Source: Epiperipatus broadwayi (lineage: Eukaryota > Animalia > Onychophora). From it: a DNA stretch of 64,000 nucleotides. A program made the translations under genes and the position numbers. The stretch covers positions 9,300,001 through 9,364,000 of the forward strand of contig JAQFVV010000005.1 in assembly GCA_028023455.1 (NCBI GenBank), given 5' to 3'. Below the pieces are notes generated by a model. The model made no database searches and was not told the DNA's origin. It saw nothing but the letters and a program-made list of their open reading frames with translations. Below are positions 1 to 64,000 of the stretch, piece by piece (the first letter of the stretch is position 1; each line of letters begins with the position of its first letter).

Positions 1-476
1 AGTTCGGTGCAGGATAGCCTTTGATGGAAGTCACATAGATGCATTACAACATTTCATCAAAACTATAACGAGAATTAAAAAACAAGATGAAAGCCTGTCA
101 TCACATTCTGTATTTACTGAGACCTGGATGCTGCTTGAGCTCACTACACAGACTCCATAATGGAATAAATGCATTTTCACACCCATGAGACTCCACTAGT
201 CATCAACTGCACACAACAGCATATAGGCCAGCTTTTTGTCACTCACACCCATATTATTTACAGAAACAAATTTATGCAACAATGCAAAAGCACCCACCAT
301 TACTAGCACAAACAGCTCCATCAAACTCTCAAACTGTCATTGAAGATGATAGATTCTCCCAGTAACGGTGCAGAGACATCTGTTATCAAGTACAAGTGAT
401 ATAATTATTGAACAATTTGTTTTCCTGTATCAATGTAATTTCATAGGTTTTTTAAATAAAATTTCTTAGAACAACT

Positions 477-1381
477 AGCTAAATTATACTGAACTGCCAT
501 GTTAAAGTTTTAAAATTCATCAATTTTGAAGAATTTGTAACCTGGCTGCATTTGTGTCCTCAAAACCTCATAGGAATTGCTAGTGTACAATACTCTATTT
601 TGAATGAATTTTTTGCTGATTTTGTTATATTTAGCTAGAATGAGCTAAATTATACTGCACTGCTGTGTTAACGTTTTAAAATTCATCAATTTTGAATAAT
701 TTGTAACCTGGCTGCATTTTCATGCTCAAAACCCCATAGGAAAAAGCCAGTGTACAATACTATATTTTGAATTAATTTTTTGTGATTTTGTTATATTTAG
801 CTAGAACTAGCTAAATTATACTGAACTGTCATGTTAAAGTTTTAAAATTCATCAATTTTAAAGAATTTGTAACCTAGCTGCATTTGCATGCTCAAAACCC
901 AATAGGAAAAAGCTAGTGTACAATACTATATTTTGAATGAATTTTTTTGCTGATTTTGTTATATTTAGCTAGAACTAGCTAGTCAGTGACAGTTTAGTGG
1001 ATTCACTTTTTGGCTGATGCTATGACACATGAGAACTAGCTAAATTATACTGAACTGCCATGTTAACGTTTTAAAATAAATCAATTTTGAAGAATTTGTA
1101 ACATGGCTGCAATTGCATGCTAAAACCCCCATAGGAAAAAGCTAGTGTACAATACTATATTTTGAATGAATTTTTTGCTGATTGTGTTATATTTAGCTAG
1201 AACTAGCTAAATTATACTGAACTGCCATGTTAAAGTTTTAAAATTCATCAATTTTGAAGAATTTGTAACCTGGCTGCATTTGTATGCTAAAAACCTGATA
1301 GGAAAAAGCTAGTATACAATACTATACTTTGAATGACTTTTTTGCTGATTTTGTTATATTTAGCTAGAACTAGCTAAATTA
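477..1381. repeat. ~167-bp satellite, block 1 (~5.4 monomers)
   Basis: The monomer-junction motif AGCTAAATTATACTG (last copy cut after AGCTAAATTA) recurs at 477, 643, 809, 977/1038, 1205 and 1372 (period 166-168). Each junction carries the near-palindrome ATTTAGCTAG-AA-CTAGCTAAAT. Confidence 0.97.
982..1031. other. 50-bp foreign insertion in the satellite with an 11-bp flanking duplication
   Basis: Non-satellite sequence GTCAGTGACAG...GACACATG lies between two copies of AGAACTAGCTA (971-981 and 1032-1042). Confidence 0.85.
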
Positions 1382-2359
1382 AACTGTTTCAATAAGCATT
1401 GAACACATGCAAAGGCCAAAAAAAAAAATGGCATGTCTCTTCATTCTGTTCTTGCCATCTTGTATCAGAAAAGTCATATTCTCATTTTCAACTTAATACA
1501 GAAATATAGCTAAAACCAAATAATTCAAAAAATTCAACAAACAGATAGACCCCCTTCAATCAAAATATCCTGGCTTGATCAAATCATTGCAACCATCAGA
1601 AATAACTGTAGTCTAATTGATGTTCACCTCCAGAATAAAATAAAGCTCTCAGAAGCATATCATCTCATTAAACCTAACCTCATTACCATTGTTATTAAAC
1701 TAGGCATTTCCAACCATAAACTGATTGGTCTATTCAAACATTGGTCTTTGGAGCCAAAATTCCTTTACCTTCTAATCAAAACAAATCTTGATGCAATGCC
1801 AGTTAATTGGTTTCTAAGATGGAAACATTGTATTTCTAAAGTCGAGCCAACATGTCCAAACTGTGGAAAAGAGGAGACTTTCAATCACATAATCAAGACA
1901 TGTATGGGTCTAGGCAATATAAAATCAATAATTTATCAAAATGCCAATATGGATTATTACCAAATACTAAATTTTAAAAACTGTATACATCAAAGAGACA
2001 TCCCCAAAATAAGAATTTCAATTCTCATTATATATACTATCTGGTTAGTAAAGTGTAAAAAATACTACACTCAACCACAGCCAGACAAACACAATCTGTT
2101 TATAAGCACAATCAGCAAACTTAAAGAAAAGGATAGGAACCTATCAACAAAATTTATATATACTAATACTGGGAAACTTTTCCATAGCCCAGACTAACAA
2201 ACAGACATTTCATCAAGATGACATTTTTAAAGAAATAATATTGAACTTTATTTTTCAGCATGAATTTGTACTCTTTAATCATTTTTAACATTGTAACAAT
2301 GACATATTGTATTTTCACACTATAAATGTACCAATGTCTTGTAATCAAGTGTTTTGAGA
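1382..2359 (+). mobile_element. 5'-truncated non-LTR retrotransposon 3' fragment, L1/Tx1-like (C-terminal CCHC zinc knuckle of ORF2)
   Basis: ORF 1748-2197 contains CPNCGKEETFNHIIKTC (C-x2-C-x7-H-x4-C) followed by IIYTIWLVKC, as in L1/Tx1 ORF2 C-termini. It is flanked by a 14-bp direct repeat AACTAGCTAAATTA (1368-1381, 2360-2373). The clade call rests on motif recall. Confidence 0.75.
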
Positions 2360-2653
2360 AACTAGCTAAATTATACTAAACTGCTGTGTTAAAGTTCTAA
2401 AATTTTTCAATTTTGAAGAATTTGTAACCTGGCTGCATTTGCATGCTCAAAATACCATAGAAAAAACCTAGTGTACAATACTATATTTTGAATGAATTTT
2501 TTTGCAGATTGTTATATTTAGCTAGAACTAGCTAAATTTTACTGAACTGTCATGTTAAAGTTTTAAAATTCATCAATTTTGAAGAATTTGTAACCTGGCT
2601 GCATTTGCAAGCTTAAAAGCTTTTTGAAAATAGCTAGCATACAATACTATATT
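2360..2653. repeat. ~167-bp satellite, block 2 (~1.8 monomers)
   Basis: The same monomer resumes at AACTAGCTAAATTA 2360 and stops at ...ACAATACTATATT 2653. Confidence 0.95.
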
Positions 2654-4131
2654 ACACTCAAATACAAGCCTTTCACGCTAATTGTGCATATGCTTTGTGA
2701 GTGTCAATAATAAATGAATACTTTCTCACCAATACAAGATATAGTATTTATGCAGGAATAAAAGGAATCCTCTTATTCCTAAGACTCAAACGCTTATATA
2801 TGAGCAAATCTGAAGTACTGGCAAAGAAAGCATGATGATGGAACAGTCACTTTAAATTATTATATATAATATCTGAATGAATGATGTCGGTGAAATATTC
2901 TAGAATTTATTAAATGTCATTCCAACTGAAACTTAATAATATGTAAATAAGCATATATTTTATATAGCGTATGTAAACAATTGTATTAGTGTCAAATATC
3001 AGCCTTTCATGCTAATTGTGCATATGCTTTGTGAGTGTTAATAATAAATGAATACTTTCTCACCAATACAAGATATAGTATTTGTGCAGGAATAAAAGGA
3101 ATCCTCTTATTCCTACAACTCAAACGCTTATATATGAGCAAATCTGAAGTACTGGAAAAGAAAACATGATGATGGAACAGTCACTTTAAATTACTATATA
3201 TAATATCTGAATGAATGATGATGGTGAAACTTAATAATATGTAAATAAGCATTTATTTTATATAGGGTATGTAAACAATTGTATTAGTGTCAAATATCAG
3301 CCTTTCATTCTAATTGTGCATACGCTTTGCGAATGTTAATAAATGAATACTTTCTCACCAATACAAGATATAGTATTTATGCAGGAATAAAAGAAATCCT
3401 CTTATTCCTATGACTCAAATGCTTATATATGACCAAATCTGAAGTACTGGCAAAGAAAGCGTGATGATGTAACAGTCACTTTAAATTATTATATATAATA
3501 TCTGAATGAATGATGCCGATGAAATTGTCTAGAATATACTAAACATCATTCCAACTGAAACTTAATAATATGTAAATAAGCATTTATTTTATATAGCATA
3601 TGTAAACAATTGTATTAGTGTCAAATATCAGCCTTACATTCTAATTGTGCATACGCTTTGCGAATGTTAATAATAAATGAATACTTTCTCACCAATACAA
3701 GATATAGTATTTATGCAGGAATAAAAGAAATCCTCTTATTCCTATGACTCAAATGCTTATATATGACCAAATCTGAAGTACTGGCAACGAAAGCGTGATG
3801 ATGGAACAGTCACTTTAAATTATTATATATAATATCTGAATGAATGATGCCGATGAAATTGTCTAGAATATACTAAACATCATTCCAACTGAAACTTAAT
3901 AATATGTAAATAAGCATTTATTTTATATAGCATATGTAAACAATTGTATTACAGTCAAATATCAGCCTTTCACGCTAATTGTGCATACGCTTTGCGAGTG
4001 TTAATAATAAATGAATATTTTCTCACCAACACAAGATATAGTATTTATGTAGGAATAAAAGGAATCCTCTTATTCCTACAACTCAAACACTTATATATGC
4101 GCAAATCTGAAGTACTGGCAAAGAAAGTGTG
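2654..4131. repeat. Tandem array of a ~334-bp monomer (~4.5 copies) nested in the 167-bp satellite
   Basis: The anchor AGCCTT recurs at 2667, 3001, 3299, 3630 and 3964 (one copy has a ~35-bp deletion). ATATT is present at both junctions (2649-2653, 4132-4136), and the satellite resumes in register. Confidence 0.95.
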
Positions 4132-6173
4132 ATATTGTGAATGAATTTTTTTGCTGATGTTGTTATATTTAGCTTGAATTAGAGAAATTATACTGAACTG
4201 CCATATTAAAGTATTAAGATTCATCAATTTTGAGGAATTTGTAACCTGGCTGCATTTGCACGCTTAAAAGCCCATTGAAAATAGCTAGAATACAATACTA
4301 TATTGTGAATGAATTTTTTTGCCAATGTTGTTATATTTTGCTTGAACTAGCTAAATTGTACTGAACTGCCATGTTAAAGTATTAAGATTAATCAATTTTA
4401 AGAAATTTGTAACTGTGCTGCTTTTGCAAGCTTAAAATGCCATTGAAAAAAGCTAGTGTACAATACTATATTTTGAATAAATTTTTTGCTGATTTTGTTA
4501 TATTTAATTAGCACACGCCATATTATACTGAACTGCCATTTTAAAGTGTTAAGATTTATCAATTTGAGGAATTTGTAACCTGGCTCCATTTACAAGCTTA
4601 AAATACCATTGAAAAAAGCTATTGTATAATACTATATTTTGAATGAATTTTTTTTGTGATTTTTTTATATTTCACTAGAACTAGCTTAATTAAACCGAAC
4701 TGCCATGTTAAAGTTTTTAGATTAATCAATTCTGAGGAATTTGTAACCAGACTGCATTTTCAAGCTCAAAACTCCATTGAAAAAGCTAGTATACAATACT
4801 ATATTTTAAATGATTTTTTGTTTGATTTTGTTATATTTAGCAAGAACTAGCCAAATTATACTGAACTGCCATGTTAAAGTATTACAATTTATCAAGTTGG
4901 AAGATATTGTAACCTGACTGCTTTTGCAAGCTTAAAACTTCATTGACAGAAGCTAGTGTACAATACTATATTTTGAATAAATTTTTTTGTTGATTTTGTT
5001 ATATTTAGCTAGAACTAGCTAAATAATATTGAACTGCCATGTTAACATTTTAAGATCCATCAATTTTGAAGAATTTGTAACATCATTGCATTTGCAAGCT
5101 AAAAACCCATTGAAAGTAGCTTAAAACTTCATTGACAGAAGCTAGTGTACAATACTATATTTTGAATGAATTTTTTTGTTGATTTTGTTATATTTAGCTA
5201 GAACTAGCTAAATAATATTGAACTGCCATGTTAACATTTTAAGATCCATCAATTTTGAAGAATTTGTAACATCATTGCATTTGCAAGCTAAAAACCCATT
5301 GAAAGTAGCTACGGTACAATACTTTATTGTGAATGAATTTTTTTTTGCTGATTTTGTTATATTTAGCTAGAATTAGTAACCTGGCTGCATTTGCAACCTT
5401 AAAACCCAATTTAAAAAGCTAGTGTACAATACTATATTTTGAATAAATTTTTTTGATGATTCTGTTATATTTAGCTAGAACTAGCCAAATTATACTAAAC
5501 TGTCATGTTAAAGTAATAATAATCATCAAATTTGAGGAATTGTAACATGACTGCATTTGCAGCTTACAACCCCATTGAAATAAGCTAGTGTACAATACTA
5601 TATTTTGTATAATTTTTTTGCTGACTTTGTTATACTTAGTTAGAACTAGCTAAATTATACTGAACTGCCATGTTAAAGTATTAAGATTCGTCAATTTTGA
5701 GGAATTTGTAACCCAGCTGCACTTGCAAGCTTAAAAGCCCATTGAAAAAAGCTAGTGTACAATACTTTATTGTGAATATTTTTTTTTTGCTGATTTTGCT
5801 ATATTTAGCTAGAACTAGCTACATTTTACTGAACTGCCATTTTAATTGTGAATGAATTTTTTTGCTGATTTTGTTATATTTAGCTGGCAACAGCTAAATT
5901 ATACTGAACTGGTTTGTTAAAGTATTAAGGTTCATCAATTTTGAGGAATTTGTAACCTGGCTGAATTTGAAAGCTGAAAAGCCCATTATAAGAATGCTTG
6001 TGTACAATACTATATTGTGAATGAATTTTTCTGCTGATTTTGTTATCTTTAGTTAGAATTAGCTAAATTATACTGAACTGCCATGTTAAAGTATTAAGAT
6101 TCATCAATTTTGAGGAATTTATAACCTCACTGCATTTACAAGCTTAAAAGCCCATTAGAAGAATGCCAGTGTA
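4132..6173. repeat. ~167-bp satellite, block 3 (~12 monomers, more diverged variant)
   Basis: Same monomer with diagnostic AAGCTTAAAAGCCCATTGAAA and GTATTAAGATTCATC variants, plus several internal deletions and a 189-bp duplication. Confidence 0.95.
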
Positions 6174-6180
6174 AACAACT

Positions 6181-7700
6181 CTGTGTTTCAGGTCTTATTC
6201 TTCCAACTTTCATGTCTATTCTTTTTTCAATCCATATCACAAAAAAAATTAATTTTTTCAACTAACTTTTTCTAATTGCCCATGTCTCCATTCAATATAA
6301 AATAAAGCTTTAAACAAAAGATATGTCTCAAATCAACAGCATAACTTGCTATTTTTTTTAAAGTTATTTAACCCACTGCAATTCTCACTCTAATTTTTTT
6401 TATCAGTACTGAGTTCAATTATTTATTTCCCAAATACTTAAAAGCACTAATAAATATTAATAATAAATGAGAATAGTTATTCTAACTCCAAGACAAAAAA
6501 AACAATGTGACTAAAAAAGTCCTCTAGACATATGTTTTGTAATGATTATAAATACATCCACATATAAAACATTCTGTTCCATTTTAATTTCTTCAAAAAA
6601 AATTTATTTCTAACATACTTCACAATGGGTAATTTAATTGTAGCTCACCAAGGTATTCTATTTTCTGTCATATCTCATATCTTTTCAATGGAAACAATTC
6701 ATATTGCACTTCTTTTGAATCTCTTTAAGATAATATTTATAACATAGACAGGATTTACTTCTCCCATGAAAATCATGCTCAAGCTCCCCATAAAAACCCC
6801 CTTTTAGAAAATCTTGCTTTCTTCATTCATTTTATCTCCGATACAATGAAGGTGTGATTCTACAATATTCGATGCTATAATATCATATCCAGTAATTTGA
6901 AGTACATGTTGATTGTTTTTATGATTTTGTCATTGTATTTTTAAATTTTTACAAAGCAACCTTAAATTAAAAACTTCCTTATGCTTTATAGCATAACAAA
7001 TAAGTGTCAAATCTTACTTCCTTATAATAAATTAGGTAAAATAATAGCTTTATATACAATTAAACATAGATGCTATAGTTATTTTCCTGGCATAAAATTT
7101 TTTGTCATGTTAAGAGCAGTAGCAACACATTGGATTTGTGTTGCATGCTAACATCTAAGTATTCATTTCTATTTTTAAATCTACCAATGTGTTTAAATTA
7201 GATAACATTTAACATTGATTGATGGTGAATATAATTGTTGAACATTAATTAATAGATGGAAGTCTTTACATGTTTTGTAAATTATCTTTTGAATTGGAAA
7301 AAGTAACACAATCATCACATTATAAATCCACAACTCCAAAGGATGAACATACTCTTTTTAATTGATTCAAATTAAAAATTCCACCAATAAATCTTTATCC
7401 TATCTTAATGCATGTTTTATTATGCTATATTTAAACTATTCCAAAGACTATTGTCATAAAAATTGAAAACAATATTGAAGTAAGACTATATTTGCATTTA
7501 ATACCGGTTTTCATTTCAAATGCCTCAAATTTTCCACCTGTAGTAATAACACTTCTATTTATTCCATCAGATAAAAACTGAATAATACAAATCAATTTTT
7601 GTGGACTATCATCAAATTTTCAAACAATGCTATAAACCGGTCTTATTAATTTAATCAAATGTTTTGTCAAATTAATAAAAGCAATAGATCATTCATTTGT
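6181..7700 (-). mobile_element. Degenerate RTE-clade LINE, reverse transcriptase region
   Basis: Minus-strand translation with stops and frameshifts gives IAFINLTK...KFDDSPQKLICIIQFLSDG, then GGKFEAFEMKTGIKCKYSLTSILFSIF...RFIGGIFNLNQLK...DL*CDDCVTFSNSKDNLQ. This matches the RTE pattern (GKLFNL insertion before YADD). Confidence 0.85.
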
Positions 7701-7880
7701 TCCTAGTACTTTTTTGCATTTACCTGGCAACTTAAATAACTAACTTGTTCTATAACTTTGGGTCCAATATTTATTCTTATTATTTTCTTCTTTCTACTTA
7801 CTTTTGTTACTTCTGTTTTATTGGAATTTTATATTTTTCTCAAATTTTCTCCAAACTTTTTCAATCTCATATAACATTTT

Positions 7881-7926
7881 ATCAACTGATGAGTGCTGGT
7901 TCAGCATGAAATATGTACATTGGTGA
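7881..7926 (+). ncRNA. Minimal type I hammerhead ribozyme motif (cleavage triplet probably mutated)
   Basis: ATCAA-CTGATGA-GTGCTG gtt CAGCAT-GAAA-TATGTAC-A-TTGGTGA. Both core boxes are intact, helix II has 6 bp, helix I is ATCAA/TTGGT and helix III is near-palindromic. Position 16.1 reads C rather than U in the best register. Confidence 0.65.
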
Positions 7927-8094
7927 TTATTTATCTTTTCTGTATGTGTGTGCTTATGTGTATTAGTAGTATGAGATAGTGTGGATGGTAGAAGTGGCTT
8001 GAAAGTCTGAGTTCAAATCCCTTATACTTATCAAATATAGGAACAATGCATACTACTAATGGAAATCGATATAAAATATTTGAAACATCCCATA

Positions 8095-8190
8095 GGTATA
8101 TTATTCCAGCCACATTCCTTCTTTAAATAAAAAAAAGCTTGAATTTTATCATTCTTTATTTAAAGGGGGAGTGTGGCTTAAATAATATAG
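8095..8190. repeat. Imperfect inverted repeat (~40-bp arms)
   Basis: AGCCACATTCCTTCTTTAAATAAA pairs with TTTATTTAAAGGGGGAGTGTGGCT, with weaker pairing extending outward. Confidence 0.6.
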
Positions 8191-8257
8191 CCATGGTGTA
8201 TTCAAATATTTTATATTATTATATTTAACAGGTATTTGGGTGCAAATATATATTATA

Positions 8258-8452
8258 GTATATGGAGTTTTCCATTAATAATTATTTAATAAGAGAGCTT
8301 TTGCTTAGTCAATAATCAATCAAGATTAGCTGCCCCAAGTAAATGAAGAGAGTAAAACCGTCAGTGCCAATGCAGTCACTTAATCTTGATTGCCTATTAC
8401 CTAATCAAGAACTTTCTAATTAATTAATTATAAATGAGAAACTCCACTTACT
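8258..8452. mobile_element. MITE-like foldback element (~75-bp arms)
   Basis: GTATATGGAGTTTTCCATTAATAATT...CAATCAAGATTAG matches the reverse complement of TAATCTTGATTG...TAAATGAGAAACTCCACTTAC at roughly 80% identity by eye. Confidence 0.65.
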
Positions 8453-9263
8453 AAAATATTCCCATATATATAAATTAAATAATGTAGAAGACATACAATA
8501 TATCACTTTGCACTTCTTCCTATATTTCTTTTTTTAGTGAGAAGAAAGTTATCCATACCTATATCTTCTTATTTATATGCAAATTTCTCAATAGATATTC
8601 TTCTTTTCACTTGATACCTTTTTTCTTTCAATGTATCTGACAAAATATCCCAATTTAATTTAATGAATGCCTTTTCAAAATTAATTACCAAATATTAATT
8701 CCCTTTCTCTTCTCTTTAAAACAGTCAGCTTGTACAATCCAACTGTTTCACTTACCATATACTATAATAGTATTCTGTTATATATAAACACCACCAAATT
8801 TTTTATATCTTATTAATAATACCGTAAAAAACCTGCCTAAATTTAAACTTAAATAACGCCAATTATGTATCTGTATGTATATACTGACATATAGAAAGAA
8901 ATGTGCATTTATAAAGACATATATCTCTAAGATACACACATATATATTTTAATAATAATTAAATGAAAAGCAAGTTGTATGTCTAACTTGCTAGAAGATT
9001 AATGTTAATAGGATGACATTAAGATTTCTTTATTTTGAAATATTTATTAAATTAGTTATATTTGAAATTACATAATTCTGCATATATAAGTAGATTAAAA
9101 TGGTCGAGTTACATATATAACCAAATGATTTTCACAAATGTAAGATTTGTTTTTCTAGCCAAAGTGACGCCAGAAGAATTAATCTTTCCTGATATAAGTT
9201 TGACGAAATTTATATTTAGAATTAAAATTGGAATTAAAATAAAAGATTGCATAAATTACAGCA

Positions 9264-9523
9264 TGTCATGGAGGTTAATTTTACCTAATTAAAAGTTTGA
9301 CACAGCAGGCTTCCACAATTACTGGCAATAAGCAAACAAGCTAGGAAAACATGTCTAAGAAAATAATATAATGAAAGAGAAAGGGGTAGTGATATATAAG
9401 CTATGGCAGCCATTTTAGGGGCATTCAGATTCATTATAATTTGTTAGTAAAGTACTGAAGAGATTTAATAATTATCATGTCGGGGTAAGAGACCCAAAAT
9501 CTTGTCTTTCCGCCCCGATGAGA
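9264..9523 (+). mobile_element. Possible solo LTR
   Basis: TGTCAT...ATGAGA termini (one mismatch from an inverted repeat), TATATAAG followed by AGTAAA, and a GC-rich hairpin near the 3' end. No TSD was found. Confidence 0.3.
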
Positions 9524-10780
9524 GGCTACCTGATGCCAAAAAAGATCAAGAAACAGCCGTAACCAGCTAAAGATGTCCTAAGACCAAAAGATAACCAGCC
9601 AGCAGAGAAGAGAAAATAATGGTAATCATTCCTTCAAATTTAAATCTTCAGCTAAACTCAAATCTAAAATGCTAGCTAATTCTAAAGTAATGGCCATAAT
9701 AATTATAATAATAATGTAAACAAGCATCTATTTTTATAGCGCGATGTTTATAATTGTAATTCACTAAATATCAGCCTTTTACAGCTACTGTACATGCGCT
9801 TTAATGAGTGTTAAATAATAAATGAATACTTTTCAGTGCCCATACAAGATATAGCATTTAAGAAAGAATAAAATGAATCCACTTATTCTTTCCGAACCCA
9901 AATGTTTATATATGGGCAAATCTTAAGTACTGGCAAATAAAGCGTGAAGATAGATCATTCACTTTAAATTACGGTTCGCGTTGTCTGACTTAATGACATC
10001 GACAAAATTACTTAGAATTTACTTAAACGTCACTTTCAAATGAAACTCAAACATATGTAAACAAGCATCTATTTTTATAGCGCGATGTTTATAATTGTAA
10101 TTCACTAAATATCAGCCTTTTACAGCTACTGTACATGCGCTTTAATGAGTGTTAAATAATAAATGAATACTTTTCAGTGCCCATACAAGATATAGCATTT
10201 AAGAAAGAATAAAATGAATCCACTTATTCTTTCTGAACCCAAATGTTTATATATGGGCAAATCTTAAGTACTGGCAAATAAAGCGTGAAGATAGATCATT
10301 CACTTTAAATTATGGTTCGCGTTGTCTGACTTAATGACATCGATGAAATTACTTAGAATTTACTTAAACGTCACTTTCAAACAAAACTCAAACATATGTA
10401 AACAAGCATCTATTTTTATAGCGCGATGTTTATAATTGTAATTCACTAAATATCAGCCTTTTACAGCTACTGTACATGCGCTTTAATGAGTGTTAAATAA
10501 TAAATGAATACTTTTCAGTGCCCATACAAGATATAGCATTTAAGAAAGAATAAAATGCATCCACTTATTCTTTCCGAACCCAAATGTTTATATATGGGCA
10601 AATCTTAAGTAGTGACATTTAAGTAAATTCTAAGTAATTTCGTCGATGTCATTAAGTCAGACAATGCGAACCGTAATTTAAAGTGAATGATCTATCTTCA
10701 TGCTTTATTTGCCAGTACTTAAGATTTTCCCATATATAAACATTTGGGTTCAGGAAGAATAAGTGGATTCATTTTATTCT

Positions 10781-11229
10781 ATGGGGAAACTAAGGCCACT
10801 GTTCACAACAGAGCTGCTCAACACATGTATACCTATAGAAGAGCAAAAAAGAACAGTGATAACTTTTCAATATTTCTGGAACATGAAAAGCAGACTCGCC
10901 ATGTGTTCGAACCAGGCAACCCCAGGATTGTTTGCCCTGAAACCAACGACTGTAAAAGAAAGATCAAAGAGGCGTACTTTATTGTTTGCGACAACAATTC
11001 TATCAATAGACGCGACACATGTTTTTCCATTTCAAAAAAATGGTCAAACTGATTTGCATTTACATTTGCATATTTGTTATTTAATAACACTACGTAAAGA
11101 TTTATTACTTTCGTCGGCCATGAATATGAGGGCAAACCTCAAAAGCGCTTGGCCCATTTAATAGTTTTAAGCGAAATTTGTTTTGTTTATTTGGAAGCTT
11201 CTTCGTCAGCGAGTAAATCGTTTTTAGGC
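10781..11229 (+). mobile_element. Penelope-like element 3' fragment (GIY-YIG endonuclease C-terminus plus pseudo-LTR)
   Basis: YGETKATVHNRAAQH...FLEHEKQTRHVFEPGNPRIVCPETNDCKRKIKEAYFI...NSINRRD...ISKKW matches the PLE GIY-YIG C-terminal pattern and is followed by a hammerhead relic. It interrupts the inverted 341-bp copy, which resumes in register. Confidence 0.85.
11114..11156 (+). ncRNA. Degenerate minimal type I hammerhead in the Penelope pLTR (likely inactive)
   Basis: TCGGCC-ATGAATA-T-GAGG gcaaa CCTC-AAAA-GCGC-TT-GGCCCA. The helices are intact, including palindromic AGCGCT helix III. Three core positions deviate from CUGANGA/GAAA. Confidence 0.6.
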
Positions 11230-12792
11230 TCTTTCTTAAATGCTATATCTTGTATGGGCACTGAAAAGTATTCATTTATTATTTAACACTCATTAAAGTG
11301 CATGTACAGTAGCTGTAAAATGCTGATATTTAGTGAATAATAATGTAACTAAACTTGTTCTAAATGTAATTTTATTTTCTTGGTTTAATTCAAAATCTTG
11401 CCTAAATTTATTTCCCGAATAGTTCCAAATTTAATTTGTTTTCCTACCTACTTTTCTGAATGGCATATTAATTTGATAAAAACATTTAATTTATTAAGTC
11501 AAATATCTTATGTTTTGGTTTACTTATGTATGATTGATTTGGTTTTGTGTATTTAATTTAATTGTTTAAAATCATTTTTAAAATCATTTATATTCAATGT
11601 TCAATAACTTTTGTTAAGTAATCTATTTTAGAGTAATAATCAAAATTCTCAGTTGTTATGTAAATATTTTAAGTTAATGATAATAATTGCTTTCACTAAT
11701 TATAAACAACTTCTAACTTTTAAACTAAATCAATCAAATACCAAATAGCATTACATAAACTTTTTTTAAAATATGCTAAAGTTAAATTTCAGATTTCACT
11801 TGCGTGAAATCTTACATTATTTATATATTGCATTTTCTAAATCTATGTGAAATATTATTAAATTTTACTTATTTTATTGTTTATGCTATATGTATTCAAA
11901 ACTGCACTTCATTCGTAATTAAATGATTAGTGAAAAATAAATCTAGATTCTCACCTATATATGTGTAATATTGCGTAGATTAACGCACAAACTAAAAACG
12001 CCATTTTGAAATGAATAAAATCTTTTGATTGAGATATTATTACAAACTTATCAGATAGATTTGCTTTTAAATATGATATTTAAATGATATCTAGTTGAGA
12101 TGATAAAATGCAGCATAAATCTATAAATTTATATAGTAATTTCCTTTACTATGCTGTAGTCCTTGTTAAATAAATAAAAGCCTATATAGATAGCCTTATA
12201 ACTAAGATTCATAAATTTTCTTTAATAATATAATTAAAAATATTAGCATATGAACTGATCCTGAGTAGTTTCATGAAGGAGACTAGATTTTGCATCTTAA
12301 ATTTTGTTATATGATTATGTTGTGAGTGGTGCGTATATGTCTTTTCAAAACACTATGGAGTAACTCACTTATTGCTGCATTTCTTTACTCAGCATATGTG
12401 TTAGGGCTACACCAGTACAAATAGTTTGGACAATTATCTTTCTCAGATGGTGATTGGTACATGCCAACCCATACTGCATCCTTAATAATGGAGCATGAGA
12501 CTCACACAGAGCATAAGACTCCCACTTAAAATAAATTGCTCGATCATCCGGACTAAAATGCCTCCTCTATCACAGCAATGAGTTCAGTGGAAGGGAACCA
12601 TTACTTAGTAAACATCCCATGAAAAAGGTACATATATGAGACACAGGGACCCAGAGTTATATGTTTTTATATATGGAAAGGTATCTGAATTTTGGCTGCC
12701 CATAATCAGTTCATCCTGCCCTTTTTATTATTATTTCAGCATTGATCTGAAATCGAATCCAGATTGATAGGCAAATTATCTATATAGAGAGT

Positions 12793-13017
12793 ATATTAAT
12801 TATTTGCACTTAATTTAAATACTATATTCTGTATATTTAATTATAATCACTTCCACTAATTATTAAAGCAGATCTATACTCAATGAAATAGCATAAACTA
12901 GGCATATTAATTATTTGCACTTAACTTAAATACTATATTCTGTATATTTAATTATAATCACTTCCACTAATTATTAAAGCAGATCTATACTCAATGAAAT
13001 AGCATAAACTAGGCATA
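12793..13017. repeat. Near-perfect 111-bp tandem duplication
   Basis: Two copies with TATTTGCACT at 12801 and 12912; one mismatch seen. Confidence 0.95.
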
Positions 13018-13084
13018 GATAACCATGAGCAAAGTCATTTAGTTGTAAATATAATATTAAAGCTCATGAAAGTGTAAATGTATT

Positions 13085-13380
13085 ATAATTTCATCACCTG
13101 CGAGTGATAGATTAAGAATATAGCTAAATAAACTAATTTGTAACTTAGAAGTCATAATCTCCTGTGTGATTTAATGCTATATATAAACCGGAAGTGCATA
13201 CTTTGTAATTTGAATTGTAACCTAGAGTTTATAATCACCTGAGAGTGATTTCATATAGCAAACTTATATGTAAACAAAACTATGTAAAACTCAGTCATGT
13301 AAAATTCTATCTAGAACCATCACTTGCATGTGAACCCAATTTTAATGTAAACATCCTTTAACCACCTGTGTGTGAGAACT
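13085..13380. promoter_or_regulatory. Cluster of short CACCTG-centred subrepeats, probably within an LTR U3 region
   Basis: ATCACCTG(C/A)GAGTGA-like motifs at 13095, 13236, 13321 (CACTTG) and 13353, with another CACCTG at 14145 just before a PBS-like site. Confidence 0.45.
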
Positions 13381-14158
13381 ACTATTTAACCATTGTAATA
13401 GTGTTTATTTATTTTTATTTAAAAACCTAACTTTTATTAAATTGAATTTAAACTTAAATTGGATGTATGTCTTAATCTTGCTCACCGCCTCAAAATCATT
13501 TCACAGTTTAATAATTATTTATGATTAGTTATTAAGATTTATTTTATTGTTAATTTGTAAATATCCTTGCCACACGATATCTACACAGCCATGCTGGATA
13601 AAGCCCTGAAATACCATAGTATTTTTTTCTACTGTTGTGCTACTGCTGGCACATGAAGAAGGGAAATACTGATGTGGCCTCAACTCAGTCATATGCAAGG
13701 TAGTAAATATCTGAGCAATGATAGAGGAACTTGTGTTAGGCCAGAGTCATGGCTTCCACCACCATAAACCTGGTCATCCTTAGGATGATTTATCAGAGTT
13801 CTAGATTTTTTTCCATGAATGTACATATTTGACTGTTACAGTAGATCTTTGTTTCTCCTGGTTATGCCACAGCAACGTGAGGCTTTAGAAAATGGACCTA
13901 TATGCCTGAGATAGGTGGTAGATTTTTTATCCGAGTATGGATGCCCATCCGCTTAGTTAATTATTCCACCCTTGTAAACATTATTTATTAAAATATGTAA
14001 ACTGTATGTCTAAAAATTTATCCAAGTATGACATCCCACAATACCTTGTGTAGTACATAATATAGAATAATATTAATAATAATAGATGGTATATATGAAT
14101 AGAATATCAATGTGTGGCATAGTAAAATCATAGTATGTATATCTCACCTGCTGATAAC

Positions 14159-14168
14159 TGGTGCCCGA
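14159..14168 (+). promoter_or_regulatory. PBS-like site (tRNA-Lys UUU type) of an LTR element whose upstream LTR boundary is undefined
   Basis: TGGTGCCCGA is TGGCGCCCGA with one CpG transition, and it directly follows ...TGATAAC. Confidence 0.5.
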
Positions 14169-14209
14169 GGTGATTTTAGGAAACTAAAATTATCCTCAAA
14201 TAAATTTGT

Positions 14210-16842
14210 TGTCAGAGGTAGAGAATAAAAAAATTATATATATGTTTTGTCAAAATTTTCAATGATGAGAATGTGAGACAAGACTGATATGAATAAGGTG
14301 GAAACAAAAGAGAAAATTTGGGCAAGATATAAATATACGAGTGTTTGGTGTATAACATTTTTAAAACTGCAGGATGTAATAAATAATAATAATAATAATA
14401 ATAATAACTGGTCAGAGTGAAGAAGGAAGTATGCAGCAACAGGCAGATGGTGAGTTGAGTTTTGAATATATTTTAAATTAAAATTTGTATATGCTAGTAT
14501 TGAAGGGATATATTATATGCTGAGGTAGGTTAACAGTAAAGATAATAGTTAAGTTAAGGACATCTAGGTAGATGATAAAATAGGGTGGTAGAAAGAAGGT
14601 AGGGTAGACCTGTCGGGAAGTGAAGATGAGATAGCCACATATAAAATTTGTAGAAACAAAACCTAAACATGGAAGTGAACAAAGAGATAATGGAGAAAGT
14701 ACAGGAAAAGAGAGAAGAGAGAAGAGAAAAACCAATTGAGAAAAGAGGAAAAAATCTTAGGTCAGGGAAAGAGATAGTGGAAGATATGTATAGTAGCAAT
14801 ACGAAAGAAGAGCTAGAGAGTGGGAGAGAAGAGGAAAGGACAAGGAGAAAATACATTATCTGAAAAGGAAATAAAAAAGGAAAATAAGGTAACAATCAAA
14901 CAACTATTAGAAATTATGATGAACGATAAAAAGGAAAGAGTGGAAGAAAGGGAACAGGATAAAAAGGAAAGAAAGGAAAAAAAGGAACAGGATAAAAGGG
15001 AAAGGATGGAAGAAAAAGAAAAGGATAAAAGGGAAAGAGCATAAAAAAAGGAAAATGATAGAAAAGCCAGGGAAGAAATATTAAAAACAGGAAAATCAAG
15101 CTAGAAAACAGAAAAGAAGATGGAAAAACCACACTCTAGTGTCAGCAAAATTATAAAGAGGCTCAAAAAGAATGCTAGATAGGCTAACCACCCATAAAAA
15201 AAGTACATTAGAAAAAATTCAAGAAGTCCAAGGGAATATCTTAAGAGTGTGAGATACAATAGAGAAAATGGGCATGTTAGTACAGAAAGAAATAGGAATT
15301 ATCTAAGAAAGGAATAATAAAACTGAGGAGCAGCAAGGGACCCAAGAAGGGAAAATACAGGAACTAAATGAATACTATCAAAAGATTCATGAAGACTTAT
15401 ATGAGCTAAAAGAAAACATAGAGGCTAAGGAAATAAAAGCTAACAAGGAAGAAAAATTGTTAGTGGGAAGAGTACAAGGTTTAGAACAGAGCATCAATAA
15501 AGTAGAGAGAACAAAAGATAAGATGAAAAGAGGGCCATCTAGAGAAAACAAAATAGCTATGTTAGCAAACATGGAAGACAAGGAAGATATAGGCAGGAGT
15601 AGAGTAGAGACAAACAACAAAGGAATTGACATGGAAGCAAACAATTTGCTGAGAGCAAACAGGGTAGCCATAATCTCATACCTGACTGAAGGCACAGAGT
15701 CCTTAGGCTTTGAAGATTTTGATAGTATAAAGGAAGAGAAGGCAGAAAATAGTTCCAAGGGTACAGAGGCCAACTCACCTATTCATTTGGCAAAGTTCAT
15801 TCAAGTAAAAGCATTCAAAGGCGAGGTGGGGTAGAGGACCAGAGTTCACTTACAGAGCCTAAAAGAAGTACTCAGGTTCCAAAGCATAGCAGCCCAAGAT
15901 CAGGTCACTCTGGCTGCTCATTATTTATATGGACATGCCTTGTCTTGGTGGAAATGTTATGATGAAAAGCCCAGGACATTTGAGCAATATGCTGCAGCAC
16001 TGATGAGAACATATTGGAGTAAGGAAAGGCAGTATGCTGTATATAACAGTCCTGAAGGAACAGTACAGCTCAATAACAAAGGAGACCTATACCCAGTTCT
16101 TTGTGAGGCAGGTTTCTTGCCTCAGATCCTTAACAGCATATATGCATACAGAAATGCATATCATAAGGTTAATCCAACAAAATATGCCTCCTCCAGTGCA
16201 ACAGATGATGGTGTGAACTCACATTCAAACAGTAAAAGAAATGGCAGAGTTTCTCACATCAGTTGATTACATGCCGTTCCCCAAAGAACCACCAGAAAAG
16301 ATCAGAAGAGTTGAGCCTAAATGCCAAGCAATGATAATAGAGAATAGATTTGGCAGTAGACTGGAGGCAAACACCCATAGTAATAGTCAGGACAAGTCAA
16401 GAAATACTGTCAGGCTGTTAAACTACAGAGGGTGCCAGTGAATAGATCCCTTAATCCGACACCCAAGGTAAAAGAAAGGATGAAAAACAAGAACAGGCAA
16501 TGGAAACAATCAGGGAGGTAGTAAATGAGGTGGAGACATTGGTTATCACCGTATTCTGCCCCCTGGAGACCATTACTATAAATCAAAGGAAAGTGCAAGC
16601 CTTAATAGACACAGGTAGTCAGTTCTTGTCTATAGCAAAAGAATGGGTAACTGTTGAGGAAGGGAAAGAGCACCAATGGCAAAAACTACTGATAAGACCC
16701 TTGCAAATGTATTTGGCCAATCATAAGAAAACACCAATGGAAAATTTCCAAGTATGGTGTGAAATAGCCTGGGGGTTTAAAGAATTAAGCCATACTTTCT
16801 TGGTGATGAAAGAGCTATTGCAGAATGTAGTGTTAGGATCTG
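14210..16842 (+). mobile_element. Truncated Ty3/Gypsy element: putative ~200-bp 5' LTR, PBS-like site, degenerate gag and aspartic protease
   Basis: TGTCAG...(AAT)n is followed by TGGTCAGAGTGA (14409-14420). The gag N-terminus is E/K-rich coiled coil with a 33-bp x3 repeat at ~14950-15040. The capsid motif reads LKEVLRFQSIAAQDQVTLAAHYLYGHALSWWKC...PRTFEQYAAALMRTYWSKERQ and the protease VQALIDTGSQF...VVLGS. There are multiple stops and frameshifts. Confidence 0.85.
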
Positions 16843-18801
16843 GGCTGACTATTAACTGTGCAGCCTTTGTGTGGCACTGTTTCTGTGTAAAAACACAGAA
16901 TTATACTACTTTCATGGCTGAACCTACGGCTAATATATGAGTGATCATTAATATACAAGTAGATCGTATGTAGTGGTTATAATATGTGGCCAATTATTTT
17001 GCATTCAATAACACTACATCTACTAACAATACTATGATTGTATAGTTTGCCGTTGATTTCATTGCAGGTTGAATTCCTATGCATATTGAGAGAATTTGTA
17101 TTGTTGCTAGAATTTAAGATGAGAGTGTGAACATTGTCATCTTTTTCAAGTGTTTATTTGTTGATGTTTATGATTTTCTGTATTTCCCAACTGAAAGATT
17201 TTTGAGTACTAGTAATTTTCAGCGTATTATTGATATTTGTCAAAATTATTTTTTGGCTAATTTTGGTTTTTTGGGGGGTCAAAAAAGACAAAATAAAATT
17301 TCTCAAGCTCTTTGGCAGACATTTGCTGAAAAATACCATTTCTGTCATGACTCGGACGAGAGTTGAAAAAGAAGAACAAAATGTCTACCATGTTATTATA
17401 TTTGTGGGACGTCCCAAACAGAAAAAGTGAGGCAGTTGCATTTTTGCAAGCTCAAAACATCCTGCTATTTGTTACAGTTGATTTAGTTCAGTCATATGTG
17501 GTTAATAAATTTATTTTCTGGAAAGAATTTGTGTTTTGTTTGCGATTATTTTTATCTGTAAATCATGTAATTAACACCCAGAATGACAGTGTTAAAAAGG
17601 GGTGGTGTAGTTTGTTGGACATCTCTTGATTGATTGATTTTTTTTTTTTTAAAAAAAATACTTCTTTTGACATACCTATTTGTTCTGTTTAGAAGCAAAA
17701 AGAGGTTTTTTGTTGTTGTTGTTTTAAATCAATAAACAGCACGTTAAGTAGATTTTAAAAATGAACCCAAGCTTAATTTTTGTTGTTAAAAAAGAATAAA
17801 AATACCAGACGTTTTATTTGTTATGAAAACAAAAAATCTTTAACAAACTTGTATGACTTTTAAAAAAGATAAATAAATAAATCCTACAGAATGTAACAAA
17901 ACCGGTTAACTTACATATTTTTTGTGTTAAAAAAACAATACTGTGATTGACTTTTTGGTTTTTGTTTTGGATGTTTTATTTGTTATTATTAAAAAAAGCA
18001 AAAAAAAATCAAAACCTGCCGACACAAAAAAAAACCCGTATTTATAAATCTAAGAGAAAAAAGAAGTCCCGTTTTATTTATTATTATTAAAAAAAAACAA
18101 AAAAATCAAAACACACCGACCAAAAAAAAACCCCCGTATTTATAAATGTAAGATAAAATACCAAACAATTCTTTTCGTGTATAAGCAAATATGGACACCT
18201 GAGACGGAGTTTGTCGGACAGGTTTGAATTTTTTTTGCTAAATCAATCAACAGCAAACCCCCTCATTTTTAACATAATTCAAAAAGAAAGTGTCGATTCT
18301 AATTTTAAATAACAACAACAAAAAAAAAAGAAAGTCATATGTAAAGCAAATTGTGTATATTTGAGATATTCCAAAGAAAAAGTTAAAACTGTCCCTTATT
18401 ACTTTGAAATGTATTGAATCCAAAACAAAAAAATAAAAGACATCTGTAAAAAAGAAACAGTAGATTTAGAATGGAAATCCCCCCCCCCAAATAAAGGCAT
18501 ATCTCAAAAATTATGTACTTTTGAGATCCAAAAAAAAGGTTAGTCTCCTTTATAGTTTTAAATTTATCAAATAAAAACCAAAAAAATAATTATGTATGAA
18601 ACAAACAACAACAATATATTAAAAAAAAATAATTATGTCCAAAACAAATAACAATATATTAAATATTAAAAAAAAAAATCACAGCTGTATGTCAAAATAC
18701 AATCTATTAGATAAAAAAAATCTAGCGGCCCAGTAATGTTATAATGCTCTGTTTTTAACTAGAAACAGCACCACCAAAGGCTGCACAGTTAATAGTTTAC
18801 T
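16843..18801 (+). mobile_element. Internally deleted TIR DNA transposon, Merlin (IS1016/ISXO2-like) type
   Basis: Imperfect TIRs of ~80 bp: ACTATTAACTGTGCAGCCTTTG at 16848 and its reverse complement ending at 18796. MSTMLLYLWDVPNRKSEAVAFLQAQNIL (17381-17464) resembles Merlin transposase N-termini. There are ~100-bp internal tandem subrepeats at ~17975-18165. No clean TSD. Confidence 0.6.
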
Positions 18802-19047
18802 AGAACCATAAATCTTTAAAAATGTATATAATTGGTTTAGTAGAATAGTTTTGCTTGTTTTGTTTGTTTATATATATTTAGTAGTAAAGTTTTGTGGTCT
18901 CACTAAAGCAGGAAATTAGAAGAATAGATAGGGTTCACTAAGAGTGTGTTAAATTTAGTGGATAAAGTAGAAAATTTTTTGCTAACAGGAATTTATATAA
19001 CCCGGGGTAAAAGCATCAAATAATTACGATTTCATAAATTTCCCATG

Positions 19048-19865
19048 AGTTTAAGGATATGAAACATCACATGATCACCATTTCTTATGCTTGCTTATAA
19101 CTTATTAAAACAGGCAAAACTCTCCATACAGTATTGCCACTCAGGGCAAGCCAGAGTAATCAATGGATGCCAAAAGGCTTGTGCATAAAATGTCCACTTA
19201 GTGTCTACTCATCCGATATCCCCAGACTAGTATCTGGCTTGTGACTTTCGCCAATGAGTTGTCTTGGATCTGAGAGGACTGCACCTAGATCTTAATATCT
19301 AATGCAGTTGGATGAGTAGGCACTAGATGGGGATTTTGTGCACAAGCCTTCTGGCATCCATTGATTACTCTGGCTGGCACTTAGTGGCAATACTGTTGAA
19401 GAGTTTTGACTGTTTTAATAACAGTTATAAGGAGCATAAGAAATGGTAACCATGTGATGTTTATTGGACTTAAAACCAAACCAATCCTGCCTAAAGAATA
19501 GTGGTGGCTATGGTTATTAAAGAACCAAAGATACCAAAATGTATGGGTACTGAACTGAATTCAGACCTATATACTATATAAGCTAATGAATTTTGATTGA
19601 AAATACTGTGTTTTCAATTTGGGACTCATAGTTTTCTAGTTAAGTAGAGATAAAAGGTGACTGCTGGAGGGTTGTATTAGATCTTAAGATCTAGGTGCAG
19701 TGCTCTCAGATCCAAGGCTCAAGCCAAAAATTAGTCTGGGGATATTGGATGAGTAGGCACTACATGGGGATTTTATGCACAAGCCTTCTGGCATCCAATG
19801 ATTACTCTGGCTTGCACTGGGTGGCAATACTGTATAAAGAGTTTTGCCTGTTTTTATTCTATAAA
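19048..19865. mobile_element. ~440-nt monomer family, locus A: inverted copy followed by partial plus full tandem copies; carries a hammerhead relic
   Basis: 19048-19306 is the reverse complement of the monomer and 19307-19865 is direct. TGATTACTCTGG recurs at ~19361 and ~19798. Homologous to 39005-39720 and 59262-59620. Confidence 0.85.
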
Positions 19866-19997
19866 AGCTGTAAAAATAATTTTTAATCTTACATACACTC
19901 ATGCACTCTCTGATTTTAAAATTATTAGCTTCGGATAGGGTTCAAAGTTTTTATAGAGAAAAGTTTGAAAAATATAAATATACAATTAATTATAATA

Positions 19998-20567
19998 ATA
20001 ACGTGAAAGCTAAACACCTTCAAACAGATACGCTTTAAAAATGCTTAGGTGACAGCCAATCAGATGGAATAATGGCATCACATGGGACTCTAAATTCTAA
20101 AACACAAGCCAGAACTATTAGAAAAAGATGGGACCCATCTTAATCTATGCCTCAATTATATTTAAATAAGCCAGACTCAAGCATTTTGATCTAAGAGTGT
20201 GAAGCTTAAATACCTTCACATTTAATCCACTAAATATTATATATATAAATTAACAACGCGAAATCATACGATTTACAACGAAGCAATATTTTTAAATCTA
20301 ATGAAATGATATTAATAAATGTAAATATATTAAATTTAAGCGTAAACAGATAATATTATAATAACGTGAAAGCTAAACACCTTCAAACAGATACGCTTTA
20401 AAAATGCTAATAGTTCTGGCTTGTGTTTTAGAATTTAGAGTCCTATGTGATGCCATTATTCCATCTGATTGGCTGTCACGTAAGCATTTTTAAAGCGTAT
20501 CTGTTTGAAGGTGTTTAGCTTTCACGTTATTATAATATTATCTGTTTACGCTTAAATTTAATATATT
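19998..20567. mobile_element. Insertion of a 363-nt monomer in tandem-plus-inverted arrangement with a 17-bp TSD
   Basis: ATAACGTGAAAGC occurs at 19998 and 20361, and 20408-20567 is the reverse complement. The flanking direct repeat is TACAATTAATTATAATA (19981-19997, 20568-20584). Confidence 0.85.
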
Positions 20568-23089
20568 TACAATTAATTATAATATTGTTGTAATTATTTA
20601 AAAATTTTATTACATAAATTCCTGTTTATTATTTAGTAAAAATTAAATCCGATGAATAGATACTGATTAAAAAATAGTTGCTTATGATAATTTATATTAA
20701 AATAAAGTAAAAAACAATATCAAGAAAGAAATTGAAAGAAAGATATCGTTATGTGTGGTGGAGTGGAATGTAATTGTATACAAAGGCTATCAAAAAACAT
20801 TGATAAAGTAATCCCATCAATACGTGGAAATATTCAAAGTTACAGATTTTGTTATTGCCACAATAATTCATGATAGTTACAAGTAGTGAAAGAATGTAGC
20901 TGTTAGAAATACTAAATTCAAGCTAAAATAGTAAGTTTCTAGAAAATGTGCAGTGTACGTATTTAAATTTAATTAATGTATATTTTAATCAACGATTTAC
21001 TTTTAAATAATTGTTTATATTTGTGTACTATATATTTTATTAATTTGAAATAATTTAAAATGCACACATTCTAAATCTCAAAATAGACAATACAATTAGA
21101 ATAATCATAGAATTAAGTTAGCTTTAGTTGATAAAGTGAATAATAACAAATAATTAACCGAGAGATGTTTTTAAAAAACAACTTATATTAATCCATTGCT
21201 AAACCCGTATTAGTTAAGTATTTATTCCAGACCCTTGGAAGGGTATAAATAGACAAAAAAAATTAATTTGAGAGACAACTAAACGATTTTATAGAAGCAG
21301 TTTTTATATCTTAGAATAACTATTACCTATAGCTCTCTCTCCAAGTGAATGCAGAGAAACAATTTGCAGGTTAAACAGATCTTTACTTTTATTTTGTGTA
21401 AGCCTCTGGATAATTTTCTCTATTTATAATTTGTGTATAAATGTATGTATATGCACCTATTAATGTTATCCATGTGATAGAATACAATCTTTATTGTAAT
21501 TATTTAAAATGTGTAATTGGTAATATCTTGAGTCAGTTTATTCCAACATTAGAGCCTTTTCATACTCATACTTTCTTGTGTATATCTGACTAACAATCAG
21601 GAATAAATATTAGCTGTATACTGAGGCTAGTCTAACAGATATAACATAATGGAAACCACCAGCATACATTAAAATCACCAGAAATTCACTATCTGTAATT
21701 TCAGCAATATAGTCTTTCAATGATGAACCAATGCCTATTACATCTCCAGTAATAGTGAAGTTTTAAAATATTGTTTTGGCTTGCCCATAATATGTTTTCT
21801 CATTGCTTGCAGTTAAGTAGCCTATTGACTAATTAGAAGTATGTTGACATTAAGAAGATACAAATTAACAAGTAAAAAATCAATGCTGATCAGGCAACAA
21901 TTAAGAATTTCATCTCACTTGGGACCAAGATAATTATAATAATAGTTAAATGCAGAAATATAGACTGCAATATATAAGTATATCTGTGGTTAAAAGTGAT
22001 TTTAATTATCAACGAAGCTTCTATAAGATATTTTAATTATATACACAATGTCTATGTGAATAAGAAGCATCAATAATTAGAAATTTCAATATATTAAAAT
22101 ATTTTTTATATTAATAATATTTTAATTGTTATTAATGTTTTTTTTTTTGGGGGGGGGGATATAAAATACTCTATTTTTATTGTTACTATTTTAATTATTT
22201 TACTGTAGTTATAATGGCTTATATACAAAAAGGAAGCTATGAATTGCAGAAATGAAGACTGTTAATAAATTTAAAAATTTTGAAAATAATTAGTCCACAT
22301 GCCCTTTCTATTATATATACATTCCAGATTTATAAAGATATCTGTATAAAATCAAATGATTGTAAATTATTTTCTCTTGATTATAATTTTTCTATTTTTA
22401 AACTCTTCTTTCATAACCAACATAATTTTGGAATTGATTTTTAATGCGCTATAATTTCAATTAAAATGTCCAATTGTAAACATGTTTTTATTTCTTGTTT
22501 TAAGTAGAAATAATTACCAAAAATATCCAAGTGCTAAAAATTAAAAATAATATATATATTATAACGATCGAAATGAAAGTGAAGATCGAATCTAACCGCA
22601 AAAACAATATCTGCAACTACCAGGGCGCCATCTAGGCATTTGAGTGTAGAAAAATTTATAAAGTAGGCAGATACGCGCTGTTAAGATTCCACTTTATTTA
22701 AATATTCCGACCATTAGCCCAAGTTACTAGCTCAGCGGAGACGCAGAGATAAAAATCTATATCTTAAATATAAAAGACTAAAAGCCACTGCCAGAAATTA
22801 ACACATAAAAATATTTATTTAAGCACATATAAAATCATTCTAAATTCGAGGAATAGGTTTAACATTTTTAGATTTTTATATTACTCTTTAATTGTACATT
22901 TACATAAATTTCAATGAGTTTAATATTTTATTTAGATGGTCAAGTATGAATAGACTACATAGATCTGCATTTGAAAGGAAAATATTCTTCCCTGATTTAA
23001 CCTTAGGCAACAAATTTCGCAATCAACTGGCGCCAATCCATCTGATACATTCATGTATTCAATGTAGCATGATACGACAACACAAAATA

Positions 23090-23330
23090 CTATACTGTCA
23101 GGAATTTCATCTGAACAATAAGTAGAAATAGAGAAGACATTGACTCTCCACCAACAGGAATGTGACATCTGTTGGCAAGTAGAACAATAAACAAAAAACT
23201 CCATAGGAATGGACTGGGGTCTTCTGCCGACTTACAAACCCATCCATAGGCAAACAGAGGGTGAGTGGCGTATATCTATAATCCTGCCCATAGCGGATCT
23301 CATACTACATCTACTATTACACAAATATAT
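23090..23330 (+). pseudogene. Possible relic of a LINE AP-endonuclease N-terminus
   Basis: Frameshifted segments TLHQQECDIC and ANRG*VAYIYNP loosely recall the DIICLQET and RGGGVAIY motifs. Confidence 0.3.
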
Positions 23331-23949
23331 CCAATCCATTGAACCAATTTAACTACGAAATGAATAACCTAAGATTACCCTCCCTTAATATAACTTTACA
23401 AAACTATATAGCCATTCATGCCCGACTTAAATTTAACATTTAAATACGTTCGCACAAATGCATTTTATAAAATTTGTTTTAAAATGTTGAGTACAGATCA
23501 GCTGCACAGATTCCACGGTCAAAAACATTCCAAATTAAACACAACCGATCAAAATACAAAGTCATCGATAAACGTCACTTGCATAGGGAATATACAAATC
23601 CCATTAGCATTCATCGTAAGATGCTTGCAGTGATATCGTTGACATATATTGTAATCGAATGTGAAAACTACAACATTATCAACCGCTAATGAATCTATGC
23701 AACGTCTATACCCAACCTAAATTTCATCATTTAAAATTTAAACAACAAATAATTTATACAAGAAAAAAAAAATGGAAATGATTTTTATCAATCGGAAAAC
23801 ATATAAAATTAAACGTTATTAATTTGATTTAAAAACTTACAAAAGTCAGATAAGAGTCCGTTTTTAACATTTAAGTTGGCTTGTTTATCAATTTATAAAA
23901 CTTGATGAAAGTTCTTAATTGATTTTAATAATTGTTCATTTCATATAGA

Positions 23950-24250
23950 TTATGGTAGAAGAGTCCAGGTTCCTGTTTTTAATTCCCGCGATGCCTCCAT
24001 TGGAAGATAATGTTCTGGAGATGGCAATAGCTGGTTCAAGGTATCACAGTCTTTTCCTTTTTTTAAATAGAGAGTGTGGTATGTGCGTCCTACCACCTTT
24101 CAAACCCACAATGCTGGAACTGCCCGAAAAAACTGTATTTCCCTTTTTATATTATCCACACAGATTCACTCAACAAAACATCACTAATCCATCACTTTCG
24201 TTAGGGTCCGAGCCAAGGCTTAGTGCTTCCATTGGTCAAGCTAATTTCTC
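23950..24250 (-). pseudogene. Possible relic of a non-LTR RT N-terminal region
   Basis: Frameshifted VPALW...TLYLKKGKDCDTLN...PAIAISRTL loosely recalls the P..W...I.KKG....NYRPI motif. Confidence 0.3.
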
Positions 24251-24581
24251 TTTTCTTCTTATCTATCTTTCATCAGATCATTTTAATTATACAAGAGCCC
24301 AAGGCTAGCTTGGTTTTCGATAATTCATAAACAATCATTTCCATTTACAGATTACATTAATTAATACCTGTTTTTATTTTTAAATCTTGTACTACGTTCA
24401 AATACTTATTTGTTTTTTTTTAAAAAAAATATTTTTAAAGTTTGGCATCTGTGCGAATGTATATACGTTTAACAAACATTTTAATTTTAGCGTTTAGTTT
24501 TTTACTTTTATTTGCGAACTTTTAAGTTTTTATTTTAAATTAATGTAACGACATATTTATATATCGTTACAATATATATAT

Positions 24582-26494
24582 TGAACCGGATATTTCATCC
24601 GATTCAAAGTTCTATCACGTAAATTAAAAACCAAGATTTATATGTGCAATAACACACATACCTATTTATATTGAAATCTTATATTTTTAATTTTCAGTTG
24701 ATTTTAGTATAAAATAATTTTTTTATGACGCTTGTTTTCTTTTAAAATAATTAAAAGCAAGCAAAGTTTAATCTTCTTATAAAAGTATTTTATTTAAAAA
24801 AAATAAAAAAATTAATGGTGATTTATTTTTAAAAGTGAGATTTAGTTTGGTATGTTTCTTTTTTAAAAAAAAAAATAATAGTAATAATTTTGTAAGATAA
24901 TGCCCTATTTAAGATTGAGTGGGAGATAGAGATTTACCCTGGTTGAAAGTTGAAAAAAAAAAAAAGATTGTGGGGAGATAACAATGGACATAAATAGCTC
25001 TGGTTTTTTTTATTCATTCTTATCAGATTATTCAGAGAGACTATTCTCATCATTCTTTTTTTTTATTCTGATTGCTCAGCTTATTCAGCTTCTTGTTATT
25101 GAGGATTCATTCAGATTTTAGCTGTTATTGAACTGCTGCATTGTTAAAGTGATTCTAATTTTTATTTGATATTTGTTTCATGAAAATCAACAAGTTGAAT
25201 TTCCATGGACCAACAATAATTCTACTATTTGCCATGATAATAGCAGCCATTCAGATGCCAGGCCTATAATATATAACATGAAGAATCTCCACAAGATGAT
25301 GGGTTGAGCCTTTCCAAAGATAAACCTCCAGAGCTCCAAATTGTAACTTCAATCATGACCTAAGTGTCAAGTCCAGAGCGAATCCCAATAGTGCCTCCAT
25401 TCTTATGAACCTGTAGTAAATTACAGCCATTGTATAAGACTTTATAAACTGAACTTTGTGTGAACAACAGAAATTAATATTACCTCAAGGTAACTTACCT
25501 TTCCATATCAAAATCAGGGCTAAATCTCTAATTAAGTCTCTAGCAAATCTCTGTTTAATCTTAAAAAGAAATTATATTTATGATGTGTAATCTATCAATT
25601 TAAATATTAATGTATTGGGTTGTTTTTTTATTTTTTTACATTAGAATCTTAGTAACAAGATTTTCCATCTTAGAAAATTACTTACTTGAGAGTGTAAGGC
25701 GAGTGATATTTTACATGCTTAATATTTTCTCAGTTCTATGATTAATCCTCAGACCAAACTTAGTAGTTTTCATTTACTCTCCTTTTTTTTTGTTTGCTTT
25801 GTCGTTAAACTTAATCAAAATTGGTTTGCATTTTCTTTTGGCTGGCGGTTTAGAGAATATATGATTTTCTTTTCTTGGTAGAGATTTATTTTCTATAATT
25901 CAGATTACATAGTTCATAATGTTACTTTTCTTGTGCAAGACTAACCTTGGCTCATTTAAATGTACTTGTACATGAGCGTTTTGCAGAATTATGACATTCT
26001 TGGTTTTGGCATTTCTTTTCCAGACTGAGAAAAGCTCATCTGCACTGTCCTGTTGTTCTCCAAAAGCATTCATCTTACTAAATCTCTATAGGGAAAGGGA
26101 ATTGGTTGGGTCAACCACTAGCAAAAAGATATAAGCCCTTATTATGTTATATATGAGAAATGAACTGGTCTGCCTGGGTATTTAATGTATTAATGCTCGC
26201 ATACACTCAATGTTAAGATCTGCCAAGAAAATGTAGCTCAAGTTTTCATGTTTATTTTATATTATATTTAATGAATTTAAAAAGTTCTTGTAATTATTTT
26301 GGCTGACGTTTGCCTCAGTGTTTTTTCAATTGTCTGAACAACATTCATGAGCTTTTGCTTTTCCTGGGTTTAGTCCAGCACATTCATGTTCGTACATCCT
26401 GACCACCCTTAAAATAAATGTCTAGGTCTTATTTTCAGACTGGTGGAGCCCTCGTAGTCAGGATATACAAAACCAAAAGCTTTTGTCCAGTACA
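24582..26494 (+). repeat. 5' LTR (1913 bp)
   Basis: Colinear with 30908-32823 over its whole length, at about 85-95% identity depending on segment (by eye). Confidence 0.88.
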
Positions 26495-27056
26495 TAGATA
26501 TAATAATTTTTAGCACAACCAATGCGGGGCTTTGATTTTAAATCCCACATGAGATCTTGATCGGACAGTTGGGGAATATTTCAGGTATTGGAGGCAAGAT
26601 TCAGTAGGTAAGAATCAGTTTGTGCTAAATTATAGGAAGCAGTTTGGAGTAGGGTGTTCATCTTTTCAATATGAATAATTAATATATAGTTAAACAGCAT
26701 TCTTTAGAGTTATTACTAAATGGACGGGTCAGACAAATAGATATTAAAAAGTTATAAATCTATTTTGTTTCTTTTTTTTTTAAAAAAAGAGTTATTAGTT
26801 TTACGTTCATAAAATAAAAGAGACTTTTTTTTAAAGTTAAAATTAGCTGTTACATTTGTAAAATAATATAAAAAAAGCAAAAAGCTTAGGTTCGCGTTTA
26901 AAAAAAAGTAAAGAGTTAAACTTTTGTGCTTAAAAAAAAATATATAAAATAAATAGCAGTTGAAGATGAAAAAAATAAATAAATTTCATAAATAGAAGAT
27001 TTGTTGGGAATTTAAATAAAGTTAGAGAAGAGGCTCAAGACAAACAAGCTAGCATC

Positions 27057-30000
27057 ATGTCTGAAATAGATTGGCAAATAAAATCTTTTACAGCTGATAT
27101 TTGGGAAAGCCCATTAGAGCATTTGGAGAGCCTGCAATAAATGTTTCAATTTCATAATTGGCAGGCAACTGAACAAGTGGCAATTGCACACCATTATTTA
27201 CAAGGAATGACTGAGGATTGGTCGCATATTTTAAAAATCAAGCCACAGACCTTTTGGGATTACAGATGTAAATTAGTGCACACTTTTTGGAGTGAAAAAA
27301 GCAGTATCATATCTTCATTAATATATCACAAGAAAGATATACTAGGAGTAATGGAGAAACTTGCACCCAGTTTTTCTGCAGACAAGTAGCAAGGCTGAAG
27401 TCATTGATAGCTTTCTCTTTGTCTGAGAGGCTGATATGCTGAATAATATTGGGCAATATGCTAAGCAATATACAGCAGATAATGTTGTGTAGTAGCAACA
27501 TTCACTTTGAAGAAATTACCAAACTATTAAATCAAATAGAATATAATCAGGCCCAAGAAGTGGAGAAAAGAACAATGCAGTGTGATCAGGTAATTTCAAT
27601 AGAAAAAGGTCAAGAGAGTCAATTTATCAGCTCCAATAAAAAAAAGTAAAGAAAGTCGTAGGACTGTAGCTAATGTGATGGTGGATCAAAAAGAACCAGC
27701 ATAGAATGGAACTACACAGACTTGCCCAATTATCAGTATAAAGACTGCAGATATCATTACAGAAGCATTGAATGGTTCAGAAAGTCAGATGTCATTGCTC
27801 TCTAGTAAGTTTTATGTGAAAATAAAAAGAGACCAGCCATGTTTGTATACACTGCCAATAAAGAGAATGCAGGTGACACTGGCCAATGGCAAGAAGGCAA
27901 ATATTGAAACCAAACAGGTATGGTTACAGTTGCATCTAGGTAACATAGAGTTAGACCATGTCTTTTTGATAATATCTGGCCTCATACAAGATGTTATAAT
28001 TAGGATTGATTTTTTATACAGGCATAGATGTGTGTTGGATTATGATAAATGTTCATTTCTTTGCCAAGAAGTTTTGATGCTATTTGAAGGGCTAAAGAAT
28101 TATAAGCCACTTCAGGTACAGTGTGTTCAGCAAATGAGGGATACTGTGAAAATGCAAAATAAAGTGTCACAATCTATTTTAAAAGAAATGGAAGAACAAC
28201 ACCCCCTAATGGAACTGGTGAGGGAGTTTTATTCAGTTTCTTTGAATAGGCCTAAGATCATTGAGGAGTATGTGCATTGCATTCAAGTTAAGGGTGAAAG
28301 CCATTTCCAGAGTTGTTCATATCCCATTCCATTTCAATATAAGGCTGAAGTAGATCTTCAAATACAGCAAATGATTGAATGGGGAGTTATTGGAAAGCAC
28401 ACATCCCATATATTAACCCATTAGTAGGATATGTTTGGATGCCTAGTGGTTGAATGCCATTACTGTTCCAGAAAGAAATGTTCCACCTACAATAACAGAA
28501 CTTCTCTCAAAATTTCAAGGGAAAACCATTTTCTCTACATTGGACATGGTGTCCAGTTATTGGCAGATCCTTCTACATCCATATGACAACAAATATGCCA
28601 CCTTCTGCTATGAAGGGCATATGTATGCATTTAAGCATATGCCTTTTGGATTAATCAATAGTGACTCAGGACTTCTAAAGTGTTTGGATCAACTGTTATC
28701 AGACAAAATCAAGAGCCTGATTGTGATGTATATGGATGACATAGTCATCACATCTAAAAATATGGAAGAACATATGGAACACTTGAAAATGTTCTTAATG
28801 GAGTGTTTGCATAAAAATATTACCATTAATTTACAAAAAAGTTACCTGGTCCGGGAGGAGGCTGCATTTATAGGCTTCTTAATTGGGAAAGAGGGTATTA
28901 AACTTCATCTGGAGACACTAACAGCAATACAACATTTTCCTACACCCACTAATAGGCATCAGATGCGATCTTTTCTGGGATTATGCAATTTTTTTATAGA
29001 TTATATGAAAATTTTGCATTAGATGCTGCAAATTTGGTTCAGTTATTAACAAAAGACCAAAAATGGGTATGGGAGTACAAACAGGAGCAGGAATTTTAAC
29101 AAATTAAAAAAAAATTCTTGGAACATGTGGTTCTAGCCTACCCTGATTTTTCACAAACTTTTTATGTTCAGACTGACAGCATTGAGCAAGGGCTTGGGGT
29201 CATGTTATTTCAAATTGACAAACAACAACATCAAAGAGTGTAGTATTTTTGTAGCCACAAGCTAAATGGGGTGGAAAATAATTACCCCAATGACAGAAAA
29301 GGAACCTCTGGCCATTGTGTGGGCTTTCAGCAAATTCAAACAATTTTTGCTTGGGTCAGAGATTGTTGTAATTTTGGATCATAAGAGCTTGGAGTTTCTT
29401 AATAGCAGTTACTTATCAAATGATCGATTGATACGATGGAGTCTTATGCTACAGAAATTCCAGTATAAAGTTCTACATTGTAAAAGAAAGAAAAATATTG
29501 TGGCGGATATTTTGAGTCACCATCCCATAGATCTGACTCCACATCATCTCGAGCCCAACAATATGAGTATTGCAGCATTCACATTGATCATATATGAATC
29601 CATAGAGCAACAATTACTAAGGCTACCTGAAATTCAGAAGACCAGCCCAGAGTATGCACAAATCATGACATATAAGAAAGGGATAGGAACTTCAAACCCC
29701 AGTGACACAGCAACATTGGGAAAATATGAAGCCTATAGAATAAAAGATGGTGTATTGCAATACAGAGTTGCCAGGGAAGAAGGCTCATGGAGAAATTTTT
29801 ATACCCAGAGGACTCAGGAACAAACTTATAAAGTATATACATTGCCTTTATGGACACTTTGGACCACGTAAAGTAGAACATGTGCTCAGGGAAATATTTA
29901 CTGGCCAAGTTTATATTCAAATGTATCAGTTTTGGGAAAATGTCATGTGTGTTTGCAAACTAAACATGTAAATAAGAGATTTACTGGGATCTTACAGCCT

Positions 30001-30770
30001 AATTTAGCACACAACCCTAATGAATTGTTGGCCATAGATTTTTATGGGCTTTTACCTGCCTATAAGTGTTACTGATATTTAATCATAATGTACGACATAT
30101 TTTCTAAGTATGTAACTGCATATCCATTAAGAAAGATTGATACTCAATGTACTATCCGGATCTTACAGGAGCATCAGTTTTCTAAGATTGCTCACCACTG
30201 GAAAAAGTAGATTCAGCAACAGGGCATTAAGCATGTATTGAGATCTATTTATAATCCTCAATCGAATTCCTGTGAGAGAGTCATGAGGGAGTTAAACCAT
30301 TTATTTTGGCTTTATGTCAGCAAAAATCACCGTGGATGGGTGAATCAGATGGAAAACATCACTAACTACATAAATTGGACACAGAATAAATCTACAGGGT
30401 TTGTGCCCATCAGATTACATTTTGTACAGAATTATCCAATGCTGATAAAGGCTCCCTTACCTGTAGATTAGGAGAAAATTGATGAGGAAATGGATAAAAG
30501 AAAGGCTCGAATAAAGTTGAAACATATGGCTGAAGTACGCATAAAGTGGGGAAATCCATGACTGTATAGATTTGAGGTAGGGGATTTGGTTTTTGTATGA
30601 AAACCTCATGTCAGCAATCCAACCCAGTATCAATATAAGAATTTTTTCCCAGTATATGAGGGACTGTTCACTATACAAAAGAAAAGTGGTCCGAATGCAT
30701 TTGTATTGGAAGGTGAGCATGGGGTTTATGGATCTTATCATGCACAGAGCCTTAGGCCATCCACATAAAA
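27057..30770 (+). pseudogene. Disrupted Gypsy gag-pol
   Basis: Gag: QVAIAHHYLQG...FWSEK. Protease-like: EALNGSESQMSLL. RT: FSTLDMVSSYWQI...MPFGL...YMDDIVI. RNase H: QTDS...TEKEPLAIVWA...DHKSL. Integrase: H(x3)GH...C, YNPQSNSCERVMREL and a GPY/F-like tail. Many stops and frameshifts. Confidence 0.95.
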
Positions 30771-30907
30771 GATAAGAGGTACACTTAAGGAATTGAACTC
30801 AGGGCAAATGTTCAGCCAGTGGGAAGGGGTTTTAAATGCTGGGGTTTAAAGTTAAAAAAACAGCATATAAATGTTTTTATTTTTTTTTGTTGGCATGATG
30901 GGGCAGT

Positions 30908-32823
30908 TGAACCGGATATTTTATCCGATTCAAAAGTTCTATCATGTAAATTAAAAACCAAGTTTTATATGTGCAATAACACACATACCTATTTATATTG
31001 AAATCTTATCTTTTTAATTCTCAATTGATTTTAGTGTAAAATAATTTTTATGACGCTTGTTTTCTTTTAAAATAATTAAAAGCAAGCAAAGTTTAATTAG
31101 TCTTTTTATAAAAGTATTTTATTTAAAAAAATTAACAAAATTAATGTTGATTTATTTTTAAAGCTGAGATTTAGTTTGGTATGTTTCTTTTTTTTAAAAA
31201 AAAAATAATAGTAATAATTTTGTAAGACATTGTTTTTCTAATTAAGATTGAGCAGGAGATAGAGATTTACCCAGGTTGAAAGGTGCAAAAAAAAAATTGC
31301 ATGGGAGATAACAATGGACATTAATAGCTCTGGGTTTTTTTTATTCATTCTTATCAGATTATTCAGAGATACTATTCTCATCTTTCTTTTTTTTTATTCT
31401 GATTGCTCAGCTTATTCAGCCTCTTGTTATTGAGGATTCATTCAGATTTTAGCTGTTATTGAACTGCTGCATCATTAAAGTGATTCTAATTTTTATTTGA
31501 TATTTGTTTCACGAGAATAACCAAGTTCAATTTCCATGGACCAACAATAATTCTACTATTTGCCTTGATAGTAGTAGCCATTCAGATGCCATGCCTATAA
31601 TATATGCCATAAAGAATCTCCACAACATGATGGGCTGAACCTTTCCAAAGATGAACCTCCAGAGCTCTAAATTGTGACTTCAATCATGACCTAAGTGTCA
31701 AGTCCAGAGTGGATCCCAATAGTGCCTCCATTCTTATGAACCTGTAGTAAATGACAGCCATTGTATAGGGCTTTATAAACTGAACTTTGTCTGAACAGCA
31801 GAAATTAATATTACCTCGAGGTAACTTACCTTTCCATATCAAAATCAGGGCTAAATCTCTAATTAAGTCTCTAGCAAATCTCTGATTAATCTTAAAAAGA
31901 AATTATATTTATGATGCGTAATCTATCAATTTAAATATTAATGTATTGGGTTGTTTTTTAATTTTTTTACATTAGAATCTTAGTAACAAGATTTTCCATC
32001 TTAAAATATTACTTATTTGAGAGTGTGGGGTGAGTGATATTTTATATGCTTAATATTTACTCAGTTCTATGATTAACCCTTAATAAATGCTCAGACTGAC
32101 CTTAGAAGTTTTCTTTTCCTTTTTTTGTTTGTTTGTTTGCTTTGTCATTAAACTTAATCAAACTTGGTTTGCATTTTCTTTTGGCTGGCAGTTTAGAGAA
32201 TATATGATTTTTTCTTGGTAGAGATTTATTTTCTATAATTCAGATTATGTAGTTCATAATGTTACTTTTCTTGTGTGAGACTAACCTTGGCTCATCTAAA
32301 CATACTTGTCCATGAGCATTTTGCAGAATTAGGACATTCGTGGTTCCGACGTCTTTCCAGACTAAGAAAAGCTCATCTGTGCTGTCCCATTGTTCTCCAC
32401 AAGCAACCATTTTATTAAATCTCTATAGGGAAAGGGAATTGGTTGGGTGAACCGCTAGCAAGAAGATATAAGCCCTTATGTTATATATGAGAAATGAACT
32501 GGTCTGCCTGGGTATTTAACGTATTAACGCTCGCATACACTCAATGTTAAGATCTGCCAAGAAAATGTAGATCAAGTTTTCATGTTTATTTTGTATTACA
32601 TTTAATAAATTTAAAAAGTTCTTGTAATTATTTTGGTTGATGTTTGTCTGTGTTTTCTCAATTGTCTGAACAACATTCATGAGCTTTTTGCACTTCCTGG
32701 ATTTAGTCCGGCACATTCATATTCGTATATCCTGCCCACCCTTAAAATGTTTAGTTCCGATTTTTGGATTAGTGGCGCCCTCATGGTCAGGATATATGAA
32801 ACCAAAAGCTTTTGTCCAGTACA
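30908..32823 (+). repeat. 3' LTR (1916 bp)
   Basis: Direct repeat of 24582-26494; ends CCAGTACA followed by ATATAT. Confidence 0.88.
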
Positions 32824-32914
32824 ATATATATGTTTTATAATTTAAAAAAAAAACTTTTATTTACTGTGCATTAAAAAGCTGAAACATAATAGATTTTTTC
32901 AAGGACAATTGTTG

Positions 32915-33057
32915 TTGGGATTTTTATATTTAACTTTAAAATAAAAGATGGAATATCCAGAAATTAATTAAATCAATCATTATTTTAACAAGTCATTGAA
33001 TTAATTAAGTTCTGGATATTCCACCCTTTTATTTCAAATTAAATATAAAAATCTCAA
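32915..33057. mobile_element. MITE-like foldback (~62-bp arms)
   Basis: TTGGGATTTTTATATTTAAC...GGAATATCCAGAAATTAATT matches the reverse complement of AATTAAGTTCTGGATATTCC...AAATATAAAAATCTCAA. Confidence 0.75.
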
Positions 33058-36000
33058 GTGTGATTGAAGAAAATATTTTTTTGTCTATATAAAAAAAAGC
33101 ATTTATTATAAAATTTTATATATATTATTATCATTGTGATATTGACTTTTAATCTTATCTGCAGTAAGCTTTTCTTCTGAAAGTCTTGTATACCTTACCT
33201 TATACACTATTTTCCCAATCAAAACAATCAATATCGCCTATTTCTAGTATCTTTAAGCTTATCTGTATAATGTGTATAAGGTATACATTTCCTACTAAAC
33301 TTTACTCAAATTCAGCATGAAATAATTTTTAGTGTTATTGACTTGCAAATACTCATATACCTTAATGCTTGTCAACTGTTTTGAACATATATGAATCTTT
33401 CAAAATATTATTGTAATCTTTTTTAGACATCTCAGTGAAAAATTATAATCCATAAAATATTAAACTTTTCAAATTTGGATAACAAGTAAATTACTTATTA
33501 TGTCAAATTCAATTCTATATTGATTTCTTCAAGATTTGAGATAACCAGTGAATGTTGAATTTAATGACATTATTGAAATTAACTAAATAGCTTTTATGGA
33601 TATAGTTAATAAAGTATATTGAGACCACAGCTCATATTCATAACTGGAATATAATAACAATCAACCCCTAAGCTTTTTACAGCCACATTTTTCTAACTAT
33701 GGATGCACAACTAATATTTTGTTTTATATAGAAATCAAATGTTATTATATTTTGTTTTTCAATCATGAAGATTTAAAAAAATAAAAATTATTTAAGTTTT
33801 AATACTGGAATAAATATTTTTACTACTATCTAATGGCATAACTATTTTTAATCATGTTTAAGCAATACTTAAGAACTCATAGCATAAGAAAAAAATCCTG
33901 TGAATTCGTTTGACAGAATTGGTTATGATTTTTTTTAATTACATAAGACAAATATCAATATTCTCTTGTGTTTTTTCTGATTAAAAAATATAAGTTTAAA
34001 TAACTATATACTATTTATTTTTAACTTTTTTCATTTTTTTTATTACACTTATCATTTGATAACTGTATAAAATATGTTATAATACAAATAATAACAAAAA
34101 ATTAAGAATACCTGATTATTTTTACAGCTCTATTGAAAGGATTAAAATTTCTTGCCATATAGATTCCTGCTAATCCTATTATGTTATTTACACTAATAAA
34201 CTTTAAAACAATATCTGTCTATACCAAATTTATTAAAATTTCCTAATTCTTTTTTTATATGACTTTATCTATTTCAATAAATTACACTTTCCTTAGTAAA
34301 TACTTTATTAAGTATCCCTTATTTTTCTTTCCACAATAGACTGTTAATTTCTATACATAAATATTTCATATACTTTTTTATTTTCAAATGATGCTTTGTT
34401 ATATAATCCTTTTGTTTTTGTTTTCATATCTTTATATACATTATATTTTTTTACAATTTATCATCTTAAGGATCATTTCTATGCAATATATATATATATT
34501 GTAAGAGGAGCTTACAATCTTATCAAGACCAGCCTTTATTTATCCATACCACCAAATCAAACCTATTTAAAACATAAACTTAACCAACAGGTAGTTGAAT
34601 ATGCACCATCATTTTTTTAAACATACATATATATGTACATGATAAATTTTTGCTTCATTAAGTACCAAGTTAAATAAATGTCACAATGAACTAATTTCTC
34701 TTACTCAATGAAAAATAAAAACTCAATTAAAGAAATTCTTCATCAATGAGTTAATTATCAATGTGTTGTATGTCATGAATTAAGACTTAGATTTAATAAA
34801 TATAGTGATGACCTAATGTCAAGCCCATCTCTAGGCAACCAAGTGTGGAAAATAAAAGTAGAATTCTGCTACGTAATTTTATTTTTTAACTATAACCAAT
34901 ATAATATGAGCAACAATAGACAGCCACAACAATGAAAAAACTAGTATTCCAAACACCAGAAACTAAGTGTGGTATAAAAGCAAACCCAGTTCATTTCCAT
35001 AATCTTTTGTTATTTTTCGAATGATTCAATAACTGTATAAAGCCAACATCTTAAGATCGAATGTTCGAATACAAGAGAAGATAGGTTACTTGTTCAAATA
35101 TTCCATATTATACATATAATTTTCACAGCACAAAACTATAAGAAATTATAACTGATGTTTAAATAGAGAAAAGTTTAATAAATTCATGTGATTTAACAAA
35201 AGAACTGAACTTATTTTAAATTGATATTTAAAAATAAAAACTGCACTATTATTTGAACACGAAGAAAAAGAAACAGAACATTGCCAGCATTTATATAAAT
35301 GATGAAGTAATTTTTTCTTATATAAGCCATTAAATGCCAAATAGCAAATCAAGAAAAATGAAATGTTATAAACTGCTGTGCAATGTAATCTGGCTAAAGT
35401 AATATTGCCATAGAACTGGAGTGGTACTGTCCTAATCATGGAAGTGTGATGACTTAAACTATTTACCTGTATAATGCCTAAATAAGCACCAAATGTCCTA
35501 CTCTAAATGTCAAAATGGATTGAGGAAAGCAATTGCAGAAAATGGAAACATCATTTCAAGCGCATTGCTGAGGAATTCTAGCAAGTGATGAATGACTTAC
35601 CAAAGAATTATCCAAAGAGAGATAGACTGGATCCATAAAAGATATTGTCAAACTCATGGACATTAATCAAGATGATTTAAAGTAAGTTTTGATTTTATTA
35701 TGTATTTTTTATATATATTTGTAAAATTCTAGTTTTATTTTATCTCTACACTTGGAAGATTAAATGTGACTTCAAGTTGGAAGAATCCATTATGATTCAA
35801 AAGCAATAAAGTGAAGGGGAGGATTATTAAGCGATATAAAAAAATTGTTAAATAAAGTTTAGGTCAGATTTCCCTCCATAGTGACTTGATGTTTAATCAT
35901 CACCACCCTGATATGGAATAATGTAAGATTTGATATTATTCCATATTAAGCACATACATTTATTACAGGACAGAGTTTGTGGGTTTTTTTAATTAATAAT

Positions 36001-39000
36001 CATTCATATTTATTTTTTCAGTATAAATGACTAAACTTCTTGTCTGGATATTCTTTTCTATCAACCGTAGGGAACTATACATAGGTAGGATGTCTCCAAA
36101 GAAGATGGAACATCAATAACTGCAACTGGATGACAAGGCTATTATACATATGCTTGTATAATATTGCAAATTAGCTAGTTACCTTCGTGATTGATTAGTA
36201 ATAATTTTTTATTATTTTTATTTGCTTTGTAAATAATTAATGCCTTGTTATGTATCTCTACCATGGGTAAGAGTTGGAATAGTAAACACATTTAATCATT
36301 GATACGGTAAAAATACATCCTTGATACACACAATTATATCTTTTTATCATGTTAAAAAGTTTTGAATTTTTGTTTTATTTAATAAACATTGTCAATTTGA
36401 TTTAAATAAAACTGGTTTCTAGTTTATCAAAATCATTTATACATTCATTCATCAACTTATAACTGGATATATACATATACACACATTTTATTCTTATATA
36501 ATACAGTAATGTTTGTATGGATATTTAAATCAATTGGAACCTGTATAGAGGTGCAATAGTTGCTATATAGTGTACATTCACCCCTGAAGAGAGCCAAAGG
36601 CAGATTTCTCCCTGAGTTTGAATAGTGAAACATAACAGAACCTGAGATGGTGAGGTAATGATAACTAGCCCAAATTGTATCTAAATTTAATGTGTAAACT
36701 TAAAGTTAACTCATTTGAGGTAGATACACTCATAATTGCATCATTCACAGCATCCTATCAGAAGAACCTAGGTCTGACCTTAGAGAGATGCATTCCCCTT
36801 CTATAACCTACAATAAGTTTACAACAATATATAATAATTTATAAAATTCATATATTTCATATTTTCATTTTTTATATATTTATCTTTATTTTAATATATA
36901 TATATATATTTATAGTTTCATATTATAAACTTTTTCACATTCTGATTTTTTTATATCTCTTGACTTTAAAAATTATCAATTAACTCTTTAAATATATATA
37001 TATTTTATTTACCATTATCTTAGATTTAATAATCTCTCTCCTATAATCCTTAGATATCAATTTCTTACCATTATTCTTACTCAAAATGTTTTTTATGCAT
37101 AGATGTTCTTCAATTAACCTTTCTTTACAGGCTTTAACATTTTAATGCATTTTTATTTCAGATTTTAAATGTCTACATTCTTTTATACACAAATATGTAT
37201 TAAAATGTATATTCTTTTGAAGTTGTTTAATCTAGTTTTTAATTTTTTTTTCTACATATGAAATATTTTTATTATTACTTTTATAATCTAAACAATTTAC
37301 AATATAATATTGTTCATATTATTCAATTCCCTTCTTTTTTTACATGCTTTTATTTAATTTCTTTTTTTTCTTTTTACTATGAAATTTTGTAACTCAATTT
37401 TTACCCACTTCAAATTTCCAAAAATAGTTGAAACTTTGCATATATATGTATTTCTGATGAATATACATTTTGTTATAGTTTATAAATAATTTTACTTAAA
37501 AAAATGAAATTTTTTAATTTTATATAGGATTTAATACTTTTTACAGTATAACCATCTAGCAATTTTACTATAGGAAAAAATTATAGTATTTAAATTAAAG
37601 AGGGAAAATCATTAAAAAAACTGCTATTCATTATATACATAGCAAATAAAATAATATCCGAGACTAAATCTCAGAGAAAAAAGGAAAATTGTAATTTTTT
37701 TTAAGCAAAGCCAACTTACATTATGGTTTCTCTGCTTAAACAATTACAAAGAATACTTTGCAAATAAAATAAAAAAGAATAATGTATATCTTACATTATT
37801 TGTAAAATTCTAAACTTTCTAGAGACTTATCATTAAAGAGTCAGGTAAAATAAAATGGAAAAGACACCATCTTAAGTTTATGAATTATGAAAGATTTTTG
37901 ATGTGTTAAATTAATTTTTATTAATTTACTTAAGTGAACAAAAACATTTATCATTTATATTTATTTATCAAATAGGTGCATTTAAAAGTTACTTTAGCTT
38001 TAAAAATTAGCTTTATATTGGTCAATAAATTTTTAATTTTGCTTTCTAGTTTTATAAAATTAAAAAGTAGGTAATAAAAAATATGCAAAAAACAAATTAG
38101 GAAATGCTTTTATTTACATAAATGTACCAAAAAATAAAAGTGTGTAATGTTCATTTTCACAAATAGTCTAAAAATTGAAAGCATGAGTTAAATAAATGCC
38201 TAAAAAAAAAAATATTTTATTTTTATTTTTTAGTACATTTATGTGAATAAAAAAGTTTTCTTTAAAAAAAATATATTTATATGTTCAACATTTATCAATT
38301 TATTTAAATCTATTTTCTTTTTACACACTACTTTAATTATAAAATAATTTTATACCTCTTATTTACATCTTTTATTATTTTATTTACTTTATAAGAAGTA
38401 CATTTGAATAGATTAAAATTATTATATCTATATTTTTACATTTTAAATTGTGTAAAAAAAATATAGAAATAATATATAATTATAATAAAAATAATACTTT
38501 ATTACTGTTAAATTCATTATTTTTATTATAATTACAATTTTGTTTTAATTAAAGGACATTTTATTTATATTAAAAAATAATATATATAATTTTTATAAAA
38601 TATAGAAATTTATAAGTTTTAATCTACCTAAAAGTAATTTTAGAAGATAAATAAAAGACATAAATAGGAGATATAAAAATAAATTTGTAATTAAATTAGT
38701 ATATAAAAAGAAAATGGATTTATATAAAATAAATGCTAAAAAAAGTGATAACAAAAATGTTTTATACATAGAGATAATAAAAAATAAATTAAAAACTTGA
38801 TTAAAGTAACACTTAAAGAAAAGAAGTCCCAGTGTATATTTGCATATGAAAGAATATAAGCATTTAAAAAGTGAAATAAAAATTTAAGAAAAAAAGTTTT
38901 GAATAGGAAGAATTTGATATATAAACAATTGTAGGAGAATAACTATAAGTAATTAAAGATAAAAGGAAATATGTAAATAATTAACATATTTTTAAAAATC

Positions 39001-39004
39001 CCAT

Positions 39005-39720
39005 GGTCAATGGATGCAAGAAAGTTTGTGCATAAAATTCTTATCTAGTATTCCCAGATTAGTTTCTAGTTTACATAAGTGAGGAGACTTGGATCTGAGA
39101 GCACTGCACCTAGATCTTGGAATCTAAGTAAACATCTATCAGCCACCTTTTACCTTTTTAGTTAACTATAAAGTTACAAGTCCAAAATGAAAATACAATG
39201 TTTTCAATTCAAGCTCAATTTGCTTGCATAGTTAACCATTGATTATTCTGGCTTGCACTAAATGGTACTACTTTATGGAGAGGTCTGTCGGTTTTAACAG
39301 CTTATGTAAGCATAGGGAATGATCATGTGGTTTTGTGATTTCTTGCCCAATGGGATGATGGTAAGTATGATTATTTAAGAATCAAAGACTCTAAAATTTA
39401 TAGATGCTGAAGTGGGTTTAGATCTATATGAATATACAAATGAATTAAGCTTGACTTAAAAACATTATTGTGTTTCATTTTGGACTCACAGCTTTATAGT
39501 TAAAATAAAAAAGGTAAAGGGTGGCTGCTAGATGGTTGCATTAGATCCTATGATCTAGGTGTAGTGCTCTCAGATCCAAGGATCCTCACTGATTAAAATT
39601 ATAAACTTGTCATAGGATATTGGATGAGTAGGCACTATGTAGGGTTTTTATGCCAAAGACTTGTATCTATTGATTATTCTGACTTCTAGTGGTATTACTG
39701 TATGGAGAGTTTTATCTCTG
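39005..39720. mobile_element. ~440-nt monomer family, locus B (same inverted plus tandem layout as locus A)
   Basis: 39005-39235 is an inverted copy. TTGATTATTCTG recurs at 39239 and 39670 (period 431). It shares GATCTAGGTG(C/T)AGTGCTCTCAGATCCAAG and GGATGAGTAGGCACTA with locus A. Confidence 0.8.
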
Positions 39721-41646
39721 TTTTAAATATTTTTAAAGGGTTAATTGATAATTTATAAAAACAAGGAATGCAGAAAAATTAAAATGTAAAAAAATAGCAA
39801 TAGGAAATATTAAAAAAATATCTACTGATGTGATGATAAGTATAAAAAAGTAAAAATATGAATCTCAAATAATTTTATTATGTTGTTGTTATTAACATAC
39901 ATTATTGTAAATATATTATATTTTTGTATGTTGCATATTATAAATATGTATATCTCCTATGAAAGATCCTTGAAAATGATTGTGGAAGATGAAAGAAAAG
40001 ATATTTATGTACAGTTTTATTTTTACTGCATAACTTTAAATAGCTTTAAAAGTCCATTTCTTTGAACATGGATGCAATGCTTTTTTTGTTTTCATAATCT
40101 TTTATTTCACTAATGGTTTTGACTGAATCACAGTTTTCATTAGAACTAAAAAATAATTTTTAATGCAAATATTAAAAATTATTATTAATAATCTTATATA
40201 ATTACTTTATTTGGAAAATATTATTATAAAATATAAATAAATTTAATTATTTAAAAAATTACATAAAAAACTTAATAAACATAAACATACATGCACATAT
40301 GTATATACAGAAATAATTTTATGAAACTAATAAATCAAAATCAAATTACTGTCACATTTACAGTTGCCTACTCATTTTAATATATAAGAGAAATACATAT
40401 ATAACTATACACAAAGCAGGTATATATTGAAAAGTAAATGCATAAATATATAGTCTTCATTTATTTAAACATACACAATTCTTTGTTAATGATTAAAAAT
40501 AATTCCTAAGAGTAATAAGATTTCGAGAAGAGCTGGGATTTTAGTTACAGTTTCAATTTCTTTTAATGGAACAATTGACTTATGCCTCTTAGGCAATTAG
40601 GATAGATTAGTTTACATATAATTTCTTCATTAGTGTTATTGTGCAAAAATACTTCCATATAATCAGGAATTACATGCTATTTTTGCAACATCTACTGCAT
40701 ATGATTCAATTAGTATCTCATTGCCTCATAATAGTAAACTGAAGCCTACTAAATGTAGATTTTTGTATTTAAATTATTTTTAATCATTATGTATTCATCT
40801 ACTGTCAAAATTAAGTTCCTGCAGATAAATCAGGATAACATTTTCTAAGAATACTTTTCATGGCTATGATTTCCAAAATCCAAAACTATTGCTTTCTTAA
40901 GATTATCTTATAACCTTTTTACCTCTCATACTCCATGTTTTTTCAATATATTACTTATAATTTTTCCATCTCTAAATAGATGTCCAACCCAATTTTTCTT
41001 TGTATATTTTTCCAGTAATAATATTTTATCTTCCACCTTTTTTAATACCTTTGTTTCTAACTTGTATTTCCAATTTAATTTTCTTTAAAATTCACATCTC
41101 TAAAACCTCTAATATTTTCTCCTTAATTTTTCTAATGCTTAAAACAATACTCAAATATTTTACCTATCTTTGCTTTTTAGATCTAATCACAAAAGACTAC
41201 AAAATAACATACAATCCTTACTAAAAACTTATTTATTAATGTTGCAATGATCATTCTTGTCATTACTTTCAAAATGAGTTAATTAGCATTTTATATATTT
41301 AAAAGTAATAATTTGTCCTAAAATTTCCCACCTATCATTATTCAACTTATATTCTGATATCTGTTTTATTGCTTTACTTACTTCTATGCTTATAACAAAT
41401 TCTATCTACTACACATAGCATTCTCATTTTATCTTTGCTACCAATATATTATCAGTCACATAATGTTTTGAAACCAAGATGCCTAAGAAATGCTTGAAAT
41501 GACTTTCACGCAAAAAATAAGCCTTCTACTTTGATAAAATAAGAAAAACAAATCATGTTTATAAAATAATATGGTTTTTGATCATATATGATATGACTAT
41601 GTTGGACTTACTTTAAATAGCAGATCTCTTTACCCTACTTTAGAAC

Positions 41647-41790
41647 CATCTAATGTCAGAGTAATCAATGAACACTAGATGGCAGTGATAATCCATTGAT
41701 ATTACTATTTTCTGACTTTGCTTTTGTTTGAGCTTGCAAATATAATAGCACTATTACTGAATGTTCATTGATTACTCAAGTTTATAGATG
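41647..41790. repeat. Small foldback built from pieces of the ~440-nt family
   Basis: Perfect 16-bp inverted repeat GAGTAATCAATGAACA / TGTTCATTGATTACTC, with internal CACTAGATGG and ATCCATTGAT family motifs. Confidence 0.55.
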
Positions 41791-42603
41791 ACTTTGAATA
41801 GGGTGAAGAGAGCTGTACTATAAAGCTTATGTTAAGAATCAGTTGAGAAAGTCATGATAATTTTGTTGATTTAATCGAAGTGTTTACTATATGGGAATAT
41901 ATTAAATTTGGAAATCAAATAAAATTTTACTCAAAGTTAATAATAAGTAACTATTAGTTCAAATATCAAAAAATTTAGGGTTGCATTGTCAGAAAATTAA
42001 ATTCATTGTTGCTTTTTTGTCATCATTTGGAAGATTGCAGTTCATTGTGTGAAACATTTTCTATTCAAAATAATACATGTTACCTGAGTAAAATTGATTA
42101 CCTAACAATAGGTTGAAATAACTAGACAATATATATGATGATTAAATAATATGTAACCACTATCAGAGGTAGTTTATATTGCTTGAGAAATTCTTAATGT
42201 AATTTAGTCTAGCTTCTTACTATTGAGAATTATGTATTACTATACATAATTAAAAAAAAACACCTAATTTTATTTAATTTTTTAGAACTTTACACATAAA
42301 ATTGATGTCTTTATTTGAAGGTAACTATTGCTAAGCAGTAAATTAATATATATATACTGTGTATCTATTTAATAATAAACGTGTTTTAAAAAAGAGGAAA
42401 ATATCATGCTTCGCTAAAAATTTTAATAATAGATACTTTGATCATTAACTGAGTTTTAAAATACACATCTAGATTAATATTAAGAGTTTAAAATAAGATA
42501 TATTAATCTTTAACTATTAAATAATTAAATGTGTGGTTTATATATGTAATTATCAGATATTTTACGGTAATATCTCCACACTAAACTCTAATATATTTAT
42601 TTC

Positions 42604-42653
42604 TATACTTAGCACTTTCAAAGGAACAATGCCTTCATTTTCAAAGCTGTAGA
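42604..42653 (-). ncRNA. Degenerate minimal hammerhead in the inverted pLTR
   Basis: The minus strand reads CTACAGCT-TTGAAAA-T-GAAGG cattgtt CCTTT-GAAA-GTGC-TA-AGTATAG. Confidence 0.5.
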
Positions 42654-43054
42654 TAGCTCTAATACCGATGTTCATTTATTTATTTATTTAATTCAACAGA
42701 TGCAAAATTATTCAATTCAGGTCTGCCATTTCTTTGAGATTGTCCACACAAGGTTGCTACAACATAAATACACGTACAATAAGGCGCTCGCAGATCCTTC
42801 CCACTTTTCCATCTTTGCACAGAACAAAGCCACTACGGGCCACCCATGTATACCGGACAATCCACGCATGATGTGCAATGAGCAGCATGAGATGAGAAGG
42901 AAAATTAAGGAGGCCTAATTCATTAATTTAGACGCGGACTCGTTAAATAAAAGAGACACTCTTTTACGCATTCTCAAAGAAATGGCAGACCTGATTTGAA
43001 TAATTTTGCATCTGTTGAATTAAATAAATAAATGAACATCGGTATTAGAGCTAT

Positions 43055-43104
43055 CTACAGCTTTGAAAATAAAGGCATCGTTCCTTCGAAAGCGCTAAGT
43101 ATAG
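43055..43104 (+). ncRNA. Degenerate minimal hammerhead in the 3' pLTR
   Basis: CTACAGCT-TTGAAAA-T-AAAGG catcgtt CCTTC-GAAA-GCGC-TA-AGTATAG, with palindromic AGCGCT helix III. The core deviates at C3 and G8. Confidence 0.55.
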
Positions 43105-44121
43105 AAATAAATATATTAGAGTTTAGTGAGGAGATATTACCGTAAAATATCTGATCATTAATCTTTAACTGAGTTCAAAGTCTACATCTGAGCTAATACT
43201 AATATAAGAATTTTTAATCTAATAATTTATTAATACCATTCTGTATATTTGTCCAAAAGATAGCAAATCACAAATGAAGTTGTAAAAATAAGAATGATGA
43301 TAACGATCATGTCAGAAGATTTTATTGTCTGACATAATTGACAAAGCTAGTCCAACATAAATGCATGTTAGGAATAATCTGACTTTTTTTTTTATGTTTT
43401 TAGTTATTTTTTTGATGGAGGGAAATATTGACTAGTAAATTTATATATATATGAGAACATAAAACTTCTAAGGTGCACACTATTTTTTATAAATTTCTAA
43501 CAGTAATTTAAAATTAAGAAAGATGACATCATTCCTTTATGATTTTAAAAAATCTCTTACAGATATTTAAAAAAAAAATTATAAAAAAAAATTGTATTAG
43601 TACAGGCATTTTATTTATATACTATCCATTATTCTAGCAATTACTATGACATATTTACTAAAGTTATATGTCTTCAATTTCTGGTGATAACTAATGTCTT
43701 AATGTAATTGATATGAAATTAATTGTTTTTTGTTTATATATACAAGCACAACCTCTGATTTTATTGATTGGTCTCCTTTGAGATTGATATGTAAATGTCC
43801 TTCTTTTTGTAAATGATTCTTATGGTTTGTGAATAAAATTTCCTTTTGAAAGATATTTACTAAACAAACATTTTTATAAGTGTATGCAATAATGAGATTT
43901 AAAAAATAAGAGCTTTTGGCAGTGAAAGTAAGAAAGTTTTATTAAATTTTAAAATATGATTTAAAAAATGTTAAAAAAAAAGCAGTACAACATACATATC
44001 ACGGTCAAATGATTAAATTAATTATAGTAACTTAACAATTACTATATTGAGAATCACATATCTTATCTAATTATGGGTTTCAAAACAAATGAGTTAATCA
44101 TTGAGCAGTAAATAAAAGGCT

Positions 44122-44255
44122 ATAAACAATCTGTGACAATCTTTGTTTAAAATCCTGTAGAGATTATAAACAATCTGTGAACAACATTGTTTGAAGTCTT
44201 GTAAAATTTATGAACAACCTGCAAACAAACCCTTTTTGACATCTTATAAAAGTTT
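44122..44255. repeat. 44-bp minisatellite, 3 diverged copies
   Basis: ATAAACAATCTGTGA at 44122 and 44166, and ATGAACAACCTGCA at 44210. Confidence 0.7.
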
Positions 44256-44847
44256 TGTGCAAAGTTGCACAAATTGTATTAACTCTTAGACATAAAAAAA
44301 TAGTAGTAAAAATAAAGCTTTAATTAAAGATATAAACTGATCATATATAAGTGGTTATACTATCATGTTCAAAATGCAGAGTATGTCATATAAATTACTT
44401 TAAAGTTTAAATTTTATTTTTTTAACAGTAATTATTTTCAAAATATTTTTAATTTTACATCATGTCATCAAATATACCATAAGTACAACTCTTTCATAAA
44501 TAATCATTTTATTAAAATATTATTAATAACAGTAAAATCACATCAATTACTTTTGACTGTTTACATTTACCATAAGTTTAATATGTTTATGAAGTAAAAA
44601 AAAGGTAAACAGACAGCAATAAGAAGAATGGAAATAAAATTAAAAAAATGCACATATACATTTTAAAATTAATTATACTAAATGTTAAATAATGTGAATT
44701 AAAATAGCAGGTAATATATTGCAAATATTAACTAATATAAAATTGGAATGCATACAATATTTTAATGGAAACATAATTAGTTTATGATAAAACTATTTTA
44801 TATACGTTATATACACTGCTTTAATTAGATAAATGGTAAAGAGCTAT

Positions 44848-45038
44848 CATCAGCAGCAGCATCATCAACCATTATCAATCCACTGTAAGATGGTCTTTTC
44901 AAGTTCAAACCATCTTCTTTGATGTTTAGCTTCTCTTCTCCACATCACTCCTGCACACTTTCTTATTTCATCCATCCATCTCACATGTGGTCTCTTTCTG
45001 GGTCTTTTACAATCTCTTGGAATACAGTTTAAGATTTC
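44848..45038 (-). mobile_element. RTE-clade LINE 3' fragment with (GAT)n-type tail
   Basis: Nearly identical to part of 49171-49310; encodes LNCIPRDCKRPRKRPHVRWMDEIRK on the minus strand. Confidence 0.85.
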
Positions 45039-46601
45039 AATTTATTTAATTTATAATTCACATACTTTTATTTATATAGTATATCCATATCATAAAATAA
45101 GCTTGGTAATTATTTATTTCTTTTTTTTTTTTAAAAAAAAAGTGATTGAATTATTGAAATAAAGCAATCAAAAAAGTAACCAAAATGTCAGACTGCAGTA
45201 TATGTAATAATATATTAGTAAACAAAAATTTTGTACCCGTTTTTTTTTTTTTTTATAAGAAAATACTAACACTTAGATCATCAACAGTAAATTGCCATTC
45301 AAAATAAATTATATGGAATAAAAAAGGGTTAATTAAATAAGAATCATAAAAAATAATTGTATATTAAAATAAAATTATAATGATAATTTCATTAGAAAGA
45401 CATGCATTGTTAAAAATAGTACTACCAATCTAATGCTTTCAAATGTTAGCATTTCAATTGATACTATTTTAATTTATTCATATCTTAACAAATAATAGAA
45501 CTATTTTTTGTTTACTTTTTCCCCAAATAGTTTTCTTTTTATTATACGTGTGAAATACTGATGTGACTAAGGTGTCTGCCTGCCACATTCATAATCTGAA
45601 ATTTAAATATTTGACTAAAACTGCTATTAACCTTTATCATCAACCAATTGATAAGCCTGGTGAACAGTATCTTATTTATCATTGTTCTTCTTTGGGGAAA
45701 TGCTTGGAAACACCTTAATCCTGAAGTGGATTATTTAAATGCTCTTTTATCTATATTTACATACAGATTGCTTAATGATGATTTTCATGATTAAAAGATG
45801 AATTTGAAATAACTTTGAAGAATTTTATCTGGAACCCCTTAATAGGAAGAATTGTTATTTCAGTGAATTTTTTTTTTTGTTGCAAACAATTATGAATTCT
45901 CACCATAGATACTTAATTACTGAGCAATTAGAATCTTGTATAAAATGTTAGATTAAAGAATATACTTTTGATATAAAAATTGAATTAAGTAAAATAAAAA
46001 CAAGAATATCAATAACTGGATAAGAGAAATGTTTTGTATGTTATACATGTTAATTAATATATGAAATTGATCAAAATACTGCTAAACAATGCAGGAAAAT
46101 AATGTAAAGATTGTACAAATCACAATTTTATATCAGTATGCTATTTCATATTCATAGATTTAATAATAAAATAAATATAGTTTGTTTTTAAAGTGTTGGT
46201 TTATTTTTTTCTACAAAAAGTTATTGTATTTATATAACTGTGTATCATATATATAAGATAGAGTGGATAGCTGAAGAGAGTTTGAAATTCTGTGTTCAAA
46301 TGCTTGTATTACATCTAAACTCCAAGTATATAAATTATACTTGTATTTAAAAATATTAAACATGGTGGTCTTAACTGTAGCCAAAAAATTAAATTTCAAA
46401 AGATTACTTGAGAAATTAAATGGTAGCATGACATAAAACATAAATGCAAAATATCTTATATTATTAACTTTAAAGTAATATTAAAGTTTATATTATACAA
46501 AATTAAAAGTAGTTAATAAAAGCATTAAGACAGTGTAACAGTCATATTTGTACATTCATGCAACAAAATCTAGAGTTTTGGCAAATTATATCAAGGCTGA
46601 T

Positions 46602-46673
46602 CTAGATGAGGGGTTGAGACATCAAATTCGATCGCACTTCAGCTCCTTTACCAATGTTCCATGACTTACTACC
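46602..46673 (-). other. Candidate terminal exon of an unidentified minus-strand gene
   Basis: A CATAG acceptor is followed by GSKSWNIGKGAEVRSNLMSQPLI* (phase 0) or WVVSHGTLVKELKCDRI* (phase 2), in a CpG-retaining segment. No homology recognised. Confidence 0.3.
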
Positions 46674-48342
46674 CTATGAATGACACATATAAAGTCACAC
46701 GAGTTTCTTAATTCACGTGCTGGCAGTAGCAAAGGATGGAGCAAGAGACTCTGGGAATAATAACTAATTTACTGATAGCTTAGTAAACATACGCACATAT
46801 GGCTGGCTAGATAATGCATATATTAATAAATTTGGAAAGTGAATCAATATGAACAGAGTGAATTAGACAACAGACATCAATATGTTTACTATCATTTAAT
46901 CATAGCAAAATAACACTAATAATGACAATCAAGTGCTCTGGATACTCCAGTCGCAGGTGATATGATGAATAAGTGAACTACAAATTTTCCAGTTGACTGC
47001 ACTTAATCATTTAATTCCAACATTATTACAAATTAATAATTTTATATACGTCCATAATGACGCCTTAATTATGCTCTGCCATTCCTAACAGGTTTGCCAA
47101 GAGTTAAATTTTACAAGAATAACCGATAATTAAACTTATTTATTCATATTATGTAATGAATAATAAATGTGTTCTTTATGCAGACTGCATTATATAAACT
47201 AGATCTGAGGTTCAGATCAATGTTGAACAAATAATATTGTGGAGGACAAACTGGTGATTTGTAGCATAACTTCCGAGACTCTAGTGCTATATAAAATAAA
47301 TAAGAGATGCGGCCTGAATGTGTAGTTACTCATGAGATTCAGTACCAGGTATTTAGTTCCCGTGGATGGTCCAACTTACTATCTTAACGTAAGTGAACAT
47401 TTACTTCGGATAATCGGAGCAGCTTATAAAACAATCTGGATTCTCGTGTTCCAGTTCTAAAATAAGATAATGGGTGGTCCTTAAAACCAAAGCCCATTTT
47501 AATAAAAATATATAGCAAGGCATATACTGCATCTGTGTGCTTTATAAAGGCACATTCATAATACTTTTTAGAATATCAAACATTAAAATTAATCAAGCGC
47601 AAAATCTATAGTTTCATTCTGCGAAACTACTATACACTAGTTCATAAATTAGCATGCTTAAACCATGCTAAAAGGGATTACTTAAAATGATCTAGTTCAT
47701 GAATTAACCTACATAGCCTATGATAATAAACTAAGGAGGGCTAAAGCATATTTGGGACTTAAAATTAACTAATTACTTATAATATGCTTTAAAATAACAT
47801 TCCCTCACACTTAACTAAATAGACATTTAATAAGCAAACCGGAATTAAACCTTAAGCCAAAATATAGTAGCTTAATTAATATATATATGAGTAGGTTTTC
47901 AGACCGGAGATTTAGACATGTGCCAAAAATCAGCATAAATTAATTTCCTGAGAACACACAAGTATCTCTCTACTGTTATATTTAGAAATCTCCGCTCTGA
48001 AGGCATAGCACAAATTAATAATCACATTGCAATAAAATATATATATAGGCATAAGCATAGACAAGAATAGATAGAATATTAACTGGAGACAGTCATTATC
48101 TTTTCACAAGTTTAATTTAAAAGATTTACGAGAACTTTAGATCAGGAAAGATTTTACAAATTAGCTTATTAAAGTTATTTTAAATTTTATACAATTAGTA
48201 GTATGTTTATTTAACATAATTTAATTATTATGAGAAATTTAAGTTTAAAGTTTGTGCACATTTACTATATAATACAGCTAGCTTTAGGAATGATTAAAAT
48301 TGCTTTAAAATTTAGTTTAGAGCTTATTTGAGAATGGGTTAC

Positions 48343-48532
48343 CAGTCTTCCGACTGCGATGGCTTGCATGACGTGGCACGATCGTTCCCCTCACGGGCGG
48401 ATTCATCTGCTATCCTTTCTGGTAGGTTGTTGATCTGGGTCTTCAATTTCCATAAATTGGTCTGCCGCACGAGGAAGGTGGCAATGATTGTTCTCTAGCC
48501 CCTGGCTTTCATTGTAAAACTGGGCATAATGT
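48343..48532 (-). other. Candidate 190-nt exon of an unidentified minus-strand gene
   Basis: A pyrimidine-rich tract ends in TATTCAG (48533-48590), with a G/GTAACC donor and GC/CpG content far above the flanks. One frame reads HYAQFYNESQGLENNHCHLPRAADQFMEIEDPDQQPTRKDSR*. Confidence 0.45.
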
Positions 48533-49170
48533 CTGAATACAAGTATAAATTATCACAAAAGAGAGTGAGAGAGCAAACAAAAATTGACCTCTTTTCACTT
48601 AAAAATGGGGTATTATAATAACTCTCGCCCACCTATCACAAGCCATTAAGATATTTACAATATTTAGTTTTAAATTGCTAAATTTTTATGGCGCACATTA
48701 ATTTTAGCAAAGACAAAGGATCCAGCTGTAGTTGTTGATAAGCAGGACCAAGTTAATGACTTTGTCTTTGTTTTTTATTCTTAAAACATCTTTAAAATTT
48801 TGGTTCTCAGTTTACCATTTAATGAGAAGTAATTCTGAGGAATCTATAACCTTTGATTCTTTTTTTTTAAAAAGAGATTTAAGTTGTCAACATTCTAGCA
48901 AATACATAAGATAGACACCCCTGAATTTAAGATTTATATGTGAAAACCAACAAATGTATAAATTAAATAACTTAAAAGATAATTTGGAAATAATTTGTTT
49001 ACTAAATCGATCGCATTACAGTTACCTTCGCATATATACATAGGTGTGCTCCCACATATACAATGATGTTCACAACTTATTTTAAATTTATTAAATTTTA
49101 AAAAATTATAACTGCGTGTATACTATACTCATACAAACATTAATATATTAGATATGCACACATATCCGTA

Positions 49171-49549
49171 CATCATCATCATCAACCATTAACAATCCAC
49201 TGCTTCTCCACATCACCCCTGCACTCTTTCTTATTTCATCCATCCATCTCACATGTGGTCTCTTTCTGGGTCTTTTACAATCCCTTGGAATCCAGTTTAA
49301 GATTTCAGATGTCCATCTATATCATCTCTTCTAGTAATATGTCCAGCCCAACTCCACTGCAGTCTTAATTTTTTCAATGTCAGTAACACCTGTTTGTTCT
49401 CTTACCCATATATTGCATTTTCGATCTCTTCTTGTTACTCCCAACATGCATCTCTCCATACTTCTTTGAGTGGTCTGAAGTCTCTGTATTGCTCTTCTAC
49501 TAAGTGTCCAAGTCTCAGATCCATAAATAAGAACTGGTAAAACACATAC
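49171..49549 (-). mobile_element. RTE-clade LINE 3' fragment
   Basis: VLPVLIYGSETWTLSRRAIQRLQTTQRSMERCMLGVTRRDRKCNIWVREQTGV...RWTSEILNWIPRDCKRPRKRPHVRWMDEI, followed by a (GAT)4 tail. Confidence 0.92.
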
Positions 49550-50373
49550 ATGTTATTATACGCTATTACATATCAAATTAATTATTATAAGGTTATATAT
49601 GTGAACCGTGAAGAATTTAAATTAGAAAAAGGAAGACTACTATATATAGTAGGTAAAAGTGGATGAAAGCTAAATCATACTGTTTCAACAGAAAATGAAT
49701 TAACATTAGGAAAGCAACAAATAAAAAAATAATTCAAACACATTTATCATAGACATATAAAATGTAACTCAAAAAACTTTTAAGCTCTAGAATATATATA
49801 AAAAAAAAAGCATTTCTGAATTTTCTTAAGATCTTCAGTTCATAGTTCTGTTAAATTCGACAACGACAAACAGAATAATAAACAATTGCATACAAATATA
49901 TACAAAGCCATAGTAAGTTCTTTTGGTGTTTTAAAAAAGTCAAATAACTGGCACATTTCTGCCTTTCCATTATCAAATTGACAGAGATGAATCTTGCATG
50001 TGCAATGATTAATTTAAAATAATTGAAATAAATTTATGTAAACATAATGTGTGAAGCTTTGTTTGGTTCCTTACCTCCCCAATTAATTAGCACCTTTAAC
50101 ATTTGCTTGTTCACTATCATTTCAGTACTGGATATATATATAACTTGTTTTGTTTTTCATAAATGTACCTTTGAAGGTTTTTGCAATGATATATATTGCA
50201 GAGGCTTTGACTATGTGGTGAATATGAACTGATATCAGACCCATATAGCTATCTGGCTTGTTAGGCTGGGTTTGAAGACATTACGTGTCTGAAAAATTCA
50301 TGCTTGCAAACTGATAGGAACTTGTTTCATAAACGCTTGGAGTTAGTGTTTAGATCTAGTTTCTGGTCCCTAC

Positions 50374-50420
50374 CCTTCACTGATGATGGCAAATTAGCTT
50401 GAAATCAGCTGATCTGAAGG
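50374..50420 (+). ncRNA. Near-intact minimal type I hammerhead ribozyme
   Basis: CCTTCA-CTGATGA-TGGC aaatta GCTT-GAA-ATCAGCTGAT-C-TGAAGG. Helix I is a perfect 6 bp, both core boxes are intact, helix III is a perfect 10-nt palindrome, and the cleavage triplet is AUC at 50412-50414. Helix II is weak (3 bp). Confidence 0.8.
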
Positions 50421-52109
50421 TGGAGCCAACGAAAGGGATAGTGAATTCTGACTCTTTTGGGGTTTATGTAAACATTCGCTTGTACGGAGATTTTGGTAAA
50501 GCTCCATCTATTGATCATATATATATATGAAAGATATGTGTCACAATCATTCAAATATTAATATCTTTTGTCACTAAACAATGTAAATGTGCATTTACAG
50601 AAAAAGATAGGGGTATAAAAAATTTAATTAAATATTATCATGCCATAAATCTTAGATCCTTATCCAAGAGAGATTAATCAATCCATAAATATAGTTACAT
50701 TGAGATAGAAGAGATCAAGAAAAGAAAATCAATTTATGGTAAAGGACCAAAAGCTTATTTTAAATGAAAAGCATTAATCCAATGCTCTACAAAAAAAAAT
50801 AGTAATCAATAATAGTAACTATTTTAGTGGGTAGTGAGTTTATTTACAAGCGTGAGAAGTATGCTTATATAAGAAAAATGCAGGTATTTGTACATACTTA
50901 TAAGTTATAATCCTATAAACCAAATTATGAGACTTTTAAGTTATGAGATCTGTTCAATTCTTAAATTCAGAATATTTACACTTTATAAGTTTCTCTATAA
51001 GACATAAAGGTTTTTTTGTATGAATTCTCTATTTTTTTAGAAAATAGAAACCTGATATTGACAGTGGAAGCCAATTAATTCCTAGCCAGTTTAATACAAT
51101 TACAAAAAAATGGATTTGAGAAGTAAATGTTCCCAGATAAATATTTAATTGAATAAATTAAAGAAAGAATCTGACTTGTCAATTGACTGAAACCATTGTG
51201 TTCAATCTGACACTTAGTGCTCAAACTTCACATCATCTCCCAAGTAATTAATTATATAATTATGTTGCTGTAATTAATAGAAGGTGAAGATCATAAAATA
51301 TTCAGTAATTATTTATACACTTCATGTGCTTTATCAAATGACAACTTTCTGATATGTTTTTATGATAAAAGATATATAAAAATATTTTTAAATATATTAA
51401 GAATTCTTATATCCAATAGACTTTTTTCTCTTTTAAATTAAATACAAGTATACCATTCTTTATTAATGTTATTCAGATTCCATTTTTGCTGCAGAAAATT
51501 ATCACAGTCACAACTGAACATGTATAGCTATATTATGATTGCCCTAACATTTTAAAAATCACTGAACATCAAATTGCACAATGCTTTTCAGGAGCAAACT
51601 CCAAATCTAGTTTCTAATTTATTGGTTTGTCAATGAGGAGTTTTGGACCTCAATCTTTCAAATAGCAACAATCTTTTATTCTTTTTTGTACTATGGAACT
51701 ACTTGCATGAAATTCACAAATAAAACCAGAAACTAGTCTGTGGATATAAATAAGACAGTACTGGATAAAGATTTAATAAGCACTAGTATCTATTGATTAT
51801 TCACTAGTATAAACAAAGTTTGTTCCCAACATTTTAATTTTATGATTACGATATATACAAAGATTTTTTTATACTATAGCTAACCTAGTAACAAATAGAG
51901 CTTCATAGTTTATTTCTCACTTCACGTAATGACTGATTTAAATAAGCATTATATTTTTTAAAAAATTAGTCTATATGAAAATCCACATTAAATTTCACAT
52001 TTCTTTTTCATTCAATATTTGATTTTTGTAAGGAGTATTTCTTTGATGCAGACAGAAAAATATTTTATTACTAAAGACTCTTTCAAAATTAAACCAAATT
52101 ATTGATGCA

Positions 52110-53459
52110 TCAAGATAATTGTATGAGAATCTCCAGAGTGTCATGAGCAATGAAATGGGTTGCTATATGATTTTCCAGAATATATTTCTCTGTATCTTTA
52201 TAATCACACAAATAACACTTAAATACATCAGGATTGTTATTACTGTGTTCTCTTGCTGATTGTCTTTCTGCATTAATATCTAATATCTGACTAAAATTTT
52301 CTTGCTTTAAAAATGTACTTTGAGAAGTCACTTTGTAATCATATAGGTTGTGCTGGAAATATTTTTTATCTATATGCAGTCTCTCGTGTGATTTTAAACT
52401 ATCTTTCCTAGCAGATTTGTGATCACAAAAACTACAGGGGAAAGGTTTTTCTCCAGTATGAATTCTTTTATGAAGTGTTAATCTATTTTTTAGATTAGTT
52501 TTGTAACCACAAAAGTGGCACTCGATAGGTTTTTCTCCTGTATGAGTTTTTTCATGGATTTTTAAACTGTCTTTCCTAGAAGACTTAAAATTACATAAGT
52601 TGCAATGGAAAGGTTTTTCTCCAGTATGAGTTCTCTTATGAGCTATTAAAGATTGTTCATGAGCTGTCTTATAATCACAGAAAGTACATGAAAAAGGTTT
52701 TTCGCCTGTATGAGTTCTTTCGTGAGTTATTAAATAATGTTTATGGGCAGTTTTGTAATCGCATAAAGGGCATGGAAATGGTTTTTCTCCAGTATGAGTT
52801 CTTTTATGCGCGATTAAAGTACTACTTTGAGAAGTTTTGTAATTGCAGAAGTCGCACGAAAAAGGTTTTTCACCAGTATGAATTTTTTCATGAATTATTA
52901 AATTTTTTTTTTGAGTAGTCTTAAAAGAACACAAGCTGCATTCAAAAAGATTTTCTCCTGTATGAATTTTTTCATGTGTTTTTAAAGTATATTTTCTAGC
53001 AACTTTTAAGTTACAAAAACTACATAGATATGGTTTTTCCCCAGTATGCATCCTTTTATGAATTATTAAATTACTATTATGAGTTGTTTTGAACGTGCAA
53101 AAATTACATTGAAAGGGTTTTTCTCCTGTATGACTTCTTTCATGAACAATTAAACTATTTCTGTGAGGACTCTTATAATCACATAAGTTACATTTCAAAA
53201 GATCTCCTGTGTGAATTCTTTCATGTATTTTTAAAGCATCTTTTCTAGCAACTTTAAAATTACAATAGCTACAAAGATATGGTTTCTCTCCAGTATGAGT
53301 TCTTGTATGAATTCTTAAATTACTATTGTGAGTAGTCTTGAAAGTGCAAAAGTTGCATTGAAAAGGTTTTTCTCCCATATGAGTTCGTTCATGAACTATT
53401 AGACTACTTTTATGAACAGTTCTGTAACCACAAAATCCACAATAAAAAGTTTTTTCCAT
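52110..53459 (-). CDS. C2H2 (Kruppel-type) multi-zinc-finger protein, 449 aa
   Basis: Uninterrupted ORF with 13 tandem C-x2-C-x12-H-x3-H fingers joined by HTGEKP-type linkers, one degenerate finger, and one isolated C-terminal finger. There is an in-frame stop 9 codons upstream of the ATG. No effector domain is visible. Confidence 0.92.
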   Translation of the reverse strand: MEKTFYCGFCGYRTVHKSSLIVHERTHMGEKPFQCNFCTFKTTHNSNLRIHTRTHTGEKPYLCSYCNFKVARKDALKIHERIHTGDLLKCNLCDYKSPHRNSLIVHERSHTGEKPFQCNFCTFKTTHNSNLIIHKRMHTGEKPYLCSFCNLKVARKYTLKTHEKIHTGENLFECSLCSFKTTQKKNLIIHEKIHTGEKPFSCDFCNYKTSQSSTLIAHKRTHTGEKPFPCPLCDYKTAHKHYLITHERTHTGEKPFSCTFCDYKTAHEQSLIAHKRTHTGEKPFHCNLCNFKSSRKDSLKIHEKTHTGEKPIECHFCGYKTNLKNRLTLHKRIHTGEKPFPCSFCDHKSARKDSLKSHERLHIDKKYFQHNLYDYKVTSQSTFLKQENFSQILDINAERQSAREHSNNNPDVFKCYLCDYKDTEKYILENHIATHFIAHDTLEILIQLS

Positions 53460-55720
53460 TATATAAGGTTTTTTATTTTTTGTTTAAACTACACTGAGTT
53501 TTAAAGTAAATCATTTCATTTTTTGTTAAATGGATTTGCTGAAGTGTTATAAATCTGCATAAGAAAACTTGTTCTTTTGCACGAGTTTTTCATGAATTAT
53601 TTATTTAAAAATGTTTTTCATTTTAATTCTTCTTTTTTTTAAAATAATATCTTTTCATCCTTTACAAACTATTTTAGTGCAAACTTACATTAAATAGTAA
53701 TTTTTTTTTTTAGTGAGTGACTTCAAAGCACAAAAATTGCAATGGCAAGATTTTTCTCTTCATTTAAAACTTACTGCTCAATCATTTTCTAAATTAATTT
53801 AATGATAATAAATCATATACTTTTTGACTTTTAATGTTATATTTTTAGTTGAGAAACAATGATAAAATGATTATGTCAATTTGATATGCTTTTTAAATTT
53901 TATTCATGCATATTTAAGATATATTTTTAAAAATATATAAATTGCTATTGAAAGACTATTCTTGCATGTCCTGTGCAGAAACCATGATAAAATAATAGAC
54001 TGAAAGTTATAGTATTTCTGTATTGATTTTCAGTTAAATAAAACAAAATTAATTGAATAAAACTGTTTAACTGAACTTGACAGTTACTTTTTCTGCAATT
54101 AACCATGTATTTTTTCTTACTCCTGTGTAAAATGTCTGGTCTTTATATATTTTTTGACACATACTTTGTACATATGTTCAATGAATTTGTTTTTTTTGTG
54201 ATCTGCTAATTTATCTTTGAGATGTGTTGGAAACTCTTTTTTACATATTTTCTTTTTTCTATTTTATAGTTGTAATGATATTTTTTGATGATTAAGGATT
54301 AAAATGTACATTAATATTCTAATATCATTAAATGCAGCTTTGTAAAATAGGTGTTTACGTAAATATTTTCTGATAATTTTATAATTAATATTAGAATTCA
54401 TAAAAAAATCATATATATCAAATCCAAATTTATTTTGTGATTAGAGATTATCAATATTTGCTAACTGCTAACTTGAAATCTTTAAGATTCCTATAAAATG
54501 TAAATAAATTCATATCATAATGAAATATAGCATCTGTGGATATTATTTTACACATTCATTTTTATTTTTGCTATTAACTGTTAAATTATTTTCAAGTTGT
54601 GCCAATTCTCAATGTTCTATTATATTTACTGATTTGTATCATTTCCCAACATCCTATTAAATCCATCATATAATCTGCAGTTCTCATAAAAATCATTATT
54701 TACACTTTTTAGTATTTTTTCAAAAAATACTTTCCATATATAAAAATAATTCCTCTTTCAGATTCACATTTTAGATTACAATAATTTTTACATTTCTAAT
54801 TTTCAAAAAGTTATGACTTTTTCTAAATAATCCAAATAAATTTTCATCACAGCACAGGACAATTAAATTATTATTTTGAAAAATTCTTGTAAATTGGATA
54901 AATGATCATGGAAAAAGTTTTTCATCAATATGAAAATTTTCATGAATTATTAAATGTCAATTTTCAACAATCTATTACATTCAACTTACAATCTATAGTT
55001 TTAAATATTAATTCTTATAAAGCGCAATAGTTTTCTAATTTTATTTTTTGAGAAAAAAATCTTCATGGAAAAACAGATTATTTTACCAATTTATCAACTG
55101 AAGTAATTATTCACCACCAGTATCCACTATATTGTATAATTTCTAAATAGCTGAAAATGAGATTATTATTAATCCATAATGATCAATCTTCAGTCCATGA
55201 GATGTAATATAACAAACACAATAGTTTATAAATTTCTGAGATGAATTGCAGTTTCACCCATGGTTATGATCTTTTGAAACATATTTCAGATATGATTTAC
55301 TGCTAATCTAAACAAACAAAAACAAAAAAACATAAATATTAAATAATGCTAACAAAAAAAATTACTAATAATTAAAAAAAAAAACTTCTTGATCTAAATT
55401 GATGTAGTATTTAACTGCTTGCATTAAACTGTTTCAAATATTAATGTACTTATTTCAAAGTGGCATATAATACAATTGCAAAAATAACTTCTGAACAGTT
55501 TTTGTACAGAAAAAACGTTTTAAGATTTAGAATTTAAAAAATCCAAAATCAAATGTTAACATGTTAGTGTATATATGTATGTATGGTTCTGATATTTTAT
55601 CCAACATTCAGAGAAGATGGAAAGCAATCTTAGTTTGATAACAAAGGTACCAAATGCTATAATTATTCTAGAATGTTTTGGATTAAAATGCAGTGAAAAG
55701 GCACATTCTCCAATTTTGAT
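53460..55720 (-). pseudogene. Scattered decayed zinc-finger units upstream of the intact ORF
   Basis: Minus-strand relics: KKPY immediately before the ATG, IIHEKT-like at ~53570, HLIIHENFHIDEKLFP*SF at ~54900-54960, and GE.VPFHC at ~55685-55715. Confidence 0.5.
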
Positions 55721-57439
55721 AACTACAATTAGCTATTAGATGCTGATCTTTTCTGAAATCTTTGCATTATTAGGAAAAAAGTAATTGTATGGAGATGAAT
55801 CAAATTCCTCAGAGCAAATCCCATGTCATATTTTAAGAGACATATTGGATCTAGTATAATTTGATTATTAATGCCTAATAGGATCATTTTGGGGGATCAT
55901 TCAAATGCCATCTGAAAGACAAAAAGCAAAGTCTTAAGTAAAACAATTTCTAGATGCAAAAGTAATGATAAAAAAAAATTACAACCCATTTCTGTTTTCA
56001 GCACAGAAGGTTTTCATATAATAGTATAAAACAAAAACTATTAGATATGAAAAAAAATATTAATACCCTAACATATCTTAAAATTTTTGAGTTTCTGATA
56101 ATTATATTAAATCCAATGTTAACACAAGAGCTCCATATATGGTTTTCATTTTTATCCCTGATTACAATTGAATAAATCTTTGAAATATTTCAAATGTATT
56201 TGTTAAGGACATTAGGTCCAGATATGTGTTAGTGAAAACTAATTTTATAACAGGGATCATGCTTGCTCATCATTTGAAACAATTAAGATTTCTAGGTAAT
56301 TTTTTCTGATATTTTTAAAACAAGATTTAAACAAAAATTACAGATTTATATCTATTGATGAAAAGAATAGTGTTTTTCATCCAGAATTGTATTTGGTAAT
56401 CTATTGTCGAAACTGCTTTTGAAAGTTAATCCTTCAGGACATTAAAATTTACCTTTACTGTAGAGCTCATTATATCATGATTGTACAATAAATTGTCAAA
56501 ACATATAACGGGTTTTAATTAGTTTTAATAGATAACTTGTTTTTTTTTTTTCAAATCTAGGGGTTAAATGAATTTTAAATTCATTGATATTAAAGTTCTC
56601 TTTAATTATTAAATTTAAAATAATTCAAATTGATTTTTCAAATGCAAGATCCTTTAAAAAACATAATGAATTTTAATTACAGTTTTAATATATAAGGCTT
56701 TACATAATGACAATTGCAATGCTTTTATTATGTCATAACAATATATTCCTATTTTACTATATTACAATAATTATATTTGCAGGATAAAACTTCCACCTAC
56801 ATAAAACTGATATGCTATTTATGAGCATGCATAAGTGGTTGTTTATAAATAAGCATAAGGACCGCATGTCCTTACTAGCAATAGTCTCCTGACAAACATT
56901 TTGACAGCATCTTTGCAAAAGAACACTATGATGCTTTATGTAGGATATTGATGGTTCCACTTTGATAACTTGAATTTACAACCAGTTGAATGCCATATTT
57001 AACAGTGATAGTAAAATAAATGATAATGCAGTAGTCACTGTTATAAAAGTTTAAGGAATTTCAAATTATGTTTCATATAGTAAAAAAACTGTTTTAGCTT
57101 AATAAATCATGAATGATTATTAGGGTATTTTATATACAGTATATGTAAATACTGTGTCAAAATTAATTGTATATATATTTTCTTCTGTACAACTTTATAG
57201 AAAAACTCACTATGTTCTATCTTATCTATCATAACAAATTTGATTTTTTCATTATTCAAGCATTGAATACTACATCAACTTATCTTTTCTACATAATAGA
57301 TAACCTCACTTGTCATCACATTTTTATAAAAATGAAACTTTTCTACATTAAAAACATAAAAATATTTTTTTCTTTTTTGCATCAACTTATAAAACTTTGA
57401 TTTAATAATTAAAATTAAAAAAAAAAATGCTTAGCAGCC

Positions 57440-57560
57440 AATGATGAAAAAATTCTTCAGTAACTTGTGCCTTATCTTGGTAACTTGTTATATAGAAAAG
57501 TGGATTTGGATTTTGGTGTGCAGCACAGACATCAGCGTATTGTGTCAGTATTTTAAAAAA
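57440..57560 (-). pseudogene. Possible pogo/Tigger DDE transposase relic
   Basis: NPNPLFYITSYQDKAQVTEEFFHHWL recalls the LP..Y.SQ.KAWMT...F..WF motif. Confidence 0.35.
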
Positions 57561-59261
57561 AATTAAGTCAGAATATTTTATCATACTGACAAAAATACTA
57601 CAAATCAAATAGTTGTATATAGGATTGTTATTATGCAAAATTTATTAGATGAAAACAAGATATTATTAATCACCTAAGGACATAACATAAAAAAATTTAA
57701 GAATACCCCATAATATAAAACTATGATTGCAAGATCATAAGATTAATAAATATTTTTTTCCAATTCGATAGATGTGACCATATTGCATATTTTATTGTAA
57801 ATTCATATCTTCATCAATTAGGCACATGAAGCAGATAGAGAATAACAAATTTCCTCAAAAATTATTAATATATGGATATTACTTTTCTAATTTCATATAA
57901 AAAATATAAAGAAAAAACAGAGTGATATATTTTCTATATTAACATTTTTGAAGTTGAATTAAGATTAAAAAGAAAAAGAACATTTTTTGGAATGCAAAGA
58001 ATTATTATATCCTATAAACTACAAAATTATCTCAAATATTATCTTTTCTAATCAGCAATGATCTAATGAAAGTAAAAAAAAAAAAAAAAATTAAAATAAA
58101 AAACAATTCAACTTTGCAATCAAAAAAGAATCAAAATAGAACAGACAGCAAATATTTATTAGGAAATGATAATTCAATATCAAGGAGCAGAAATATGTTT
58201 TATATTGTTATTTGTACATTGTGAGGGAAAGATCATCTTTCATAATTTTGATATAGAAATAACAAAGCTTTCCTGAAGTTTTCTGATTCTACAATAGATT
58301 AAATCATGATGATTTCATGCATTAGGTTCAATATCAATTGCTTTCATTCAAAAGATATAGCTGCATGTAGTAAATGAATTACAATTAGATAAAGCATTAA
58401 AGACTTTCACAAAGAATAGTTTTCTGGAGAAAATATTAAAGATAATATATCAAATCAAAGATATAGTCACTATAAATCTCATCTTTAACTTCTACATGTT
58501 TATGAATAGTGATGGTAATAAAACATATACAACACTGAAAACATAGCATAGTAGTAGCTATATTTATTTGCCTGTCAATAAAATGAGTTTTAAATTTAAG
58601 TGAATCTTAAAATTTTTTTTTTAAATTTTGATCAAGCTTAAGATTTTTCTTTTAAATAGATGATATACAGTCAATCCAATTAATTATTCATTTTTAATCT
58701 TTTAATCAAAGAATAAAACAAGAAAACAATTATTATTTGCCTTCCAATATAAGATTAGACTGAAGGGAAATTTTTATTTTGTCACTACCTAGAAAAAAAT
58801 GCCATCAAAGTTGCAGTAAACTATTTGAAGGCTATTTAACATTGTCTATGACACAACAAATATAAAAGTGATGAATATTAAAACCATGTTCCACAGTTTT
58901 TTTATTAATGTATTGTTATTAAATGTTATTAAGTTTATGTTTGCTAGTGATTAGAAGAAAGGCATAATCCCAGTGTAAAATGAGGTGTGCAAGTAATTAA
59001 TACAAAATATTATATATAGCTATATCAACTCAAATTCATCAAACCAATATTTACTATTTGCAAACTCTTAAGAATGATTTACATTTGCATTATTGTCTTG
59101 ATGTGTAAAAATAACTCATGGATTGAGTGCCCAAAGGAATGATACTTCTCATAACTAATGAAGATCCATCACTTTACAACACATTTGTTTTTGCAAGGAG
59201 GACAGCATCATCTGGTTAAGAAATTTAGATTATCTGATCAATTTATTTGTCGGCTAATAAC

Positions 59262-59620
59262 AGCAAAAGACACATTTAGTGGCCTATAGATGCTTAACTG
59301 AGTTCTGATTTGTATAACTATACAAATGAATGAGTTTGGGTTGAAAACATCATTGTGTTTTCATCTTGAGCTACTGGCTTTATAGTTAACTAAATAGGTA
59401 AAAGGTGACTGCTGGAGGGTTACATTAGATCCCAAGATCTAGGTATAGTGCTTTGAAATCCAAAACTCTTCACTAATGAAAGTCATAAGCTAGAAACTAA
59501 TCTGGAGTTATTTGATGAGTAAGCACTAGATAGAAATTTTATGCACAAACTTTCTTATATCCATTTATTACAAAGGTTTGCATTTGGTGGCATTACTATA
59601 TGGAGAGTTTGCTATTGTTG
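59262..59620 (+). mobile_element. ~440-nt monomer family, locus C (single partial copy with hammerhead relic at 59466-59508)
   Basis: Shares AAAGGTGACTGCTGGAGGGTT...GATCTAGGT...GATGAGTAAGCACTAGAT with loci A and B. The relic reads CTCTTCA-CTAATGA-AAGTCATAAGCTA-GAAA-CTAA-TC-TGGAG. Confidence 0.8.
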
Positions 59621-59876
59621 AAAAAACTGTTTGCAACCTGACAACCAGATTGCATGGTGAATGACTTATTGTCACAGATAATCCTTAATGTGATGACATA
59701 GGAGTTTCAGATTAATCTGGAATCCCTGTTGAAGTGTGCTTAGAGTCAGAGCTTCATTTCAGATAATGTGATATTCCAATAAACAACACATTGCTATAAA
59801 AACAACTATAATGTGTATTTCAAAGACATTAATTCACTATAATTTATTAGAACAAATATACCATCAATAAATACAA

Positions 59877-60480
59877 TGTGACGTATAACTTTGTCAATAA
59901 TAAGCTGGTCGTGCTAAATGACTGGACTCACTTCCAGCTGTATATTTAGCTTGCCTCATAAGTTCTAGTCTAAATTCTTCCAGCTGTACTAGGTGGCATG
60001 CTTCAAGTTTGTTAAATAACTTTTCCCAATTGTAATAGACCACTTGTCTCAAGTCTGCCAACATAGCAGCTTCCAGTCCTGTCTGGACTTACCTCACTAT
60101 ATAGACATATCGGTAGTGAATACAGTAGAAACCACTTCGCTGTAGGAAGTGGCTTCAATTGACAGCACATTGTCGTTCTCTGCCTTGCCTCCAAAAGGGC
60201 TGATTATTTATTGCCAGATCCCCTCCCTAATGGCAACAGTCGGATCCAGAGAGCCTAACCAATGGTAGGATTTTATACACATGTTTACACATTGGCCATA
60301 CTTCTTTTTACCCTTTGGCCATGTTTATACATTGATTATTCACGTTTACTCATTGGTTAGCAGCAATGAATGCTCAATCCAATTAGATAAGGAATCTGGA
60401 CTAGTTTCTGAAGGAAAGGCCAGATATGACTTAGCCATTCAAAAATGCAACAAAATTGCAAAAGGATAATATAATTTACA
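59877..60480 (-). mobile_element. Probable solo LTR
   Basis: TGT...ACA termini, GC content above the flanks, three (A/C)TGTTTAyaCATTG(G/A)-like subrepeats carrying CCAAT on the minus strand (60280-60360), and a downstream TATATAG. TSD unclear. Confidence 0.45.
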
Positions 60481-62529
60481 CAACTGTACATCAATACATT
60501 TTTTCACCAAAGGAATTTTTTTTTTTACCACTTATATTTATGAATCTACAAAATACGATATAATATGAATATAACTATATCTAACAACTTCTAAAAATTA
60601 TTTTTAATACTGAAATTATTTTTTTCTTAAATGCAAAATATTCAATAATTGTTTCTAAAGCTTAAATTATGAACAATAAGAAAGTGTATATAGGATGTGT
60701 ATATTAAGTTACATGCTTTAAATCAAGTGTACATACAAAAAACAAGCAAAACAAACATTATCGATGAGACCTACCAGTGCTCTTACACAATACATCCTAA
60801 TCTCAGTGTTTAGAACTATATTATAAATATTGATAAATTTTACATATCACTGAAACAGAATCATTATAATTTCGAATAATGAAAAAAATATTAAATAAAT
60901 GCCTTTTCAAATTTAAAACTATCATAGTGATCATTCTCAGCCGTTTATTAAATATGTAATGATTTTTTTTGCATGAAGCAGATCTATTATTACTATAACA
61001 TGAGTATTAGTTTCAAGTGATAATTTGCCCAACATTGTGGTAGACTGCCACGCCCTAATCATAATTTATTTCTACATCTTAGTTCTAGTGAATCACACTT
61101 AGATGAGTTTGTGACATCATTACGACTAACAGTTAATACGTAACGATAAGACATGAAATGAATAATGAAAATATGTAACGAATAGAAATATTGTAAATAT
61201 TAACATCTCACCTGAATTTAAATTTAATAACACTCTTTTTTTTTAATTTATCAGGAAAATAATAAATTCATATATTGTATTAACGTTATTTTAGAAACTA
61301 TAGGATTTACCACCAATGCGCATGCGAATAAACTTAATAGCTTTATTATGAAAAAAAATCCCTTATATCATTAAAAAAACATTTATTTGACAAATTTAAA
61401 ATCTTCAAACTTATACTTTTTTTTTTTTTAAAAAAAAATATTTATTCTTTTTATAATCAGATCAACAAGAAGATATATGGTTTTATACTAAGCAATATTA
61501 GAAAATTTGTAATGTATCTGCGGCATTATATGACTTGTGAGAAGATATTTTCAGTGTGCACGTGGATTTCAAACAAGACCTCTCACTATGCTGACTAATA
61601 CTCTCCTAATGAGCTATGCTTTCTAACAATCAAAGATTAAATATATTTTAATGAATTACTGTACTCAAGAAAAGAAAGACTTCTGGAATGGCGAATGAAC
61701 GACATTTACCTTATAAGGAATTGCCATATTAAAAATAAGTTTTTTGCATAAATACAGGTCTTTTGGCTTGAAGGTTTTTTCTAGCTAGATCTAATATTTA
61801 TGCCTTATTTATTATTGTTATTATATATATTTCATGTGTATTCAATTCTCTGCCAGAAAGCATAAAATATGACTAATAAAGCAGAGTCAATATTTTGTTT
61901 TCAATAATAATTTATCTTGTTAGTTTCTTTCTTAAGACAACTTTATTTAATTTCTCTATTTTAGGGCTACATTGTAAACCTATAAAAGGAATTTTCATGT
62001 AAAGTAAATCCAACAACACATTTTTACATGGATAATTCATGTAATGTTTTTTTTTTTTTAAAAAAAAAAAATTACATTATCATTATGAATATATTTTTTT
62101 GTTGGTAAAGTTTTATTAAAGAATATTAGATACTTGTGAATTTATCAGTTTAGGGTTAGGGTTTGTTTATTTAATTATTTTGATTCACAACTTGTCAAAA
62201 GTTTCGTTTATTTTTGATTCAATAAATTATTTTATGGGAAACTTGTAGTTGTTATTTTTGTTGTTCTCATGATTATAAAGTAGGTAGATAATATTTGATA
62301 AGTTTCATTAACAGTTAAAGTAGTAGGTAATATTTTATGATACAAAAAAAAAAAAGAAGTATTTAAGAGTTTATTCAAAAGGGCCCACCAAAAAAATTAA
62401 ATAGTAATAAAGAACTGTGCCCCAAAAATTAAGGAAAAATTTTTCACTATCATATAAAGCTTTTGTAGCGTAAAGATTTGAAAAAAAAAAAAAGAAGATA
62501 AGTTAAAAGTAAACTAAACCCCCTCCACC

Positions 62530-62920
62530 ATCTAAAAACAACAAAGTGTTTGTTACCATATTTTTGTGTAAACAACACCGACCGGACCGTTAATCGATAA
62601 TTTAAAAGCAAACCAACATCTAAAAACAAAGTGTTAGTTTCTTAAAAAAATGAACCCCAAAAAAAAATTAAAAAACCAAGTGAAAAAAAAATTGAGTTTA
62701 CCCTGTAAGTAATATTATGTAAAGAAACCTACGGCCAGTTAGTCATTAATTTAAAAACAATCTAAAAACAAAATATTTGTTTAAACCCCCCCCCCCCCGG
62801 TAGAATAAAAAAAAACCTTGGGTGGTTTACCATCGCCAACAAAAAAAAAAATTAAAAACCGGTTGAAAAAAAAAATCTTTTACCATATTATGTAAACAGA
62901 CAGACAGCCCATGAATCGGT
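62530..62920. repeat. Degenerate ~160-bp tandem repeat rich in homopolymer runs
   Basis: ATATT(A/T)TGT(G)TAAA motifs at ~62557, 62711 and 62884, and ATCTAAAAACAA three times. Confidence 0.45.
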
Positions 62921-63342
62921 ATATTGAAGTGAATTGGCCAAAAAAGAGTGCCATCAGACGATAGGGTTCAGTATTCGTACTATTACCGTTTTAAAATGTG
63001 ACCGATAAAAAAAGTCTTATTATCAACTATTTTTTAAAAAATGTTTCATTTCTTTATTTTAAAAACAAAAATCCCCTTTTTGGCAATATTCTTGTAAATG
63101 GGGAAATTTGCTTTGTTTTGAAAGGGGAAGTATCTTTTTGGTATTGATGTTTTGTTTGCATTTTGACAGGTTTTTTAAAAAAAAAAGTTCCTTGGTGTCG
63201 ATGTTAAAAAAACTTAATTTTGTTTAAATTTAATTTATTAATAATGCCAAAAATCAATAGATGATAAATTATACATTGGATGCATACTTTTGAATTTATG
63301 TTTCGTTAATTAAATCTGAATTATTTTTCTGTAGCTCATACA

Positions 63343-64000
63343 ATGTCAAATAAGCCACCTACAAAAAAGATGAGGAGCAATTTCTTTGGATACTAAAATT
63401 CAATCTGTAGATCATCTTGCAACTAGAGAAGGAGCGACATCTGTGGAAAGCATTTTGGTTTACACGAAGCTACTATAAGAATTATTAAAGGTAATGAAGC
63501 TATTCAAAAGTTGATATGTTTTGGAACAAAATTGAGTGTTAAATCATCATTTTACACAAAAGATATTGTTAAGAAAATGGAAAAAACCTTAGTAATGTGG
63601 ATAGAAGAAATGTCAGAAAAAAAGAGTACCAGTAGATGGAAATGCCATTAAGCAAACAGCACTAGAAATTTATAAATTAAAGAAACCGAGCCAGGCACTT
63701 CACCTGAGTTAAACAAGTAATGTAAATTTTCTTCAAATACAGGATGGATGACAAAGTTTCTTGAAATACTTGCATTTCACAGCATTAAAATAAAAAGTGA
63801 AATTTCATCTACAGATGAAACAGCTGCCAAAGAATTTTCCAAAAAATTAGCTAAAATTATCGAAAGTGGAGGATACTCTCCTGATCATGTTTTGAATATT
63901 GATGAAATTGGTCTTTTTTGGAAGAGAATGCCGAGTAGAACCTACATAACAAAATTGCAGAAAACTGTTGGTGGTTTCAAAATAGCAAAAAGTTGTATCA
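63343..64000 (+). mobile_element. Tigger/pogo transposase pseudogene (CENP-B-type HTH plus start of the DDE domain), truncated by the window edge
   Basis: MSNKPPTKK...HFGLHEATIRII...KMEKTLVMWIEEM...FSSNTGWMTKF...DETAAKEFSKKLAKIIESGGYSPDHVLNIDEIGLFWKRMPSRTYI, with frameshifts and stops. Confidence 0.93.

Follow-up and report, generated by a model that had tools for sequence, protein, structure and literature searches.

Short tandem repeats with a covarying RNA fold in an onychophoran genome: probable Penelope-like-element-dependent retroelements without a hammerhead

Two arrays of short tandem units, with periods of 334 and 341 nt and 75% identity between the units, are found in the window, i.e. 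in the whole stretch of 64,000 nucleotides of Epiperipatus broadwayi DNA that was analysed. The original prediction had noticed that both units share hairpins with compensatory substitutions and had taken them for a structured RNA of a retrozyme-like element. The locus raises the question to which class of elements these arrays belong and what their fold is kept for. We consider it about two in three likely (0.68) that the 334- and the 341-nt array each go back to an insertion of their own and belong to a single superfamily of ~332-344-nt non-coding, non-autonomous retroelements that depend on Penelope-like elements (PLEs) and lack a hammerhead, and that the fold is their module for recruiting the reverse transcriptase and initiating its synthesis.

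Tandem Repeats Finder gives 3225-4133 as the extent of the 334-nt array, a 295-nt variant of which starts at 2927, and 9714-10611 as that of the 341-nt array. With a single monomer as BLAST query the first array covers 2650-4133 (~4.4 units, all in plus orientation) and the second 9706-10617 (plus), and directly behind the latter comes a partial unit in inverted orientation, which occupies 10619-10779 and 11237-11331. Monomers of the first array lie at 2650-2929 (monomer positions 55-334), 2930-3229 (34 nt deleted), 3228-3558, 3559-3892 and 3893-4133 (positions 1-241). One and the same 168-nt satellite unit flanks this array on both sides, i.e. the array interrupts the satellite. The two insertions comprise the following features:

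2650..4133, minus strand: single-arm insertion of family A (334 nt) with 4.4 head-to-tail monomers, hosted by the 168-nt satellite.
9707..9719, second copy 11336-11348, no strand: target-site duplication AATAATAATGTAA of 13 nt, flanking the family B insertion.
9720..10617, minus strand: left arm of the family B (341 nt) insertion with 2.7 head-to-tail monomers, beginning at the 'long' cDNA start (monomer position ~12-18).
10619..11335 (10619-10779 and 11237-11335), plus strand: right arm of the family B insertion, inverted, 5'-truncated, ending at the 'short' start site and split by a later insertion.
10780..11236, plus strand: 5'-truncated young PLE copy, foreign to the element, with the C-terminal GIY-YIG end of its ORF and ~180 nt; a later insertion into the right arm.

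The left end of the family A array is the fixed 'short' cDNA start and its right end a 5' truncation, the template RNA corresponding to the minus strand. At the family B insertion a few bases of the AATAATAATGTAA duplication might equally be the element end. The GIY-YIG fragment was considered as a part of the monomer and rejected: the stretch 10780-11236 is the 3' end of a PLE and recurs with 97-98% identity at thousands of loci, and in the right arm it represents a 5'-truncated copy of this abundant young element, inserted later and unrelated to the monomers.

Relatives were gathered from the window's own genome (a 5.6-Gb animal assembly, AT-rich and CpG-depleted), further families being reached via flanks and by a pattern search for gap lengths. 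In all cases the monomers are short, AT-rich, non-coding units that occur in tandem and dispersed over thousands of candidate loci. Six to eight subfamilies were compared, with periods of 334, 341, 337, 339, 344 and ~332 nt and 67-86% identity between families. Family A (334 nt) counts at least 2,600 candidate loci, the copies of which are ~5% off their consensus. Family B (341 nt) is young, with 97-99% identity, the same identity being found in family C (337 nt), whose arrays reach up to 13+7 units. To these are added D (339 nt), D2 (344 nt) and F (~339 nt), G and H (units of ~332 nt, 3,700 candidates or more) as well as the partial families E, J, K and M. Within young arrays the monomers are identical to one another. 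The 'F' sub-family of locus L030 was rejected as a separate group, being an old decayed 334-nt copy.

How these units came to their places can be read from the layout of about 25 family A loci. A run of plus monomers is followed head-to-head by a run of minus monomers, most loci showing this inverted arm, and the junction between both runs lies at a different monomer position in each locus and is asymmetric. The outer ends cluster in two windows, both of them narrow (positions 5-20 and 41-73), and in 14 of 17 interpretable composites one terminus falls in the first ('long') and the other in the second ('short'). These windows are ~45 nt apart, and the stretch between them corresponds to the PLE 'tail'. 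Target-site duplications measure 8-13 bp in family A, 11 bp in locus L032 and 13 bp at the family B insertion of the window. Families B, C, D and H (341-, 337-, 339- and ~332-nt units) repeat this layout, B and C also with two-site termini. 5' truncation is frequent, as are partial or multiple tandem copies within a single insertion, and single-arm copies like the 334-nt array of the window occur too. Each locus is a single insertion event built from head-to-tail monomers.

Published PLE insertions are truncated at the 5' side, contain partial tandem copies, have next to them an inverted copy that is itself 5'-truncated, and bear a tail of 30-40 bp on just one of their ends (PMC8557442). Biochemical work on an Anolis PLE has shown that its protein cuts and extends both DNA strands, that reverse transcription starts from two adjacent internal RNA sites in a stem-loop with the tail between them, and that transcripts of tandem loci are multimeric, with hammerhead cleavage not being needed for insertion in vitro (PMC11167929). 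With tandems, an inverted truncated arm, target-site duplications and ends at two sites, the arrays carry this footprint, and the early assignment to a retrozyme-like, PLE-dependent retroelement is supported by it. A young autonomous EN+ PLE resides in the same genome and, with a copy, in the window (the ORF at locus L034 encodes RVT_1 and, at its C-terminus, a GIY-YIG-like end), with copies 97-98% alike. Comparison of the monomer with the last 647 nt of one young PLE, to which this comparison is limited, revealed no similarity, and between neighbouring monomer copies at locus L009 no ORF of at least 80 aa, hence no PLE ORF, was found.

The second peculiarity of these units is their fold. In one monomer of the family A array (3559-3892) its helices are located as follows:

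3595..3657 (arms 3595-3604 and 3648-3657), minus strand: H5, AGCGTATGTA / TGCATACGCT as read on the plus strand; the arms vary between families yet stay complementary.
3717..3743, minus strand: H1, AGGAATAA ... TTATTCCT, 8-10 bp, with 5-6 positions compensated among families.
3748..3767, minus strand: H2, CTCA ... TGAG, in the minus-strand RNA 5 bp and 2 inner pairs, with U-A/C-G compensation both outer and inner.
3795..3813, minus strand: H3, GTGA[C/T] ... GTCAC, the outer 4 bp (GTGA/TCAC) invariant.
3842..3885, minus strand: H4, GAATGA[C/T]G ... C[G/A]TCATTC, enclosing an AAATT/AATTT stem; conserved.

In the left arm of family B the hairpins H1 to H4 lie at 9862-9892, 9897-9916, 9944-9962 and 9992-10035 and are repeated one period on. 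All four hairpins on which the original prediction was built were found at the places it gave, among them H1 (GGAATAA/TTATTCC at 2755-2779 against AAAGAATAA/TTATTCTTT at 9863-9891), H2 (CTCA-12 nt-TGAG at 2785-2804 against CCCA-12 nt-TGGG at 9897-9916) and H3 (GTGA/TCAC at 3461-3479 against GTGAA/TTCAC at 9944-9962), and the compensatory changes persist once six to eight subfamilies are added. Families A and D have H1 as AGGAATAA/TTATTCCT, B and F as GAAAGAATAA/TTATTCTTTC, C as TAAGAGTAA/TTACTCTTA, G as GAAAGAATGG/CCATTCTTTC and H as GAAAGGATGG/CCATCCTTTC. This means that five to six positions have changed on both sides and none is unpaired at family level; in alignment A1 (19 sequences) AU and GC alternate in the pairs 176-206 to 186-197 with no family broken. 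For H2 the change from CTCA/TGAG to CCCA/TGGG is found in B, F, G and H, and an inner pair is converted from U-A to C-G in H (pair 151-170 of A1 with CG:10 and UA:7, pair 156-165 with UA:13 and CG:4). A candidate alternative partner of H2 in the variable block is present in A, B and F and absent in C, D and H.

H3 and H4 differ from this pattern in part. The fifth pair of H3 varies across families, being C-G in A and C, A-U in B and G-C in D and F (A1 pair 102-114: GC:9, CG:2, AU:2), and in C and D the stem grows to 7 bp by extensions unrelated in sequence. The apparent compensation of the U.G pair in the 334-nt unit, however, is partly CpG decay. Among 54 copies of family A the T column of this T.G pair holds T28/C26 and the T column of GAATGATG in H4 T27/C27, each before G; both these T are the product of CpG decay in family A. 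Such 50:50 C/T columns before G imply master copies with GTGAC/GTCAC in H3 and GAATGACG/CGTCATTC in H4, i.e. with perfect C-G pairs. The H4 hairpin described as GAATGATG/CATCATTC (3508-3551) is present, but in the window its supposed double compensation dissolves into CpG decay on both arms, and what it displays instead is conservation with wobble pairs (A1 pair 11-56 in the minus-strand RNA: GU:9, AU:8; the plus-strand equivalent is an A.C mismatch).

A weaker fifth stem, CAC/GTG against TACAG/CTGTA, had also been pointed out. It does exist but lies inside the loop of a far better helix, H5, which spans ~55 nt and in the 341-nt family joins 10079-10088 with 10133-10141. Every family possesses H5, with different arm sequences in A, E, B/F/H, C and D; examples are AGCG-TATG/CATA-CGCT, AGCGC-ATGT/ACAT(N)GCGCT, CGTCT(T)GCG/CGCAGACG and GACGC-ATGCA/TGCAT(A)GCGTC. 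Duplex energies range from -8 to -15 kcal/mol, and the cognate arm pairing ranks 2 of 720 permutations. RNAalifold on the alignment of the 5' domain (A2) gave no consensus structure, bulges and decayed copies bringing the arms out of register, so H5 rests on this arm-by-arm analysis. The 'short' cDNA start (monomer position ~55) is situated in the H5 loop adjoining the 3' arm, and the 'long' start follows ~25 nt further 3'. A long-range helix CAUUUAUU/AAUAAAUG was also tried; it pairs in A, C and D (in B with G.U) and not in H and is regarded as unproven.

For a statistical evaluation of the pairing, six CpG-corrected family sequences were used and the substitution patterns were permuted among columns with an identical family A base. 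Helices found in all families contain 8 compensated pairs on the plus and 9 on the minus strand, where chance would give 2.0 and 2.5, respectively (P=0.01 and P=0.003), and the best helix with its 4 compensated pairs is matched in 0 of 300 permutations of the six families. A four-family scan for helices kept in all with double changes was only marginal (P about 0.07). RNAalifold on A1, the kind of check that had been proposed, recovered H4, H3, H2 and H1; among the 38 pairs 10 are compensated, as compared to 1-6 when the partners are slid. In this alignment 95.2% of the cells are paired, against 90.6 +/- 0.5% after shuffling within columns and 39-47% when the partners are displaced by 1-3 columns; as the subfamilies share descent, shuffle controls overstate the significance, and their values are not strict probabilities. 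The results of the column-permutation, shuffle, slid-partner and cognate/non-cognate controls are all above chance. With covariation beyond chance in these controls, the view that a single-stranded fold is under selection is supported. In the template RNA at least five helices (H5, H1, H2, H3 and H4) are preserved through compensatory changes among the six to eight subfamilies.

It is the reverse complement of the strand that had originally been examined which carries this RNA. From the outer ends cDNA grows inward in the plus sense of the monomer, which makes the template RNA the reverse complement of the plus strand of the window, and G·U pairs and folding energies agree with this geometry. 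For the same pair set 95.2% of cells are paired on the minus-strand reading and 84.6% on the plus reading, a comparison biased by the prediction of the pair set on the minus strand. Free of this bias are the z-scores of minimum free energy against dinucleotide shuffles, which amount to -2.5 to -8.2 for minus and -1.5 to -2.6 for plus in all six families (-2.98 versus -1.51 for the window's own 341-nt unit). In A1 the pairs 149-172 (18 of 19 sequences), 186-197 (19 of 19) and 11-56 (9 of 19) are fixed or frequent as G.U on the minus reading.

These data also bear on the possibility that the selected hairpins act in DNA, either as fold-backs of first-strand cDNA that aid second-strand priming or strand switching, or as cruciforms or protein sites in the integrated copy. 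Watson-Crick compensation is strand-neutral, H3 and H1 pair on either strand, and the integration of PLEs uses both strands with frequent inversions (PMC11167929). Nevertheless, on the complementary cDNA the three G.U pairs mentioned would become A.C mismatches, and in each of the six families the asymmetry of the z-scores speaks for the template RNA strand, which renders a function at DNA level unlikely.

Still less probable is that the minus-strand fold holds a new self-cleaving (and ligating) ribozyme in place of the hammerhead, by which ~335-nt units would be cut out and closed into circles, the reverse transcriptase then copying them in rolling-circle mode, as has been proposed for retrozymes. 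The insertion architecture and monomer size match those of this genome's hammerhead retrozymes, the fold combines several helices with unpaired blocks that are conserved, and identical monomers in young arrays are what rolling-circle copying is expected to yield. Moreover, in B, F and H the minus-strand order CUUAAGA - H2 - GAAA - H1 resembles the outline of a hammerhead. This outline is however devoid of the essential G5, and in A and D it shows two mismatches and no GAAA, i.e. it is not conserved. Rfam searches at gathering and permissive thresholds revealed no ribozyme in the arrays of the window (E<=10) or in ten loci of seven families (E<=5), the only hits being sub-threshold 'miRNA' matches at inverted-arm junctions. 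A regular-expression search for the hammerhead core CUGANGA was negative on both strands of six families. As positive control, the search CUGANGA...GAAA found the hammerhead (...CCTCA CTGATGA ... GAAAC TAGTC TGGGG...) of a co-resident 430-450-nt retrozyme family (L101). Rfam misses this minimal hammerhead, and the blank Rfam result is consequently weak evidence of absence. The earlier statement that no canonical hammerhead is visible thus holds with a working control. Self-cleavage, which had been thought possible, finds no support, as no known ribozyme core was recognised and PLE insertion in vitro takes unprocessed multimeric RNA without hammerhead cleavage (PMC11167929); non-autonomous PLE relatives without hammerheads also give multicopy head-to-tail insertions (PMC8557442). 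Two further candidates were rejected: one-mismatch hits of the hammerhead expression are not conserved between families, and a box C/D snoRNA (GTGATGA...CTGA motifs) fails because the 341-nt family does not keep the boxes.

Chance covariation of short inverted repeats in an ordinary satellite, in a fold-back DNA transposon or in a repeat of Helentron type is largely refuted and extremely improbable as an explanation: short stems are common in AT-rich sequence, the four-family statistic is marginal and head-to-head arms look superficially like a fold-back, but thousands of dispersed short arrays (1-20 units) with fixed two-site termini, target-site duplications, variable centres and single-arm copies stand against it, as do the significant six-family statistics and H1 with 5-6 compensated positions and zero uncompensated changes at family level. 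That the units are no ordinary satellite had been anticipated, and the DNA-transposon or Helentron alternative named along with it fails on arms unequal in length and register, ends that differ by ~45 nt, copies with a single arm and flanks that, where examined, contain no ORF.

Some indications of transcription come from contigs of sequencing runs (uncertain type; three runs of two coded organisms), among which are many monomer variants and contigs across junctions of tandem or circular type. In run X2 the contig depth peaks at 3,000-5,000-fold over 9808-9891, and a loose end just before window position 9890 is presumably the Illumina small-RNA 5' adapter. This adapter-like end together with the depth peak suggests small-RNA libraries and hence transcription of the units.

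In the PLE-dependent retroelements that we favour, the cycle may be pictured along the lines of published PLE biochemistry. Both cut DNA strands would prime cDNA on a multimeric or repeatedly re-used RNA, and synthesis would begin at two internal sites, the stretch between them giving rise to the 'tail'. By analogy, the conserved fold may act in cis, bringing the telomerase-related PLE reverse transcriptase to the RNA and setting the place where synthesis begins. It could thereby take over whatever role the hammerhead region has in ordinary retrozymes, in a cycle that would need no ribozyme. We infer this role because the short start lies in the H5 loop and the long start ~25 nt 3' of H5. Recognition by the PLE reverse transcriptase and initiation of its synthesis are the probable tasks of the conserved fold.

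Among known systems the metazoan non-LTR retrozymes (Cervera and de la Pena 2020, PMC7229834; preprint by Li et al. 2026, 10.64898/2026.07.22.740005) share with the elements described here AT-rich non-coding monomers of 150-450 nt in short dispersed tandem arrays, target-site duplications of more than 4 bp, the co-occurrence of PLEs and the splitting into many subfamilies. The hammerhead retrozymes of this very genome also share the inverted/tandem insertion footprint with the 332-344-nt families. In contrast, a type I hammerhead in each monomer defines the metazoan retrozymes, whereas here there is none and other, covarying helices are conserved. PLE derivatives that lack a hammerhead are known from green algae (MRC1 and other non-autonomous Chlamys elements); they are recognised by the similarity of their 3' end to an autonomous family (PMC8557442), which was not found here with the PLE stretch compared. 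In addition, the present elements have an animal host, much shorter units and a covariation-supported fold not described for Chlamys, and Naiad PLEs of invertebrates are likewise without hammerheads (Craig et al. 2021, PMC8557442). With PAc, the Anolis PLE of the Poseidon group (Frangieh et al. 2024, PMC11167929), they have in common two adjacent internal start sites, a tail of ~30-45 nt, a start in a stem-loop, the use of both target strands and the dispensability of hammerhead cleavage (here, the lack of a hammerhead). PAc differs in being autonomous and in having its start sites in the 5' part of the ORF beside the hammerhead (PMC11167929). The 0.33-kb non-coding unit shows no similarity to the PLE examined, and H5 is likened to the stem-loop of PAc by position only.

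A further parallel is offered by the partnerships of stringent LINEs and SINEs. There the LINE reverse transcriptase recognises a 3' stem-loop. As proposed for the units described here, a non-autonomous element stays mobile via an RNA structure that the reverse transcriptase of its partner recognises. The present case is different in that the partner would be a telomerase-related PLE reverse transcriptase with a GIY-YIG nuclease, without sharing of poly(A) or 3' tails, and in that the insertions are multimeric and inverted.

In practice, a blank Rfam search should not be taken as absence of a ribozyme in the retrozymes of this genome. The PLE footprint itself is already published (PMC8557442). 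Animal retrozymes are defined by the hammerhead. An abundant and partly recent family (some copies being 97-99% alike) with the full PLE footprint and without hammerhead argues that the ribozyme is dispensable for such a life style in vivo. If the proposed role of the fold holds, the covariation-supported structure around the two cDNA starts would be a compact candidate for the element that a PLE reverse transcriptase recognises.

Within the monomer of the short repeat, the block flanked by TAATAAATGAATAC and GATATAG (for instance at window 3684-3699 and 10181-10198) varies most and exists in over ten different forms. The tetramer CTCA or CCCA, which makes up an arm of hairpin 2, recurs in this block in families A, B and F, and this recurrence suggests that the block could serve as an alternative pairing partner for hairpin 2 in these three families; the tetramer was not seen in the variable block of families C, D and H. 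The surroundings of the repeat and other elements of the same genome comprise the following features:

window 473-2650 and 4132-6173: satellite with a 166-168-nt unit, on both sides of the 334-nt insertion
L032:120-1045: insertion of the 337-nt family with an 11-bp target-site duplication, ACCTCTACTTT
window 10780-11236 (5'-truncated copy) and L034:174-1775: young canonical EN+ Penelope-like element, reverse transcriptase with a C-terminal GIY-YIG-like end
L101 (G000:C5:19281500-19285500) and window 19048-19865: co-resident retrozyme family of 430-450 nt

The satellite shows higher-order periods of 334 and 395 nt, and a single 166-168-nt unit is the host site of the 334-nt insertion. In the 337-nt-family insertion one arm carries a 10-nt deletion within hairpin 3 that is absent from the other; either different template molecules were copied for the two arms or the deletion occurred later. 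The truncated Penelope-like copy is an insertion within the 341-nt element, whose inverted arm it interrupts. Copies of this EN+ element are 97-98% alike, candidates are found in thousands, and some copies form head-to-head inverted pairs (L040, L051).

The retrozyme family contains a type I hammerhead of minimal form (CTGATGA ... GAAAC TAGTC) that was missed by Rfam cmscan at E<=1, and therefore Rfam blanks are unreliable for minimal hammerheads of the Penelope-like type. A near-perfect hairpin of 190 nt at window 20350-20541 matches a plant miRNA-precursor model with E=3e-12, under the gathering score of the model; the likeliest explanation is the junction of a further inverted repeat element rather than a miRNA. 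Window 52394-53435 holds a periodic repeat of 12 units, 66-79% alike, and its 84-nt period suggests a candidate tandem C2H2 zinc-finger coding array.

Among the runs X1-X4, contig depth in X2, a run of uncertain type from an organism other than the source of the window, peaks 3,000-5,000-fold at window 9808-9891, the conserved monomer block. X2 also has a loose end before window 9890 that resembles the Illumina small-RNA 5' adapter. Study P1 is probably small-RNA sequencing, and thus the repeat family may feed small RNAs.
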